In this document: one piece after another, positions 1 through 64,000 of the stretch
How positions within the stretch are numbered: position 1 is the first letter of the stretch
Layout of the letters: each line of letters opens with the position of its first letter
Assembly (NCBI GenBank): GCA_964291285.2
Contig: OZ219786.1
Location: 1,248,001 to 1,312,000 of the forward strand
Source of the DNA: Alphaproteobacteria bacterium
GTDB lineage: Bacteria > Pseudomonadota > Alphaproteobacteria > Bin95
Length of the DNA stretch: 64,000 nucleotides
Reading direction: 5' to 3'
Translations under genes and position numbers: made by a program
The notes under the pieces: generated by a model
What the model was told of the DNA's origin: nothing
Seen by the model: only the letters and a program-made list of their open reading frames with translations
Databases searched by the model: none

Positions 1-131
1 ATCGAATCGAGCACGCTCTGAATACGGTCGCGGACCATCGACTCCATCTCGTCGCGAACGGCGCCCGCCGCGCCGGCGGCGCCCGAGGCCACCCGGGCCA
101 GATCGTCGAAGATTCGCTTTCCGGTTTGCAT
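1..131 (-). CDS. ubiK: UbiK/BMFP-family accessory factor, N-terminal part (runs off window start)
   Basis: Manual translation from ATG at 131: MQTGKRIFDDLARVASGAAGAAGAVRDEMESMVRDRIQSVLDSI; divergent from lgt as is common in Alphaproteobacteria. Confidence 0.75.
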   Translation of the reverse strand, partial: MQTGKRIFDDLARVASGAAGAAGAVRDEMESMVRDRIQSVLDS

Positions 132-240
132 GGGTCCGACTCCAAGCATAGCTTCTCGACCGCGCCGACAGGATGGGCCATGAAATGATGCTTGTCACGG
201 GAGATCGTGCCGGCCGGCCGGGGCCGGCGAAGACCCGGCC

Positions 241-1032
241 GTGATTCTTCCCGTCGTCCCGTTCCCCGTCATCGACCCGGTTGCGATCGAGCTCGGGCCG
301 CTGGCGATTCGCTGGTATGCGCTCGCCTATCTCGTCGGCCTGATCGTCGGCTGGCGGCTGGCGCGGCGCCTTGCCACCGCGCCGCCCTTTCTCATGCGCG
401 CCGAGCGGGTGGATGACCTGCTGGCCTGGATGGTGCTGGGCGTGGTGGCCGGAGGGCGGCTCGGCTACGTCCTGTTCTACAAGCCCGGCTACTATCTTCT
501 GAATCCGGAAGAGGCGCTGTTCCTCTGGCAGGGCGGCATGTCGTTCCACGGAGGGCTTGCCGGGGTTGCGCTGGCGGCCTTCCTGTTCGCGCGCCGCCGC
601 GAGCTCCCCTTCCTGCGCGTGGGCGATGTCGTGGCGGCGGTGGCCCCGGTCGGGTTGCTGCTCGGCCGGCTTGCCAATTTTGTGAACGGCGAACTCTACG
701 GTCGGGCGACGGACGTTTCCTGGGCGATGGTCTTTCCATCGGACCCGGCGGGGCTGCCGCGCCATCCGAGCCAGCTTTACGAAGCGGCGCTTGAGGGCCT
801 GGCGCTCGGCCTCGTCATGCTGGCGCTGGCGTCGCGGGAGCGGGTGCGGGCGCGGCCCGGCATGCTGGCGGGCGTCTTCTTTCTCGGCTACGGGCTGGCG
901 CGCTGCTTCGCCGAGCTGTTCCGGGAACCGGACGCCCATCTGGGATTCATACTGGGGCCGGTCACGATGGGGCAGCTCCTGTCCCTGCCGCTCATCGCCA
1001 TCGGCCTCGCGCTCGCGGTCCGCCGCCCGTGA
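241..1032 (+). CDS. lgt: Prolipoprotein diacylglyceryl transferase
   Basis: IRWYAL, GGRLGYVLFY, GGMSFHGG, GRLANFVNGELYGR and HPSQLYEA motifs. Confidence 0.97.
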   Translation: MILPVVPFPVIDPVAIELGPLAIRWYALAYLVGLIVGWRLARRLATAPPFLMRAERVDDLLAWMVLGVVAGGRLGYVLFYKPGYYLLNPEEALFLWQGGMSFHGGLAGVALAAFLFARRRELPFLRVGDVVAAVAPVGLLLGRLANFVNGELYGRATDVSWAMVFPSDPAGLPRHPSQLYEAALEGLALGLVMLALASRERVRARPGMLAGVFFLGYGLARCFAELFREPDAHLGFILGPVTMGQLLSLPLIAIGLALAVRRP

Positions 1033-2036
1033 CCGGCGGTCTGGCGGCAAAGCTGGCCCGGCGCATCGGGCGCGACGGGCCGATCCCGCTCGCCGAGTTC
1101 ATGGCGCTGAACAACGCCGCCTACTATGCCGGCCGGGACCCCTTCGGACGCGGCGGGGACTTCATCACCGCACCCGAGGTCAGCCAGATGTTCGGCGAGA
1201 TCGTAGGGCTCTGGTGCGTGGATACGTGGGAGCGGATGGAGCGCCCGGCGAAGTTCCGCCTCATCGAGCTCGGGCCGGGGCGCGGCGTGCTGATGGCCGA
1301 CGCCCTGCGCGCCGCCCGGCTGGAGCCGGCGTTCCGGCCCGAAGTGCATCTGGTCGAGACCTCGCCGGCGCTCCGCTCGCTCCAGCGCGCGCAGGGCTTC
1401 GACGCGGTCTGGCACGACGACCCGGACACGATACCGGACGGCCCTTCCATCTGGCTTGCCAACGAGTTCTTCGACGCGCTGCCGGTCCGCCAGTTCGTGC
1501 GGATCGGCGGAAGCTGGCACGAACGGCTGGTGGACCTGGACGGGGACGGCTTGCGCTTCGTCGCGGGCCCGGCGCTCCGCCATGCGGGCGCGGGCGAGGA
1601 CGGCGACATGACCGAAGTCTGCCCGGCGGCGGGCGGCATCGCGGCGGCTCTGGCGGCGCGTCCGGGCTATGGCCTCGCCATCGATTACGGCTATGTCGAG
1701 CCGCCCGGGCGGCCGACCGTACAGGCGGTCAGCGGGCATGAGCCGGTCGATCCGTTGTCCCGGCCCGGCGAAGCGGATATGAGCGCGCATGTGGATTTTG
1801 CGGCGCTGGTGCGCGCAGGCCGCGAGGCCGGCGCGGCGGTCTGGGGCCCGGCGCCGCAGGGCGACTGGCTCCGCCGCCTCGGCATCGAGGCCCGCGCCGC
1901 ACGGCTCGGCGGCCAGGAGGAGGCGCTGGCGCGGCTGACGGGCGGGGACGCGATGGGCAGGCTGTTCCGGGTGCTCGCATTCGGCCCCGCCGGCGCGCCG
2001 GCGCCCGCGGGCTTCCTCGACGAGGAAGGGGAATGA
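1029..2036 (+). CDS. SAM-dependent methyltransferase, MidA/NDUFAF7 family
   Basis: GDFITAPEVSQMFGE, ELGPGRG, ANEFFDALP, DYGY motifs; lgt-midA-pgeF synteny. Confidence 0.92.
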   Translation: MTGGLAAKLARRIGRDGPIPLAEFMALNNAAYYAGRDPFGRGGDFITAPEVSQMFGEIVGLWCVDTWERMERPAKFRLIELGPGRGVLMADALRAARLEPAFRPEVHLVETSPALRSLQRAQGFDAVWHDDPDTIPDGPSIWLANEFFDALPVRQFVRIGGSWHERLVDLDGDGLRFVAGPALRHAGAGEDGDMTEVCPAAGGIAAALAARPGYGLAIDYGYVEPPGRPTVQAVSGHEPVDPLSRPGEADMSAHVDFAALVRAGREAGAAVWGPAPQGDWLRRLGIEARAARLGGQEEALARLTGGDAMGRLFRVLAFGPAGAPAPAGFLDEEGE

Positions 2037-2785
2037 TGGAACGGGACGCACTGTCCGGCCTTGCAGGCGTCGCGCATGCCTTTCTGGAGCGCGGGGGCGG
2101 CGTCAGCACGGGCCTCTATGCCGGCCTCAATTGCGGTTTCGGCTCCGGCGACGACCGGGATGCGGTGAGCGAGAACCGCAACCGTGCGCTCGCTGCAGTG
2201 GAGGCGGACCAACTGGCGACGCTCTACCAGATCCACAGCGCCGAGGCCGTGGCCCTGGCGGAGCCGCCGAAGGGCCTCCGGGCTGACGGCATGGCGACGG
2301 ACCGTCCGGGCCTGGCACTCGGTATATTGACGGCGGACTGTGCGCCGGTGCTGTTCGCGGACGCGCAGGCGGGCGTGGTCGGCGCCGCCCATTGCGGCTG
2401 GCGCGGCGCGCTCGCCGGCATCGCCGAAGCGGTGCTGGAGCGCATGGAAGGGCTCGGCGCACGGGCAGGGCGGACGGTCGCCGCCGTCGGCCCCTGCATC
2501 GGGCAGGCGTCCTACGAGGTCGGACCCGAGTTCAGGGAGGCGTTCGAGACGGCCGATGCCGACAACGGCCGCTGGTTCGTGGTGGCGGCGCGCTCTGGCC
2601 ATTTCCGCTTCGACCTCGCCGGCTATGTCGCCGGGCGCCTCGAGCGCGCGGGCCTCGCGGCCGTCTCGGTCGCCGATGCGGACACCTGCGCGGAAGAGGA
2701 ACGCTTCTTCAGCTACCGCCGCGCCTGCCTGCGGGGCGAGGCGGACTATGGCCGCCAATTATCGCTGATAGCGCTGCGGCGCTGA
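2033..2785 (+). CDS. pgeF: Peptidoglycan editing factor / purine nucleoside phosphorylase (YfiH family)
   Basis: QIHSA, LTADCAPVL, AAHCGWRG, FFSYRR motifs. Confidence 0.93.
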   Translation: MMERDALSGLAGVAHAFLERGGGVSTGLYAGLNCGFGSGDDRDAVSENRNRALAAVEADQLATLYQIHSAEAVALAEPPKGLRADGMATDRPGLALGILTADCAPVLFADAQAGVVGAAHCGWRGALAGIAEAVLERMEGLGARAGRTVAAVGPCIGQASYEVGPEFREAFETADADNGRWFVVAARSGHFRFDLAGYVAGRLERAGLAAVSVADADTCAEEERFFSYRRACLRGEADYGRQLSLIALRR

Positions 2786-2788
2786 GCG

Positions 2789-5647
<2,859 letters not shown>

Positions 5648-5753
5648 GACAGTCTCGATATTAGGGCGAACCGTCCCGGCTTAGAAGCCATGGCGCGGTT
5701 CCGCCGCAATTCGGCGGCAGGCCGGGACGCGGGCGCACCGGACGGAGGACGAC

Positions 5754-6137
5754 ATGCATGTGATGGTTCACCGGTTCTGGATCGAGAAGGGGTCCTGGCC
5801 GGAGTTTCGACGCCTTTCCAGGGAAGGCGTCTGGCCGCCGATGGCGCAGCTCGGCGCGCGTATCCTCGGCTTCTATCTCGCCGAGGAGCCCGAGCCCAAT
5901 CCGGAGGTGTCCGGGGCATGCGACATGGTCTGGCTCGTAATCGCCTATGCGGACAAGGCGCATCGCGCGGCGACTCGGACCGGTTCGCCGACATTCGCCG
6001 GCTCAAGGGCGCTGCACGACCGGCTCGAGGCGGCGCGCAGGGAACGGATGAAGCTGATCCTCGCAACCAGCGATTGCTGGTGCACCCATGACGGCTCCGG
6101 GTTCATGCCGGCCCAGTGGCCGGTGGCGGAAGCCTGA
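5754..6137 (+). CDS. Small protein, probable NIPSNAP/dimeric alpha-beta barrel family
   Basis: GGAGG RBS; F-x-R-LSREGVWP-x-M-x-x-LGARILG pattern resembles NIPSNAP; by eye only. Confidence 0.5.
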   Translation: MHVMVHRFWIEKGSWPEFRRLSREGVWPPMAQLGARILGFYLAEEPEPNPEVSGACDMVWLVIAYADKAHRAATRTGSPTFAGSRALHDRLEAARRERMKLILATSDCWCTHDGSGFMPAQWPVAEA

Positions 6138-6235
6138 GCGGACGGGTTGTCTCTCACACAACACATCGGATTCGGGTTACAACATTCGCCGGATCGAGGT
6201 TGACCAGCGGGTCCGCCGCTGTCGGGAGCGCCGCC

Positions 6236-7243
6236 ATGGCAGAGTTTTCGTATCTTGCGTTTCCTGTCCCCGGGACGGCCGCGGAGACGGCGCGCAATGC
6301 CGAGGCGGCGGGCTGGGACGCTCTCGGCTTTCCCGACACGCAGAATCTGAGCGGGGACGTTTACAGCGCCCTCGCGCTGGCCGCGTCCGCGACCGACCGG
6401 CTCATGCTCGGCCCCGGCGTCACCAATCCGGTAACCCGCCACCCGGCGGTCACCGCGTCCGCCATCGCGACCATCCAGGTCGAGTCCGGCGGACGCGCCG
6501 TGCTGGGGATCGGCCGCGGCGACTCCGCGCTCGGCTATATCGGGCGCCAGCCGGCCCCGGTCAGGGTGTTCGAGCGGTATCTGCGCGATGTGCAGCATTA
6601 TCTGCGGGGCGAAGCGGTGGATATCGACGGCTATGAGAGCTGCAACAGGTGGATCGCCGCCACGGGCATGCCCAAGGTCCCGGTCGATGTCGCGGCAACG
6701 GGGCCCAGGGTCATCTCGGTGGCGGCGGTCCATGCCGAGCGGATCACCTTCGCCGTCGGCGCCGACCCCGCGCGCATCGTCGGCGCGATGCAGACGGCGC
6801 GCGCCGCGCGGGAAAGCGCGGGGCTCGACCCCGAGGAGCTTTCCTTCGGCGCCTACATCAACTGCACGGCGAATCCCGATGCGGCCAGGGCGCGCCACAT
6901 CATCAGCGGGACCGTGGGCACCTTTGCGCATTTCACGGGCATGTCCACGGCGAATTCCGAGGGCCTGAAGGACCGCGCCATCTTCGAATATATCGGCGCC
7001 AACTACGACATGCCCAACCACGCGCGAATCGCGGCCGGCCACCTGTCGGTCGTGGACGAGGATTTCATTGAGCGCTTCGCGGTTGCGGGGCCGTCCGGCT
7101 ATTGCGTGGACCGGCTCGGCCCGCTCATCGAGCTCGGGCTCGACCGGCTCGTCTTCATCACCTTCTCGTCGGACGCGGACCCTGCGGAGGTCGCCGACGG
7201 CAACGCCCGCCTGGCGGCAGAGGTATTGCCGCAGCTTCGGTGA
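6236..7243 (+). CDS. LLM-class (luciferase-like) flavin/F420-dependent oxidoreductase
   Basis: AEAAGWD-x4-PDTQNL, GPGVTNPVTRHPAV, SGGRAVLGIGRGDS, VAATGP; ATG 6236 preferred to the ORF-track start 6116. Confidence 0.88.
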   Translation: MAEFSYLAFPVPGTAAETARNAEAAGWDALGFPDTQNLSGDVYSALALAASATDRLMLGPGVTNPVTRHPAVTASAIATIQVESGGRAVLGIGRGDSALGYIGRQPAPVRVFERYLRDVQHYLRGEAVDIDGYESCNRWIAATGMPKVPVDVAATGPRVISVAAVHAERITFAVGADPARIVGAMQTARAARESAGLDPEELSFGAYINCTANPDAARARHIISGTVGTFAHFTGMSTANSEGLKDRAIFEYIGANYDMPNHARIAAGHLSVVDEDFIERFAVAGPSGYCVDRLGPLIELGLDRLVFITFSSDADPAEVADGNARLAAEVLPQLR

Positions 7244-7315
7244 AGCGCTCCGGCCTCCCGGCAGGCCTGAAGAAGCTTTTTGTTCCAAATAAATCAGAAA
7301 TAATTCAAAAAATGC

Positions 7316-7344
7316 TTGACCTCCGGAAAGCCCATGCCTAGATA
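7316..7344 (+). promoter_or_regulatory. Sigma70-like promoter with AT-rich UP element
   Basis: TTGACC-N17-TAGATA preceded by an A/T tract (7277-7313) in about 70% GC DNA. Confidence 0.5.
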
Positions 7345-7564
7345 GGTCCGAGGTGAGCGAAGTCCGCGCGGACCGCTTCCCGCCCGCGCCGGCCCGGTGC
7401 GGAACGACCCCGATTCAGCCGACAGGCGAGGTGCGTCCTGTGCCCGCCTCGCGTGCGCGCAATCAGGCGCGCGAACCGCGCCGGCGCCGACACCCGCCCG
7501 CGCCGGCACAGGCGCGCGCAGGATACGCGCGAATAAGGGTCGCTCCCCGCCGGGCCTGCCTGTC

Positions 7565-7579
7565 GAACGCCAGCGGAAC
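7565..7579 (+). promoter_or_regulatory. Alphaproteobacterial LexA (SOS) box
   Basis: Perfect GAAC-N7-GAAC (GAACGCCAGCGGAAC) immediately before RBS AAAGGAG and ATG 7600. Confidence 0.65.
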
Positions 7580-7599
7580 GAAAGGAGCCGCCGCACCCC

Positions 7600-8589
7600 A
7601 TGCCCGTCATCGACCCCGCCGTCGCGCTTTCCACCCGCCAGGAAGCCTTCTGCCGCCACTACACAGCGTCCGGCAATGCCGCAGACGCCGCAAGGCAGGC
7701 CGGCTATGCCGAGCGCTCCGCACGACAGACCGGATGCGCCCTGCTGGAGCGGCCCTACATCGTCGAGCGCGTGCGCCGCATCCGCCTGTCGTGGCGGCGC
7801 ACCGAACGCGACGAGGCCCGCATCCTGCTCGCCCGCTCGGAGCAGGCCTGGGACGCCGCCGTCGCCAGCGGCTCGGCTTACATGATGCTCCGGGTGCTGC
7901 GCTTCCAGGCCGAGATCGCCGGGCTTGTCAGTCCGGCCGGCGCGAACCGGGCCCGCCTCTGGCCGCTGCCGCACGAGGACGAGTTCGGTGAGATCGAAGC
8001 GGGCGAGGCGCAGGAGGCGGGCACCGAGCCCGGACCGCTCGCCGAGGCCGTGCGCAGCGGCCATGCCCGGGCCGAACGAGCGCTCGCCCGCCACCGCGAG
8101 CGGCGCGAGGCGATGGAGGCGCAGGAGGGCTTCGACGGGGCCGCGCACGAGGAGGACGCCCGCAGGCTCGCCGCGGCCGTCGAGGAGCGCTCCCGCCTGC
8201 CCGTCAGCTTCGGCCCCCCGCCCGCGCCGGCGAACGACCTGCCGCCAGCCGACGACCCGCCGGAGGAGACCTACGAAGACTGCCCCTGGGCCGCCGCCGA
8301 CACGCCCGGCCACGAGGACAGCACCGACGACGACCGGGCCGACGGCGCCGAACATGACTGGCTCTACCAGCGCCGCAACGGCTACGACGACATCTACGAC
8401 CCCTGGGCCCCGGAGCAGGTCGAGGAGCGCAGGCAGAGCCGCCTCGAACGGGAAGAGCGGGGCGAAGACGAAGACAACGATTGGAGCGGACCGGCGGCGA
8501 GGGGGAAGAAGCAGAAAAAGAAGAAGGGGAAGAAGCGGAGGACCGGCCCGGAGGACGCCGGTTCCGCCCCCGACCATGACAAAACATGA
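7600..8589 (+). CDS. Orphan terminase-small-subunit-like HTH protein with long acidic disordered tail and Lys-rich end
   Basis: N-terminus LSTRQEAFCRHYTASGNAADAARQAGYAERSARQTGCALLERPYIVERV matches the TerS pattern L-T-x-K-Q-x-x-F...Y...GNATQAA-x-x-AGY; good RBS; no other phage genes nearby. Confidence 0.7.
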   Translation: MPVIDPAVALSTRQEAFCRHYTASGNAADAARQAGYAERSARQTGCALLERPYIVERVRRIRLSWRRTERDEARILLARSEQAWDAAVASGSAYMMLRVLRFQAEIAGLVSPAGANRARLWPLPHEDEFGEIEAGEAQEAGTEPGPLAEAVRSGHARAERALARHRERREAMEAQEGFDGAAHEEDARRLAAAVEERSRLPVSFGPPPAPANDLPPADDPPEETYEDCPWAAADTPGHEDSTDDDRADGAEHDWLYQRRNGYDDIYDPWAPEQVEERRQSRLEREERGEDEDNDWSGPAARGKKQKKKKGKKRRTGPEDAGSAPDHDKT

Positions 8590-8607
8590 CACTTCATGAC
8601 ACTTCAC
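8575..8607. repeat. CATGACA tandem repeat, 10-bp period (3 copies plus partial)
   Basis: CATGACA at 8575, 8585 and 8595; overlaps the stop codon of the TerS-like ORF. Confidence 0.9.
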
Positions 8608-8684
8608 TGGAGTGGGCCCCTGGTCTCGGACAGTTTTGTTGTAGGAAATTGACAGGTGCGCGGTCATTGGAAGGATCGACGCCG

Positions 8685-9035
8685 ATGAGGAAGCACCGCA
8701 CGCACAGCATGGCCTTCAAGCGCCAGGTCGTTGAGGAGTATCTGGCAGGCGAGACGTTTTACGGTCTGGCCCGCCGTCATGACCTGTCTCGCACCCTGAT
8801 CCGGCTGTGGCTGGAGAAGTATGAGGCCGGGGCCTTCGATGAGGAGGCCGAGGCGGCCGACAGGCTCCGGGCATATGAGGCCCGGATCGCGACGCTCGAA
8901 CGGCTGGTCGGCCGGCAGGCCGCGGAGCTGGAGTTCCTAAAGGGGGCTTTGCGGCAAGGACGGCGGTCGAGGCGCGCGCCCATGTCCGTGATCGCCGGCC
9001 CCGAGGCCTCTCCGTCGCCGAAGGATGCCGACTGA
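8685..9035 (+). CDS. IS3 transposase OrfA (HTH)
   Basis: MRKHRTHSMAFKRQVVEEYL...LARRHDLSRTLIRLW; candidate -1 slippery site AAAGGGGG at 8939-8946. Confidence 0.88.
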   Translation: MRKHRTHSMAFKRQVVEEYLAGETFYGLARRHDLSRTLIRLWLEKYEAGAFDEEAEAADRLRAYEARIATLERLVGRQAAELEFLKGALRQGRRSRRAPMSVIAGPEASPSPKDAD

Positions 9036-9829
9036 TGGGGATCGCGCGCTCCACCTGTTACCGCGAGCCGCAGAGCCCGGTCGACGACACCGCCCTGGTC
9101 GAGGCGATGCACGAGATCAAGGACGAGTTCGAGGCCTATGGCTGGCGGCGCATGCAGGCGGAACTTCGCCACCGGGGCCGGACCGTCAACCACAAGAAGG
9201 TCAGGCGGCTGATGCGCGAACACGCCCTGCAGCCGCCGCGCAAGCGCCGCTTTGTCGCCACCACGGACAGCGGCCACGACGGGCCGGTCTTCCCGGACCG
9301 GTCCCGGGACTGCGAGGTCGAGGGCCCGAACCGGCTCTGGGTCGCCGACCTGACCTACATCGCCATCCTGGACGGCTTCGTCTATCTGGCGGCGGTCATG
9401 GACGCCTGGTCGCGCCGCATTGTCGGCTACGCGCTCGGGCAACGCATCGACGCGCGCCTGACGCTCGCGGCGCTCGACAAGGCGATCGGGAACCGAAGCC
9501 CTCAGCCCGGCTGCATCCACCACTCCGACAGGGGCTCGCAATACGCCGCCCATGCCTACCGGACCCGGCTCGACAAACACGGGATGGTCGGCTCCATGGG
9601 ACGACGAGCCAACCCCTACGACAACGCCATGATGGAGAGCTTCATGAAAACCCTGAAGGTCGAGGGCGTCTATCCCATGGCCTTCGAGACCGCCGAAGAC
9701 GTCGCAAGGCAACTGCCGCGCTTCATCGACAGCTACAACCACAGACGCCTGCACTCCGCGCTCGGATATCTGAGCCCAAACCGCTTCGAGGAAAAACAAC
9801 ATCGCAACCCTGTCAAAAATGCCGCTTGA
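9035..9829 (+). CDS. IS3 transposase OrfB (rve/DDE integrase core)
   Basis: YGWRR, WVADLTY, MDAWSRRIVG, HHSDRGSQY, DNAMMESF; -1 frame is open back to the slippery site. Confidence 0.95.
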   Translation: MGIARSTCYREPQSPVDDTALVEAMHEIKDEFEAYGWRRMQAELRHRGRTVNHKKVRRLMREHALQPPRKRRFVATTDSGHDGPVFPDRSRDCEVEGPNRLWVADLTYIAILDGFVYLAAVMDAWSRRIVGYALGQRIDARLTLAALDKAIGNRSPQPGCIHHSDRGSQYAAHAYRTRLDKHGMVGSMGRRANPYDNAMMESFMKTLKVEGVYPMAFETAEDVARQLPRFIDSYNHRRLHSALGYLSPNRFEEKQHRNPVKNAA

Positions 9830-9932
9830 AACTGTCCGACCCAAGGGGCCCACTCCACACGGGGTGCATGGCCCGGGGACCTTTCCGCCGGCTTCGACGA
9901 GGGGCGCTGCGAGCGGCCGGAGGGGGGACAAA

Positions 9933-9947
9933 GTTACCCATTCGTTC
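9933..9947 (+). promoter_or_regulatory. Possible LexA box upstream of ssb
   Basis: GTTA-N7-GTTC, one mismatch to GTTC-N7-GTTC; ssb and uvrA are common SOS genes. Confidence 0.4.
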
Positions 9948-9964
9948 CACAGGCCCTCGGCCCT

Positions 9965-9990
9965 CGGCCGGTCGCTTCGGCGGCCGGCCG
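9965..9990 (+). other. Strong stem-loop with UUCG tetraloop
   Basis: CGGCCGGTCGC-TTCG-GCGGCCGGCCG, 11-bp stem with one G-U pair. Confidence 0.6.
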
Positions 9991-10034
9991 GGTGTATGTT
10001 CCGGGGGGCGAATCGGGTGTAAGGAACAACGGTT

Positions 10035-10508
10035 ATGGCAGGCAGCGTCAACAAGGTGATTCTGGTCGGGAATCTGGGCCGCGACCCCGAGGTCCGGACC
10101 CTGCAGTCGGGCGACAAGGTTGCGAATCTGTCCTTGGCGACCTCGGAAACCTGGAGCGACCGGCAGTCCGGCGAGCGGCGCGAGCGCACGGAGTGGCACC
10201 GGGTCGTCATTTTCGGGCGTGTGGCGGACGTCGCCGAGCAGTATCTCCGCAAGGGCTCAAAGGTGTATATCGAAGGCAGCCTCCAGACGCGCAAATGGCA
10301 GGACCAGTCCGGCCAGGACCGCTACTCGACCGAAGTGGTGCTGTCGGGGCCGAGGGGCCAGATGACAATGCTCGACAGCCGGGCCGACGACGGCGGCGGC
10401 TATGGCGGCCGCGGCGGAGGTTACGACGACCGGGATGCGGGCGGCGGCAGGTCCGCGGCACCGGCGCCGGCGCTCGGCTCCGACCTGGACGACGACATCC
10501 CGTTCTGA
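10035..10508 (+). CDS. ssb: Single-stranded DNA-binding protein
   Basis: [19 protein letters not shown]; C-terminal DDDIPF. Confidence 0.98.
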
Positions 10509-10557
10509 TGAACCGCCCCTTCCACGACGCGGCTTCCCGCAGCCCTTCTAGCGTTCC

Positions 10558-13266
10558 GTGAACGACACGATCGCCATAGAACCGGACGACGTCGCGCCGG
10601 TCGCGCTCGAAGACGAGATGCGCCGCTCATATCTCGATTACGCGATGAGCGTGATCGTGGCGCGCGCGCTGCCGGACGTGCGCGACGGGCTGAAGCCGGT
10701 GCACCGGCGCATCCTCTACGCCATGCGCGAGGGCGGCTACGGCTGGAACCAGCCCTTCCGCAAGTCGGCGCGCATCGTCGGCGACGTGATGGGCAAGTTC
10801 CACCCGCACGGCGACAGCGCGATCTACGACGCCATGGTGCGGATGGCGCAGCCCTTCTCCATGCGCCTGCCGCTGATCGCCGGGCAGGGCAATTTCGGCT
10901 CGATGGACAACGACCCCCCGGCGGCAATGCGCTACACGGAAGCGCGGCTCGCGCGGGCGGCCGAGGCGCTGCTGACCGACATCGACAAGGACACGGTCGA
11001 TTTCCAGCCGAACTACGACGACAGCGAACAGGAACCGGCTGTCCTGCCGGCGCAGTATCCGAACCTGCTCGTCAACGGCGCCGGCGGCATCGCCGTCGGC
11101 ATGGCGACCAACATCCCGACCCACAATCTGGGCGAGGTGATCGACGCCTGCTTCGCTTATCTCGACAACCCGGCGATCACCGTCGAGGAACTGATGGACC
11201 ATGTGCCGGGGCCGGACTTCCCGACCGGTGGCGTGCTGCTGGGCCGGGAGGGCATCCGGCAGGCCTACACGACCGGCCGGGGCACGATCATCCTCCGGGC
11301 CCGCACCGAGATCGAGGAACGGCAGGGCAACCGCGAGGCGATCATCGTCACGGAGGTGCCCTACCAGGTCAACAAGGCGCGGATGATCGAGCGCATCAGC
11401 GAGGTCGTGAACCTGAAGCTGATCGAGGGCATCCAGGCGCTCCGGGACGAGAGCGACCGGCGCGGCATCCGCATCGTCATCGAACTCAAGCCGGGCGTCG
11501 AACACCGCGTGCTGCTGAACCAGCTCTACCGGCACACGCAGATGCAGGTGAGCTTCGGCATCAACATGCTGGCGCTGGACGGCGGACGGCCTGAGACGCT
11601 GTCCCTCGACCGCATCATCCGCGCCTTCATCGCCTTCCGCGAAGAGGTTGTCGCGCGGCGCACCCGCCACGACCTCGGCAAGGCGCGGGAGCGCGCGCAT
11701 GTGCTGGTCGGCCTCGCCGTCGCCGTCGCCAATATCGACGAGGTCATCCGCGTCATCCGGCAGGCGGGCGATCCCGCCGAAGCGCGCGCCGCCCTGCTGG
11801 CGCGCGCCTGGCCGGCGGCGGACACGGCGCCGCTGCTGGAGCTTCTGGGCACGGCCGGCGGCGCGCTGGAGGACGGCGGCTACCGGCTGAGCGACGCGCA
11901 GGCGCGCGCGATCCTGGACCTGCGCCTGCACCGGCTGACCGGCCTCGAACGGCAGAAGATCGCCGAGGAGCTGGAAGAGGTGGCGGAGCGCATCCGGGGC
12001 TATCTGGAGATCCTGGGTTCGCGGGAGAAGCTGCTGGCCGTGATCCGCGAGGAGCTCCAGAGCGTGCGGGACCGCTTTGCGGACGAGCGCCGTTCGATCT
12101 TCACCGACGACGAGATCGACCCGGATGAGGAAGACCTGATCCAGCGCGAGGACATGGTCGTGACGGTGAGCCAGGGCGGCAATATCCGGCGCGTGCAGCT
12201 CTCCACCTACCGGGCGCAGAAGCGCGGCGGCAAGGGGCGCTCGGGCATGTCGAACCGCTACGAGGACGCGGTCTCGCAGGTCATCATCGCCCACACCCAC
12301 ACGCCGCTGCTGTTCTTCTCGGCCTCGGGCATCGTCTACAAGCTCAAGGTCCACCGCCTGCCGCGCACGGGGCCGCAGGGGCGGGGCGTGAAGATGCAGC
12401 AGGTCATCGAGGCGCTGCCGGCGGGCGAGCGCATCACCGCCGTCATGGCGATGCCGGACGACGAGGAGAGCTGGCAGGACCTGTCGGTGATGTTCGCGAC
12501 CGAGAGCGGCAATGTGCGGCGCAACACGCTTGCGGACTTCATCAACATCCCCCGCCGCGGCAAGATCGCGATGAAGCTCGACGAGGATGACGTGCTGGTC
12601 GGCGTGAAGCCCTGCGGGCCGGGCGACCATATCCTGCTGGCGACCCGGCAGGGCAAGGCGCTGCGCTTCCCGGCCAAGGATGTGCGGGAGTTTGTGAGCC
12701 GCGCCTCCACGGGCGTGCGCGGCATCTCGCTGCGCGAGGACGACTGCGTCATCTCCATGAGTGTCGTCGATGGATTCATGATCGACAGCACAGAGGAGCG
12801 GGATACCTATCTCAGCCAGAACGGCATCGGGGACATGATCCGCACGGCCGAACTCGAGGAGCACGAGCAGATGATCCTCTCGGTCGCCTCGGACGGCTAC
12901 GGCAAGCGGACTTCCGCATACGATTACCGCGTGACGAAGCGGGGCGGGCAGGGCATCGAACTGATGACGCGCAGCGGCGAGGAGGTCGAGGTGGTCGCCG
13001 CCTTCCCCGTCGAGGAGACGGACCAGTTGCTGCTGATGACCGATGGCGGCCAATTGATCCGCTGCCCCGTAACCGATATCCGGAAAGCGCGCCGGGTGAC
13101 GAGGGGCGTGCGCCTGTTCAACATCCCGGAGGGCGCGCGGGTGGTCCAGGTCTCGCATCTGGCGGATGCCAATGGCGTGGACGAAGCGGAAGACGAGGAA
13201 GGCGAGGCGCCGGAGGGCGGGGCGGACGAAGCGGACGCCGCCGGCGATGCAGGAGAGCAAGAGTGA
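10558..13266 (+). CDS. gyrA: DNA gyrase subunit A
   Basis: [29 protein letters not shown], GyrA-box QKRGGKG, acidic tail. Confidence 0.98.
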
Positions 13267-13808
13267 ACCACCAGAAGATCGGCCTTTACCCCGGCACATT
13301 CGACCCGATCACCAACGGCCATATCGACATCATCTACCGGGGTGCGCGTCTGGTGGACCGGCTGATCGTCGGCGTGTTCAACAATGCCGGCAAGGGGCCG
13401 CTGTTCACCCCGGAAGAGCGCAAGGCGATGGTCGAGGACGAGATCGCCGCGCTGGGCGACCGGGTCGTCGCCGACCGGATCGAGGTGCGGCTGATGGACG
13501 GCCTGCTGGTCGCCTATGCGCGCCAGCACCGGGTGAGCGTCATCTTCCGGGGGCTCAGGGCCGTCTCCGATTTCGAGTACGAGATGCAGATGGCGAGCCT
13601 GAACCGGACGATGGAGCCCGATGTCGAGACCGTGTTCCTCTCCGCCTCGGAACACCACCAGTTCATCTCCTCGCGCTTCGTCAAGGAAATCGCGGCCCTC
13701 GGCGGGGACTCCTCCGCCTTCACCACGCCGCGCGTGATCGCGGCCCTCGAGGAACGGTTCGGCGACGGGCGCAAGGTGGAGAGCGGCGCCGCCTCCAAGG
13801 TGTATTGA
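13263..13808 (+). CDS. coaD: Phosphopantetheine adenylyltransferase
   Basis: [33 protein letters not shown]. Confidence 0.97.
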
Positions 13809-13860
13809 CCGGCCCTTGACACCGCAGGCGGCGCCGCACAGTTTCGCCGCCGACCCGGTC

Positions 13861-13936
13861 GGGCGCGTAGCTCAGTTGGTAGAGCATCTGACTTTTAATC
13901 AGACGGTCCCAGGTTCGAATCCTGGCGCGCTCACCA
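13861..13936 (+). tRNA. tRNA-Lys (anticodon TTT)
   Basis: GGGCGCG acceptor stem, TCTGA-CTTTTAA-TCAGA anticodon arm, GGTTCGAATCC T-arm, encoded CCA. Confidence 0.97.
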
Positions 13937-14068
13937 TATTTTTCAATGGTTTAGGGGAGATAGAAGGACCAGCGGCACCGGGCGGCGCCGACCGGCGAGC
14001 GCCCTGTGCAGGAGACCGCAAGACGCCCGCGTTCAGCTAGAATCCTGCGAATGACAAGGAAATCCGGC

Positions 14069-14929
14069 ATGAGCCCAACCCTGCCCGGCCTGTCGCACCA
14101 TCGGGCCAACGTCAACGGTACCGAGCTCCATTACGTCGAGGCGGGCGCCGGACCCCTCGTTCTCCTGCTGCACGGATTCCCCGAGTTCTGGTGGTCGTGG
14201 CGCCACGTCATTCCCTCTCTCGCCCGGTCGTTCCGGGTGGTTGCTCCCGACCTGCGGGGCTATCACCTCTCCGCCAAGCCGGCGTCGGGATACGACCTCG
14301 CCACTCTGGCGGGCGATGTGGCCGCTCTGGTGGACCATCTCGGGACTCCGGCCATGGTCGCGGCGCACGATTGGGGCGGCCTGATTGCCTATGAGACCGC
14401 CATGGACCACCCCGGCGCCGTCCGGAAGCTCGCGATTCTCAATGCCCCGCACCCCGATGCCTGGATCGCAGCGTGGCTGGGCCATCCCGAGCAGCAGCGC
14501 AAGAGCTGGTATGTCTTCTTCACTCTTGTTCCGGAGCTGCCGGAGGAGCTCTATCTGGAGCAGTTTCGCGCCGGAACCATCCGGCTCGCCAGGGTGATGC
14601 CGCCCGAGGACGTGGCGACCTACCGACGCGCCTTCGAGATACCGGGTTCCGCCACGGCGGCAGTCAATTACTACCGGGAAATCGTGCGCGACATGCCGCG
14701 GCGACGACACGTCGCGCCCCGGCGGATCACCTGTCCGGTCAGCGTATTGTGGGGTTCGCTGGACGTCGCGCTGGATCCGGTCGTGAACGACATCGCACGG
14801 GACTGGATCGACGAATTCTCGGTCACCTATTTCCCGAACAACTGGCACTGGCTGGCCGAGGAACAGCCCCGGGCAGTGATCGACCATCTGGAGACGTTCT
14901 TTGCGGCGACCGCCGAAAGCTGTCCGTGA
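14069..14929 (+). CDS. Alpha/beta hydrolase, epoxide hydrolase-like
   Basis: LLLHGFPE, APDLRGY, AHDWGG (Asp nucleophile), SWY and NYYR tyrosines, HW near C-terminus; AAGGA RBS before ATG 14069. Confidence 0.88.
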   Translation: MSPTLPGLSHHRANVNGTELHYVEAGAGPLVLLLHGFPEFWWSWRHVIPSLARSFRVVAPDLRGYHLSAKPASGYDLATLAGDVAALVDHLGTPAMVAAHDWGGLIAYETAMDHPGAVRKLAILNAPHPDAWIAAWLGHPEQQRKSWYVFFTLVPELPEELYLEQFRAGTIRLARVMPPEDVATYRRAFEIPGSATAAVNYYREIVRDMPRRRHVAPRRITCPVSVLWGSLDVALDPVVNDIARDWIDEFSVTYFPNNWHWLAEEQPRAVIDHLETFFAATAESCP

Positions 14930-15204
14930 TGAAGGCGCTGCCCGAGGGCGTTGCGCGCTATGGCGGGACGCCGGAATTTTCGGACGGGTCGATCCCGGCG
15001 AGCCTCTTGCGGTCCCATCGCACGAAGGCCGGGACATGGGCGAAGGTCGTCGTGCTGGAGGGGCGGCTGCTTTACCGCATCCTTGAGCCCGGAATCGAGG
15101 AAATCGAGCTTTCGCCGGAGCGGCCGGGCATCGTGGAGCCGGAAGTGGCGCACGAAATCGAGGCGGCGGGTCCGGTCCGTTTCCGGGTGGATTTCTATCG
15201 CTGA
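14929..15204 (+). CDS. DUF1971 / YeaR-TehB N-terminal-like small cupin
   Basis: TPEFS..SIPASLLRSHRTKAGTWAKVVVLEG..L..VEPEVAHEI..FRVDFY. Confidence 0.75.
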   Translation: MKALPEGVARYGGTPEFSDGSIPASLLRSHRTKAGTWAKVVVLEGRLLYRILEPGIEEIELSPERPGIVEPEVAHEIEAAGPVRFRVDFYR

Positions 15205-15225
15205 GCCGGGCCCGCTTTCGGCTCG

Positions 15226-16362
15226 TCAGCCGAGGGCCTGCTCCAGGTCCGCTATGAGTTCGTCGACGCGCTCTATTCCGACGGAGAGGCGGAGCAGGTT
15301 TGCCGGCACGGCGCTCAGCGGCCCTTCGACCGAGGCCCGGTGCTCGATCAGGCTTTCGACGCCGCCGAGCGAGGTCGCCGACACGAAGAGCCGGGTGCGT
15401 GTGGCAATCCGCTTGGCGGCGTCCGCGCCGCCTTCGACCAGCAGCGATAGCATGGCGCCGAAGCTGCCTGCCGTCTGCCGCTTTGCGATCTCGTGCCCCG
15501 GATGGGATTCGAGGCCGGGATAGAGCACTGCCTCGATGCCGGCGCGGCCCTCGAAATGCCGGGCGATGGCGAGCGCGTTCGCAGCCTGCCGTTCGTAGCG
15601 CAGGTGGAGCGTGCGCATGCCGCGCAGCAGCAGCCAGGCCTCAAACGCGCCGGGCACGCCGCCCATGCGCGTGCGCGCCGCCCTGACCTCTCCCCAGCGC
15701 TTATCCGCAGTTCCGGTCGCCAGCACGCCCGCCAGCAGGTCGCTGTGCCCGGCGAGATATTTCGTGGCGGAGTGGAAGACGATGTCGGCGCCCAGATCGA
15801 GCGCCCGGAGCGTCACCGGCGGCGTCGCGGTGGCGTCCACGCCGAGAATCGCGCCGGCGTCCCGCGCAACCCCGGCGGCGGCGCGCACATCGATCACGTC
15901 CCAGGTCGGGTTCACGCAGGTCTCGATCCAGACGACCGAGGTCCGCCCGGGCCTGACGGCCGCTTTCAGCGCGCCCGGCTCTGAGGCATCGAAAAAGCTG
16001 ACCTCGACCCCGCGCCGTTCGGCGAGGCGGCGCAGCAGGTCCGCCGCGCCGTGATACATCACCCGCGGCGCCGCCACATGGTCGCCCGCGCCCAGGCTGT
16101 CGAAGAAGGTCGCGACCGCCGCCATCCCCGACGAGAAAACAAGCGCGTCCTCCGCGCCTTCCAGTTCCGCCAGCACCTCTTCCACATGCGCGACAGTCGG
16201 GTTGGCGTCGCGGCTGTAGGTGTAGCCGGTCGTCTCGTAGCGGTCGTCCCGTGCATAGGTGGTCGCGGAATGGATCGGCGGCACGACGGCGCCGGTCTCC
16301 CGGTCGAGGAACCGTCCTCCCTGGGCCAGCAGGGTTTCGGGCGAACGCTCGTTGCGGGTCAT
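15226..16362 (-). CDS. Cys/Met metabolism PLP-dependent enzyme (cystathionine gamma-synthase/lyase family)
   Basis: YSRDANPT, FSSGMAA, HSATKYLAGHSD, TSLGGVESLIEH, LLRLSVGIE. Confidence 0.9.
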   Translation of the reverse strand: MTRNERSPETLLAQGGRFLDRETGAVVPPIHSATTYARDDRYETTGYTYSRDANPTVAHVEEVLAELEGAEDALVFSSGMAAVATFFDSLGAGDHVAAPRVMYHGAADLLRRLAERRGVEVSFFDASEPGALKAAVRPGRTSVVWIETCVNPTWDVIDVRAAAGVARDAGAILGVDATATPPVTLRALDLGADIVFHSATKYLAGHSDLLAGVLATGTADKRWGEVRAARTRMGGVPGAFEAWLLLRGMRTLHLRYERQAANALAIARHFEGRAGIEAVLYPGLESHPGHEIAKRQTAGSFGAMLSLLVEGGADAAKRIATRTRLFVSATSLGGVESLIEHRASVEGPLSAVPANLLRLSVGIERVDELIADLEQALG

Positions 16363-17069
16363 GCGTTGCCGGGGTCGTTCTGGCGCGCCCAGACGTCCTG
16401 CGGCGGCGTCTCGGCGGGCGAGCGGGCGCGGAGCGCGTAATAGGGCAGGTATTTCCGGTAAGCCTCCCAGAGGCGGCGAAGCTCACCCACCGCGTCGTCG
16501 TGAAGGTCCACCCGGAGGTCGATATCCTCGACAATGTCAGCGCCGCGCACGATCAGCGCCGCCGAGCGCTCCGGCAGGGGTGTCTCGTCCGGCGACGCCT
16601 GGCCGCCTGCGTCCCGTCCCGCCTCGATTGCCGCAAGCAGCCGCTCCGGAAGGCCGTCCCCGGCCCGCTCGCGCCACGCGGCCGCCATCGCCTGCACCGT
16701 CGCCTCGCCGGCCAGCACGTTGCCGAAGACCGCGAAGCCCTCGCCGGTGATGTGGCCGGACCAGGGCCGGGTGCGGGGCCCGGTATGTGCCGCGACGCGG
16801 CCGTCCGCCGCCGCGATGACCACCTGGCGCCACTCGAAATCCGGGTCCTGCTCGGCCAGCAGCCGGAGGGCCCCTCGCGGGTCGGGCGTTTCCCTCAGCG
16901 CGGCGGTGGCGAGCGGCCCGAGCGCAGGATTGGCGAAGGCCTGGGTCGAAAGCGCCGCGACGCCGCGCTCGAAGAACGGGCAGTAGCCGCCGACGCCGAG
17001 CGAATAGGTCGTGATGCCGATGCCGAGCCGGCCTGTCCCGGGGCAGGCGCCGATCGCCGTGAAGGTCAT
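16359..17069 (-). CDS. DUF1028 (Ntn-hydrolase-like) protein
   Basis: MTFTAIG N-terminus, TQAFANP, AHTG, GNVLAG, SAALIV, DLRVDLHDD. Confidence 0.8.
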   Translation of the reverse strand: MTFTAIGACPGTGRLGIGITTYSLGVGGYCPFFERGVAALSTQAFANPALGPLATAALRETPDPRGALRLLAEQDPDFEWRQVVIAAADGRVAAHTGPRTRPWSGHITGEGFAVFGNVLAGEATVQAMAAAWRERAGDGLPERLLAAIEAGRDAGGQASPDETPLPERSAALIVRGADIVEDIDLRVDLHDDAVGELRRLWEAYRKYLPYYALRARSPAETPPQDVWARQNDPGNA

Positions 17070-17086
17070 CGCACTTTCCTCCGCCG

Positions 17087-18832
17087 TCAGAACTGTTCGG
17101 CCGCCATCTCCAGCTCTGCTCCGCCGGCGGCCTCGATGGCGGCGAGGAGCCCGGCATGCTGCGGCAGCACCGTTTCGGCATAGAAGCGGGCGGTCAGGCG
17201 CTTCGCTTCCAGGAACTCCCCGTCCTCCGCGCCGTCGGCCAGAAGCCGCTCGGCCGCGGCCGCGCCTCGGGCGAGCAGCCAGCCGCCGGTCGCGAGGCCG
17301 AGCAGGTGGCAGAACGGGACGGCCGCGGCCGCTGCCGCGCCGAACTCCCTGCCGAAGCGGCCGAGAATGAGCCCGGCCCCGCGCTCCACGGCGTCGAGGG
17401 CGGCGGCCAGCGTCCGATCCGGCGAGTCAGCCCGCATCAGGGCGAGCTGGGCCCGGAGCGCCTCGCCCCCGTCGCGGGCAAGCTTGCGGGCCACGAGGTC
17501 CATGGCCTGAATGCCGTTGGTGCCCTCGTAGATCGGCGCGATGCGGCTGTCGCGCATATGCTGGGCGGCGCCGGTTTCCTCGATGAAACCCATGCCGCCA
17601 TGCACCTGGAGGCCGAGCGAGGCGATCTCGACGCCGAGGTCGCTGCACCACGCCTTGACCACCGGGATCATGAGGTCCACGCGGGCCTGGGCCTCGGCAT
17701 CGCCCGTGCGCTGGGCCCGGTCGAGACCGGCCGCGACCCAGTAGCAGAGCGCGCGCATGGCCTCGATCTCGGCCTTCATGGTCATCAGCATCCGCCGCAC
17801 GTCCGGATGGTGCAGGATCGGCACCGGCCCCCGTTCGCCGCTCGTCTCGTCACGGCCCTGGACGCGCTCCATGGCGAAGGCGCGGGCCTGCTGATAGGCC
17901 CGCTCCGCGACCGCAACGCCCTGCAGGCCGACGCCGAGGCGGGCATTGTTCATCATCGTGAACATGTACTGGATGCCGCAATTCTCCTTGCCGACCAGCG
18001 TGCCGAGCGCGCCGTCCCCCTCGCCATAGGCCATCACGCAGGTCGGGCTGCCGTGAATGCCGAGCTTGTGTTCGAGACCGACCGGACGCAGGTCGTTGCG
18101 CGCGCCGAGGCTGCCGTCCCCGTTCACCAGCACCTTCGGCACGATGAACAGCGAGACGCCGCGAATGCCCCTGGGCGCATCCGGCGTGCGCGCGAGCACC
18201 ATGTGGACGATGTTGTCGGTGAAGTCCTGGTCGCCGTAGCTGATGAAGATTTTCTGCCCGCTGATGCGGTATATGCCGTCGCCCGCCGGCACGGCGCGCG
18301 TGGCGAGCGCGCCGACATCGGAGCCGGCCTGGGGCTCTGTCAGGTTCATCGTGCCGGCCCACTCGCCGGAGATCATCTTCTCCAGAAAGATGTCCTTCTG
18401 CTCGTCCGAACCGTGGTTCGCGAGCAGGTCCACCGCGCCCTGCGTCAGGAGCGGCGCCAGCGAGAAGGACAGGCAGGCCGATTGCCACATCTCCGTGAGC
18501 GCCGTGGACACGAGCCAGGGAAGGCCCTGTCCGCCATATTCGGGGTCGAAGGGCGCGCCGTTCCAGCCGCCCTCGCAGAACTGCCGGTAGGTTTCCCGGA
18601 ACCCGTCCGCCGTGCGCACGACGCCGTTTTCCAGCACCGCGCCCTGAATGTCGCCGACGCGGTTGAGGGGCGCCACCGCCTCGTCCGCGAACCGGCCCGC
18701 CTCGGTCAGCACGGCATCGACGAGATCGACCGAAATCTCCTCCATGCCGGGCAGGGCGATCACCCCGTCCAGTCCGGCGATTTCGGTCATGGCAAAGCGA
18801 ATGTCGCGGAGGGGCGCGGCGTAATCGGACAT
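17087..18832 (-). CDS. Acyl-CoA dehydrogenase (DmdC-like long type)
   Basis: TMNLTEPQAGSD, GQKIFIS, EHKLGIHGSPT, QVHGGMGF, IYEGTNGIQA; start probably MSDY at 18832. Confidence 0.9.
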   Translation of the reverse strand: MSDYAAPLRDIRFAMTEIAGLDGVIALPGMEEISVDLVDAVLTEAGRFADEAVAPLNRVGDIQGAVLENGVVRTADGFRETYRQFCEGGWNGAPFDPEYGGQGLPWLVSTALTEMWQSACLSFSLAPLLTQGAVDLLANHGSDEQKDIFLEKMISGEWAGTMNLTEPQAGSDVGALATRAVPAGDGIYRISGQKIFISYGDQDFTDNIVHMVLARTPDAPRGIRGVSLFIVPKVLVNGDGSLGARNDLRPVGLEHKLGIHGSPTCVMAYGEGDGALGTLVGKENCGIQYMFTMMNNARLGVGLQGVAVAERAYQQARAFAMERVQGRDETSGERGPVPILHHPDVRRMLMTMKAEIEAMRALCYWVAAGLDRAQRTGDAEAQARVDLMIPVVKAWCSDLGVEIASLGLQVHGGMGFIEETGAAQHMRDSRIAPIYEGTNGIQAMDLVARKLARDGGEALRAQLALMRADSPDRTLAAALDAVERGAGLILGRFGREFGAAAAAAVPFCHLLGLATGGWLLARGAAAAERLLADGAEDGEFLEAKRLTARFYAETVLPQHAGLLAAIEAAGGAELEMAAEQF

Positions 18833-18872
18833 CGGCGGCACACCGGAAGGATTGTCGCAAGGCTGGGAAATG

Positions 18873-18946
18873 TGGCTGGGCGACCTGGATTCGAACCAGG
18901 GCTACTGGGGCCAGAACCCAGCGTTCTGCCGCTAAACTATCGCCCA
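18873..18946 (-). tRNA. tRNA-Gln (anticodon CTG)
   Basis: Reverse complement TGGGCGATAGTTTAGCGGCAGAACGCTGGGTTCTGGCCCCAGTAGCCCTGGTTCGAATCCAGGTCGCCCAGCCA folds as a cloverleaf. Confidence 0.93.
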
Positions 18947-19075
18947 ACGCACAGACCTCCCACATATCGTCCATCCAGCCGGGTTTTGCAAGGGCCTCCG
19001 GCCGGCTCCGGCGCCTGTCGGCGGAACGGCAGCAATGTCGGGCCATCCCGGCTATCATGGCCGGGGAGTTCGGCG

Positions 19076-20080
19076 ATGCGACAGCGACAGCAGCAGCCAG
19101 CGCGGCCCGGGACCGGAGCGCCGGTTTATGCGGCGCTCGACCTCGGTACCAACAACTGCCGGCTGCTGGTCGTGCGCCCGTCGGAGCGCGGATTCGACGT
19201 GGTGGACAGCTTTTCGCGCATCGTCCGGCTCGGCGAGGGCCTGCAGATCACCGGACGCCTCTCCGAAAAGGCCATCGAGCGGACTATCCGGGCCCTTCAC
19301 ATCTGCGCCGGCAAGATCAGGCGGCGGCGGGTCACGCGGCTGCGCTCGGTGGCGACCGACGCCTGCCGCCGCGCCGCCAACTGCGCCGGTTTCGTGGAGC
19401 GGGTGAAGCGCGAGACGGGCGTCCGGCTGGAAATCATCGGCGCGCGCGAGGAGGCGGCGCTCGCGGCGGCCGGATGCGCGCCCCTACTCAACCCCGGCCG
19501 CGGGCGCGCGCTGGTGTTCGATATCGGCGGGGGCAGCACCGAGCTCATGTGGCTCGCGGTGACGGGAGGGGGCCGCGCCCGCCTGCTTGATTCGACGTCC
19601 CTTCCCTGGGGCGTTGCCCGCATGGCAGAGACCTTCGGCTCGGACCGGATTTCGGACCGCACCTACAAGGCCATGACGGAGGCGGTGGCGCCCTGGCTGC
19701 GCCGCTTCGACGAGGCGAACGATATCTCCGCTGCGGTGGCGGCGGAGGAGGTGCAGATGCTCGGCACCTCCGGTCCGGTGACGATCGTTGCGGGGCTGCA
19801 TCTCGGCCTTGCGCGCTATCGCCGCGACCTCGTGGACGGATGTACGCTTGCCTTCGACGATCTCGACACGGTCTCCGGCACGCTGCGCCGGCTGGACCGG
19901 GAGGCGAGGGCGCGGCTGCCTTGCATCGGGCGCGAGCGCGCCGACATGGCGGTCGGCGGCTGCGCCATCCTGGAGGCGATCTGCCGGATGTGGCCCGTGG
20001 GCTCGATCCGGGTCGCCGACCGGGGGGTACGCGAGGGCATCCTGTTCCGCATGATCGCGAATGACGGCGGGGCGGCGTGA
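19076..20080 (+). CDS. ppx: Ppx/GppA family exopolyphosphatase
   Basis: YAALDLGTNNCRLL, VRLGEG, FDIGGGSTE, DRGVREG; C-terminal part of ORF-track 17156..20080. Confidence 0.92.
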   Translation: MRQRQQQPARPGTGAPVYAALDLGTNNCRLLVVRPSERGFDVVDSFSRIVRLGEGLQITGRLSEKAIERTIRALHICAGKIRRRRVTRLRSVATDACRRAANCAGFVERVKRETGVRLEIIGAREEAALAAAGCAPLLNPGRGRALVFDIGGGSTELMWLAVTGGGRARLLDSTSLPWGVARMAETFGSDRISDRTYKAMTEAVAPWLRRFDEANDISAAVAAEEVQMLGTSGPVTIVAGLHLGLARYRRDLVDGCTLAFDDLDTVSGTLRRLDREARARLPCIGRERADMAVGGCAILEAICRMWPVGSIRVADRGVREGILFRMIANDGGAA

Positions 20081-20781
20081 GCCGGCCTCCCCGCACACGG
20101 CCGGGACGGCAGGCGGGACTGAAGGCCCGGCTCCGCACGGCGAAAGGACGCAAGACGGCTTCCACCCGCTGGCTACAGCGCCAGCTCAGCGACGCTTATG
20201 TGGCGGAAGCGAAACGGCTGGGCCTGCGGTCCCGCGCCGCCTTCAAGCTGATGCAGCTCGATGACCGTTTCCGCCTGTTGAAACGAGGGAGCACGGTGCT
20301 CGACCTCGGCGCGGCCCCCGGCGGCTGGACCCAGGTGGCGGTGGCCCGGGGCGCCGGGGCGGTGGTCGCGGTGGACCTCCAGACGATGGAGCCGGTTCCG
20401 GGCGCTTGCTGCCTGCTGCTCGATCTGGAGGACAGCGACGCCCCCGCGCGACTCGGCGCCGGCCTGCCGGACGGCGCCGATGTCGTGCTGAGCGATATGG
20501 CGCCGCGCACCACCGGACATGCGGCGACCGACCGGCTGCGCATCGTCGCGCTTGCGGAGCTGGCATACGATTCTGCACGCGCGTTGCTGCGGCCGGGCGG
20601 CGCCCTGGTTGTCAAGGTTTTTCAAGGGGGTGCGCACGAGGACCTGCTGAAAGCGCTGAAGCGGGACTTCGCCTTTGTGCGCCATGCGAAGCCGGATGCG
20701 AGCCGCAAGGAGTCCTCCGAGCTCTACCTCGTGGCGACGGGTTTTCGCGCGTTCGACACTGCGGCTTCACATTCCGGCTGA
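20077..20781 (+). CDS. rlmE: 23S rRNA Um2552 methyltransferase
   Basis: RSRAAFKL, DLGAAPGGW, VLSDMAP, KPDASRKESSE. Confidence 0.96.
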   Translation: MSRPPRTRPGRQAGLKARLRTAKGRKTASTRWLQRQLSDAYVAEAKRLGLRSRAAFKLMQLDDRFRLLKRGSTVLDLGAAPGGWTQVAVARGAGAVVAVDLQTMEPVPGACCLLLDLEDSDAPARLGAGLPDGADVVLSDMAPRTTGHAATDRLRIVALAELAYDSARALLRPGGALVVKVFQGGAHEDLLKALKRDFAFVRHAKPDASRKESSELYLVATGFRAFDTAASHSG

Positions 20782-20812
20782 GGCGGGTATAAGAAGGCGT
20801 CAACCCCGATGA

Positions 20813-22803
<1,991 letters not shown>

Positions 22804-23010
22804 TTCTGAAAAGTTGAAATAATTCCCGAAAATAGATTGATATGATAGATGATGTAATAGAATGAAGCGGGAGGAAGGAAACGGCATTCGCGGCGCGGCG
22901 AAGCCGCCTGTCGCTGTCCGGCCGCGCGCGAACCGCTGCTTGACTTGGACTGCCCGGTCGGAAACCATGGAAGCGGCAGGCCTTTGTGGCGGAGTCCGGC
23001 TGAAAGCGGG

Positions 23011-24081
23011 ATGTCGAAGCTGAAAACGGCAACTGGCGAAACCGCCCTTGAACGCGACCTTGCTTACCAGGCGGAAATCCTGCAGGGCGTTTCCCGCACC
23101 TTTGCGCTGACCATTCCCCAACTGCCCCCTCCGCTCCGGGACGCGGTCGGCAATGCCTATCTGCTCTGCCGGATCGCCGATACCATTGAGGACGAAGCTG
23201 CCCTCTCTGCGGGTCAAAAGCGCGAATTCTCCGAACGCTGGGTCGGCGTTGTCGAAGGCAGCGAGACTGCCGGGGCCTTTGCGCAGGACCTCGGCGCCCT
23301 GCTGACCCGTTCCACGACCGAGGCGGAACGCGAGCTCATCGCCAATGTCGACCGCGTCATGCGGATCACGGACAGCTTCTCCGCCCCGCAACGGCAGGCA
23401 ATGTTGCGCTGTGTGAAGATCATGACGCACGGCATGGTGGAATTTCAGGAAGGCGCCAGCCTCGAAGGGCTCAATGACCTCCAGCAGCTCGACCGCTACT
23501 GCTACCATGTCGCCGGCGTCGTCGGAGAAATGTTGACGGAGCTCTTCTGTGACTATTCAGAGGAAATCGACGCGCGGCGCGAGGAGCTCTTCGCCCTGTC
23601 GGCCTCCTACGGACAGGGCCTCCAGATGACCAACATCCTGAAGGACATATGGGAGGACCGGAGCCGCGGGGCGTGCTGGCTGCCGCGCAGCGTCTTTCTT
23701 TCGGCCGGCTTCGACCTCCGCTCGCTTGCGCCGGGCCAGGCCGATCCGGGGTTCGTCGAAGGGCTCAACAGGCTCATCGCGATCGCCGGCCAGCATCTTG
23801 CCAATGCGCTCCGCTACATCCTGCTCATACCGGCGCACGAGACGGGCATCCGCCGCTTCTGCCTCTGGGCGCTCGGCATGGCGGTGCTCACCCTGCGCCG
23901 CACCTACACGACACCGGCATTCGGGAGCGGCCAGGAGGTCAAGATATCGCGGCGCGCCGTGAAGGCGGTGGTCGTGACCACCAGCGCGCTGGCGCGCTCC
24001 GATGCGGCCCTGAAGATTCTCTTTGTCGGTCTCGGGCGCGGTCTTCCCCGCGTCCGGGAGGCGGGCGGCACGGCCGCATGA
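23011..24081 (+). CDS. Squalene synthase (single-step farnesyl-diphosphate farnesyltransferase type)
   Basis: [43 protein letters not shown] motifs. Confidence 0.85.
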
Positions 24082-25346
24082 TCCGGCGCTGCGGGGTCTT
24101 GCGGAGCGCCGCCGCCGCGCTGGCGCTTTCGGTTCCGGGCGCAGCGGCGCAAGCGGCGGATATCGAAGTTGAGCTGTCCGGCAGGTTCAGCATCGAGAGC
24201 CGCCTGTATCCCGACAGCGCGCTCCATTCCGGCCAGTGCTCCCATGCGGGCGGCTTCACCGCGAAGCCGGAACTCTATGCCGAGGACGAGGAGGGCCGCA
24301 GCCTCACGATCTCGCCCTTCTTCCGCTACGACAGCGCCGACCCGCGCCGCACCCATGCCGACCTCCGCGAAGCCTTCCTGCTGCTCTACGGCGAGGCCGG
24401 CGACGGCGAGTGGGAACTGCGCCTCGGCGTGGACCGGGTCGCCTGGGGCGTGGCGGAGGTGCGCAACATCGTCGATATCGTCAACCAGACGGACCTGGTC
24501 GAGCATCCCGACGAGAAGACCAAGCTCGGCCAGCCCATGGCGCACGGCACATGGTCCGCGGACTGGGGCGCGCTGGAATTGTTCCTCCTGCCCTGGCACC
24601 GCGAGCGCACCTATCCGGGCCGCGCGGGCCGGCTGCGCAGCGGCCTCGTCGTGGACCACGACAAGGCGACATACGACAGCGCCGCCGGGGAACGGCACAT
24701 GGACTGGGCGGTCCGCTACAGCGGAAGTTTCGGCCTCGTCGATCTCGGCCTCAGCTGGTTCGACGGCCAGAGCCGGGAACCGTCCCTGCGGCCCGCGGAA
24801 TTCCTGACGATTCCCGGGGTGAGACCGGTTCCGACGGCCCTGCATCCGCACTACGAGAAAATCCGCCAATTCGGGCTGGACGCGCAGCTCACCACCGGCC
24901 CCTGGTTGCTCAAGCTGGAGGCCATCCGCCGCCTCGGCGCGAGCAACCGACTGGTCGAGGAAGACGATTACGGCGCGTGGATACTCGGCGGCGAATACAG
25001 CCTGTATTCCGTCTTCGACACGGAGGCGGAAATCACCCTGCTGTCGGAATGGCACTGGGACGGGCGGGGGCCGGAGCGCGCGACCAACGCCTTCGAGAAC
25101 GACCTGTTCCTCGCCGTCCGCCTTGCGCTCAACGACGTCGAGGGCACCGAGTTCACGCTCAGCGTGGCGGAGGACCCGGACCATGCGGGCCGCGTGTTCG
25201 GCTTCGAGGCGAAGCGGCGGCTGGACGACAACTGGCTGCTGGAGCTCGAGGGCACGGCGTTCCACGGCGTCGACTGGCGCGGCGACGCCCTCTACGGCGT
25301 GCGCCGCGACAGCTTCATCGCCCTCAGCCTCGTCTACAACCTGTAG
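24078..25346 (+). CDS. Probable outer-membrane beta-barrel protein
   Basis: Signal peptide ending AAQA; amphipathic beta pattern; [27 protein letters not shown]; C-terminal YNL; ATGA overlap with squalene synthase. Confidence 0.7.
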
Positions 25347-26134
25347 CCGCCGGCAAGGCGCGCGGCGAAGTCTGTCATGGCGGGCATGACGGCGTCCCCG
25401 GCCTCGCGCCAGGGGGCATGGCCGCAGCCGGGCAGCAGCACGATGTCCGCCGGGCCGGACACCTGCGCGGCGATGCGGTCGGTCTGGGCGCGCGTGCCGT
25501 AGGGGTCGGCCTCGCCCTGGAAGGCCAGCAGCGGCGCCGTTACCGCCGGCAGGTAGTTTTCGATGTTCCAGTCGCGGAAGCGCGGGTCGAGCCATGCCAG
25601 GTTCCAGGCGTCGAAGGTCCCGGCGGCGTCCCGGTGCCAGCGGGCAAGCCGCCTGTCGAGGCCGCCCGTGTCGAAGGCGCGCCGGGCCTCCCCGATGGCG
25701 CGGATCGAGCAGTCCTCGACGAACACGTGCGGGGCCATGACGACCAGCCCGGCCACGGCGTCCGGGAAGGCGCCGGCATGGATGAGCGCGATGGAGCCGC
25801 CGTCGCTGTGGCCGACGAGCACCGGCCGCTCGATGCCGAGGGCGGCGAGGACCGCCGGCAGGCGCCGTTCGGCCTCGACATGCATGTAATCGAGCGGGAA
25901 CGCCCCGCCGGCCGGCAGCGACGACCCGCCATAGCCGGGCCGGGAATAGACCAGCGCGCCCGCGCCCGTTTCCGCCGCCGCCCGGTCGGGAAAATCGCGC
26001 CAGAGGGCCGCGCAGCCGAGCCCTTCATGCAGGAACACCAGCACCGGCAGGGCCGGGTCGCCCTCGATCCGGCGGTATTCGATCTCGCCACCGTCGAGGG
26101 CGAGCCGGCCGTCGAGGACCGGCGGACCGCTCAT
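25334..26134 (-). CDS. Alpha/beta hydrolase associated with box clusters
   Basis: FLHEGLG, GHSDGGSIAL, QGEADPYG, CGHAP; directly downstream of benzoate-CoA ligase. Confidence 0.85.
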   Translation of the reverse strand: MSGPPVLDGRLALDGGEIEYRRIEGDPALPVLVFLHEGLGCAALWRDFPDRAAAETGAGALVYSRPGYGGSSLPAGGAFPLDYMHVEAERRLPAVLAALGIERPVLVGHSDGGSIALIHAGAFPDAVAGLVVMAPHVFVEDCSIRAIGEARRAFDTGGLDRRLARWHRDAAGTFDAWNLAWLDPRFRDWNIENYLPAVTAPLLAFQGEADPYGTRAQTDRIAAQVSGPADIVLLPGCGHAPWREAGDAVMPAMTDFAARLAGGYRL

Positions 26135-27624
26135 GCCCTGAGCTTGTACCGCTGGATCTTGCCCGTCGCCGTCTTGGGCAGCTCGTCCACGAACTCGACC
26201 CAGCGCGGATATTTGTAGGCGGCAAGCCGGGCGCGCACGAAGTCCTGGAGCTCGGCCGCGCCGGCCTCCCTGCCCTCCTGCAGCACCACGAAGGCCTTGG
26301 GCTTGACGAGGCCGTCCGGGTCCTCCGCGCCGACCACCGCCGCCTCCAGCACCGCCTCATGCTTCAGCAGCGCGCCCTCCACCTCGAAGGGCGAGACATA
26401 GATGCCGCCGACCTTGAGCATGTCGTCGGCGCGCCCGGCGAAAGCGTAAACGCCGTTTTCGTCGCGGGTGTATTTGTCGCCGGTGCGCGTCCAGGCGCCC
26501 CGAAAGGTCTCGACCGAACGCTCGCGCCGGTTCCAGTAGAACACCGCGCTGGTCGGCCCCTTCACCTCCAGTGCGCCGAGCGCACCCGCGTCCTCGATCA
26601 CCCGGTCGTCGTCATCGACAAGGCGGACCTCGTAGCCCTCGACCGGGCGCCCGGACGCTCCCGGCGCGATGTCGCCGACGCGGTTGGTGATGAAGATATG
26701 CAGCATCTCGGTCGAGCCGAGGCCGTCCAGAATGTCCACGCCGACGGCCTCCTGCCAGCGGCGCAGGATTTCGGGCGGCAGCGCCTCGCCGGCGGAGACG
26801 GCAAGCCGCAATTCGTGCTCGCCCGGCCCCGGCGCCTCGCCGCTCGCAAGCAGCATGGCGAACAGGGTCGGCACGCCGAAGAAGATCGTGGGCCCCGCCT
26901 CGCGCAGCAGGCGGCAGATCGGCCCCGGCTCCGGAGGCCCTTCGAGCAGCACGGCGGTCGCGCCCGCCGCCATCGGGAAGGTCAGGCCGTTGCCGAGCCC
27001 GTAGGCGAAGAACAGCTTGGCGGCGGAGAACAGCACGTCGCCTTCGCTCACGCCCAGCGTCGGCCCGGCATAGAGTTCGGCCGTGCGCGCCATGTCGCCG
27101 TGGAGGTGCACCGCGCCTTTCGGCTGGCCCGTCGTGCCCGAGGTGTAGAGCCAGAAGCACATCTCGTCCTCGACGGTTTCGGCGGCTGAGAACACCGGGC
27201 TCTCGGGCGCAATCAGCGCTGCCAGCCCGCCGCCGTCCGGGATCACGCGGTCATGCAGGCCCTCGAAGACCGGGGCGAGGTTCGCCGAGACGAACGCCGC
27301 CTGCGCGCGCGCGTCGTGCAGCATGAAGGCGTAGTCGTCGCGGGTGAGCCGCGTGTTGACCGGAACCGGCACGACGCCCGCCTTGATGGCGCCGAGGAAA
27401 CAGGTGTGGAAGTCTACGGTGTCGTTGAGGCAGAGGAGGATGCGCTCCTCGCGCCGGATGCCGAGCCTGCCGAGCGCATGGGCGAACCGGCTCGTCGCCG
27501 CGTCGATGTCGGCGTAGCTGTGCGCGCCGCGGCTGTCGATCACGGCCGTCTTCGCGCCGCGCCCGGCCGCAAGGTTGCGCCCGATCAGGTCCGCCGCCGC
27601 GTTGTAACCGGCCATGTCGCTCAT
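26131..27624 (-). CDS. bclA: Benzoate-CoA ligase
   Basis: YNAAADLI, FWLYTSGTTG.PKG, AAKLFFAYGLGN, GSTEMLHIF, TGDKY, TATGKIQR. Confidence 0.9.
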   Translation of the reverse strand: MSDMAGYNAAADLIGRNLAAGRGAKTAVIDSRGAHSYADIDAATSRFAHALGRLGIRREERILLCLNDTVDFHTCFLGAIKAGVVPVPVNTRLTRDDYAFMLHDARAQAAFVSANLAPVFEGLHDRVIPDGGGLAALIAPESPVFSAAETVEDEMCFWLYTSGTTGQPKGAVHLHGDMARTAELYAGPTLGVSEGDVLFSAAKLFFAYGLGNGLTFPMAAGATAVLLEGPPEPGPICRLLREAGPTIFFGVPTLFAMLLASGEAPGPGEHELRLAVSAGEALPPEILRRWQEAVGVDILDGLGSTEMLHIFITNRVGDIAPGASGRPVEGYEVRLVDDDDRVIEDAGALGALEVKGPTSAVFYWNRRERSVETFRGAWTRTGDKYTRDENGVYAFAGRADDMLKVGGIYVSPFEVEGALLKHEAVLEAAVVGAEDPDGLVKPKAFVVLQEGREAGAAELQDFVRARLAAYKYPRWVEFVDELPKTATGKIQRYKLRA

Positions 27625-28085
27625 GCCTCCGCCACGGCGCTTTCATACCACGACCGCGCCCAGTCCGCCGCCTCGTCCTCGGGCAGGACGCCGGAGGACG
27701 CATTGTGGCGCATCGGCTCGCCCACGCGCCTTGCGCCGAGTTCGCTCAGGATGCGGTCGAAGGTCATGCCGCCGCCGCAGAAGGTGCGCGCATAGGTCAT
27801 GTCGCCAAGCGCAAAGAGGCCGTAGCGGACATGGGCGAGGTCGGGCCGCTCGCGCTCCAGCGCGTCGGCAAGCGCCTGGCCGTTGTCCGGCACGTCGCCC
27901 TGGCCGTAGGTGGAGCTGACCACGAGGTAGAGGCCGGGCGCGGCGAAGGCGCCCGCGTCGAGATCGTCCATCGGCCGGAGGTCCACCTCCACGCCTTCCT
28001 CCTCCAGCGCGGCCTGGACCTCTTCGGCGACGAGATCGGCCGTGCCGGTCATCGTCGCGACATAGATGGTGACAGTGCTGTTCAT
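27621..28085 (-). CDS. Flavodoxin (MioC/cindoxin-like)
   Basis: ATMTGTA FMN phosphate loop, STYGQGDVPDNG, FALGD..Y..FCGGG; ATG at 28085. Confidence 0.88.
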   Translation of the reverse strand: MNSTVTIYVATMTGTADLVAEEVQAALEEEGVEVDLRPMDDLDAGAFAAPGLYLVVSSTYGQGDVPDNGQALADALERERPDLAHVRYGLFALGDMTYARTFCGGGMTFDRILSELGARRVGEPMRHNASSGVLPEDEAADWARSWYESAVAEA

Positions 28086-28088
28086 ATG

Positions 28089-28121
28089 ATGCATTATATT
28101 TCCTGTGATGGAAGCCGCCAA
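28089..28121 (-). promoter_or_regulatory. Probable leaderless promoter with BoxR/BzdR-type operator for flavodoxin-bclA operon
   Basis: Minus strand TTGGCG-N17-TATAAT, 7 nt before ATG; contains CAGGAAATATAATGCAT. Confidence 0.65.
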
Positions 28122-28980
28122 GGAAAACCTCGCAGCGCCGCTCGGCGCAAGGCTGCGCACGCTCCGGGCGGCGCGCGGCATGAGCCGGCGCATCCTGGCG
28201 CGGGACAGCGCGGTCTCGGAACGCTATCTCGCGGAGTTGGAGAACGGAAGGGCGAACCCCTCCATCGGCGTGCTGGCGCGCATCGGGCTGGCCATCGGGG
28301 TGGATATTGCCGAGCTGTTCACGTCCTCCTCCCGCGATGCCGCTACCGCCCTGCTGGAGCGGCTGGGACCGGAAGACCGGGCCGCCGCCGGCGCGCTGCT
28401 GGAGCGCCATTTCGGCCGCGCCGCCGACAAGGCGGAACGGATCGCGCTGGTCGGTCTGCGCGGGGCGGGAAAGACCACCCTCGGCCGGCTGCTGGCGGAG
28501 CGCCTCGGCTGGCCCTTCGTCGAACTCACGCGCGAGATCGAGCGGGACTACGGCGCCGACGTCGCGGAAATTCTGGCCCTGGCGGGCCAGCCGGGCCTGC
28601 GGCGGCAGGAGCACCGGGCGCTGGGCCGCCTCGTGGAGGAACGGGAGCGCGCGGTGATCGCCGCGCCCGGCGGCATCGTGGCGGAGGCCGCAAGCCTCGA
28701 TCTGCTGCTCGCCCGGACGCATACCGTCTGGCTGACTGCCGCGCCCGAGGAGCACATGGCGCGCGTCGCCGCCCAGGGCGACCGGCGGCCGATGGCCGAC
28801 AACCCGGAAGCGATGGCCGACCTGCGCGCGATCCTCGCCGCCCGCAGCCCCGACTACGCCCGCGCCGACGCCCGCCTCGACACTTCAGGCCGGCCGCTCG
28901 AAGACTGCCTCGACGATCTGGAGCGCACCGCGCGCCGCATGGTCCGCGAAGGGTTGACCCCGGCCGGACAGGAAATATAG
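28108..28980 (+). CDS. boxR: BoxR/BzdR regulator (XRE HTH plus shikimate-kinase-like domain)
   Basis: VSERYLAELENGRANPS HTH; RIALVGLRGAGKTTLG; APGGIV; HMARV.AQGDRRPM. Confidence 0.92.
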   Translation: MEAAKENLAAPLGARLRTLRAARGMSRRILARDSAVSERYLAELENGRANPSIGVLARIGLAIGVDIAELFTSSSRDAATALLERLGPEDRAAAGALLERHFGRAADKAERIALVGLRGAGKTTLGRLLAERLGWPFVELTREIERDYGADVAEILALAGQPGLRRQEHRALGRLVEERERAVIAAPGGIVAEAASLDLLLARTHTVWLTAAPEEHMARVAAQGDRRPMADNPEAMADLRAILAARSPDYARADARLDTSGRPLEDCLDDLERTARRMVREGLTPAGQEI

Positions 28981-28985
28981 TGCAT
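28954..28985 (+). promoter_or_regulatory. Probable leaderless promoter with BoxR-type operator for boxCB operon
   Basis: TTGACC-N16-TATAGT, 6 nt before ATG 28988; contains CAGGAAATATAGTGCAT. Confidence 0.7.
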
Positions 28986-28987
28986 AT

Positions 28988-30610
28988 ATGATCGACAATG
29001 TGCCCATCGCCTACGACCGCGAGCCGGAGAGCTACCGGCACTGGTCGCTCGCCGTCGAGGGAGCCGTCGCCACGCTCACGCTCAAGGTGGATGAAGACGG
29101 GGGTCTCCGTCCGGGCTACCGGCTCAAGCAGAACTCCTACGATCTCGGCGTCGATATCGAGCTGAACGACGCGCTCAACCGGCTGCGTTTCGAGCATCCG
29201 CAGGTGCGCACGGTCATCGTCACCAGCGGCATGGAGCGCATGTTCTGCGCCGGGGCCAACATCTACATGCTAGGCCAGTCGAGCCATGCGGCGAAGGTGA
29301 ACTTCTGCCGCTTCACCAACGAGACCCGCAACTTCATGGAGGATGCGAGCCGGCACTCCGGCATCGCCTTCATCGCCGCCTGCAACGGCACGGCGGCCGG
29401 CGGCGGCTACGAGCTGGCGCTGGCCTGCGACGAGATCTGGCTGGTGGACGACCGGTCGAGCGCGGTCAGCCTGCCGGAAGTGCCGCTGCTGGGCGTGCTG
29501 CCGGGCACGGGCGGCCTGACGCGCATCACCGACAAGCGCCGCGTGCGCCGCGACCTCGCCGACGTGTTCTGCACCGACCCCGACGGCGCGCGCGGCCGCC
29601 GGGCGCTCGAATGGGGCCTGGTGGACCGCACGGCGCCGCCGCAGCGCTTCGAGGCCGCAGTGAAAGAGCGCGCGGAGGAACTCGCCGGCCGGCCCGGCCT
29701 GCCCGCCGGCGAGCCGGTGCCGCTCACGCCGCTGGACCGGCATGTGGAAGCGGACGGCTACCGCTACCCGAACGTGCGGGTGCGGATCGACGATGCGCGC
29801 CGGCTCGCGGAAATCACGGTCTCCGGTCCCGCCGCGCCGGTTGCGGTCGAACGCGCCGCCGGCTGGTGGCCGCTTGCCGCCGCGCGCGAGCTCGAAGACG
29901 CGGTGCTGATGCTGCGCACCAACCATGAGCAGGTCGGCGCCTGGGTGCTCAGGACCGAGGGCGACCCGGAGGCGCTGCTGGCGGTGGACGCGCTGCTGGC
30001 CGAAGGCGCGGAAACCGACCGGTTCCTCCGCGAGACCGTCGCCTGGTGGCGGCGGGCGCTCGCCCGGCTGGACGTGACCTCGCGCTCGCTGATCGCGCTC
30101 ATCGAGCCCGGCTCCTGCTTCGCCGGCCCGATGCTGGAACTGGCGCTCGCCGCCGACCGCAGCTTCATGTTCCTGCCCCTCGACGAGCCGGAGGCCGCGC
30201 CCCGGATCGCGCTCGGCGCGCTGAACCGGGCCGGCCTCGAAACGGCGAACGGGCGCACCCGCCTCGACTGCCGCTTCTCGGGGGCGGTGCCGGAATTCCA
30301 GGCCACCAGCTTCGGCCCGGAAGAGGCGCTGGCCGCCGGGCTCGTGACCTTCGCACCGGACGAACTCGACTGGGAGGACGAGGTGCGCATCGCGCTGGAG
30401 GAGCGCGCGGCGCTCTCGCCGGACGCGCTCACCGGCATGGAGGCGAGCCTGCGCTTCGGCGGCGCGGAGACGCTCGCCACCAAGATCTTCGGCCGGCTCT
30501 CCGCCTGGCAGAACTGGATATTCAGCCGCCCCAACGCCGTCGGCGAGGACGGGGCGCTCAAGCGTTTCGGCACCGGCACGAGGCCGGGCTTCGACTGGAG
30601 GCGTGTGTGA
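28988..30610 (+). CDS. boxC: 2,3-epoxybenzoyl-CoA dihydrolase
   Basis: YRHW, NSYDLGVDIEL.DA..RLRFEHP, FC.GANI, KVNFC.FTNETRN, RLSAWQNWIF.RPNAVG. Confidence 0.96.
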   Translation: MIDNVPIAYDREPESYRHWSLAVEGAVATLTLKVDEDGGLRPGYRLKQNSYDLGVDIELNDALNRLRFEHPQVRTVIVTSGMERMFCAGANIYMLGQSSHAAKVNFCRFTNETRNFMEDASRHSGIAFIAACNGTAAGGGYELALACDEIWLVDDRSSAVSLPEVPLLGVLPGTGGLTRITDKRRVRRDLADVFCTDPDGARGRRALEWGLVDRTAPPQRFEAAVKERAEELAGRPGLPAGEPVPLTPLDRHVEADGYRYPNVRVRIDDARRLAEITVSGPAAPVAVERAAGWWPLAAARELEDAVLMLRTNHEQVGAWVLRTEGDPEALLAVDALLAEGAETDRFLRETVAWWRRALARLDVTSRSLIALIEPGSCFAGPMLELALAADRSFMFLPLDEPEAAPRIALGALNRAGLETANGRTRLDCRFSGAVPEFQATSFGPEEALAAGLVTFAPDELDWEDEVRIALEERAALSPDALTGMEASLRFGGAETLATKIFGRLSAWQNWIFSRPNAVGEDGALKRFGTGTRPGFDWRRV

Positions 30611-32034
30611 TGGCAGTCGATTACCGGGGGCGCATCCCCAACAATATCGATCTCTCCGCCGACCGGCGGCTCCAGCGCGCGCTGGAGCACTGGCAGCCGC
30701 GCTTCCTGAACTGGTGGAGCGAGCTCGGGCCCGAGGGCTTCCAGGCGGCGGACGTCTATCTGCGCACCGCCACGGCGGTCGACGCCAGGGGCTGGGCCAG
30801 CTTCGGCTATGTGCGGATGCCGGAATACCGCTGGGGCATCTTCCTCGCCGAGCCCGAGAAGGACCGCACCATCGGCTTCGGCGACGAGATGGGCAAGCCG
30901 GTCTGGCCCGAGGTTCCGGGAGAGCACCGCGCCGCCCTCCGCCGCCTGATCGTGACGCAGGGCGACACCGAGCCCGCCTCCGTCGAGCAGCAGCGCCGCC
31001 TCGGCCACAGCTGCCCCTCGCTCTACGACCTGCGCAACCTCTTCCAGGTCAATGTCGAGGAGGGCCGCCACCTCTGGGCGATGGTCTATCTGCTGCACGC
31101 CCATTTCGGCCGCGACGGGCGCGAGGAAGCGGAGGAACTGCTCTACCGCCACTCCGGCGACCCGGACAATCCGCGCATCCTGACCACCTTCAACGAGCCG
31201 ATCGACGACTGGCTCTCCTTCTTCATGTTCACCTATTTCACCGACCGGGACGGCAAGTACCAGCTGAAGTCCTTCGCCGAGTCGGCCTTCGACCCGCTGG
31301 CGCGCACCTGCTCCTTCATGCTGACCGAGGAAGCCCACCACATGTTCGTCGGCGAGACCGGCATCGGGCGGATCGTCCGGCGCACGCTGGAGGTGATGCA
31401 GGCGCTCGGCACGGACGACCCCGACGCCGTGCGCGCCCAGGGCGCCATCGACCTGCCGACGCTCCAGCGTTACATCAATTTCTGGTTCTCCTCCTCACTC
31501 GACCTGTTCGGCTCCGAGACCTCGTCCAACGCCGCCACATATTTCGCCGCGGGCCTCAAGGGCCGGCCCGACGAGGCGACGTTCGAGGACCATGTGTGCC
31601 TCGATACCGCCGAGCGCATCGCGGTCCCCGGTGAAGCGGGCGGCGTCGCCGAGGAGGAAGTGCCGACCCGCAACGCGATGAACGAGATCACGCGCGGGCT
31701 CTATGTGAAGGACTGCGCCATCGGCATGACCCGCTGGAACCGGACGATAAAGCGCGCGGGCTTCGATGCCGAGCTCTTCCTGCCGTCCACGCGCTTCCGC
31801 CGCACCATCGGCCGCTGGGCCGGGGCCTCCGTCGCCCCCGACGGGACGCCGATGGCGGACGACCTCTACCGCAAGCGCCTGCCCGGCTGGCTGCCGACGG
31901 AGGAGGACAAGGCCTATGTCCGCTCGCTGATGCGCGCCGTCACCGAGCCCGGAAAGATGGCGGGCTGGATCGCCCCGCCTGCCCGCGGCATCGACGGCAA
32001 GCCGGTCGATTACGAATATGTGAAGCTGCATTGA
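30610..32034 (+). CDS. boxB: Benzoyl-CoA 2,3-epoxidase oxygenase subunit (di-iron)
   Basis: IPNNIDL, LIVTQGDTEPASVEQQR, VNVEEGRHLWAM, FTDRDGKYQL, EEAHHM. Confidence 0.97.
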   Translation: MAVDYRGRIPNNIDLSADRRLQRALEHWQPRFLNWWSELGPEGFQAADVYLRTATAVDARGWASFGYVRMPEYRWGIFLAEPEKDRTIGFGDEMGKPVWPEVPGEHRAALRRLIVTQGDTEPASVEQQRRLGHSCPSLYDLRNLFQVNVEEGRHLWAMVYLLHAHFGRDGREEAEELLYRHSGDPDNPRILTTFNEPIDDWLSFFMFTYFTDRDGKYQLKSFAESAFDPLARTCSFMLTEEAHHMFVGETGIGRIVRRTLEVMQALGTDDPDAVRAQGAIDLPTLQRYINFWFSSSLDLFGSETSSNAATYFAAGLKGRPDEATFEDHVCLDTAERIAVPGEAGGVAEEEVPTRNAMNEITRGLYVKDCAIGMTRWNRTIKRAGFDAELFLPSTRFRRTIGRWAGASVAPDGTPMADDLYRKRLPGWLPTEEDKAYVRSLMRAVTEPGKMAGWIAPPARGIDGKPVDYEYVKLH

Positions 32035-33008
32035 CGGCGCGTTTCGCCATCGCCGGGTCCGGCCCGGCGGGCTGCTACCTGGCGGACGCGCTTGCGAAGG
32101 CCGCGCCCGGCGCCGTCATCGACGTGTTCGAGCGGCTGGACGAACCCTTCGGCCTGGTGCGCTTCGGCGTGGCCCCGGACCACGAGGCGACCCGCGCCAT
32201 TTCCCGCGTGCTGCGCCGGCCGTTCGACAAGGGCGCGGCGCGGCTCCATCTCGGCGTCGAGGTCGGCCGCGACATAAGCCTCGCCGCGCTGCGCCGCGAC
32301 TATGACGCGGTGGCGCTGGCGACCGGCGCGCCGGTGGACCGCAGGCTGGACGTGCCCGGCGAGGAACTGGCCGAACCCTCGGGCCGCTTCATCCGCTGGA
32401 TCAACGGCCACCCCGAAGCCGTCCCGCCCGCCCGCCTCGCCGGGGCAAGGCGCGCGGTCGTCATCGGCGCCGGCAACGTGGCGCTCGACGCGGTCCGCCT
32501 GCTGGCGAAACACCGGGAAATCGGCTGCCTGAACCCGCTGGCGCTGGAGCGCATCGACCTGCTGGTCCGCGGCGGCCCGGAAGACGTGCGGTTCACGCCC
32601 TCCGAACTCGTCGAAATCGGCGACCTCGCGACGGCATGGCCCCAACTGGACGCCTTCGACGACGCGACCGGCGAGGCGGCCGCCCTGCTGAAGGAGTTTG
32701 CAGCCCGCCCGCCGGGCCGCGGCATCCCGATCCGCTTCCATTTCCGCACGCAGGCGACGGCCTTCCTCGGCGCAGGCCAGCTGGAAGCGGTCGAAACGGA
32801 CCGCGGCGCGCTCCCGGCCGATCTCGCCGTGACCTGCATCGGCTACGAGAAGGCCGCTATAGACGGCGTCTGGCCCACCGGCCCGGAGTCGGAGCCCGGT
32901 CTCTACGCCGTCGGCTGGGCCGCCCGCGGCCCGACGGGAACGATCCCGACGAACCGCGCAGAAGCCCGCGCTCTCGCCCCAAGGATGACTGCCGGCCTCG
33001 AACTGTAG
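32031..33008 (+). CDS. Compact adrenodoxin-reductase/FprA-type FAD- and NADP-dependent reductase
   Basis: IAGSGPAG, PFGLVRFGVAPDH, VVIGAGNVALD, TCIGY, GWAARGPTGTI; TTGA overlap with boxB; no CxxCxxCxxxC motif. Confidence 0.85.
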   Translation: MTARFAIAGSGPAGCYLADALAKAAPGAVIDVFERLDEPFGLVRFGVAPDHEATRAISRVLRRPFDKGAARLHLGVEVGRDISLAALRRDYDAVALATGAPVDRRLDVPGEELAEPSGRFIRWINGHPEAVPPARLAGARRAVVIGAGNVALDAVRLLAKHREIGCLNPLALERIDLLVRGGPEDVRFTPSELVEIGDLATAWPQLDAFDDATGEAAALLKEFAARPPGRGIPIRFHFRTQATAFLGAGQLEAVETDRGALPADLAVTCIGYEKAAIDGVWPTGPESEPGLYAVGWAARGPTGTIPTNRAEARALAPRMTAGLEL

Positions 33009-33212
33009 CCGGCGCGGATTTTCGCCGGCCACCCTTCCCGGTCTCCGCCATGGAAAACCCGAATATCCGACCCGTGGAGGCTACTCCATGGGGGTTTCCG
33101 GCTGCATCGTCGCATTGCTTCCGCCCACCTGCATTTCCGCGACTCGCAGCCGCGTTGAATGCGGCGGCGCAAGGAATAGGTTGCCTGTTGCTACGAAACG
33201 CTGCGAGACGCC

Positions 33213-34364
33213 ATGAAGCCGACTGTTCGTCCCGCCAATCCGAACTTCTCCTCCGGGCCCTGTACCAAGCGGCCGGGATGGACGCCGGCCGTTCTCGCCG
33301 ACGCTTTGGTGGGGCGTTCCCATCGCTCCGCGCCCGGCAAGGACAAGCTGGCGGAGGTTATCGACAGGAGCCGCCGGCTGCTCGGCATGCCGGAGGACTG
33401 GCGGCTCGCGATCGTGCCCGCCTCCGATACCGGCGCCGTCGAGATCGCGCTCTGGTCCCTGCTCGGCGCGCGCGGCGTCGATGTGCTGGCGTGGGAGAGC
33501 TTCGGCGCGAGCTGGGCCCTCGATGTCCGGGACCATCTCGGCATCGCGGACGTGCGCCTGCTGGAAGCCGGATACGGCGACCTGCCCGACCTGTCGGAAG
33601 CGGATTCCGGCCGTGACCTCGTGTTCGTGTGGAACGGCACCACCTCCGGTGTCTGCCTGCCCGATGGTGAGTGGATCGCCGAAGACCGGCGCGGCCTCGC
33701 GATCTGCGACGCCACATCGGCCGTGTTCGGCATCGAGATGCCCTGGTCCCGGCTCGATGTCGTAACCTGGTCCTGGCAAAAGGCCATCGGCGGCGAGGGG
33801 GCGCACGGCATGCTGGCGCTCGGCCCGCGCGCGGTGGAGCGGCTGCTGTCCTGGACGCCGACGCGCCCGCTGCCGAAAGTCTTCCGGCTGACCCGCAGCG
33901 GCGCGCTCATCGAGGGCGTCTTCCGCGGCGAGACGCTGAACACGCCCTCCATGCTGTGCGTCGAGGACGCGCTCGATGCGCTGGCCTGGGTGGCGAGTGT
34001 GGGCGGCCTTGCCGGGGCCGTCGCGCGCACCCGGGCCAATGCCGCCGTCATCGGGGAGTGGGTGGCCCGGACCGGCTGGATCGACTTCCTCGCCCGCGAC
34101 CCGGCGGCGCGCTCGCCGACATCGGTCTGCCTCGCCTTCGCCGATCCCCGGGTCGCCGGCCTGCCGGAGGATCGACGGAGGGTCTTCGTGCAGGCGTTGG
34201 CGGCCCGGCTCGACGCCGAGGGCGCGGCGCATGACATCGCCAACCATCGCGATGCGCCGCCGAGCCTGCGCATCTGGGCCGGCCCCACGGTCGAGCGCAG
34301 CGACCTGGAGGCGCTCATGCCCTGGCTGGACTGGGCGTTCGAGGCCGAGGTCGGAAAGCTCTGA
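33213..34364 (+). CDS. serC: Phosphoserine aminotransferase (alphaproteobacterial/Methanosarcina type)
   Basis: NFSSGPCTKRPGW, WNGTTSGV, SWQKAIGGEGAHG, LRIWAG. Confidence 0.95.
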   Translation: MKPTVRPANPNFSSGPCTKRPGWTPAVLADALVGRSHRSAPGKDKLAEVIDRSRRLLGMPEDWRLAIVPASDTGAVEIALWSLLGARGVDVLAWESFGASWALDVRDHLGIADVRLLEAGYGDLPDLSEADSGRDLVFVWNGTTSGVCLPDGEWIAEDRRGLAICDATSAVFGIEMPWSRLDVVTWSWQKAIGGEGAHGMLALGPRAVERLLSWTPTRPLPKVFRLTRSGALIEGVFRGETLNTPSMLCVEDALDALAWVASVGGLAGAVARTRANAAVIGEWVARTGWIDFLARDPAARSPTSVCLAFADPRVAGLPEDRRRVFVQALAARLDAEGAAHDIANHRDAPPSLRIWAGPTVERSDLEALMPWLDWAFEAEVGKL

Positions 34365-34372
34365 GCGCGGCG

Positions 34373-35950
34373 ATGAAGAAGGTGCTGATCGCCGACCGCT
34401 TGAGCGCCCGCGCCGGAGAAATCCTCCGCGCGGCGGGGCTGGAGGTCGAGGAGGCGCCGGACCTCGCGCCGGACGCGCTTGCCGCGCGGATGGCGGGCGT
34501 CCACGGCCTGGTGGTGCGCTCCGCCACAGAAGTCACGGCCGGCCTGCTCGACAGCGCGCCCGACCTGGAGGTTGTCGGCCGCGCCGGCATCGGCGTGGAC
34601 AATATCGACATTCCGGCGGCGACGGAGCGCGGCGTGGTCGTGATGAACACGCCCTACGGCAATACGGTCACGACGGCCGAGCACGCGATTGCGCTGCTGT
34701 TCGCGCTGGTGCGCCAGATACCGGCGGCCGACCGCTCGACCCAGGCCGGCAGGTGGGAAAAATCCCGCTTCATGGGCAGCGAGATCGCCGGCAAGACACT
34801 CGGCGTCATCGGCTGCGGCAATGTCGGCGCCGCCGTCTGCGCACGGGCGCGCGGGCTGGCAATGCGGGTGCTGGTTTTCGATCCCTTCGTTTCCGAGGAC
34901 CGGGCGCGGGACCTGGGCGCTGCCAAGGTGGACCTTGCCGCCCTCTTCGCCGAGTCCGACTTCATCACGCTCCACACGCCGCTGACCGACCGGACGCGCG
35001 GCATGATCGATGCGGACGCAATCTCCCGGATGAAGCCCGGCGTGCGCATCGTCAACTGCGCACGTGGCGGGCTCGTCGTCGAGGCGGACCTTTCGGCCGC
35101 GCTCGACAGCGGCCGGGTGGCGGGCGCGGCCTTCGACGTCTTCGAGATCGAGCCGGCGCACGAGAGCGCGCTTTTCGGCCGCGAGAACGTGGTGGCGACC
35201 CCCCATGTCGGCGCCTCCACCGCCGAGGCGCAGGAGAATGTGGCGGTCGAGGTGGCCAGCCAGATTGCGGCCTTCCTCAATACCGGCGCCGTCGTCAATG
35301 CCCTCAACGCGCCGTCCGTCACCGCCGAAGAGGCGCCGAGGCTGAAGCCCTATATGGGCCTGGCGGATGCTCTTGGCCGCTTTGTCGGACAGATTTGCGA
35401 CGATGCGATCACCGGCATCGACATTGCCTGGAAGGGTGACATGGCGCGGTTGAACACGCGCCCGCTCTCCGGTCTGGTGCTGCAGGGTGTGCTGTCGAGC
35501 CAGCTCGACTCGGTCAACATGGTGAACGCACCGCTGATAGCCCGCGAACGCGGCATCGAGCTTCGCGAAGTCTCGACCGGCGAGGCCGACGGCTACCGGG
35601 CGCTGATCGAGGTCCGCGCCGCCATGGGCGGGCGCAGTCGCACCGTTGCCGGCACGCTGTTCGGAGACCGGCTGCGGCTGGTGCGCGTGCAGGATATCCA
35701 TTTCGAGGCGGCGTTCGGGTCGATCATGCTCTTCGTCAGGAACCATGACCGGCCGGGCGTCATCGGCAAGATCGGCACGATCCTCGGCGAGGAAGGCGTC
35801 AACATCGCCAACTTCCATCTCGGCCGGCCGGTGGCGGGCGGCCATGCGCTCGCCCTCATCGAGATCGACGAGGACTGCCCGGACCGGGTGCTGGAGCGCA
35901 TCGCCGCCCTCCCGGACACCATCGCCCGCCCCCTGGTCCTCCGGTTTTGA
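34373..35950 (+). CDS. serA: D-3-phosphoglycerate dehydrogenase
   Basis: GRAGIGVDN, GCGNVG, NCARGG, TPHVGAST, C-terminal ACT domain. Confidence 0.97.
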   Translation: MKKVLIADRLSARAGEILRAAGLEVEEAPDLAPDALAARMAGVHGLVVRSATEVTAGLLDSAPDLEVVGRAGIGVDNIDIPAATERGVVVMNTPYGNTVTTAEHAIALLFALVRQIPAADRSTQAGRWEKSRFMGSEIAGKTLGVIGCGNVGAAVCARARGLAMRVLVFDPFVSEDRARDLGAAKVDLAALFAESDFITLHTPLTDRTRGMIDADAISRMKPGVRIVNCARGGLVVEADLSAALDSGRVAGAAFDVFEIEPAHESALFGRENVVATPHVGASTAEAQENVAVEVASQIAAFLNTGAVVNALNAPSVTAEEAPRLKPYMGLADALGRFVGQICDDAITGIDIAWKGDMARLNTRPLSGLVLQGVLSSQLDSVNMVNAPLIARERGIELREVSTGEADGYRALIEVRAAMGGRSRTVAGTLFGDRLRLVRVQDIHFEAAFGSIMLFVRNHDRPGVIGKIGTILGEEGVNIANFHLGRPVAGGHALALIEIDEDCPDRVLERIAALPDTIARPLVLRF

Positions 35951-36021
35951 GCGGGACGGTCCGGCGTGCAACATTCCGGCCAAACCGTGTAGCCTTGGGG
36001 CCGCCGCAAGCAGTCCGCACC

Positions 36022-37146
36022 ATGACCGACAGAGCCTTGCTTCCGGCGGGACTGCGCGATGTCCTGCCTCCCGATGCCGCCTTCGAGGCGGCCGTGGAGA
36101 CGCGCCTGCTCGAGCTCTTCGCGCTCAACGGCTATGAGCGGGTGGACCCGCCGCTCGCCGAGTTCGAGACCAGTTTCCTCGCGGACGAGGGCGCCGCGAT
36201 TGCGGCGGACACCTTCCGCATCATGGACCCGGTTTCGCAGCACATGCTGGCGCTGCGTTCCGACATGACGCTCCAGGTGGCCCGGATTGCGCGCACCCGG
36301 CTTGCCGGCGAGCCGCGCCCGCTGCGCCTTGCCTATGCGGGGCAGGTGCTGAGGGTCGGGGTCTCCCAGCTCCACGCCGAGCGCCAGGTGGCCCAGGCCG
36401 GGGTCGAGCTGATCGGCGCGGAAAGCGTGTCGGCCGATGCCGAGGTCGCGCGGCTTGGCTTCGAGGCTCTGGAAGCGCTGGGCGCGCCGGGGGCGAGCAT
36501 CGACCTCGGCGCGCCGGCGCTGGTGAGGGCGCTTCTCGCCGATGCCGGCCTCGAAGACGACGCCGTGCTGGGCGATGCGCTCGACCGCAAGGACGCGGCG
36601 GCGGTCGCGGCGCGGGGCGGACCGCGCTTCACGGCTTTGATGGCGGCGACCGGTCCTTACGAGACGGTGGCGCCGGCGCTCTCTTCGCTCGACCTGCCGG
36701 CCGACGCGGCCGCGCTTCGGGACCGCCTGCTGGACGTTGCGGCGGCAGTGGCGGCGGCGGCCCCCGGACTGCAGATCACCATCGACCCGGTGGAGCACCG
36801 CGGCTTCCAGTATTACTCGGGCGTGGCCTTCAGCCTGTTCGCGAGCGGCGGGTGCGGCGAAGTGGGCCGCGGCGGTCGCTACCGCGCCGAGGGCGAGACG
36901 GGCACGGGCGTGACGCTCTATCTCGACGCCGTCCACCGCCTGCTGACGCCGCCCGCGCCGCGTTCCCGCCTGTTCCTGCCTTACGGCGCGGGCGGCGCGG
37001 AGCGTCGGCGCTGGCAGGCGGACGGCTGGATAACGGTGCAGGCGCTTGCGCCGGCGAGCGACCCCGAAGCCGAGGCGCGCCGTCTCGGCTGCGGCTACCT
37101 GTTGGGCGCCGGCGGCATCGAATCCCTGGACGGAGACCCGGAATGA
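36022..37146 (+). CDS. hisZ: ATP phosphoribosyltransferase regulatory subunit
   Basis: [41 protein letters not shown]; upstream of purA. Confidence 0.92.
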
Positions 37147-38432
37147 CCAATGTGGCCGTAATCGGCGCGCAATGGGGCGACGAAGGCAAGGGGAAGGTCG
37201 TGGACTGGCTCGCCGAGCGGGCCGATGTCGTGGTGCGCTTCCAGGGCGGACACAATGCCGGCCATACGCTGCAGGTCGCCAACGAGACCTACAAGCTCTC
37301 CCTGCTGCCCTCCGGCGTGGTGCGGGGCACGCTTTCGATCATCGGCAACGGCGTGGTGGTGGACCCGTGGGCGCTGCTGGAAGAAATGGATCGCCTGCGC
37401 GGGCAGGGCGTTGCGGTTTCTCCCGAAACGCTGCGCCTCGCGGAAAGCGCGACGCTGATCCTGCCCTTCTACGGACACGTGGACCGGCTCCGCGAGCAAC
37501 GGCGGGGGAAGGGCGCTATAGGCACGACCGGGCGCGGCATCGGCGTTGCCTATGAAGACAAGGCCGGGCGGCGCGCGATCCGCGTTGCCGACCTGTATGA
37601 CGATGCGGCGCTCCGCGACAAGGTCGGCCACCTGCTGGAGCATCACAACGCCCTGCTGCGCGGTTGGGGCGCGGAGGAAATCGCGCCCGACGAGCTCATT
37701 GCGGGTCTCGTGGAAGTTCGCGGCCCGCTGGCGCCCTATGTCGATTGCGTGTGGGAGCGGCTGGACGGGTTACGCCGATCCGGCAGGCGGATCCTGTTCG
37801 AAGGCGCGCAGGGCATCTTTCTCGATGTGGACCACGGCACCTATCCGTTCGTGACCTCCTCGAACACGGTTGCCGCGGCCGCCGCGGTCGGCAGCGGCAT
37901 GGGGCCGGGCGCGGTCGGCTATGTGCTCGGCATCGCCAAGGCCTACACGACGCGCGTCGGCGGCGGCCCGTTCCCCACCGAATTGAAGGACGATGTCGGC
38001 GCGCATCTTGCCGAGCGCGGCCGCGAGTTCGGCACCGTCACCGGACGGCCGCGGCGCTGCGGCTGGTTCGATGCGGCGGCGGTGCGCCAGGCGGTGCGGC
38101 TCTCAGGCATGGACGGCATTGCGCTCACCAAGCTCGACGTGCTGGATGGGCTCGACGCCCTGGAAGTCTGCACCGGATACCGGATCGGCGAGCGCATGCT
38201 GTCGCGCCTGCCCGCCAGCCAGACCGAACAGGCGGCGGTGGAGCCGGTTTATGAGCGGCTGGAAGGCTGGTCCGAAAGCACCGCGGGCGCTAAGGGCTGG
38301 GCCCAATTGCCGGCCACGGCGGTCAAATATGTCCGGCGTGTCGAAGAACTGATCGGCTGCCCGGTGGCCCTGCTTTCCACAGGGCCGGACCGCGAAGACA
38401 CGATAGCGATGTACGATCCCTTCGCCGACTAG
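37143..38432 (+). CDS. purA: Adenylosuccinate synthetase
   Basis: [42 protein letters not shown]. Confidence 0.98.
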
Positions 38433-38447
38433 GGCAGCGAAGTCCGG

Positions 38448-38756
38448 CTAGGCGGCCTGCTCGCGGGCTTCGCGCTTGGCCTTCGCCCTCTCGATACGGC
38501 GCTTGATGCGCCGGGCCTCGACCGTCAGCTTCGAGTCGGGGCGGCCGAGAAGGAAGGCGTCGAGACCGCCATTATGCTCCACTGTGCGCAGGCCGTGGCC
38601 CGAGATGCGCAGCCGCACCGCCTCGCCCAGGACTTCGCTCAACAGGGTCCTGGACTGCACATTCGGCAGAAAGCGCCGGCGGGTCTTGTTGTTGGCGTGG
38701 CTGACATTGTTGCCGGTCATCACGCCCTTGCCGGTGATCGCGCAGCGCCGCGACAT
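38448..38756 (-). CDS. rpmB: 50S ribosomal protein L28
   Basis: [28 protein letters not shown]. Confidence 0.97.
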
Positions 38757-38834
38757 CGCCTTCACTCCTTGCCGGAACGGCCTCGTTCGGAACGCGGCTG
38801 TATAGGGACGCCGCCCCGGCCGGTCAAGCGCCGG

Positions 38835-39653
38835 CTAGCCACCCAGTTCCCGCGAGCGGTTGGCGGCGGCGGCGACGGCGCGGCGCATCAGCGCGGCGAG
38901 GCCGTCATCCTCCATCAGCACATCGAGGGCGGCGGCGGTGGTCCCGCCCGGACTCGTGACATTGCGCCTAAGCACGTCCGCACTTTCCGGCGATCGGTTC
39001 AGCAGTTCGCCGGCCCCGGAAACGGTTGCGCGGGCGAGGCGCATCGCCATGTCGGCCGGCAGCCCCTCGCGCTGGCCGGCCGCAGCGAGCGCCTCCACCA
39101 GATGGAAGACATAGGCCGGGCCGCTGCCGGAAACGGCCGTCACCGCGTCCATGGCCGTCTCGTCCCCGAGCCACACGACCTCGCCGACGGCTTCGCAGAT
39201 CGTCTGGCAGAGCGCCATCTGCGCGGGATCGACGCCCCGGTTCGCGGTGAGCGCCGCAATGCCGCGGCCGACCGCCGCCGGCGTGTTCGGCATGGCGCGG
39301 ACAACGGCGGCGCCCCAACCCAGTATCTTCTCGAAGAACGCAATCGGGGTCCCGGCGGCTATCGAGAGGAACACGGGCGCCCCGTGCCCCGTATACCGGC
39401 AGTAGGCCGGTACGACATCTTCCATCACCTGGGGCTTGACCGCGAAGATGACTGCGTCCGGGCGCATCCGGTCGGTGACATTTTCGAGCGCCGTCGTGAT
39501 GTGGACGCCGGGTTTGCCCCGAAATTCCCGCGTCGCGGCCTCTTCCGGTTCGACGACCACGATCTGGTCGGCGAACCGCTGTTCCAGCCAGCCGGTCAAC
39601 AGTGCGCCGCCCATCTTGCCACAGCCGACAAGGATCAGGTTTGGAGTGCTCAT
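38835..39653 (-). CDS. proC: Pyrroline-5-carboxylate reductase
   Basis: LVGCGKMG, AVKPQ, RAMPNTP, SGSGPAY, VTSPGGTT. Confidence 0.96.
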   Translation of the reverse strand: MSTPNLILVGCGKMGGALLTGWLEQRFADQIVVVEPEEAATREFRGKPGVHITTALENVTDRMRPDAVIFAVKPQVMEDVVPAYCRYTGHGAPVFLSIAAGTPIAFFEKILGWGAAVVRAMPNTPAAVGRGIAALTANRGVDPAQMALCQTICEAVGEVVWLGDETAMDAVTAVSGSGPAYVFHLVEALAAAGQREGLPADMAMRLARATVSGAGELLNRSPESADVLRRNVTSPGGTTAAALDVLMEDDGLAALMRRAVAAAANRSRELGG

Positions 39654-40144
39654 GCCTCGCCCATTGGATGGATCATTGCGGCCGCCACGGCCTTGGCCGG
39701 CGACTTGCCGCCCCATAACGCATGTTGGAACGCGGGATAGAATTGGTCCAGCCCGCTTGTGGCGGCGAGCAGGACGTCCTCCACCAGTTCCCTGGAGGCC
39801 GAGACGCCGCGGAGTGGAATGGCGTGGCGGAAGCAAAGCGCCCCGGCGTCGCGTTCGAAGCAGAAATGCCCGATTTCCAGCATGTCGTTGGCGTAGGCGA
39901 GCATTTCCAGCAGCGCGTTCTGCCCCTCCAGGGGCACGGGCAGCCGGCACGCCGCGGCAATCTGCATGACGGCGGGTCGCATGTGCCAGGCCGCGCACAC
40001 GGAGGTCTCGCCCCAGCTTCCCGGAAGTTCCGCCGAGAGCGTTCGTGAATCGTCCCGGCTGTAGGCCCAGTCGCGCGTCCGGACAATGTCCTCGACAAGG
40101 TCGATCGGGTTCGGAACCTCGGCAAACGTTCTTTGCGTCAACAT
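39650..40144 (-). CDS. YbjN domain protein
   Basis: NPIDLVE N-terminus, GHF, F..ALWGGKSP..A..AAM...GEA; conserved position upstream of proC. Confidence 0.8.
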   Translation of the reverse strand: MLTQRTFAEVPNPIDLVEDIVRTRDWAYSRDDSRTLSAELPGSWGETSVCAAWHMRPAVMQIAAACRLPVPLEGQNALLEMLAYANDMLEIGHFCFERDAGALCFRHAIPLRGVSASRELVEDVLLAATSGLDQFYPAFQHALWGGKSPAKAVAAAMIHPMGEA

Positions 40145-40319
40145 GGGTTATCCAATACAGCACAATATATCGTATTGCCAATGATCTATAACCACAATTT
40201 GTGGAAAAATCGGGGTTCTTGCCGGCGTACAGAATGCGGACTCGGCGAGAAGGCGCGCGGCGTTGTCATGACCGCGAGACGGGCTATATTCGCTGAAAAC
40301 GGGAATCAGGCTTGCGGCG

Positions 40320-40973
40320 ATGAGCGAATATGTCGTCCAGAGGGCGAATATGGTGGAGTGCCAGTTGCGGGCCGGCCGGGTCACGAATTCGGCCTTGCTG
40401 GATGCAATGGGCAGCGTGGCGCGCGAGGACTTCGCCCCCGTTGCGCTGAAGCCGGTCGCCTATGTGGACGAGGACCTTGCGTTCTGCGGCCGCGTTCTGG
40501 TCGAGCCGATGGTCTTCGCGCGTCTGGTGCAATGCGCCGAACCCGGGCCGGACGACTATGTGCTCGATATCGGCGCCGGGCTCGGCTATTCGAGTGCCGT
40601 TCTGGGCCGGATCGCGAGCGCGGTCGTGGCCCTGGAAAGCGACGGGGAGCTCGCGAAAGACGCCCGCAAGGCGCTTGCCGAGGCCGGCAGCGACAATGTC
40701 CTGGTGGTCGAAGGGCGGCTGGAGGCGGGCTGTCCCGAAGAGGCGCCGTTCAATCTCATCACCGTTCAGGGCGCTATCGCATCCGTTCCGCCGGCCCTGC
40801 TCGACCAGTTGGCGGAAGGCGGACGGCTCGCCGCGGTGGTGCGGTCCGGCGGCGGCCTCGGCCGGGCGGAAATCTTCACGAAACGGGGCGGCGTGGTGTC
40901 GTCGCGCACCGTCTTCGATGCCGGCACCCCCTATGTTGCGGGCTTCGAGCCCAGGCAGGAGTTTGTGTTTTGA
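40320..40973 (+). CDS. pcm: Protein-L-isoaspartate O-methyltransferase
   Basis: RANMVECQLR, REDF, LDIGAGLGYSSA, QLAEGGRL, C-terminal FVF. Confidence 0.9.
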   Translation: MSEYVVQRANMVECQLRAGRVTNSALLDAMGSVAREDFAPVALKPVAYVDEDLAFCGRVLVEPMVFARLVQCAEPGPDDYVLDIGAGLGYSSAVLGRIASAVVALESDGELAKDARKALAEAGSDNVLVVEGRLEAGCPEEAPFNLITVQGAIASVPPALLDQLAEGGRLAAVVRSGGGLGRAEIFTKRGGVVSSRTVFDAGTPYVAGFEPRQEFVF

Positions 40974-42364
40974 GCGCCCGATGGTTCCGGCTTGCCACCC
41001 TTTCCGCCGCGACAGCACTGGCGCTCGCCCTGCCTGTTGCGGCGGCCGCCGACACGCTGCTGGAGGCGATGGCCAAGGCCTATGCCGCGAACCCGCAGCT
41101 CGAGGCCGAGCGCGCGCGCCTGCGCGCTACGGACGAAGGTGTGCCGCAGGCGCTTTCGGGCTGGCGGCCGACAGTGACGGCGCGGGGTAGCGCGGGTTTC
41201 GGACACTATGACGCCAAGGCTCCGGTCCGGGGCCAGAACATGTCCGAGAAACGCCGTCCCGCAACCCTGGAAGTCGAGGCGAGGCAGCCGCTCTACAAGG
41301 GGCAGCAGACTGCCGCCCGGCTGCAGGGCGCGAAACATCGCGTCTCCGCGCAACGCTACCGGCTCGTCTCCGTCGAGCAGGCCGTTTTCCTCAGCACCGG
41401 CATTGCGTTCATGGATGTGGTGCGCGACCAGGCCGTGGTGGAGTTGACAGTCAACAATGTCAATGTGCTGCGCCGGCGCCTTCAGGCGGCGCGCGACCAG
41501 TTCGAGGTCGGCGAGGTTACGCGCACCGATGTCGCGCAGGCGGAAGCGCGGCTGGCGCGCGCCATCGCAGAACGGGCCTCCGCCGAGGGCCAGCTGGAAG
41601 CGTCCCGGGCCGGCTATGAGCGCGTGGTCGGCGAGCTTCCCGGCCGGCTGGAGGCGCCTCTGCCGCTCTCCGGCCTGCCCGGGACGAAAGGAGAAGCCGT
41701 CGAGGCTGCATCGCAGCATCATCCGGATGTGGCGGCTGCCTCCTTCGATGAGCAGGCGGCACTGGCGGATGCCGACGCGATCCGGAGCGAATTGCTGCCG
41801 ACGGTCAACCTTGTCGGCAATGTCGTGCATCGAAGAGACGCCGGGGGGCGGGACAACAGGAACAGTGACGCCACGGTATCGGCCGTGGTGTCGGTGCCCC
41901 TCTACGAGGCCGGAAGCGTCACCTCGCGCCGCCGCGCGGCGATCGAAACCGCTTCGCGTTTGCGCGCCGTGGTCGAGGACCGCCGCCGCGTCGCCGTCGA
42001 GCAGGCGGTCAGGGCATGGGAAAGCCTGGCCTCCGCCCGCGCGCGGCTGGAGTCGCTGTCCACCGAGGTCCGGGCTTCGGAGATTGCGCTGGACGGGCTG
42101 CAACAGGAAGCCGAAGTCGGCACCCGCACCCTGCTCGACGTTCTGGACGCGGAGCAGGACCTTCTGGACGCGCGCGTGAATGTTGTGCGCACGAAGCAGT
42201 CGGAAGCGGTGGCGAGCTACCAGTTGGCTGCGGCGATGGGCCGCCTGACCGCCGAGGCCCAGCAGGTGCCCGTGCCGCTGTACGATTTCCGGACCAACTA
42301 CGACCGTGTCCGCACTCTGCGGTGGGACCCGGGCGCGATATTCGGCGGGAGCCGGGAAAAATGA
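40970..42364 (+). CDS. tolC: TolC-family outer membrane protein
   Basis: Signal peptide; AY..NPQL.AERA, FEVGEVTRTDVAQA, VGTRTLLDVLDAEQ; start TTG 40970 inferred. Confidence 0.92.
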   Translation: MSARWFRLATLSAATALALALPVAAAADTLLEAMAKAYAANPQLEAERARLRATDEGVPQALSGWRPTVTARGSAGFGHYDAKAPVRGQNMSEKRRPATLEVEARQPLYKGQQTAARLQGAKHRVSAQRYRLVSVEQAVFLSTGIAFMDVVRDQAVVELTVNNVNVLRRRLQAARDQFEVGEVTRTDVAQAEARLARAIAERASAEGQLEASRAGYERVVGELPGRLEAPLPLSGLPGTKGEAVEAASQHHPDVAAASFDEQAALADADAIRSELLPTVNLVGNVVHRRDAGGRDNRNSDATVSAVVSVPLYEAGSVTSRRRAAIETASRLRAVVEDRRRVAVEQAVRAWESLASARARLESLSTEVRASEIALDGLQQEAEVGTRTLLDVLDAEQDLLDARVNVVRTKQSEAVASYQLAAAMGRLTAEAQQVPVPLYDFRTNYDRVRTLRWDPGAIFGGSREK

Positions 42365-42810
42365 GCGATCCTGCCGGCGGCTCCGGACGCGGCGAGGACG
42401 AGCGGACCATGGAGGAGATCATGGCATCCATCGGCAAGGCCGTCTCCGACGAAACGCGAAATGCGGACCCCGCACAGCAGGACCCGGCCGACGACGACAT
42501 TCTCGAACTCACGGACGAAGTGCCGCCGGAAGGTGAAGCGGAGGCGGGCGCCGGAGGCGAGGAACTGGTTTCGACCTCTACCGCAGCCGCTTCGGCGGAG
42601 GCGTTTGCAGGTCTGGCGCAGGCGGTCGAAGAGGGCGAGACGGCGGCGAGGCGGCTGCCCGTCAGCGAAGGCGGCGAGACCATAGAGGACATGGTCCGCG
42701 CCATGCTGAAGCCGATGCTCAACGAGTGGCTGGACAAGCATTTGCCCGACATCGTGGAGCGTCTGGTCGAAGAGGAGATTCAACGCCTGTCGCGGTCCGG
42801 CAGGCGCTGA
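42361..42810 (+). CDS. popZ: Polar organizing protein (DUF2497)
   Basis: MEEIMASI..., DILELT, TIEDMVRAMLKPMLNEWLDKHLP.IVERLVEEEI; tolC-popZ-valS synteny. Confidence 0.92.
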   Translation: MSDPAGGSGRGEDERTMEEIMASIGKAVSDETRNADPAQQDPADDDILELTDEVPPEGEAEAGAGGEELVSTSTAAASAEAFAGLAQAVEEGETAARRLPVSEGGETIEDMVRAMLKPMLNEWLDKHLPDIVERLVEEEIQRLSRSGRR

Positions 42811-42845
42811 CGGGCCTTTCACTCATCCGATAGAACGGATTCCCC

Positions 42846-45467
42846 ATGCTGGAGAAGACCTACCGTTCCGGCGCGGTGGAAGCGCCGCGCTATGACGCCT
42901 GGGAGCGCGCCGGCGCCTTTGCCGCGGGCGTGAGGACGAGCGCCCGGCCCTACACGATCATGATGCCGCCGCCGAATGTCACCGGCAGCCTGCATATGGG
43001 CCACGGCCTGACCTTCACGCTGCAGGACATCCTGATCCGCTACCACCGCATGAGGGACAGGGACGCGCTCTGGCAGCCCGGCACCGACCATGCCGGAATC
43101 GCGACGCAGATGGTGGTGGAGCGCCAGCTTGACGAGGAAGGGCTCAAGCGGACTGATCTCGGACGCGAGAAGTTCGTGGACCGGGTCTGGGAGTGGAAGG
43201 CGGAGTCGGGCGGGCAGATCACCCGCCAGCTCCGTTCGCTCGGCGCATCGGCCGACTGGGCGCGCGAGCGTTTCACCATGGATGAGGGCTTGTCGAAGGC
43301 GGTCATCAGGGTCTTCGTGCAGCTTTACCGGGAGGGCCTGATCTACAAGGACCAGCGGCTGGTGAACTGGGACCCGGCGCTGGAGACCGCGATCTCGGAC
43401 CTCGAGGTGCAGCAGACCGAGACCGACGGCCATCTCTGGTATATCCGCTATCCCGTCGAAGGCGGGGACGGCGAGATCCTGACCGTCGCCACGACGCGGC
43501 CCGAGACGATGCTGGGCGATACGGGCGTGGCCGTTCATCCGGACGACCCGCGCTACAGGCATCTGGTCGGCCGCCATTGCATCCTGCCACTGGTGGGCCG
43601 GAGACTCCCCATCGTCGCCGATGCCCATGCCGACCCGGAACAGGGCTCCGGCGCGGTCAAGATCACTCCGGCGCACGACTTCAACGATTTCGAGGTCGGG
43701 CGGCGCCACGGGCTGGATGTCGTAAACATCTTCGACCGGACCGCGCACCTGAACGACGCCGTGCCGGAGGCCTATCGCGGCCTGGAGCGCTTCGCCGCAC
43801 GAGAGCGCGTGGTCGCCGACCTGGAGACGGCGGGAGTGCTGGAGCGTGTCGAGCGCCACCGCCACACGGTCCCCTACGGCGACCGGGGCGGCGTGCCGAT
43901 CGAGCCCTACCTCACCGAGCAGTGGTATGCCGACGCCGCGACGCTCGCGAAGCCGGCCATCGAGGCGGTCGAGACCGGGCGCACGCGCTTCGTGCCGGAG
44001 ACCTGGGCGAAGACCTATTTCGAGTGGATGCGCAACATCCAGCCCTGGTGCATCTCGCGGCAGCTCTGGTGGGGGCACCGGATTCCGGCCTGGTACGGCC
44101 CGGAAGGCTCGGTGTTCGTGGCCGAGACCGAAGCGGAGGCGCGCGCGGAGGCCGAGGTGCGGTTCGGGCCGGGCGTGGAACTGCTGCAGGACCCGGACGT
44201 GCTCGACACCTGGTTCTCGTCCGCGCTCTGGCCCTTCTCGACCCTGGGCTGGCCGGAGCCTGCGCCGGAACTCAAGCGTTACTATCCCGGCGACGTGCTG
44301 GTGACGGGCTTCGACATCATCTTCTTCTGGGTCGCCCGGATGATGATGATGGGCCTGCACTTCATGGGCGAGGTGCCCTTCCGCACCGTTTATATCCATG
44401 CGCTTGTGCGCGACCAGCAGGGCGCCAAGATGTCCAAGTCCAAGGGCAACATCATCGACCCGCTGGACATGTGCGCAAGCTACGGGGCCGATGCGCTGCG
44501 GTTCACGCTGGCCGCGCTCGCCGCGCCGGGCCGCGACATCAAGCTCTCCGAAAGCCGGGTGGCGGGCTACCGCAATTTCACCACCAAGCTCTGGAACGCC
44601 GCGCGCTTCTGCGAGATGAACGGCTGTGCGCCCCGGCCCGGCTTCGATCCCGCCGGCGTCGAGCAAACGCTGAACCGCTGGATCGTCGCCCGGACCGTCG
44701 AGACGCGCCGGCAGGTGGAGGCGGCGATGGACGCCTACCGTTTCAACGAGGTGGCGGACGTGCTTTACCGTTTCGTCTGGGGCGAGTTCTGCGACTGGTT
44801 CATCGAGTTCGCCAAGCCGGTGTTCGCGGAGGGCGGCGAGGCTGCGGAAGAGACCCGCGCGGCCGCTGCCTGGGCGCTGGACCGCATATTGCGGATGCTG
44901 CACCCGCTGACGCCGTTCGTCACCGAGGAGTTGAACGAGGCGCTCGGATTGGTCGGGGGCGGCCTGATCGGCGCGGCCTGGCCCGGTGACGAGGCCGGGG
45001 AGGCGCCGGCCGAGATCGGCTGGACCATCCGGCTGATCTCCGAGGTCCGCCGGGTGCGGTCCGAACTCAACGTCCCGGCCGGCGCGAAGATCGACGCCGC
45101 GCTCGTCGGCGCCGACGGGGAGGCCGCCGCCCGCGCCGCCCGCAACGCGCCGCAGATACTCAGGCTGGCGCGGCTCGAATGCCTCGCCGAAGGCCCGGCG
45201 CCGGAAGGCTCGGTCGAGGTGGCGCTCCCCGGCGCAACGGTGGCGCTGAAGATCGCCGGGGTGATCGATTTCGGCAAGGAGCGCGAGCGCCTGGACCGCG
45301 AAATAGCGCAGATCGACGCTCGGATTTCGGGCCTCGACAGGAAGCTCGCCAACGAGCAGTTCCTCTCCCGCGCACCGGCGGAAGTAGTGGAAGACCAGCG
45401 CGAGCAGCGCGAAGAACTGGCCGGCCGCCGCGCGGCGCTGGAAGGCGCGCGCGCCCGGCTCGGTTGA
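42846..45467 (+). CDS. valS: Valine--tRNA ligase
   Basis: [30 protein letters not shown]-terminal coiled coil. Confidence 0.98.
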
Positions 45468-45473
45468 AGGCGT

Positions 45474-46283
45474 ATGGCGATTCGTCTCACCGACATTTGG
45501 CCGATACGGGAGCCGGCCCTCTACAAGCTGCACTTCGCCCGCTACAACCAGTCCGAACAACCGCTCGACGTTTTCGTTCGCAGCCGGGAAGAATGGCAAG
45601 GCTGGCAGGAGTTTCGACCCAAAAACAACCAGTTCAACCGCCGGTATATCTTCTCGGTGATCGATTTCTATCGGGAGCCTGAAATCTGGTTGTTCGGCGG
45701 TGTGTGGGAAGTCATGGAGCGGCTACCAGACAGATACGTCGTATCCCTGACCGAACAGGGCCGCGACTTCATCGGACGCCTCAATCTGCATTCTCCCTAC
45801 CGTCAACGGGCAACCCGCGTGGATTTCGAGAAACGCCTGGACGAATTCACGGTAAACGAAATTCTCAGAGAGGAGTATTCCGGGATCGATTTTCCGGGCC
45901 ATGACCGGATCGACATCGGTTTCGGCGAGCTGGAATCGCTCATCCGCAACGACCGGCCTGATTGGCGCGGCGCTTTGGAGAACGCAAAGGGCGTTTATCT
46001 GATCACCGACGCGGGAACGGGGCGGCTGTATGTTGGGGCTGCCTACGGCGATGGCGGCGTCTGGTCTCGTTGGCGCGAATACAGCGCGACCGGACATGGC
46101 AACAATGCCGACCTGAAGGAATTGCTCAAGAATCGCGGTCTGGACTATTGCCGGAAGCATTTCCGGTTTTCGCTTCTGGAAAGCCATACCGCCCGTATTG
46201 CCGACGCCATGATTGTCGAACGCGAAACGCACTGGAAGCGGGTTCTGCAATCGCGTGGGGAATTCGGCTTCAACAGGAATTGA
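45474..46283 (+). CDS. GIY-YIG nuclease family protein
   Basis: GVYLITD...LYVGAAYG..G...RW..Y, GHGNN..L, RE.HWK..L, NRN; lower GC than flanking genes. Confidence 0.85.
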   Translation: MAIRLTDIWPIREPALYKLHFARYNQSEQPLDVFVRSREEWQGWQEFRPKNNQFNRRYIFSVIDFYREPEIWLFGGVWEVMERLPDRYVVSLTEQGRDFIGRLNLHSPYRQRATRVDFEKRLDEFTVNEILREEYSGIDFPGHDRIDIGFGELESLIRNDRPDWRGALENAKGVYLITDAGTGRLYVGAAYGDGGVWSRWREYSATGHGNNADLKELLKNRGLDYCRKHFRFSLLESHTARIADAMIVERETHWKRVLQSRGEFGFNRN

Positions 46284-46526
46284 GTCTGCCGGATCCCGGG
46301 TTGTGCCGGGGCGCTCGATGCAGGGTTCAGGCTAGGCGGCGTTCCGATGCGTTTCCCTTCCGTCCGGCGGGCGGGGTCGGGACACGGCTCCGGTCTTGAG
46401 CCCTGCCCCAACCGCCTACGCGGGGGCAGGCAAGTCCGGGACGATAAGGGCAGGCCGCGCTCAGTATTTTTTCCCATTTATTTCAAGACGTTGGCACGAA
46501 AAGAGAAAAAGCTTTCCCGTAGGGGC

Positions 46527-46566
46527 TTGCAATCCGGGAAAAGCATTACCAGAATAAAAAGCGAAC
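46527..46566 (+). promoter_or_regulatory. Sigma70 promoter overlapped by LexA box
   Basis: TTGCAA-N17-CAGAAT with GAAT-N7-GAAC (46552-46566); AT-rich upstream tract. Confidence 0.6.
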
Positions 46567-46675
46567 ACAAAACCGGAGGCGGTCAACCGGGGCCGCATTT
46601 GCGGGGCGTTCTTCTGCAGGGGGGCGTCCCGCCTCCCCCGAACCCGGCCGGCGGGGCGCGTTCCGTCCCGGCGGG

Positions 46676-47762
<1,087 letters not shown>

Positions 47763-47884
47763 TCATGAGGATGCTAATACCACCGGCCACAGATAAGAAC
47801 CGATTAGCCTCTCTCGGCGGAGATTACCTCTTGCAGTAGGAGGCCTCGGCTCAGGGGGCGAGCTGCGGAGGGAGGCTCTGCTAT

Positions 47885-49823
47885 GAGGCGTGTGCGCTGT
47901 TTGGAAGTGCTTTCTGAGCAAGGCATTGCGGAGGGTCTGGATTTTTCTTACCCCGTCAGGATGGCTGATTTCCGGGGTTTTTGCGGTTTGGAGGGAAAGG
48001 TTTTGTGGATTTCCACCCCATGGCCGTGCGCGGGCTGGTTTTCGGGCGCGTCGCGTTGAGGCGCGGGACTGAGTAGAAGGTGTCGCCATCGGGCCTGCGG
48101 CCCTTGTTCCATCCACCGGCGCTGGTTGGGAGAACGTGATGGCGACAGCGGAGAAGTTAGCCTTTTCGTGGTGGTCTGTGGAGGGCCTTGCGGACCTTGA
48201 GCGTCTGCGTGTGGTGCTCGACACGCTTCCCGACGAGAAGGTTGTGGCGGCGCTTGAGGCGGGTCGAGGCCGGGGTCGCAACGACTACCCGGTGCGGGCG
48301 ATGTGGCGGGCTCTGATCGCGGGGATCGTGTTCCAGCATGCCTCGATGCAGTCGCTGCTGCGTGAGCTGGGCCGCAACCCGGCATTGCTTGAGATTTGCG
48401 GGTTCGAGGCGCTGCCCTTGCAGGGTGCGCCGGTGGTGGCGCTTTGCGCAGGGCGCGCGGTGAGGCGTCCGGCGCCGTTGCGCTCGACGGTGCCGGGCGC
48501 CTGGAACTTCTCGCGGTTCCTGGGGCGCGTGGTGCGCCTTGAGGACGAGCGCGGCCTTGTGTCGGGGATGATCGGGCGTCTGCGCGCCTCGCTGTTCGAG
48601 GAGTTGCCGGACTTCGGTCGCCATCTCGGCTACGACGGCAAGGCGGTGGCGAGCCACTCGACGGGCCGGGTTGCCGGGGCCAGGGGGCAGACCTCGGACC
48701 CCGATGCGGACTGGGGCAGGCACGAGACGGGCGGGGTGAACGCGAAGACCGGCGCGGTGTGGAAGAAGGTGAAGTCGTGGTTCGGCTACGGGCTGCACCT
48801 GATCGCCGACACGGACCAGGAGGTTCCTGTGGCCTTCGAGGTGACGCGGGCGTCGGCATCGGAACCCGGGGTGCTGTCCGGGATGCTGGAGGAGTTGTTC
48901 GCCGAGGCGCCGGAGATGGCCGGGCGCTGCGCCGATTTCAGCGCCGACCGCGGTCTCGACAACGCCCGCCTGAAGGCGCGGCTGTGGGACAGGTGGCATA
49001 TCCGCCCGCTGATCGACACGCGCCTGATGTGGCGGGTCGAGAAGAAGGAGCCGGGCCATGACCCGGCCCGGCCGATCACGCGACCGCTGTTCCCCGGGCG
49101 CGCCGACGTCATCGTTCATGACGAACGCGGCCGGGTGTCCTGCGTGTGCCCGCAGACCGGCGAGGTCCGCGCCATGGCCTTCCAGGGGTTCGAGGTCGGG
49201 CGCGGCGTCTGCGGCACGCTCAAATACCGCTGCCCCGCAGCCGCCTTCGGCTTCGAGTGCAAGGGACGCCGGGCCTGCCATCGGGCGGGTGGGGTGAAGT
49301 CCGGCGAATACGGCCGCATCCTGCGCGTCGACCTCGACAGCCATGACCGGCGTATCTTCACGCCCACGCCCTGGGGCAGCCCGTCATGGCGGCGCGGATA
49401 CAACCGGCGCACCGCCATGGAGCGGATCAACGCCCGCCTCGACCGCAGCTTCAACTTCGAGACCCATTACATCCGCGGACGCGCGAAGATGAAGACCCGC
49501 ATCGGGCTGGCCCTGGCGGTCATGATGGCCATGGCGCTTGCACAGGCCCGCGCCGGACGCGTCGCACGCATGCGCTCCCTGGTCGGCCCGGCGCCATACC
49601 TCGATACCGGCTGACCCCTCAGCCGACTGCCGACAACGCTGACCCAACCCGCCGGACCCCGGCATACGGACACCCGCGACCGAAGGCCGGCGATGCTGCC
49701 GGGCTGGGCCGCTCAAGTTCGAAAAGCAACCGCGGCGACCGCCTCGAACGCCGGAACAAACAACATCAACACCCGGACCCAACGTCCCATCCGACCGGAA
49801 AAACCCCACAGCGCAAATTTCTC
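47885..49823 (+). mobile_element. IS1182/IS5-like DDE insertion sequence nested in the IS1634
   Basis: GAG...CTC ends sharing TGCGCTGT core; TGCTAT duplicated at 47879-47884 and 49824-49829. Confidence 0.8.
48136..49614 (+). CDS. DDE transposase (IS1182/IS5-like)
   Basis: GRGRNDYPVRAMWRAL, YDGK, WFGYGLHLI.D, ADRGLD, Cys-rich KYRCP, Y.RRTAMERIN. Confidence 0.85.
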   Translation: MMATAEKLAFSWWSVEGLADLERLRVVLDTLPDEKVVAALEAGRGRGRNDYPVRAMWRALIAGIVFQHASMQSLLRELGRNPALLEICGFEALPLQGAPVVALCAGRAVRRPAPLRSTVPGAWNFSRFLGRVVRLEDERGLVSGMIGRLRASLFEELPDFGRHLGYDGKAVASHSTGRVAGARGQTSDPDADWGRHETGGVNAKTGAVWKKVKSWFGYGLHLIADTDQEVPVAFEVTRASASEPGVLSGMLEELFAEAPEMAGRCADFSADRGLDNARLKARLWDRWHIRPLIDTRLMWRVEKKEPGHDPARPITRPLFPGRADVIVHDERGRVSCVCPQTGEVRAMAFQGFEVGRGVCGTLKYRCPAAAFGFECKGRRACHRAGGVKSGEYGRILRVDLDSHDRRIFTPTPWGSPSWRRGYNRRTAMERINARLDRSFNFETHYIRGRAKMKTRIGLALAVMMAMALAQARAGRVARMRSLVGPAPYLDTG

Positions 49824-49934
49824 TGCTATAGGTTCCAATCAACGACCGTTGGTATAACTCATTGAATAGCCTTGATCGTCTCCCCGAGGGTCGGCACTAC
49901 AAGGCGGCGAACGGAGAGGCGGCGCCGTGTGCCG

Positions 49935-51683
49935 TCAGGCGGAGATCCGGGGTGCGGGTTGCTGCGGCCAGGTCATGCCGAGCTGTTGCAGCAGTAGCTC
50001 GTGCTCCTTGTTCGGCCGGGTGTGGCGCGGCAGGACGAGGTGCCGGCCGTCGGTGGTTGGCAGATGGACGTCCACCATCTGGATGGTGGCGAAGGCCTCA
50101 AGGATGGCGCGTGGGGTGAGGCCCGGGGCGCGCGGCCGGGCGAGGTTCTTCAGGGTCACCAGCAGGCAGTAGGCGATGAACGAGACGAAGATATGCGCCT
50201 CGATGCGCTCTTGGCGCTGATGGAAGATGGGGCGGATCGCGAGGTCGTGCTTGAGTTCCTTGAACGCCTGCTCGATCTCGACGAGCTGCATGTACAGATG
50301 CCACAGCGTGGCGGGGTCTTCGGCGACCATGTTGGATCGCAGCAGGTAACGGCCCTCGCGGCGGCGGACCTGGCGCAGCCGGTCGCGCTGCAGGCGGAAT
50401 GAGAAGCCGTTGGCGGCGAGTTCGCTGTCGGTCCCGGGCACGGTGATGTCGACCAGGCTCCAGGCCCGGCCGGCCTCCTTCCTGGCGGCGCCGAGCTTGA
50501 GCAACAACTGATCCCGGCTGTTCGACTGCCCTTGCAACTCGGCCAATCGACGCCACAGCCTCTTCAGCCGGCGCCGGCGCATGCCGCGTTCCTTCACCTG
50601 CCGCCCCTCGCTGCGCACCAGGACGTAGAGCTCGCCATCCTCGACCAGAAGCTTGACAGTCACGGACTGGCGCACCTCCTGCCAGGGCAGGCCCAGGAAC
50701 ACCTTCTCGAGCCGCGTCAGCCGGCCCTTGGGCGTGCCCACCAGGTAGCGCACCGGCGCCTCGCCCTCGCGCATCGCGGCCAGCGTCTCCTCGGTGGGGA
50801 TGCCGCGGTCCATGATCCACACCCGCTCGGAGCGGCCATACTGATCCTCGATCTTCTTGAGGAACGCCGCCAGCGTGGTGTCGTCGGAGGTGTTGCCCGG
50901 CATCACCTCATAGGCCAGCGGAAAGCCCTGCGGCGTAACGATCAGGGCGATCACCACCTGCACGCAGTCGGGCCGCTTGTCCCGGCTGTAGCCGAAGCGG
51001 CGCTTGTCATCGAACGGCGGATCGCTCTCGAAGTAGGTCGAGGTCAGGTCGTAGAGCAGCACGTCGAAGCGCGCCTCGAACAGCGTCGCCCAGCGGTCGC
51101 GCAGAAACGAGAAGAAGCCCTGCTTGTGCGCCAGCAGCTTGTCGAGACAGCGATAGAGTGTGTCGTCGGCGATCGCCCGCTCGCCACCCAGAAGATCGCG
51201 AAGCGCGCTGTGCTCATACCAGTGACGGTGAAGGCGCCACTCGCTGCCCGGGTCGATCAGCCGGTAGCAGACCTGGATCTTCAGGATGTCCAGCCACCGC
51301 GTGCCTTGCCGGCTCGCCGGCAGCCGCTCTTCCCAGAAGCGGTCCAGGTCCAGGCGGTCCCACAAGGACAGCGCCAGCCAGCACGCCCCCCACTGGCGCG
51401 GGTCGTGAAGCGCCACCTGCGAGAGGTCGATCTTCACCACTTCGCAAGTCAGCGCCGGCGCCTCCCGGTCCTCGGGAAACAGCGCCATCTGCCGTGATCG
51501 CGACTTGCCCTCCACCACCTCGATCGAGCGGCACCACGCCGCTCGCTGGCTGTCGTTGATCTCCCCGAGATAGAGCACCTGACGCTGAACAACCCGACCG
51601 CCGTGGACCCGGACGTTCTCCACAACGCTCCAGTAGCGGTGCTCCTTGCCGTCCTTGAAGCGTCTCTTGCAGCGCACGAACAT
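49935..51683 (-). CDS. IS1634-family transposase
   Basis: KDGKEHRYWSVVE, LYDLTSTYFE, FGYSRDKRPDC.Q, MDRGI, Y.QL..IEQAFK.LK..L.IRPI.H, RIEAHIF. Confidence 0.93.
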   Translation of the reverse strand: MFVRCKRRFKDGKEHRYWSVVENVRVHGGRVVQRQVLYLGEINDSQRAAWCRSIEVVEGKSRSRQMALFPEDREAPALTCEVVKIDLSQVALHDPRQWGACWLALSLWDRLDLDRFWEERLPASRQGTRWLDILKIQVCYRLIDPGSEWRLHRHWYEHSALRDLLGGERAIADDTLYRCLDKLLAHKQGFFSFLRDRWATLFEARFDVLLYDLTSTYFESDPPFDDKRRFGYSRDKRPDCVQVVIALIVTPQGFPLAYEVMPGNTSDDTTLAAFLKKIEDQYGRSERVWIMDRGIPTEETLAAMREGEAPVRYLVGTPKGRLTRLEKVFLGLPWQEVRQSVTVKLLVEDGELYVLVRSEGRQVKERGMRRRRLKRLWRRLAELQGQSNSRDQLLLKLGAARKEAGRAWSLVDITVPGTDSELAANGFSFRLQRDRLRQVRRREGRYLLRSNMVAEDPATLWHLYMQLVEIEQAFKELKHDLAIRPIFHQRQERIEAHIFVSFIAYCLLVTLKNLARPRAPGLTPRAILEAFATIQMVDVHLPTTDGRHLVLPRHTRPNKEHELLLQQLGMTWPQQPAPRISA

Positions 51684-51996
51684 CAGCGCAGCGTCCGGAT
51701 CTTCGCCAGCCCGATCAAGGGGGTAGGTCGGCACTACAAGCCGGTCCCGAGAGGTACTGCACCGAAATCCGACACTTCTCGCGCCGGAAAACCGTCAAAT
51801 CAGTCGATTCTCAAGCCGAGTTGCGGAAGTCGGGTTAGGGTCCCGCCGGTCGGGCAAGCCGGCGGCGGGAAGATCAGAATGAAGACCGATCGGGAGGACA
51901 GGCCCATGCCGAAGACACGAAGCCGGAGAGCCCGGATGCAGTACCCGGAGCCCATACCCGAACAGGATACAGGATATGAACATTGCGCATGCGGAT

Positions 51997-52065
51997 CATG
52001 ACATTTCATGACGCATACCGCTGGGTCCTGCCGGCGCGCATGACAAAACATGACATCCCATGACA
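51997..52065. repeat. CATGACA repeats, 10-bp period (2 + 3 copies)
   Basis: CATGAC(A/G) at 51997, 52007, 52039, 52049 and 52059; CATGACAAAACATGACA is identical to 8575-8591. Confidence 0.9.
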
Positions 52066-52164
52066 CCCCCGGCGGATCGTTTCGCCTTCTCGGGCCCTTG
52101 CCCGGCAGGTCCGGGAGGGAGAGCGCCGGCTCGCCTTGACAAGAGGGGAAGCGCCCGGCTAACC

Positions 52165-52182
52165 GGGTCACAAAAGCGTCAC
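52165..52182 (+). promoter_or_regulatory. Pho-box-like site upstream of phnG
   Basis: GGGTCAC-AAAA-GCGTCAC, 11-bp period. Confidence 0.55.
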
Positions 52183-52229
52183 CGGGCTTTGCTCTTATGA
52201 GCGCCGGGCAAGCTGGAGCGGCAGGAACC

Positions 52230-52697
52230 ATGCCGACCTCGACGGGTTCGGACCCGCAGATTGCGGCGCGGCAGCGATGGATGGGCGTTCTCGCCAGGGC
52301 GGAAGACGGCGCGCTTGAAGCCGCCTGGACCGGTCTGGCCGAACGGCCCGAATACCGGGTCCTGCGACCGCCGGAGACCGGACTCGTCATGGTGCGCGGG
52401 CGCATGGGCGGCACGGGAAGCGCCTTCAACATGGGCGAGATGAGCGCCACGCGCTGCGCCGTGCAGCTGGAGGGCGGCACGGTCGGCATCGCCTGGGTCG
52501 CGGGTCGCAGCGCCCGCCATGCCGAACTCGCGGCGGCCTTCGACGCCCTGCTCCAGCAGCCGGAGCGCCGCGACGGGCTGGAGGAAACCGTCATTGCCCC
52601 GCTGGAATCGGCAGAGCGCGCCCGGCGGGAGGAGGACCGCGTGAACGCCGCCAGTTCGCGGGTCGAGTTCTTCACCATGGCCCGCGAGCGGGAGTGA
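52230..52697 (+). CDS. phnG: C-P lyase subunit PhnG
   Basis: RQRWMGVLA, RPPETGLVMVRGRMGGTG..FNMGE, VEFFTMAR. Confidence 0.95.
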   Translation: MPTSTGSDPQIAARQRWMGVLARAEDGALEAAWTGLAERPEYRVLRPPETGLVMVRGRMGGTGSAFNMGEMSATRCAVQLEGGTVGIAWVAGRSARHAELAAAFDALLQQPERRDGLEETVIAPLESAERARREEDRVNAASSRVEFFTMARERE

Positions 52698-53308
52698 GGC
52701 CCGTGGCGGCAACGGGCAACGGATCGGCGCTCCGGCCCGGCTTCGGCGCCCCGGTGCCGGACAGCCAGCAGGTGTTCCGCTGCGTGCTCCGGGCGATGTC
52801 CGAGCCCGGCTCACAGCAGGATATCGCAGTCGATCTGGCCCCGCCCGCGCCGCTGGATCGCGCGACCGCCGCTCTCTGCCTGACCCTGCTGGATTTCGAG
52901 ACGCCGGTCTGGCTGGACGCGGCGGCGGATTGCGAGGACGTGCGGGCCTGGCTCCGCTTCCATTGCGGCTGTCCGCTTGTGGAGGAGACGGACGCCGCGC
53001 GCTTCGCCGTCATGGCCGCCCCGGCGCAGATGCCGGCCCTCGACGCCTTCCCGCTCGGTTCGGAGGCCTATCCGGACGAGAGCGCGACCGTCATCCTCCA
53101 GGTCCCATCCCTGGAAGTAGGCGAGGCGGTCTCGCTCCGCGGCCCGGGAATCGAGGACTGCCGGGAGTTTCGCGCGGCCGGCATTGCCGGGGATTTCTGG
53201 ACGCAGCGCCGGGAGATGGAGGCGCTGTTTCCGCAGGGCGTGGACCTTGTGTTCGCATCGGGCGCAAGCCTCGCAGCCGTGCCGCGCTCCACTGAGGTGA
53301 GGTTCTGA
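52694..53308 (+). CDS. phnH: C-P lyase subunit PhnH
   Basis: PGF..PV.DSQQVFR..L.AMS.PG, LTLLDFETPVWL, WLRFHCG, YPDESAT, FPQGVD. Confidence 0.95.
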   Translation: MRPVAATGNGSALRPGFGAPVPDSQQVFRCVLRAMSEPGSQQDIAVDLAPPAPLDRATAALCLTLLDFETPVWLDAAADCEDVRAWLRFHCGCPLVEETDAARFAVMAAPAQMPALDAFPLGSEAYPDESATVILQVPSLEVGEAVSLRGPGIEDCREFRAAGIAGDFWTQRREMEALFPQGVDLVFASGASLAAVPRSTEVRF

Positions 53309-53309
53309 G

Positions 53310-54419
53310 ATGTATGTCGCGGTCAAGGGCGGCGAGAAGGCCATAGAGGCGTCCCACCGACTGCTGGACGAGGCCCGGCGCGGCGACCCGTCCGTGCCGG
53401 AGGTCTCCACCCGGCAGATAGCGGAGCAGCTCGGGCTCGCTGTGGACCGTGTAATGGCCGAGGGCTCGCTTTACGACCGGGAGCTTGCGGCGCTTGCGAT
53501 CAAGCAGGCGCAGGGAGACCTGATCGAAGCCGTCTTCCTGCTGCGCGCCTACCGCACGACCCTGCCGCGCCTCGCCAACAGCGAGCCCGTCGATACCGCC
53601 CGCATGGCGATCCGCCGGCGGATTTCCGCGACCTTCAAGGACATTCCGGGCGGCCAGATCCTCGGCCCGACCTACGACTACACCCACCGCCTGCTGGATT
53701 TCCGGCTCGCCGGCGAAGGCGGCTCCGGCGGCAGGGCCGCGGCCCCGGTAGAACGGGCGGATGTGCCGGACGGGGAGCCGATGCCCCGCGTTGCGGACCT
53801 GCTGGGCCATGAAGGCCTGATCGAGGAGGAAGCCGCCCCGGACGCCGCCGGGGCGCCGCCGACGGACATCACCAGGGAGCCGCTCAGGTTCCCCGCCGGG
53901 CGCGACGCGCGGCTCCAGACGCTGGCGCGCGGCGACGAGGGCTTCCTGCTGGCGCTCGGTTATTCGAGCCAGCGCGGCTTCTCGAACAACCATCCCTTCG
54001 CCGGAGAAATCCGCTACGGGACGGTCGCAGTGGAGGTCGTGCCGGAGGAGCTCGGCTTCGCCGTCGAGATCGGCGAAATCGAGGTGACCGAAGTGCAGAT
54101 GGTCAACCAGTTCAAGGGCAGCGCCGGGGCGCCGCCGCAATTCACGCGGGGATACGGGCTCGTCTTCGGCCACCAGGAGCGCAAGGCCATGTCGATGGCG
54201 CTGGTGGACCGCGCCCTGCGCGCGGCCGAGCTTGACGAAGCGGCGGTCTCCCCGGCGCAGGACGAGGAGTTCGTGCTCTATCACAGCGACAATGTCGAGG
54301 CGTCGGGTTTCGTGCAGCACCTGAAGCTGCCGCACTATGTCGATTTCCAGTCGGAGCTCGAATTGCTGCGGAAACTCAGGACCGAGTTCGAAGCCCGGCC
54401 CGCCGAGGCGGCGGAGTAG
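53310..54419 (+). CDS. phnI: C-P lyase subunit PhnI
   Basis: MYVAVKGGEKAI, RRISATFKDIPGGQ, HLKLPHYVDFQSEL. Confidence 0.98.
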   Translation: MYVAVKGGEKAIEASHRLLDEARRGDPSVPEVSTRQIAEQLGLAVDRVMAEGSLYDRELAALAIKQAQGDLIEAVFLLRAYRTTLPRLANSEPVDTARMAIRRRISATFKDIPGGQILGPTYDYTHRLLDFRLAGEGGSGGRAAAPVERADVPDGEPMPRVADLLGHEGLIEEEAAPDAAGAPPTDITREPLRFPAGRDARLQTLARGDEGFLLALGYSSQRGFSNNHPFAGEIRYGTVAVEVVPEELGFAVEIGEIEVTEVQMVNQFKGSAGAPPQFTRGYGLVFGHQERKAMSMALVDRALRAAELDEAAVSPAQDEEFVLYHSDNVEASGFVQHLKLPHYVDFQSELELLRKLRTEFEARPAEAAE

Positions 54420-54425
54420 GCGCCG

Positions 54426-55346
54426 ATGGCCGGGAGCGAAACACCCGCCGGCGCCGATGCTGCCCGGCCGGCGGAAGACGGCTACAATTTCGCCTATCTC
54501 GACGAGCAGACCAAGCGGATGATCCGCCGGGCGATCCTCAAGGCCGTCGCCATTCCGGGATACCAGGTGCCCTTCGGCAGCCGCGAAATGCCGCTTCCCT
54601 TTGGCTGGGGCACGGGCGGCATCCAGATCACGGCCAGCATCATCGGGGTGGACGACACGCTCAAGGTCATCGACCAGGGCGCCGACGACACGGTGAACGC
54701 GGTCAGCATCCGCAAGTTCTTCGCGCGGACGGCCGGCGTCGGGACCACGGAGCGGACGGAGGCCGCCACCATCGTCCAGACCCGGCACCGGATACCGGAA
54801 ACGCCGCTCGGGGCGGGCCAGATCCTCGTTTACCAGGTGCCCATCCCGGAGCCGCTGCGCTGGCTGGAACCCAGGGAGGCGGAGACGCGCAAGATGCACG
54901 CGCTCGAGGAATACGGCGTCATGCATGTCCGCCTCTATGAGGACATTGCGCGGTTCGGGCATATCGCCACCTCCTACGACTATCCGGTGCGGGTGAACGG
55001 CCGCTACCTGATGCGGCCCTCGCCCATTCCGAAGTTCGACAATCCGAAGATGGACCGCTCGCCGGCGCTGCAACTGTTCGGCGCGGGCCGCGAGAAACGC
55101 ATCTACGCCATCCCTCCGCATACCGGGGTGCGGAGCCTCGATTTCGACGACCACCCGTTCGAGGTCCAGAAATGGGAGGATGTGTGCGCGCTTTGCGGGT
55201 CGGGCGAGAGTTTCCTCGACGAGATCGTCACCGACGACCGGGGCGGGCGCATGTTCGTGTGCTCGGACACGGACTATTGCGCCAGGCGCCGCGAAGCCGG
55301 ACACACCGGCCCAGCCACGCGGGACCTGAAAGGGAGCGGGGCGTAG
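54426..55346 (+). CDS. phnJ: C-P lyase radical-SAM/glycyl-radical enzyme
   Basis: YNFAYLDEQTKRMIRR, GWGTGG, CALC...CSDTDYC. Confidence 0.98.
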   Translation: MAGSETPAGADAARPAEDGYNFAYLDEQTKRMIRRAILKAVAIPGYQVPFGSREMPLPFGWGTGGIQITASIIGVDDTLKVIDQGADDTVNAVSIRKFFARTAGVGTTERTEAATIVQTRHRIPETPLGAGQILVYQVPIPEPLRWLEPREAETRKMHALEEYGVMHVRLYEDIARFGHIATSYDYPVRVNGRYLMRPSPIPKFDNPKMDRSPALQLFGAGREKRIYAIPPHTGVRSLDFDDHPFEVQKWEDVCALCGSGESFLDEIVTDDRGGRMFVCSDTDYCARRREAGHTGPATRDLKGSGA

Positions 55347-55435
55347 TGTCGTCTCTGCGCGCACCCTCCGCCATGCCCGGAACAAGTCCATTGTTGTCCG
55401 GTTGCCGTCGGCTTCGCATCGCACGGCCCACAACC

Positions 55436-55563
55436 GTCACCCCGGACTTGTTCCGGGGTCCATCCCTGACCGTTTGCGCCTGCCGCCGCCGGTGGAGGGC
55501 AGGCCCAACCGCCGAGACTGCCGCGAGAACCGGGGCTGGACCCCGGATCAAGTCCGGGGTGAC
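55436..55563. repeat. REP/RPE-like palindromic element
   Basis: GTCACCCCGGACTTGTTCCGGGGTCCA (55436-55462) and TGGACCCCGGATCAAGTCCGGGGTGAC (55537-55563), 26/27 inverted match; each arm is itself a hairpin. Confidence 0.85.
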
Positions 55564-55581
55564 GAAGAGGGGCGTCCGGGC

Positions 55582-56382
55582 ATGACGGGGAGAGGGCACG
55601 ACGGGATGGATATACCGCCGCTCCTCTCCGCCCGGGCCGTGACGAAATTCTATGGCGGCATTCCCGGCTGCCGCGATGTGTCGTTCGACATCTGGCCGGG
55701 CGAGGTTCTGGGCATTGTCGGCGAGTCCGGCTCCGGCAAGACGACGGTGCTGAACTGCATTTCCGCCCGTCTCGAACCCACTTCGGGAACGGTCGAATAT
55801 GCGACGAGGCATGACGGCCCGGCCGACATTTACCGCATCAGCGAGCCGGTCCGGCGCCTGCTCATGCGCACCGACTGGGGCTTCGTCCACCAGAACCCGC
55901 GCGACGGGCTGCGCATGGAGGTCAGCGCAGGCGCCAATATCGGCGAGCGCCTGATGGCCGTCGGCGCGCGCCATTACGGCAATATCCGGCGGACCGCCAC
56001 CGACTGGCTCGACAAGGTCGAGATGGATACGGGGCGCATGGACGACCTGCCCTTCACCTTCTCGGGCGGCATGCAGCAGCGCCTCCAGATTGCGCGCAAC
56101 CTTGTGACCGCGCCGCGCATCGTGTTCATGGACGAGCCTACGGGCGGGCTCGACGTATCCGTCCAGGCGCGGCTGCTCGACCTTCTGCGCGGCCTGGTCT
56201 CGGACCTCGGGCTGGCGGCCGTCATCGTCACGCACGATCTGGCCGTCGCGCGGCTGCTGTCGCACCGCCTGCTCGTCATGCGCCGGGGCGAGATCGTGGA
56301 AGCCGGGCTGACGGACCAGGTGCTGGACGACCCGCAGCATCCCTACTCGCAACTCCTCGTGTCTTCGGTGCTCCATCCGTGA
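55582..56382 (+). CDS. phnK: C-P lyase ABC ATPase PhnK
   Basis: GESGSGKT, RTDWGFVHQNPRDGL, FSGGMQQRLQIA; start 55582 or 55606. Confidence 0.95.
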   Translation: MTGRGHDGMDIPPLLSARAVTKFYGGIPGCRDVSFDIWPGEVLGIVGESGSGKTTVLNCISARLEPTSGTVEYATRHDGPADIYRISEPVRRLLMRTDWGFVHQNPRDGLRMEVSAGANIGERLMAVGARHYGNIRRTATDWLDKVEMDTGRMDDLPFTFSGGMQQRLQIARNLVTAPRIVFMDEPTGGLDVSVQARLLDLLRGLVSDLGLAAVIVTHDLAVARLLSHRLLVMRRGEIVEAGLTDQVLDDPQHPYSQLLVSSVLHP

Positions 56383-56404
56383 AAGAGAAAGGCGGCACAT
56401 CCTG

Positions 56405-57100
56405 ATGGCGGCGATCCGGATAGAGGGCCTGGCGAAGTCCTTCACCCTGCACAACCAGGGGGGCGTGCGCCTTTCCGTGCTGGCGGGCTTCGACCTCGCT
56501 GTGGAGGCGGGCGAGTGCGTGGCGCTTCACGGTCCCTCGGGAATCGGCAAGAGCACGGTGCTCCGTTGCCTGTACGGAAACTACCGGGCCGATGGCGGGC
56601 GCATCCTTGTCAGCCATCGGGGCGGGACCATGGACATGGCGGCGGCGCATCCGCGCGAAATCCTCGCCGTGCGCAATGAGACCCTCGGCTATGTCAGCCA
56701 GTTCCTGCGCGTGATTCCGCGCGTCGCGGCGGAAGACGTGGTCGCCGAAACCCTGCGCAACCGCGGAGCCGACCGGGAGCACGCAACGGATGCGGCGCGC
56801 GCCATGCTGCGGCGCCTCAACATTCCGGCCGCGCTGCACCGGCTGGCGCCGGCCACCTTCTCGGGCGGCGAACAGCAGCGGGTCAATCTCGCGCGCGTCT
56901 TCGTTGCCGACTATCCCGTGCTGCTGCTGGACGAGCCGACCGCGTCGCTCGACAGGGAAAACCGGGAGGCCGCGATCGGCCTGATCCGCGAGGCAGCCGG
57001 CCGGGGCGCGGCGATTGTCGGGATTTTCCACGATTCCGGCGTGCGGGATGCAGTGGCCACACGCACGGTTCCGCTCACCGCTGCAAGGGAGGCGGCGTGA
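56405..57100 (+). CDS. phnL: C-P lyase ABC ATPase PhnL
   Basis: KSFTLHNQGG, GPSGIGKS, YVSQFLRVIPRV, FSGGEQQRVN. Confidence 0.95.
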   Translation: MAAIRIEGLAKSFTLHNQGGVRLSVLAGFDLAVEAGECVALHGPSGIGKSTVLRCLYGNYRADGGRILVSHRGGTMDMAAAHPREILAVRNETLGYVSQFLRVIPRVAAEDVVAETLRNRGADREHATDAARAMLRRLNIPAALHRLAPATFSGGEQQRVNLARVFVADYPVLLLDEPTASLDRENREAAIGLIREAAGRGAAIVGIFHDSGVRDAVATRTVPLTAAREAA

Positions 57101-58236
57101 TGCCGGACCTCACGGTTACCAATGCCCGGATCGTGACGTGCGACGACGTCGTTTCCGGCACGGTTGCAGTGTCGGACGGCCGGTTCTCGGACATCGGTGA
57201 GGGGTCCGTCCGCTCCGGCGCGGCGCTGGACTTCGAAGGCGACTACCTGCTGCCGGGCCTCGTCGAGCTCCACACCGACAATCTGGAACGCCAGTTCACC
57301 CCGCGCCCCGGCGTCGAGTGGCCGGCGGAGGCGGCGGTGCTGGCCCATGACAGCCAGCTCGCCGCCGCCGGAATCACGACGGCGCTCGATACCGTGCGGA
57401 TCGGCGGCGGCGACAAGGCCCGCCCGGACCATCTCTCGGGCATGGCGGATGCCGTAAAGGGGGCGATGCGGTGGGGCGTGCTCCGCGCGGAGCATTTCCT
57501 GCACCTGCGCTGCGAGGTCTCCAGCCCGGACCTGATGGAGCGCTTCTCGCCTTTCATGGACGACCCTCTGGTCCGGCTGGTCTCGCTGATGGACCACACG
57601 CCGGGGCAGCGGCAGTTCGTCGATCTCGGCAAGCACCGCGAATATTACCAGGGCCGCTACGGCCTGAGCGACGCCGAGATGGACGACTATGTGAAGGCCA
57701 AGCAGCATGCGCAGCAGCGGTTCAGCGCCCGCCACCGCGCGATGGTCGTCAGGGCGCTGGAGGGCCGGAACATCGCCCTGGCCAGCCATGACGACGCGAC
57801 CGTCGAGCATGTCGAGGAGTCGGTGCGCGACGGCGTCGCGATCGCCGAATTCCCGACCACGGCGGAAGCAGCCGGGGCGGCCCGGAAAAACGGTCTCGCC
57901 GTATTGATGGGCGCGCCCAACCTCGTGCTCGGCGGCTCGCATTCGGGCAATGCCTCGGCTCTCGACCTGGCGGCTTCGGGACTGCTGGACATGCTGTCGT
58001 CCGACTATGTGCCGTCGAGCACCCTCCAGGGCGTGTTCCTGCTGCGCGGCGGCATCCCGGAGATGACGCTGCCGCAGGCCGTGGCGATAGCGGCGGCCAA
58101 TCCCGCGCGGGCGGTCGGGCTGGAGGACCGGGGCGAGATCGCCGCCGGCAAGCGGGCGGACTTCGTCCGCGTCAGGGAAATCGAGGGCGTCGCGGTCGTG
58201 TGCGGCACATGGCGCGAAGGGCATCGGGTCGTTTAG
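57097..58236 (+). CDS. phnM: Ribose 1-methylphosphonate 5-triphosphate diphosphatase
   Basis: PGLVELHTDNLE, MDHTPGQRQF, ASHDD, GAPNLVLGGSHSGN, SSDYVP. Confidence 0.96.
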   Translation: MMPDLTVTNARIVTCDDVVSGTVAVSDGRFSDIGEGSVRSGAALDFEGDYLLPGLVELHTDNLERQFTPRPGVEWPAEAAVLAHDSQLAAAGITTALDTVRIGGGDKARPDHLSGMADAVKGAMRWGVLRAEHFLHLRCEVSSPDLMERFSPFMDDPLVRLVSLMDHTPGQRQFVDLGKHREYYQGRYGLSDAEMDDYVKAKQHAQQRFSARHRAMVVRALEGRNIALASHDDATVEHVEESVRDGVAIAEFPTTAEAAGAARKNGLAVLMGAPNLVLGGSHSGNASALDLAASGLLDMLSSDYVPSSTLQGVFLLRGGIPEMTLPQAVAIAAANPARAVGLEDRGEIAAGKRADFVRVREIEGVAVVCGTWREGHRVV

Positions 58237-58253
58237 GCGGGAGCGAGGGGACC

Positions 58254-58799
58254 ATGTCGGCAGCGGACCGGATTCTGGAAATCCTGGAGACGAGCGGCGC
58301 GGAGCAGTATGGCGACGAGGCCGTCAGCCAGCTTCAGCACGCGCTGCAATGCGCGCATCTTGCGGAATGCTCCGGCGCGTCCGGTTCGCTTGTGGTCGCC
58401 GCGCTGCTGCACGATTTCGGCCACCTGATCCACAAGCTCGGCGAGGACGCCGCCCGGCGGGGGATCGACGACCGGCACGAGGCGCTGGGGCGCAAATATC
58501 TGGCCCGCTGGTTCGACGAGGACGTGACCGCGCCGGTCGGCATGCATGTCGATGCCAAGCGCTGGCTCTGCGCGACCGACCCCGCCTATTTCGACAGCTT
58601 GTCGCCGGCCTCGGTGCGGAGCCTGGAACTGCAGGGCGGCCCCTTCACGGAAGCCGGGGCGGCCGCATTCATCGCGCAGCCTTACGCGCAGGATGCGCTC
58701 GCCGTCAGGCGCTGGGACGAGCAGGCCAAGGACCCCGGGGCCGTAACGCCCGGCCTCGAGCGCTACCGCTCCCATATCGAAGCCGCGATCCGGAATTGA
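58254..58799 (+). CDS. PhnZ/TmpB-like HD-domain di-iron oxygenase
   Basis: YGDEAVSQLQHALQ.A, ALLHDFGH, HE..G, HVDAKRWL, LS.AS..SL.LQGGP, RRWDE.AK. Confidence 0.85.
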   Translation: MSAADRILEILETSGAEQYGDEAVSQLQHALQCAHLAECSGASGSLVVAALLHDFGHLIHKLGEDAARRGIDDRHEALGRKYLARWFDEDVTAPVGMHVDAKRWLCATDPAYFDSLSPASVRSLELQGGPFTEAGAAAFIAQPYAQDALAVRRWDEQAKDPGAVTPGLERYRSHIEAAIRN

Positions 58800-59350
58800 C
58801 CGGCGGCTGCCTTGTGCTCGTCGTCGGCCCGAGCGGGGCCGGCAAGGACACGCTGCTCCGGCGGGCCGCGGCCGAACTGAGGCCGGACGCGCGGTTCTGC
58901 TTCCCCCGGCGCTGCATCACGCGGCCCGCCGGAGACCCGCACGAGGACCATGTCGCGCTGACGGAGGCGGAATTCCGCGCACGCGAGCGGGCCGGCGAAT
59001 TCGCGCTCGCCTGGCGCGCGCACGGCCTCAGCTACGCCCTGCCCGGAACGGTCGGCAGCCTCGTCGCGGAGGGCCGCGTCGTTGCGGCCAATGTGTCGCG
59101 AAGCGTCATCGCCGAGGCCCGGAGCCGGTTCACGCGCGTTGGCGTCATCCAGGTGACGGCAAGCGGGGAGACGCTCGCGCTTCGCCTCGGCGACAGGGGC
59201 CGCGAGTCCGCGGAGGAGCGCGCCCGCCGCCTCGCGCGGCCGGCCCCGGCTTTTCCCGAAGGCCCCGATGTCCGCACGCTCGTCAATGACGGCCCGCTGG
59301 ACACTTCGGCCGCAGCGTTCGTCAGCCTGCTCCGCTCCTTCGCGAAGTAG
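58796..59350 (+). CDS. phnN: Ribose 1,5-bisphosphokinase
   Basis: LVVGPSGAGKDTL, R.ITRP, W.AHGLSY, NVSR, RGRE; start TTG 58796 inferred. Confidence 0.92.
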   Translation: MTGGCLVLVVGPSGAGKDTLLRRAAAELRPDARFCFPRRCITRPAGDPHEDHVALTEAEFRARERAGEFALAWRAHGLSYALPGTVGSLVAEGRVVAANVSRSVIAEARSRFTRVGVIQVTASGETLALRLGDRGRESAEERARRLARPAPAFPEGPDVRTLVNDGPLDTSAAAFVSLLRSFAK

Positions 59351-60713
59351 AACCGGAGGCGGTCCTCCCGTGGATGAGGCGGCGGCGGATGAAGCCGGAG
59401 AGACTGTCCATCGCGATGACCAGGACCACGGTGAGCACGATGATGTAGAGCGTGTTCTCCCAGTCGCGGGAAGTGCGCATCGTCTCCACCAGCAGCAGGC
59501 CGATCCCGCCTGCGCCGAGCGCGCCGATCACCGTCGCCGAGCGCGTGTTCGACTCGAGGTAGTAGAGCGCCTGCGACATGAATATCGGCAGGATCTGCGG
59601 AATGACCCCGAAGCGGTACACCTGAAGCCTGTTGCCGCCGGTCGATTTCACGCCTTCGACCTGCTTCTCGTCGACATTCTCCAGCGCTTCGGAAAACAGC
59701 TTGCCGAGCGTGCCGGTGTCGGTGAAGGCGATGGCAAGCGCGCCTGTGAGCGGGCCGAGCCCGAAGGAGCGGATGAAGATCAGCGACCAGATCAGCATGT
59801 CGATCCCGCGCAGGAAATCGAACAGGCGCCGGATGACGAACCGGGCGGTCTGCGAGGGCGTGAAATTCCGGGCGGCGAGCACGGCCAGCGGCATGGCGAC
59901 AAGCGCCGCCGTCAGCGTGCCCAGGACAGCCATCAGCAGCGTTTCCAGCAGGGCCTTGAAGACATTGCCGTGCTGCCAGTCCGGGTTCGTCCAGAAAGTG
60001 TCGAAGACATAACGCCAGTTCGCCATGTCCTCCCTCAGGCGCGGGCCGCCCGCCACCAGCGACGCCAGCTCGCCCGCCGAGTAACGGTTGAGCTCGGAGT
60101 CGAAGGGGAAGAAGAAGTTCTCCCAGCCGAAGAAGAAACGGTGGACCTCGATGCGCGCCCGCGAAACCTGCACCCGGCGCCCGAGCGTCGGCCGGGCGTC
60201 GAATTTCGTGCGTGTCGCGCGGAGCCAGGACGGCGGCGGCCCTTCCCTGGGCAACCTGGTGACGACGCCCTCGCCTGCGGCCTCGACCGCTACCGTGCCG
60301 TAACCGGGCACCGTCAGCCGCAGGACCCGGCCTGCGATGTCCGCGCTGTAGCCTTCGCCGAGATCGACGCTGACGGCATCGGCCGAGCGTTCGATCCAGT
60401 CCGGCGGCGTCCGGTAGGTCGCCGTTCGTTCGCCCTCGACGGCAATCGAGGTTTTTCCGCTGCGCAGCGATTTCGTGACATGGACCTTGTGCGCCACCGA
60501 GTCGATGGCGAGCAGAACGGCGCGCTGCGGCTGCGCGCCGGCGATGAGGCCCGAGACATCGAACGCGCCCCACGCATAGGCGAGATAGGCCAGCACGCCG
60601 AGCAGGATGGCGCCATTGCGCAGCGCCCTCGCGCGCACGCCGGCGAAGGCCGCCCGGTGGCGCCGGCGAAGCGCGAGGGCGGATTGACGCGCCATGACGC
60701 CCGCCTCCGCCAT
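59322..60713 (-). CDS. phnE: Phosphonate ABC permease with large extracytoplasmic insert
   Basis: ETLLMA.LGT, GKLFSEALEN, ESNTRSATVIGALGAGGIG. Confidence 0.92.
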   Translation of the reverse strand: MAEAGVMARQSALALRRRHRAAFAGVRARALRNGAILLGVLAYLAYAWGAFDVSGLIAGAQPQRAVLLAIDSVAHKVHVTKSLRSGKTSIAVEGERTATYRTPPDWIERSADAVSVDLGEGYSADIAGRVLRLTVPGYGTVAVEAAGEGVVTRLPREGPPPSWLRATRTKFDARPTLGRRVQVSRARIEVHRFFFGWENFFFPFDSELNRYSAGELASLVAGGPRLREDMANWRYVFDTFWTNPDWQHGNVFKALLETLLMAVLGTLTAALVAMPLAVLAARNFTPSQTARFVIRRLFDFLRGIDMLIWSLIFIRSFGLGPLTGALAIAFTDTGTLGKLFSEALENVDEKQVEGVKSTGGNRLQVYRFGVIPQILPIFMSQALYYLESNTRSATVIGALGAGGIGLLLVETMRTSRDWENTLYIIVLTVVLVIAMDSLSGFIRRRLIHGRTASGSTSRRSGAG

Positions 60714-61562
60714 TCAGGTCGCGCTCCCTTCGGTAATCCTGCGTCTCAGCCAGGACGAAGCCTGGTCGATGGCGAAGATCGAGAGGATCAGCAGCAGGAA
60801 CAGCGCCGCGGTTTCGTCGCCGGAGCCCTTGCCCCAGCCGATGGTGCGGCGCATCTCCGCCCCGATGCCGCCCGCGCCGACGAAGCCGAGAATGGCCGAG
60901 GCCCGCACATTGATCTCGAAGCGCAGCATGAAATAGCTGAGATAGTTGGGCAGGACCTGGGGCCACACGGCGAAGCGCATGCGCTGCAGCCAGTTCGCGC
61001 CGCAGGCCTGCAGCCCTTCCACCGCCTTCCGGTCCACGTTCTCGTTCACTTCCGAAAACTGCTTGCCGAGCGCGCCGGCGGTGTGGAAGGCCACCGCGAT
61101 CATGGCCGGAACCGGGCTCGTGCCGAGGACGAAAATCAGGAACAGCGCGATGATGAGCTCCGGGAAGGCGCGCATCGCGTCCATCGTGCGGCGCGCGACC
61201 GGAACGAGAGCCGGCCGGACGCCGAGGCCGGCGGTGCCGAGGAAGGCGAAGGCCGTGGCGGCGACGCCGCCCAGGATGGTTGCGACGGCGGCGATATTCA
61301 GGGTCTCGACAAGGGCGGGCAGGAACCGGACGAGAAGGCCTGGAAACTCGCTTCCCGCCGCCCAGGCTTCGAGGACGATCTCTCCCGGATAGTCGAAGAA
61401 CTTCGCCAGCCCCTGCAGGAACCCGCCGGAATTCATGGCGTTGGCCTGCCCGTATCCGGCCGCGAGAAGCGTTACCACAATCGCGGCAAGGGCGGCGGAA
61501 TAGAGCTTGCGCCGCCCTTCGATCCGGGAAATCTCCGGGGCCAGCCCGGCAACGCCTGTCAT
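60714..61562 (-). CDS. phnE: Phosphonate ABC permease
   Basis: ETLNIA, RAFPEL, GALGKQFSE, RFEINVRASAILGFVGAGGIG. Confidence 0.92.
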   Translation of the reverse strand: MTGVAGLAPEISRIEGRRKLYSAALAAIVVTLLAAGYGQANAMNSGGFLQGLAKFFDYPGEIVLEAWAAGSEFPGLLVRFLPALVETLNIAAVATILGGVAATAFAFLGTAGLGVRPALVPVARRTMDAMRAFPELIIALFLIFVLGTSPVPAMIAVAFHTAGALGKQFSEVNENVDRKAVEGLQACGANWLQRMRFAVWPQVLPNYLSYFMLRFEINVRASAILGFVGAGGIGAEMRRTIGWGKGSGDETAALFLLLILSIFAIDQASSWLRRRITEGSAT

Positions 61563-61638
61563 GGTCCCGGATCCGGGCGCCGGCGCGAAAGGGCGGCCCC
61601 GCCTTTGCAGGGCCGCCCGATCCCGTGCCGCGAAGCCG

Positions 61639-62547
61639 TCAGGAGGACTTGCGCCGGCGCGCCTCGACGATGACCTCGTAGTCGGCATGGTCGATGGGCG
61701 CGATGGCCCTGATCTCGCCGGCCATGAAGCCGTAGGCGCATTCCGCGTCCATGGAAGGCAGGCTCGCCAGCATGCCGACCATCTTCAGCTTGACGGCGGT
61801 CGGCAGCGTCTTGCGCAGCACGATCGGGCCTTCGGGAATGACCCTGGAGCGCCAGATCTCGCGCAGCTGGGTCATATCGACGAGGCCGGCATCGACGGCC
61901 TTGCGGAAGGCGCCGCTGTTGAAGCCGTCCTCCCAGTCGCCGAGGCCGTCCGCCCAGCTAACGCCGGCATCGATGTCGCCGTTGGACACGGCGATGATCG
62001 TCTGCTCATGGCCGCCCGTGAACACGACGTCGCCGAAATACTTGCCGGGCGACATGTCGTAGCCCGCCTGCGGAATCTCGATCGACGGAATGAGGTAGCC
62101 CGAGGTCGAATTCGGGTCGCCGAAGCCGAACTTCCTGCCCTTCATGTCGTCCAGGCTTTCGACGTTCCGGTCGATGCGCGCGAAGCCGATGGAGTAGTAG
62201 CCGAAGGAGCCGTCGGCATTGATCTTGGTGAGCACCGGCTCGACCGCCTCGGGATCGGTCAGATAGACCTTCGCGTAGCCGGAGGCGCCGAGCCAGGCCA
62301 TGTCGAGATTGCCGCCGAGCAGGCCCTCGATCACGCCGTTATAGTCGGCGGGCGCGAACAGCTTGGTCTCGACGCCCAGCAGTTCCTCCGTCTTGGTGCG
62401 CAGGCACTCATTGCTGCGCAGCCGGTCGGAAGCATTCTCGCCTCCGAGGATGCCGATGCGGAATTCGGCGACCCTGTCTTCGGCCATGGCGCCGGTCGCG
62501 ACCATGACCGCCGCGGCGGCGGCTGCAAGATATCCGGTGAGTTTCAT
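61639..62547 (-). CDS. phnD: Phosphonate ABC substrate-binding protein
   Basis: Signal peptide; FRIGILGGEN, DYNGVIEG, FGDPNSTSGYL, FTGGHE. Confidence 0.95.
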   Translation of the reverse strand: MKLTGYLAAAAAAVMVATGAMAEDRVAEFRIGILGGENASDRLRSNECLRTKTEELLGVETKLFAPADYNGVIEGLLGGNLDMAWLGASGYAKVYLTDPEAVEPVLTKINADGSFGYYSIGFARIDRNVESLDDMKGRKFGFGDPNSTSGYLIPSIEIPQAGYDMSPGKYFGDVVFTGGHEQTIIAVSNGDIDAGVSWADGLGDWEDGFNSGAFRKAVDAGLVDMTQLREIWRSRVIPEGPIVLRKTLPTAVKLKMVGMLASLPSMDAECAYGFMAGEIRAIAPIDHADYEVIVEARRRKSS

Positions 62548-62603
62548 CGTCCCTCTCCTCTGGTTCGGGATGGTGGAAGGTCGTTCACCCGGGCGGGTGT
62601 CTG

Positions 62604-63422
62604 TCAGGCCGGCACGGCGGCCGGCTCCCATCCGGCGTTGGCGGCGGCCGCGCCGGTGAGCGATGTCGAAGTCGCGGCCTCGTCGATCTCCCGGTCGGCG
62701 CCGTAAATGTCCCGCACGACGCGCGGCGAAAGCTCGGAGGGGCTGCCGTCGAAGACGAGCCTGCCCTGCAACATTCCGAGAATGCGGTCGCAATAGGCGC
62801 GCGCCGTGTCCAGCGTGTGGAGATTGCAGATAACCGTCAGGCGGTTCCGCTCATGGATTCCCCTGAGCGCGGTCATCACCGTCTCGGCGCTGACCGGGTC
62901 GAGCGAGGCGATGGGCTCGTCCGCCAGGACCATCTTCGGCTCCTGGGTGAGCGCGCGCGCGATGGCGACCCGCTGCTGCTGCCCGCCCGAGAGCGTCTCC
63001 GCCCGCTGCAAGGCCCGGTCGGCAATGCCGAGTTGTTCCAGCGCGGCGAGCGCACGCTCGATGCGCTCGTCCCCGAAGATGCCGAACAGGCTCTTCAGCG
63101 TGCCGTGGCCGTTGAGCCCGCCCAGCATGACGTTGGTCACGACATCGAGCCGCGGCACCAGGTTGAACTGCTGGAAGATCATGGCGCAGTCGCGCTGCCA
63201 GCGGCGCATGGCGGCGCCCTTCAGCTCAAGGACATTCCGTCCGTCCACGAGTATTTCGCCGCTCGTGGCGGGGGTCAGCCGGTTGATCGTGCGCAGCAAC
63301 GTGGATTTCCCCGCGCCCGACCGGCCGATCACCCCGATCATCAGGGGCCGGTCGACGGAGAATGAAACGTCGTTGACCGCGACCGTGCGCCCGAACGACT
63401 TGGTGAGCCTCTTGACCTGCAT
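62604..63422 (-). CDS. phnC: Phosphonate ABC ATP-binding protein
   Basis: [47 protein letters not shown]. Confidence 0.96.
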
Positions 63423-63500
63423 GAGCTGTCCGAACGGATGGGGGTTCGGCAGGTGCTTTCACACTGCAGGCGGACTCTGGCCGTTCAAGCTTTCAGCTTT

Positions 63501-63529
63501 GCGACAGATGCATGAGGATTCGGTGACGT
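63501..63529 (-). promoter_or_regulatory. Pho-box-like triple repeat upstream of phnC
   Basis: Minus strand ACGTCAC-N4-TCCTCAT-N4-CTGTCGC, 11-bp period. Confidence 0.55.
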
Positions 63530-63603
63530 ATGGCGAATTGGCGCGGGCGCGGAAGCCTCGCTCCCGCGCCCGCTGCAACAGTGTCGGATTCAGGCGGCGC
63601 CGG

Positions 63604-64000
63604 CTACTCGGCGGCCTCGGCGGAGACCGGCGCCTCGACGATCCGGGTCTCGAAATTCGCCGGCGCGACGATTTCGAGGACCTCGAAGTCCTTCGAGCAG
63701 GCGATCTCGCGATGCGCGATGCCCGGGCGTTGGTTGATGCAGTCGCCCTTCTCGATGCGCCTGACACCCTGTCCTTCATATTCGAACTCGGCCCAGCCGT
63801 TCAGCACCATGACGAACTGGAACGTGCAGTCATGGACATGCCAGTGCTGCACATCGTCCTTCATTTCCTTGCCGTTCGCCTTGACGATGTGGGCTATATA
63901 GTCGCCTTTGGTCGCCGCCTTGATGCCGAGGTCCCGGTATTCGAAGATCTCGCGCAGACCTTCGGTCCAGACGGCCTCCGAAGCCTTGTTGTGTTCGAAT
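63604..64000 (-). CDS. Cupin domain protein (5' end outside window)
   Basis: Frame open to window end: GLREIFEYRDLGI..AT.G...AH, WHVH...FQ, GDCINQRPGIAHRE. Confidence 0.8.
   Translation of the reverse strand, partial: FEHNKASEAVWTEGLREIFEYRDLGIKAATKGDYIAHIVKANGKEMKDDVQHWHVHDCTFQFVMVLNGWAEFEYEGQGVRRIEKGDCINQRPGIAHREIACSKDFEVLEIVAPANFETRIVEAPVSAEAAE

Follow-up and report, generated by a model that had tools for sequence, protein, structure and literature searches.

The window, i.e., the whole stretch of 64,000 nucleotides analysed here, derives from the genome of an uncultured alphaproteobacterium, and positions given below are counted from its first letter. The stretch between positions 7278 and 8601 is best explained as a single copy of a small cassette, in which a promoter of the sigma-70 type is followed by a GC-rich leader derived from a repeat, a LexA-type operator plus ribosome-binding site, a gene resembling those of phage small terminase subunits (TerS), and an array of CATGACA repeats placed one per helical turn. 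The features of the cassette and of the element that lies behind it are as follows:

7278..7344, + strand: AT-rich promoter region and start of the repeated 5' module, delineated by similarity among copies and by the hexamers
7316-7321, + strand: -35 hexamer TTGACC, read from the sequence
7339-7344, + strand: -10 hexamer TAGATA, after a 17-nt spacer behind the -35 hexamer
7345..7555, + strand: GC-rich leader, which together with the promoter makes up a 5' module with 91 copies in the genome
7565-7579, + strand: LexA-type box GAAC-N7-GAAC, GAACGCCAGCGGAAC, 2 nt ahead of the ribosome-binding site AAGGAG
7582-7587, + strand: ribosome-binding site AAGGAG, read from the sequence and conserved among copies
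7600-8589, + strand: TerS-like ORF of 329 aa, with its ATG at 7600 and with Pfam, PHROG, PDB profile, and Foldseek matches
8575..8601, + strand: three CATGACA repeats with an exact 10-bp period (starts at 8575, 8585, and 8595), with which the repeated unit ends on its 3' side
8608-9857 (8605..9860 with its target duplications), + strand: IS3-family insertion sequence, directly behind the CATGACA repeats

When checked against the window sequence, all features that a first-pass annotation had listed were present where it had placed them: the promoter TTGACC-N17-TAGATA, a GC-rich leader of about 255 nt (~250 nt of GC-rich DNA precede the ATG), the perfect GAAC-N7-GAAC beside the ribosome-binding site, the 329-aa ORF with an acidic, Pro-rich tail and a Lys run, and the 10-bp-phased CATGACA repeats over the stop codon (8587-8589), which lies inside the second CATGACA copy. 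A strict promoter scan calls no promoter at 7278..7344, because TAGATA agrees with TATAAT at only three of six positions. Better hexamers (TTGCAT or TTGCGT, N17, TATGAT or TACAAT) occur in seven of the ten full copies of this gene in the genome, and within the 5' module the promoter hexamers rank with the most conserved columns.

The IS3-family element, which the first-pass annotation overlooked despite its rve transposase, is a later insertion and not a part of the cassette. It has 29-nt inverted repeats of the TG...CA type, an orfA (8685-9035; Pfam HTH_Tnp_1) and an orfB (9035-9829; Pfam rve), and lies between the two halves of a target duplication of 3 bp, CAC (8605-8607 and 9858-9860). All eight full copies of this insertion sequence in the genome adjoin a CATGAC array, each with a 3-bp duplication, and this strict target choice makes the array a testable site of protein-DNA recognition.

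The first ~115 residues of the 329-aa protein are, by homology, the DNA-binding and helical core of a small terminase of the SPP1/SF6 type, which bears out an earlier assignment of its N-terminus as a TerS-type HTH. The profile of the Pfam family Terminase_2 (PF03592) is matched at 45.2 bits, above the curated cut-off of 26.1, by the N-terminal HTH domain only (residues 11-71); PHROG 51 ('terminase small subunit') is matched at an E-value of 1e-12, and PDB profile matches include 4zc3 and 2cmp (both at 6e-6) as well as 3zqp. The AF2 model has a pLDDT of >90 at residues 11-60 and of 80-85 for the helices predicted to follow the DNA-binding domain (residues 52-90 and 93-107), and the best Foldseek matches of the model are to SF6 TerS, with a TM score of 0.85 between the predicted structure and the SF6 DNA-binding domain. 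Ordinary TerS-sized proteins (120-260 aa) align to residues ~5-120. The HTH and helical hairpin occupy residues ~11-107; behind them come an extension specific to the clade, in which some motifs are conserved (one at residues ~250-275), and the variable tail. In small terminases of this type, the helical core after the DNA-binding domain is the oligomerisation part, from which rings of 8-12 subunits form. The C-terminal extension of ~210 aa has no known counterpart in the searches made; ESM Atlas scores of 0.77 for residues 116-329, and of 0.85 for the type B protein introduced below, serve as leads only. Domain searches detected neither a nuclease nor a recombinase in the TerS-like protein, and PADLOC returned no match. 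Residues 1-290 are under purifying selection, with dN/dS of 0.10-0.49 across residues 1-200.

Genome-wide, the motif CATGAC-N4-CATGAC occurs 275 times, compared with ~2.2 expected, and there are 113 CATGAC arrays at a 10-bp phase; the spacings (10, 21, and 31-33 bp) correspond to whole helical turns. Among 37 genomes from the order, 11 contain the gene (E<=1e-60); each of these 11 also has arrays, and none of the 37 has the gene without them. In at least two further genera as well, phased TGAC repeats follow or overlap the stop codon. The link between gene and phased repeats, for which the first-pass annotation had proposed a genome-wide co-occurrence check, holds across genera. Array orientation has no bias relative to replication skew. 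Downstream host genes that appeared to start at an array ATG were dropped as an artefact of ORF finding, because TGA as well as ATG occurs in every reading frame of the array.

The direct repeat GAAC-N7-GAAC (GTTC-N7-GTTC) is the motif of the alphaproteobacterial LexA regulon. One such box was found in the 64 kb, compared with 1.38 expected by chance; its weight comes from conservation across the family. All ten full copies of this genome have a perfect box; among 83 family genes, 48 have a perfect box and 20 have one with a single mismatch. There are 17 different spacers, the position is fixed (-35 to -27 relative to the ATG), and a control found the box in 12 of 20,000 random 60-nt windows. 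A perfect GAAC-N7-GAAC is also present at the lexA promoter of this genome (gene at G000:C3:~1242750), and at the recA promoter there is a box with one mismatch. The exact motif, kept with varied spacers across genera and shared with the organism's own lexA, is thus likely a LexA-type operator before the TerS-like gene, as had been suggested, and we infer from these sequence features that LexA may control the gene. In this genus, the arrangement differs from the regulon in that the box lies ~220 nt downstream of the -10 hexamer, which is not the classical operator position over the promoter; in other genera it lies directly behind the -10 hexamer (within ~10 nt). At the level of abstracts, a literature search found no report of a terS-like gene as an alphaproteobacterial LexA target.

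The gene had been described as an orphan and a stand-alone TerS, and its multicopy state was missed. It is one of ten full, near-identical copies in the genome, which also has eight N-terminal remnants, and belongs to a family of ~91 units. Units with the common promoter and GC-rich leader were counted by nhmmer (97 matches, 91 of them longer than 100 nt); similarity of the ten full copies and the 91 units starts near 7278-7290, and inter-copy similarity stops a few bases past the last CATGACA repeat. With ten near-identical copies and about ninety cassettes, this is therefore a repeat element and not a lone orphan. Nor is the leader a private 5' UTR, as had been supposed: promoter and leader form a repeat module that is absent from relatives in other genera. 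No recognisable ORF is present in 58 of the 91 units, yet promoter, leader, and arrays are kept, so that the arrays may have functions other than serving the protein. The same 5' and 3' modules also enclose another cargo protein (type B), which is not related to the first; BLASTP of the TerS-like protein (type A) against type B finds only the array-encoded C-terminus in common, and a Foldseek search with the type B protein gave nothing below an E-value of 0.38. With its roughly ninety small cassettes in an uncultured bacterium, the family constitutes an undescribed kind of repeat element; within the listings and abstracts returned by a full-text literature search, no description of such an element was found.

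REP/BIME-RAYT systems and MITEs such as Correia elements are intergenic repeat families with a master gene. The cassettes resemble them in that a genome has ~90 copies between its genes, which point either way, many of them internally deleted and some with a promoter; unit orientation relative to flanking genes has no bias (upstream genes 42 +/47 -, downstream genes 46 +/35 -). Unlike these families, the cassettes have two dissimilar ends, encode a protein that is not a transposase, and are often orthologous between species. The hallmarks of a MITE or DDE transposon (terminal inverted repeats together with a target duplication) are missing: no target-site duplications were detected, flank-to-flank shared words averaging 7.79 nt compared with a null value of 7.66 nt (56 units), and none of the 25 longest inverted pairs of positions 7200-10100 joins the unit ends.

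The ORF-less units and the unrelated type B cargo would fit an alternative in which the protein is a passive passenger, i.e., a remnant phage terS caught in a REP/MITE-like family that another enzyme (e.g., a tyrosine recombinase or an IS transposase) amplifies in trans, with the arrays as the sites of that enzyme and the protein having no role. Candidate enzymes exist in the 115 tyrosine-recombinase matches of the genome (none in the window) and in the IS3-family element, which recognises array ends; two viral contigs, one with a CATGACA array after an integrase gene and the other after an HTH_17 gene, also agree with this explanation. We regard it as improbable, given the purifying selection on residues 1-290, a box and a gene-array link that are kept even in genera lacking the 5' module, and the missing target duplications and end-joining inverted pairs.

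Cassette copies are found at orthologous loci in different species (loci L001-L008 are collinear and not reoriented), and since many units are orthologous between species, movement is rare. The gene copies nevertheless cluster by genome, with six of seven genomes monophyletic, and this combination indicates that the copies evolve in concert. At the locus of this window, a unit lacking the ORF lies between identical flanking sequences in one relative, so that two species have the coding and the ORF-less form at one and the same locus.

Conservation within the unit is highest in the leader core, and the leader folds better than shuffled sequences on both strands (z of -3.5 and -3.7). Along with the conserved promoter hexamers of the 5' module and the coverage of the leader core by contigs from an RNA library of a sponge metagenome, these features could suggest that each unit is a promoter-driven gene for a small RNA (the leader, perhaps with the array region), in which case the TerS-like protein would be a DNA-binding regulator or autoregulator of ~90 promoters. 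Such an RNA product is quite improbable, however: the two strands fold equally well, no Rfam family matches positions 7200-8700, and the consensus structures from RNAalifold (-12.9 kcal/mol for 80 copies, -10.7 kcal/mol for 74 copies) contain almost no covarying pairs (0-1 pairs with two Watson-Crick types). In addition, other genera retain the TerS-like gene, the box, and the arrays but lack the leader. The contigs of the RNA library, from which strand, start, and induction are not readable, cover leader and ORF alike, at a leader-to-ORF depth ratio close to the DNA copy ratio; because these are contigs only and the library possibly contains DNA, the support that they lend to our main reading (below) is weak.

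The window was earlier described as having no terL, portal, capsid, or integrase gene, and genome-wide searches with PF03237, PF03354, PF04466, PF20441, PF05065, PF04860, and PF00589 agree in giving no match inside it (C2:1248001-1312000); the packaging module of a small terminase, with TerL, portal, or capsid families, is thus lacking there. A single, divergent TerL-like gene is present elsewhere in the genome (G000); one cassette copy lies 13 kb away from it, and the other copies are unlinked to it. A GTA-like link to the genome's one phage-like island was considered and rejected, as this TerL-like gene occurs in four of 17 genomes of the genus, compared with 11 that have cassettes, and does not co-occur with them. 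Large terminase genes are sporadic in the genus, and none was found by PF20441, PF03237, or PF03354 in several genomes with 7-11 copies, e.g., G012 and G007. Among the viral sequences of IMG/VR, there is no full-length relative of the protein, and 46 loci are similar in the HTH region only. A triple CATGAC array is present in 27 viral contigs, mostly as perfect tandem 10-mers in low-GC contigs. In a high-GC viral contig (L179), the array overlaps the end of an HTH_17 gene, including its stop codon, and this gene lies ~1 kb upstream of terS-terL; its 64-aa product is unrelated to the TerS-like protein.

In small terminases of the SPP1/SF6 type, the pac site lies in or beside the gene itself and is built of short phased repeats. 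The cassette shares with these terminases (G1P, Terminase_2) a homologous N-terminal HTH followed by a helical hairpin, and has short phased repeats at its own gene's end. It is unlike them in that no large terminase, portal, or capsid gene is adjacent, in the ~210 aa of additional C-terminal region, the ten chromosomal copies, and the ~110 arrays, as well as in the LexA-type box before the gene and the absence of full-length relatives from viral contigs.

Our main reading, to which we assign a probability of roughly 40%, is that an SOS-induced TerS-like protein binds its own phased arrays and hijacks the large terminase of a phage. DNA damage or phage attack would inactivate LexA, and the TerS-like protein would then be made. 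By analogy with SPP1/SF6-type small terminases, it would assemble on the phased repeats beside its own gene and on ~110 other arrays, and the bound protein could recruit the large terminase that a headful phage, either infecting or induced, supplies. DNA packaging would then begin at the cassettes, and the outcome may be the export of the cassette and adjacent host DNA in phage particles, or a phage starved of its terminase (i.e., defence), or both. The shared 5' module and 3' array could serve as homology arms, either in a recipient or within one genome, such that a coding form would replace ORF-less forms by recombination; homologous replacement of this kind would explain both the concerted evolution and the missing transposon hallmarks. 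That the protein binds the arrays, that it engages a terminase, and how the cassette spreads are steps that we infer. In favour of the reading are the TerS homology, the conserved box, the phased arrays and their co-occurrence with the gene, the purifying selection, the concerted evolution, and the ORF-less unit of a relative at the locus of the window. Against it stand the cassette-rich genomes in which those profiles found no large terminase, the lack of full-length relatives in IMG/VR, the place of the box in this genus, the units with no ORF, the many orthologous units, and a C-terminal extension with no known counterpart.

Phage satellites (SaPI/PICI, in operon I, and PICMI-type minimalist islands) carry their own TerS under SOS control. 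The cassette is like them in having a terS-like gene outside a phage, behind a LexA-type operator and next to a putative cognate site, and the proposed redirection of a helper's large terminase would follow the same logic. It differs from SaPI/PICI satellites in consisting of a single ORF, with no integrase, replication, or repressor genes, and in its size of 1.3 kb rather than 5-15 kb. In addition, it is multicopy, has ORF-less derivatives, and evolves in concert at fixed loci, and no helper phage is known.

A role independent of terminases is an alternative: the SOS-induced complex of protein and array may stimulate recombination or gene conversion between cassettes, acting as a selfish 'conversion driver', or may mark or organise ~110 chromosomal sites during DNA damage. 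The clustering by genome of copies at orthologous loci and the occurrence of coding and ORF-less forms at one locus in two species would both fit such a role, as would the many host genomes with no detectable TerL, the coincidence of SOS control with RecA activity, and the resemblance of the conserved C-terminal motifs to partner-binding segments. On the other hand, the protein has no detected nuclease or recombinase domain, concerted evolution needs no dedicated protein, and the arrays have no orientation bias relative to replication, and we consider this alternative unlikely.

The reading in which a phage terminase is hijacked can be extended to a new class of minimal 'pac cassette', although in this full form it is rather doubtful. 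With neither integrase nor transposase, an SOS-triggered TerS derivative and a phased array, set at ~100 chromosomal landing pads, would make a compatible headful phage transduce the cassette along with the host genome, or would block the phage, and the cassette would multiply without transposing, as homologous recombination puts it in the place of empty pads.

If the protein does bind the arrays and engage phage terminases, the cassette would be the smallest known packaging-hijack unit, and would provide a means by which a bacterium, or a selfish cassette, could scatter packaging start sites throughout a genome. This would bear on gene transfer and phage defence in uncultured symbionts. Irrespective of what it does, the family clearly exemplifies concerted evolution in a dispersed, protein-coding repeat.

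All features listed for positions 7277-8607 in the first-pass annotation are present in the sequence, and the observation itself is confirmed; the interpretation attached to it, a LexA-controlled orphan terS gene as a candidate packaging-hijack element, is only partly supported. The description did not include the IS3-family element behind the gene. The copy and its surroundings are organized as follows:

2789-5647, minus strand: uvrA, neighbor gene
6116-7243: luciferase-like monooxygenase, neighbor gene
7316-7321 and 7339-7344, plus strand: promoter region in AT-rich sequence (-35 TTGACC, 17-nt spacer, TAGATA)
downstream of the promoter, plus strand: GC-rich leader of ~250 nt (sequence reading)
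7565-7579, plus strand: LexA-type box, GAACGCCAGCGGAAC
7582-7587, plus strand: AAGGAG, ribosome-binding site (sequence reading)
7600-8589, plus strand: TerS-like ORF, 329 aa
8575, 8585 and 8595, plus strand: CATGACA repeats, the stop codon lying within the second
8608-9857: IS3-family element directly behind the repeats, bounded by 29-nt inverted repeats and a 3-bp CAC duplication, and carrying HTH_Tnp_1 and rve genes
10035-10508: ssb, neighbor gene; gyrA is also nearby
51988-52066: solo bipartite CATGAC array (two motifs, spacer, three motifs), with no 5' module detected upstream

A strict promoter scan reported no promoter at the window copy, the -10 hexamer of which is weak.

The proposed TerS-type HTH N-terminus is borne out by matches to Pfam Terminase_2 (residues 11-71; 45.2 bits against a cut-off of 26.1), to PHROG 51 "terminase small subunit" (E 1e-12), and to SF6 structures: a 36-member family profile recovers only SF6 small-terminase structures from the PDB (4zc3, 2cmp, 3zqp), and the top Foldseek matches are the SF6 DNA-binding domain (TM 0.85) and a full SF6-like subunit. 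In the AF2 model, pLDDT is above 90 for the HTH (residues 11-60) and 80-85 for helices 52-90 and 93-107, while helices 146-199 are modeled with moderate confidence and the rest with low. Among 1.84 billion representatives, the 44 clusters found at E<1e-30 all belong to the protein's own clade, and the weaker matches are proteins of 120-260 aa that align to residues ~5-120, which argues that the first ~115 residues form a complete TerS core and that the remainder is clade-specific. In the family alignment, invariant residues extend to ~200 and conserved motifs lie near 216-225 and 250-275, before a tail that varies; only some members have the Lys run. Comparing one copy from the window's own genome (G000) with six other genomes, dN/dS is 0.12-0.24 for residues 1-71, 0.10-0.49 for 72-115, 0.18-0.36 for 116-200, and 0.31-0.68 for 201-290, and the tail is either at about 1 or unalignable. 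No further Pfam domain was found in this protein or its longer relatives, PADLOC returned no match for it, and IMG/VR holds HTH-level relatives only.

The gene is not an orphan. G000 (6.1 Mb, five contigs, 68% G+C, 100% complete) carries ten full copies (292 or more of the 329 residues, 83-100% identity) spread over four contigs, as well as eight N-terminal remnants. Similarity among the ten begins in the AT-rich region near 7280 and ends a few bases past the last CATGACA. The GC-rich leader noted at first reading is real, but is part of a repeated module: promoter and leader (7278-7555) have 97 nhmmer matches in G000, of which 91 exceed 100 nt, and CATGACA repeats follow within 2.5 kb downstream in 83 of these 91. 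Sorted by simple start-motif matching, the 91 units comprise 10 with a full TerS-like gene, 5 with its remnant, 5 with a second cargo protein, type B, in its long form (192-241 aa), 13 with a type B remnant, and 58 with neither; their orientation is unbiased with respect to flanking genes and to replication. Type B (locus L099, 787-1362, and relatives) is a conserved family of its own, with 173 homologs in the same genome group; it shares the promoter-leader and array modules with the TerS-like genes, and the proteins have only the array-encoded C-terminus in common. It has no Pfam match, and a fold search with its AF2 model (pLDDT 80; two long helices, then two beta-hairpin-plus-helix units) found no matching fold. 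A reading of the TerS-like gene as a passenger in a repeat family, which we consider improbable, would suit the predominance of ORF-less units, the presence of a second cargo type, and the many recombinases of G000. The tyrosine recombinase profile PF00589 has 115 matches in this genome, many of them within near-identical multicopy elements that lie side by side in twos or threes.

The arrays are themselves strongly over-represented, with 275 occurrences of CATGAC-N4-CATGAC in G000 against ~2.2 expected from the single-motif count. These form 113 loci, 94 downstream of a same-strand 5' module and 19 solo. The distance between neighboring motifs is 10 bp in 275 cases, 21 bp in 31, 33 bp in 23, 24 bp in 13, and 31 bp in 10; most of these distances equal whole helical turns, an indication of recognition on DNA rather than RNA. 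A reading centered on RNA we rate slightly below the passenger reading. Contigs of an RNA library labeled "sponge metagenome" match the leader core and the ORF, a weak sign of transcription, given that leader and ORF differ in depth about as they do in DNA copy number and that neither strand nor ends can be read from the contigs. Elsewhere, in an IMG/VR contig of 64% G+C (L179:11056-13566), a 64-aa HTH_17 gene, located between a replication gene and a block of ParB-methylase, terS, and terL, has a triple CATGACA array across its stop codon; the stop-codon anatomy is like that of the window, and the protein is unrelated. A similar array lies downstream of an integrase gene in L193.

Gene and array co-occur, a link that the first-pass annotation had proposed to test. 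Across 37 genomes of the order including G000, whose mutual relatedness reduces the co-occurrence to few independent events, triple arrays occur in 14, all in the window's genus, and the gene (E<=1e-60) in 11, all 11 with arrays. The array genomes lacking a full gene are two fragmented assemblies with gene pieces and G008, with only nine arrays; both features are absent from three complete genomes of the genus and from all 20 of two sister genera. In distant genera (45-60% identity, also multicopy), the stop codon is overlapped or trailed by three to six copies of NNTGACNNNT at a 10-bp period, and the three most distant loci have no such repeats there. The gene-array link is old. Other short repeats abundant in related genera occur in the upstream regions of L083-L098, where a palindrome of ~30 nt with a GGGAGGGTTTCAAACCCTCCC core precedes several TerS-like genes.

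The LexA-type box is perfect in all ten full G000 copies. In 83 distinct family genes whose start could be identified, from G000 and loci of other genomes, it is perfect in 48, has one mismatch in 20, and is worse in 15; the 48 perfect ones, with 17 different spacers among them, begin 27-35 nt upstream of the ATG, and the motif occurs in 12 of 20000 random 60-nt windows. The G000 lexA promoter has a perfect GAAC-N7-GAAC, and that of recA GTTC-N7-ATTC. The distant genera lack the GC-rich leader and have a -35/-10 pair, a perfect box within ~10 nt, then RBS and ATG; this is a classical operator position. A LexA-type operator is likely, since the box is kept across genera, but in the window's genus ~210 nt now separate it from the -10 hexamer upstream, which is no classical operator position. 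Within the 64-kb window, one GAAC-N7-GAAC was found against 1.38 expected, i.e., chance level; it is the one preceding the TerS-like gene, and neither uvrA nor ssb, both usual SOS genes, has a perfect motif in this stretch.

Profile searches of G000 with Terminase_6N, TerL_ATPase, and Terminase_3 gave no match. The only TerL-like gene recognized encodes a 527-aa protein with a weak TerL-nuclease match (C2:89782-91365; PF20441 at 25 bits), in a phage- or satellite-like island (C2:85332-96254, minus strand; L165:8333-19255) 13 kb from one cassette copy. The island also encodes portal-like (371 aa), capsid-like (454 aa), HNH (105 aa), and DUF5906 proteins and a tyrosine integrase, and no small terminase was recognized in it. 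Of the 17 genomes of the genus, 4 encode relatives of this TerL, as do two genomes from other genera; PF20441 and PF03237 are each found in 3 of the 17 and PF03354 in none (PF04466 was searched in G000 only). Since TerL is sporadic, and G012 and G007, two related genomes with 7-11 cassette copies, have none of the three families, the cassettes do not depend on a resident terminase. The main rival explanation is action without any terminase, e.g., promoting recombination between cassettes; we regard it as rather unlikely.

The IS3-family element shows strict target choice. In all eight full-length G000 copies an IS tip lies within ~6 nt of a CATGAC array, at its downstream end in seven cases and at its upstream end in one, and every copy is flanked by a 3-bp duplication of its own. 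Of two half copies, one also borders an array. Behind other arrays, an example from another genus (L085) among them, there are diverged IS3-like ends and solo inverted repeats. TTGACAGG, which resembles the array core, lies ~40 bp inside both IS ends. Four units have one and the same 599-aa ORF, by appearance an IS transposase, ~100 nt past the leader, and in another four a different shared insert occupies a fixed position; the units concerned include those at C1:257680, C3:941055, C4:199590, and C3:195926. Other mobile elements thus also land at fixed cassette points.

Several copies occupy orthologous loci in different species: both flanks are common to the G000 copy at C1:388 kb, L038, and L084, to the copy at C2:76 kb and L057, to L019 and L041, and to L034 and L044. 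Yet a tree of 50 copies from seven genomes clusters by genome (six of seven monophyletic, support 95-100), as expected of copies that evolve in concert through gene conversion or are repeatedly replaced. At the window locus, the monooxygenase stop codon directly precedes the ssb upstream region in the relatives G006 and G014, G016 has an ORF-less unit between the same flanks, and G010 and G015 have arrays only. An imperfect repeat of ~18 nt of the left junction in the G000 right flank (12 of 18 positions) is as compatible with deletion between short repeats as with insertion. Target duplications were not found in 56 units (longest flank-flank word, mean 7.79 nt against 7.66 in mismatched pairs), nor was an inverted repeat joining the two ends of the unit.

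Literature searches, at the level of listings and abstracts, found no description of such a TerS-like cassette. The element is a variant of terS-based hijackers or of repeat elements, and any hijacking function is putative. The unit conserved across genera comprises promoter, LexA-type box, TerS-core protein, and phased array. In the most economical mechanism, the one used by its homologs, to which we assign a probability of about 0.4, an oligomeric small-terminase-like protein would be made on SOS induction, would bind the phased repeats beside its own gene and elsewhere, and, once bound, would engage a phage large terminase.

Follow-up and report, generated by a model that had tools for sequence, protein, structure and literature searches.

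In the characterised Box systems, BoxA is a reductase in which an FNR-type part is fused to two [4Fe-4S] clusters, in keeping with PMC4498308. According to the same paper, BoxA is required in small (catalytic) amounts and binds transiently, and, within the known Box pathway, BoxB is the sole enzyme of the regulon that requires an external reductant. We describe here a box cluster from an alphaproteobacterial genome within a window of 64,000 nucleotides, the whole stretch of DNA that was analysed. It resembles the BoxAB systems of Aromatoleum (Azoarcus) evansii and of Burkholderiales in that its BoxB, BoxC, BoxR and BclA each exceed the respective NCBIfam cut-off and its operons diverge around boxR, and the same reaction is expected of it. 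It differs from them in that the genome is without BoxA, the slot after boxB holds an adrenodoxin reductase (AdR)-type FAD protein without iron-sulfur motifs, a flavodoxin heads the bclA operon, and BoxB falls in a separate clade.

The second system that invites comparison is P450cin of Citrobacter braakii, a precedent in which an NAD(P)H flavoprotein reductase, CinB, and a small FMN carrier, cindoxin (CinC), together serve an oxygenase; here, such an arrangement is proposed from the genes. We take CinB, the cindoxin reductase, to be AdR-like. The terminal enzyme is a P450 in that system and a di-iron epoxidase in the present one.

Results

The cluster is ordered abh-bclA-flavodoxin on one strand and boxR-boxC-boxB-adr on the other (Table 1), and the start codons of fld and boxR lie 19 bp apart. 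The original prediction had placed a flavodoxin at the head of a divergent bclA operon, as we also found, with one amendment to the layout: boxR lies between the flavodoxin and boxC, so that the flavodoxin operon diverges from boxR. BoxB contains both the EEGRH and the EEAHH motif, is encoded by a single-copy gene in its genome and falls in a distinct clade with strong support (SH-aLRT 100, stem 0.34). In related modules, abh follows fld or bclA. Downstream of adr, a 205-bp gap precedes unrelated housekeeping genes.

Table 1. Features of the box cluster, with positions given in the window
Feature	Position	Strand	Basis and remarks
abh, alpha/beta-hydrolase	25334..26134	-	Pfam Abhydrolase_6 1.3e-15; last gene of fld-bclA-abh operon
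bclA, benzoate-CoA ligase	26131..27624	-	NCBIfam TIGR02262 683 bits (cut-off 375)
fld, MioC/cindoxin-like short-chain flavodoxin, 154 aa	27621..28085	-	Flavodoxin_1, PF00258 93.5 bits (against 25); first gene of fld-bclA-abh
Promoter-like site of fld operon	28093..28121	-	TTGGCG-17-TATAAT; 10/12 matches
boxR, XRE-HTH and shikimate-kinase-like regulator	28105..28980	+	NCBIfam NF006015 337.5 bits (cut-off 204); Pfam SKI, HTH_31
Promoter-like site of boxC-boxB-adr	28954..28981	+	TTGACC-16-TATAGT; 10/12 matches; overlaps boxR end
boxC	28988..30610	+	TIGR03222 794.5 bits (cut-off 712.3)
boxB, di-iron benzoyl-CoA 2,3-epoxidase oxygenase component	30610..32034	+	TIGR03225 750.2 bits (cut-off 499.1)
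adr, short AdR/FprA-type FAD, NAD(P)H flavoenzyme, 325 aa; proposed flavodoxin reductase	32031..33008	+	PDB 1cjc, 1lqt matches

Four sigma-70-like sites were found where 0.4 were expected, and among them are the two that flank boxR, whose -10 boxes end 7 nt before the fld ATG and 6 nt before the boxC ATG. The two regions have about 21 of 23 bases in common, including a TGCA right after the -10 box, and both are conserved: of 15 related loci, 14 retain TATA(A/G)TGCA at the fld site and 13 retain TATA(A/G)TGCAT at the boxC site. The near-identity had previously been read as that of an operator; the near-identity holds, but what is shared is largely promoter. Transcription of fld-bclA-abh and of boxC-boxB-adr would start from a pair of near-identical promoters flanking boxR, which suggests that BoxR probably regulates both operons together. 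In three metatranscriptomic runs, labelled as marine, sponge and coral metagenomes, we noted Logan contigs 90-99% alike, from relatives; one of 160 nt spans the boxB-adr junction (31984-32139), one spans the fld and boxR starts (27882-28268) and another lies on the 3′ end of adr. Because these contigs cannot show transcription and the libraries may contain DNA, they are not usable as expression evidence.

The genome-wide search for boxA that the original prediction had recommended returned nothing: in the 6.13-Mb, 100%-complete genome, the best TIGR03224 match reached 31.7 bits against a cut-off of 459.2, in a search that detected BoxA at 500-750 bits in other genomes. boxA was likewise not found in any of five related genomes. 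In our sample of 79 alphaproteobacterial genomes with boxB, it was present in only 14 and absent from 65; the loss of BoxA is what most of the sampled Alphaproteobacteria show, and it is not peculiar to the lineage of the window. In six-frame HMM and motif scans of 78 loci, the interval from 5 kb upstream to 4 kb downstream of each BoxA-less boxB contained neither a further ORF with a 4Fe-4S motif nor one similar to FNR. Among the 79 ORFs downstream of boxB at loci with neither boxA nor fld, no redox-partner family recurred in the best 25 of 87 Pfam families (DAO matched two members), a tally in which ORF calling is unreliable at lower GC, the flavodoxin of one locus having been missed. No redox partner was seen among the boxB neighbours in four individual genomes.

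The nearest solved relatives of the flavodoxin are MioC (2hna, 2.6e-23) and cindoxin (4oxx, 2.4e-19, the fifth-best PDB match). It is a relative only, and not an equivalog, of MioC or PRK08105, for which it scored 116.8 bits against a cut-off of 160 and 104.2 against 158, respectively. Across 28 sequences, the FMN loops TMTGTA and STYGQGDVPDN do not vary; LGD.TY is conserved, and dN/dS is 0.15. A close homologue (at least 46% identity) occurs in 30 of 78 other boxB-positive alphaproteobacterial genomes, in 27 of which it stands head-to-head with boxR. The flavodoxin is found mainly in certain BoxB clades; in the clade of the window, 19 of 23 rows have it. The original prediction had proposed profiling boxB loci for mutual exclusivity of boxA and the flavodoxin-reductase pair. 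At the 14 boxB loci where boxA is adjacent, no flavodoxin lies within 7 kb; three BoxA-positive genomes also carry the flavodoxin, two of them with a second boxB. In three further genomes, from family f94, a flavodoxin sits in the boxA slot itself, beginning 34-81 bp downstream of boxB or overlapping the boxB stop, in the order boxC-boxB-fld-(thioesterase)-boxR; the other genera sampled from this family have boxA. In one genome of another class, where boxA is absent, the flavodoxin lies 2.9 kb upstream of boxB. These comparisons support the view that the flavodoxin is a recurrent box-regulon gene of BoxA-less settings.

A complex prediction for BoxB and the flavodoxin, made with our own alignments of 27 and 28 rows, was rated as weak support, with a score of 0.49 (runs 0.32, 0.53 and 0.49), the best of three controls giving 0.00; the runs agreed in at least 42% of contacts, with partner pLDDT of at least 86. 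Of 80 solved complexes, 58 reach the mark for this score, as do 2 of 110 mismatches, but those that reach it at 0.60 or below comprise only 7 of the 80 solved complexes and both mismatches. The value for BoxB and the flavodoxin is not counted as evidence.

As originally predicted, the gene at the boxB stop encodes a 325-aa AdR/FprA-type protein without [4Fe-4S] motifs: the pattern CxxCxxCxxxC is absent from the translation, which has three Cys in total. Its TTG start lies inside CATTGACG and therefore overlaps the TGA stop of boxB; this junction is identical in all 17 related species loci, in each of which an AdR 78-93% identical to that of the window starts at the boxB stop, and fld-bclA lies upstream in all 15 of the 17 that have enough flank. 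The comparison supports translational coupling of adr to boxB, predicted for all 17 loci. The product is homologous to adrenodoxin reductase and Mycobacterium tuberculosis FprA (PDB 1cjc, E 3.2e-37; 1lqt, E 1e-33), which it resembles in sequence, in fold and in both nucleotide-binding motifs. Its AF2 model (pLDDT 87.9, pTM 0.84) matched AdR/FprA structures in Foldseek with E 1e-27 and TMq 0.85-0.90 (0.88-0.90 for FprA). The motifs GxGxxG (FAD), GxGxxA (NADP) and the C-terminal GW..RGP.G.I.T are kept, and G9, G11, G14, G146, G148, A151, G295, W296, R299, G300, G303, I305 and T307 are invariant in 66 sequences. Its dN/dS of 0.17 indicates purifying selection, as holds for every gene of the layout, the values for boxB, boxC, bclA and boxR being 0.11-0.15.

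In other respects adr departs from these enzymes. It does not have the full-length AdR architecture of about 415-460 aa, being some 130 residues shorter than adrenodoxin reductase and FprA; relative to 415-aa homologues, it ends ~60 residues short at the C-terminus and is missing a stretch of ~11 residues in the NADP domain. It also reads RGGP where its relatives have RRGP, the 2′-phosphate motif of the AdR/FprA family. The missing stretches and the RGGP sequence together make its activity and nucleotide preference uncertain. Its presumed partner, moreover, is a flavodoxin and not a [2Fe-2S] or 7Fe ferredoxin. In the same six-frame scans, AdR-type genes lay near boxB in only 4 of the 78 sampled loci, with none near boxB in the other 74. 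The AdR-type genes near boxB derive from two different AdR subfamilies, one comprising the lineage of the window and genome G358, which has a second short AdR form 6 bp after boxB, and the other comprising G374 and G248.

Discussion

How might BoxB be reduced in this genome? We incline, with barely better than even confidence, to the view that the genes of the cluster specify a benzoyl-CoA 2,3-epoxidase system of three components and free of iron-sulfur clusters. In this system, the short AdR/FprA-type flavoenzyme, with FAD, would take a hydride from NAD(P)H and reduce the MioC/cindoxin-like flavodoxin, which would carry FMN and hand electrons one at a time to the BoxB di-iron centre. Benzoyl-CoA would then be epoxidised by BoxB and its ring opened by BoxC, and BoxA, absent from the genome, would have been displaced by a chain whose reductase is translationally coupled to the oxygenase. 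A relay of this kind in place of BoxA was the core of the original prediction, and its two halves have fared differently. Comparison lends good support to the flavodoxin step, in that boxA is absent, the flavodoxin is recurrent and a flavodoxin occupies the boxA slot in f94; support for the reductase step is weaker, given the few boxB loci with an AdR-type gene nearby. More broadly, and with confidence falling a little short of even, we tentatively propose that flavodoxin, and not BoxA, may be a common physiological reductant of BoxB across Alphaproteobacteria and in at least one genome of another proteobacterial class, and that the lineage of the window may have completed a dedicated iron-sulfur-free chain by means of a minimal 325-aa AdR-type NAD(P)H:flavodoxin reductase coupled to boxB.

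The flavodoxin could be the donor to BoxB while the AdR-like enzyme is a general NAD(P)H:flavodoxin or ferredoxin reductase merely sited after boxB. Because adr is the only AdR-type gene in its genome, as in one other genome (G317), a role as a general reductase is conceivable; of the 79 boxB genomes, 49 have AdR-type genes, mostly unlinked to box genes, and 14 of 18 flavodoxin loci have none. We nevertheless regard this as an unlikely account, because the overlap of the TTG start with the boxB stop is the same in every one of the 17 species loci, because G358 has its own short AdR immediately after boxB, because G374 and G248 have recruited a gene of another AdR subfamily to the vicinity of boxB, and because adr is followed by a gap and genes of unrelated housekeeping function. 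The suggestion that adr is a full-length AdR-type gene in decay, already truncated, is scarcely credible: the C-terminal and internal stretches of the 415-aa relatives are indeed missing, but the 325-aa length is kept across the clade and a second short form follows boxB in G358, and the low dN/dS, the invariance of all cofactor motifs and the confident model speak against a pseudogene, a reading that we reject.

It has also to be considered that neither protein reduces BoxB and that unlinked housekeeping redox proteins do so, the flavodoxin and AdR-like genes having another role in the pathway or none. A close flavodoxin homologue was not found in 37 of the 64 BoxA-less genomes searched, and no redox gene was seen near their boxB; taken with the 74 loci that have no AdR-type gene nearby, this means that BoxB can evidently be served by unlinked donors. 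Since PMC4498308 has BoxA acting in catalytic amounts and binding transiently, housekeeping reductases might suffice. For the locus described here, we think such an explanation decidedly improbable, because BoxB alone among the enzymes of the regulon requires a reductant, because 27 of 30 genomes have the flavodoxin linked to boxR or boxB and three more have it in the boxA slot, and because it is found mainly in certain BoxB clades, that of the window among them. The dedicated flavodoxin chain remains the reading that we prefer, with its reductase step held more loosely.

Our literature search found no paper in which box clusters are linked with either a flavodoxin or an AdR-type reductase, in agreement with the original prediction, which knew of no characterised example; the tables of boxA-less clusters in PMC10803450 could bear on this novelty. 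If the proposed chain operates, a flavodoxin and a minimal AdR-type enzyme feeding a PaaA/BoxB-type di-iron epoxidase would constitute a new redox partner arrangement for enzymes of this class, and the resulting three-component epoxidase may be an adaptation to low iron. Displacement of BoxA appears to have occurred repeatedly, by the flavodoxin module, by a flavodoxin in the boxA slot and through two AdR recruitments, and this would provide a clean case of non-orthologous displacement of an iron-sulfur protein by flavoproteins. In PMC10803450, boxA is treated as a marker in pathway calling, and a boxA-less cluster is read as incomplete or impaired. Were flavodoxin a common reductant of BoxB, many box pathways scored as incomplete for a missing boxA would be functional. 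Because 65 of the 79 boxB-positive genomes sampled are without the gene, aerobic benzoyl-CoA degradation may be under-called in Alphaproteobacteria.

Absence of boxA and organization of the locus

How might BoxB, the di-iron benzoyl-CoA 2,3-epoxidase, be supplied with electrons in an organism that lacks BoxA, its usual reductase? The prediction that boxA is missing from this genome was confirmed, in that the best match to the BoxA model TIGR03224 across the whole assembly (6.13 Mb, five contigs, 100% complete, a single boxB copy) scored 31.7 bits against a cut-off of 459.2. The search can be relied upon, because the same model detects BoxA at 500-750 bits adjoining boxB in other genomes. In the window, which has a G+C content of about 70%, the genes between 25.3 and 33.0 kb form two divergent groups (table). 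The coordinates and description of the box, flavodoxin (fld) and reductase (adr) locus hold on re-analysis, with the one addition that boxR sits between fld and boxC. Downstream of adr, a 205-bp gap is followed by housekeeping genes (serA-like, hisZ-like and purA). The region 20612-25595 contains several long ORFs (409-660 aa) that overlap on both strands and have no Pfam match at 1e-5.

Genes of the two divergent groups in the window
Gene	Coordinates	Strand	Assignment
abh, alpha/beta-hydrolase	25334-26134	-	weakly PcaD-like
bclA, benzoate-CoA ligase	26131-27624	-	TIGR02262, 683 bits
fld, flavodoxin, 154 aa	27621-28085	-	PF00258, 93.5 bits
boxR	28105-28980	+	NF006015, 337.5 bits
boxC	28988-30610	+	TIGR03222, 794.5 bits
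boxB	30610-32034	+	TIGR03225, 750.2 bits
adr, Pyr_redox_2 protein, 325 aa	32031-33008	+	TTG start overlaps boxB TGA stop

Scanning one genome of each species for the adr product gave 79 loci. Seventeen of these, all from uncultured Alphaproteobacteria or Rhodospirillales MAGs, encode a 325-aa protein with 78-93% identity; the remaining 62 show at most 42% identity, and none is near box genes. The boxB/adr overlap of the window, which reads CATTGACG, is identical in all 17 close-relative loci. Among the 15 with enough flank, fld-bclA lies upstream in every case and boxR was found in 14, and BoxA was absent from all five close-relative genomes tested. Median pairwise dN/dS was 0.17 for adr, 0.15 for fld and boxR, 0.13 for boxC, 0.12 for bclA and 0.11 for boxB. 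By this measure adr is a maintained gene. The feature is real and conserved, and it is probably functional.

Distribution of boxA, flavodoxin and AdR-type genes

In an even sample of the class (401 genomes), boxB was present in 80. With the window's own genome left out, boxA exceeded the cut-off in 14 of 79, and four more gave FNR-like matches of only about 80 bits (both tallies, 80 and 79, include G245, a genome flagged unpublished). Six-frame HMM and motif scans of the boxB flanks in 78 genomes (about 7 kb either way) placed BoxA beside boxB at 14 loci, a flavodoxin at 18 and an AdR-type gene at four; within -5/+4 kb of boxB at these 78 loci, no ORF other than the 14 BoxA carried the CxxCxxCxxxCP motif. 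Seventeen of the 18 flavodoxins lie 2.4-3.6 kb upstream of boxB in divergent orientation to boxR, and the other (locus L124) directly follows boxB. Genome-wide, a flavodoxin at least 46% identical to that of the window occurs in 30 of 78 genomes. Of the 13 outside the first loci, ten adjoin boxR, in most cases with bclA and abh next in line, two lie beside abh only and one is on a short contig; in all, the flavodoxin is head-to-head with boxR in 27 of the 30. None of the 78 loci has both boxA and a flavodoxin. Three of the 14 BoxA-positive genomes (G077, G178 and G269) do hold the flavodoxin; more than one boxB is present in G077 and G178, and the G178 flavodoxin is part of the second cluster. 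In a quick LG+G4 tree of BoxB (75 rows), the window's protein belongs to a 23-row clade (SH-aLRT 100, stem 0.34), in which 19 of the 23 genomes hold the flavodoxin by genome-wide search, and BoxA loci mostly belong to another clade.

Flavodoxins also occur in the boxA slot itself. In three genomes of family f94 (G263, G658 and G687), boxB is followed at 34-81 bp, or with an overlap at its stop, by a flavodoxin that shares 30-40% identity with the window's. The resulting order, boxC-boxB-fld-(thioesterase)-boxR, is the canonical alphaproteobacterial one except that a flavodoxin stands in the place of boxA; three other sampled genera of this family have boxA, and the G263 BoxB lies inside the BoxA-type clade. 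In other classes of the phylum, boxA is adjacent in six of seven sampled boxB genomes. The seventh (G638), which lacks boxA, has a BoxB that scores like the window's and, 2.9 kb upstream, a flavodoxin 47% identical to the window's.

AdR-type genes near boxB were found in the window's lineage and in G358, G374 and G248. In G358, a genome of another family, the gene begins 6 bp past the end of boxB, and its 369-aa product is likewise without the C-terminal segment and has RGGP as well; the G374 and G248 genes are full length and lie farther downstream of boxB, at 0.6 and 1.3-1.5 kb. The AdR tree places G374 and G248 in one subfamily and G358 and the window's clade in another (99* split), so that AdR-type genes joined box clusters at least twice; G358 joins the window's clade without good support (94, unstarred).

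Several other genes were observed in these clusters. Almost every flavodoxin module has abh after fld or bclA (window; L197, L199-L203, L205-L209). Twelve loci, among them L154:3768-4238 (+), encode a PnbB-family protein (4-hydroxylaminobenzoate lyase family, 4.9e-46; about 155 aa), often beside fld or bclA. Two BoxA-less and flavodoxin-less genomes of one genus of family f64 have a gene for a 1-Cys peroxiredoxin 135-290 bp past boxB (L190:6201-6863 (-), AhpC-TSA 1.1e-30; L191:8708-9217 (+), assigned solely by clustering with the former). In G068, likewise without BoxA and flavodoxin, a DUF6306 ORF (L192:8391-8834 (+), 147 aa, 1.2e-18) overlaps the boxB end. A Usg-like protein (99 aa, PF06233, 5.7e-37; L188:8724-9023 (+)) is encoded between boxB and a full-length AdR-type gene, an arrangement shared with L185 of the same genus. 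In G177, from the family of the window's genome, the boxB of L164 belongs to the BoxA-type clade; boxA, boxC, flavodoxin and AdR are all absent from its neighbourhood, which contains glutamine synthetase, an FAA-hydrolase-like gene and an MFS transporter. Four genomes of one genus (G448, G557, G676 and G701; 7-9 Mb) have boxB at 917-942 bits and no boxA over the cut-off, and no close flavodoxin was found in the two tested (G448 and G701).

Proposed electron supply to BoxB

The closest structure to the flavodoxin is MioC (2hna, 2.6e-23), and cindoxin also matches (4oxx, 2.4e-19); the protein scores under both equivalog cut-offs (MioC and PRK08105), and its FMN-binding loops do not vary among 28 sequences. 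The adr product is homologous to adrenodoxin reductase (1cjc, 3.2e-37) and M. tuberculosis FprA (1lqt, 1e-33), which are also the best structural matches (TMq 0.85-0.90, E ~1e-27) of its AlphaFold2 model (66 sequences, pLDDT 87.9, pTM 0.84). Its translation contains three cysteines and lacks any cluster motif, and the FAD GxGxxG, NADP GxGxxA and GW..RGP.G.I.T motifs are invariant among the 66 aligned sequences. Compared with its nearest relatives beyond its own clade (~415 aa, 45-50% identity), it lacks about 11 NADP-domain residues and the C-terminal ~60 residues, and has RGGP in place of RRGP, a motif that bears on nucleotide preference in AdR-type enzymes.

BoxB is the only enzyme of the regulon that needs reductant, as established for the pathway (PMC4498308). 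The flavodoxin, in addition, recurs across BoxA-less box clusters as no other redox protein does, and it can take the boxA slot; it is therefore quite probably the electron donor of BoxB. Given this step, the coupled short AdR-type enzyme is a likely NAD(P)H-dependent flavodoxin reductase in this lineage, a reading we hold a little less firmly. We infer the mechanism from comparison only: the AdR-type enzyme would take electrons from NAD(P)H and reduce the flavodoxin, which would then pass them to BoxB in place of BoxA. Such a relay might spare iron, as the original prediction suggested. For this joint reading we consider the chances about even. Alternatively, general reductases may serve BoxB, because BoxA works in small amounts and transiently (PMC4498308). 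We count against the donor and reductase reading that 37 of the 64 BoxA-less genomes searched have no close flavodoxin, that AdR-type genes occur in 49 of 79 boxB genomes and are usually unlinked to box genes, and that the boxB-linked adr is the sole AdR-type gene in its own genome.

The cluster is a variant of the known Box system. In the literature searched, no paper was found that connects box clusters with a flavodoxin or AdR-type reductase. In PMC10803450, boxA absence is treated as an incomplete cluster; boxABC is reported for Ruegeria pomeroyi in bioRxiv 10.64898/2026.06.26.734754, which fits the BoxA-positive minority of our sample. The novelty would lie in a complete chain free of Fe-S clusters, with a putative minimal AdR-type reductase coupled to boxB; the class-wide counts and the flavodoxin in the boxA slot are also added.

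Promoter-like sites

A sigma consensus scan over 25200-33400 found four promoter-like sites, with 0.4 expected. The two best, those of boxC (TTGACC-16-TATAGT) and fld (TTGGCG-17-TATAAT), each match at 10 of 12 positions and end 6 and 7 nt 5' of the respective ATG. Another, weaker one belongs to boxR, with its end 7 nt 5' of the start codon. The fld and boxC regions have about 21 of 23 bases in common, including TGCA straight after the -10 box, and TATA(A/G)TGCA is kept 5' of fld in 14 and of boxC in 13 of 15 related loci. The near-identical "operator" of the original prediction is therefore largely a duplicated promoter. BoxR/BzdR sites contain TGCA, and the duplicated region may include a BoxR site. 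With 6-7 nt between the -10 boxes and the start codons, the fld, boxC and boxR transcripts would be leaderless (sites at 28069-28121 and 28954-28992). The start codons of fld and boxR are only 19 bp apart, so that the promoter-like site of each lies inside the other gene.
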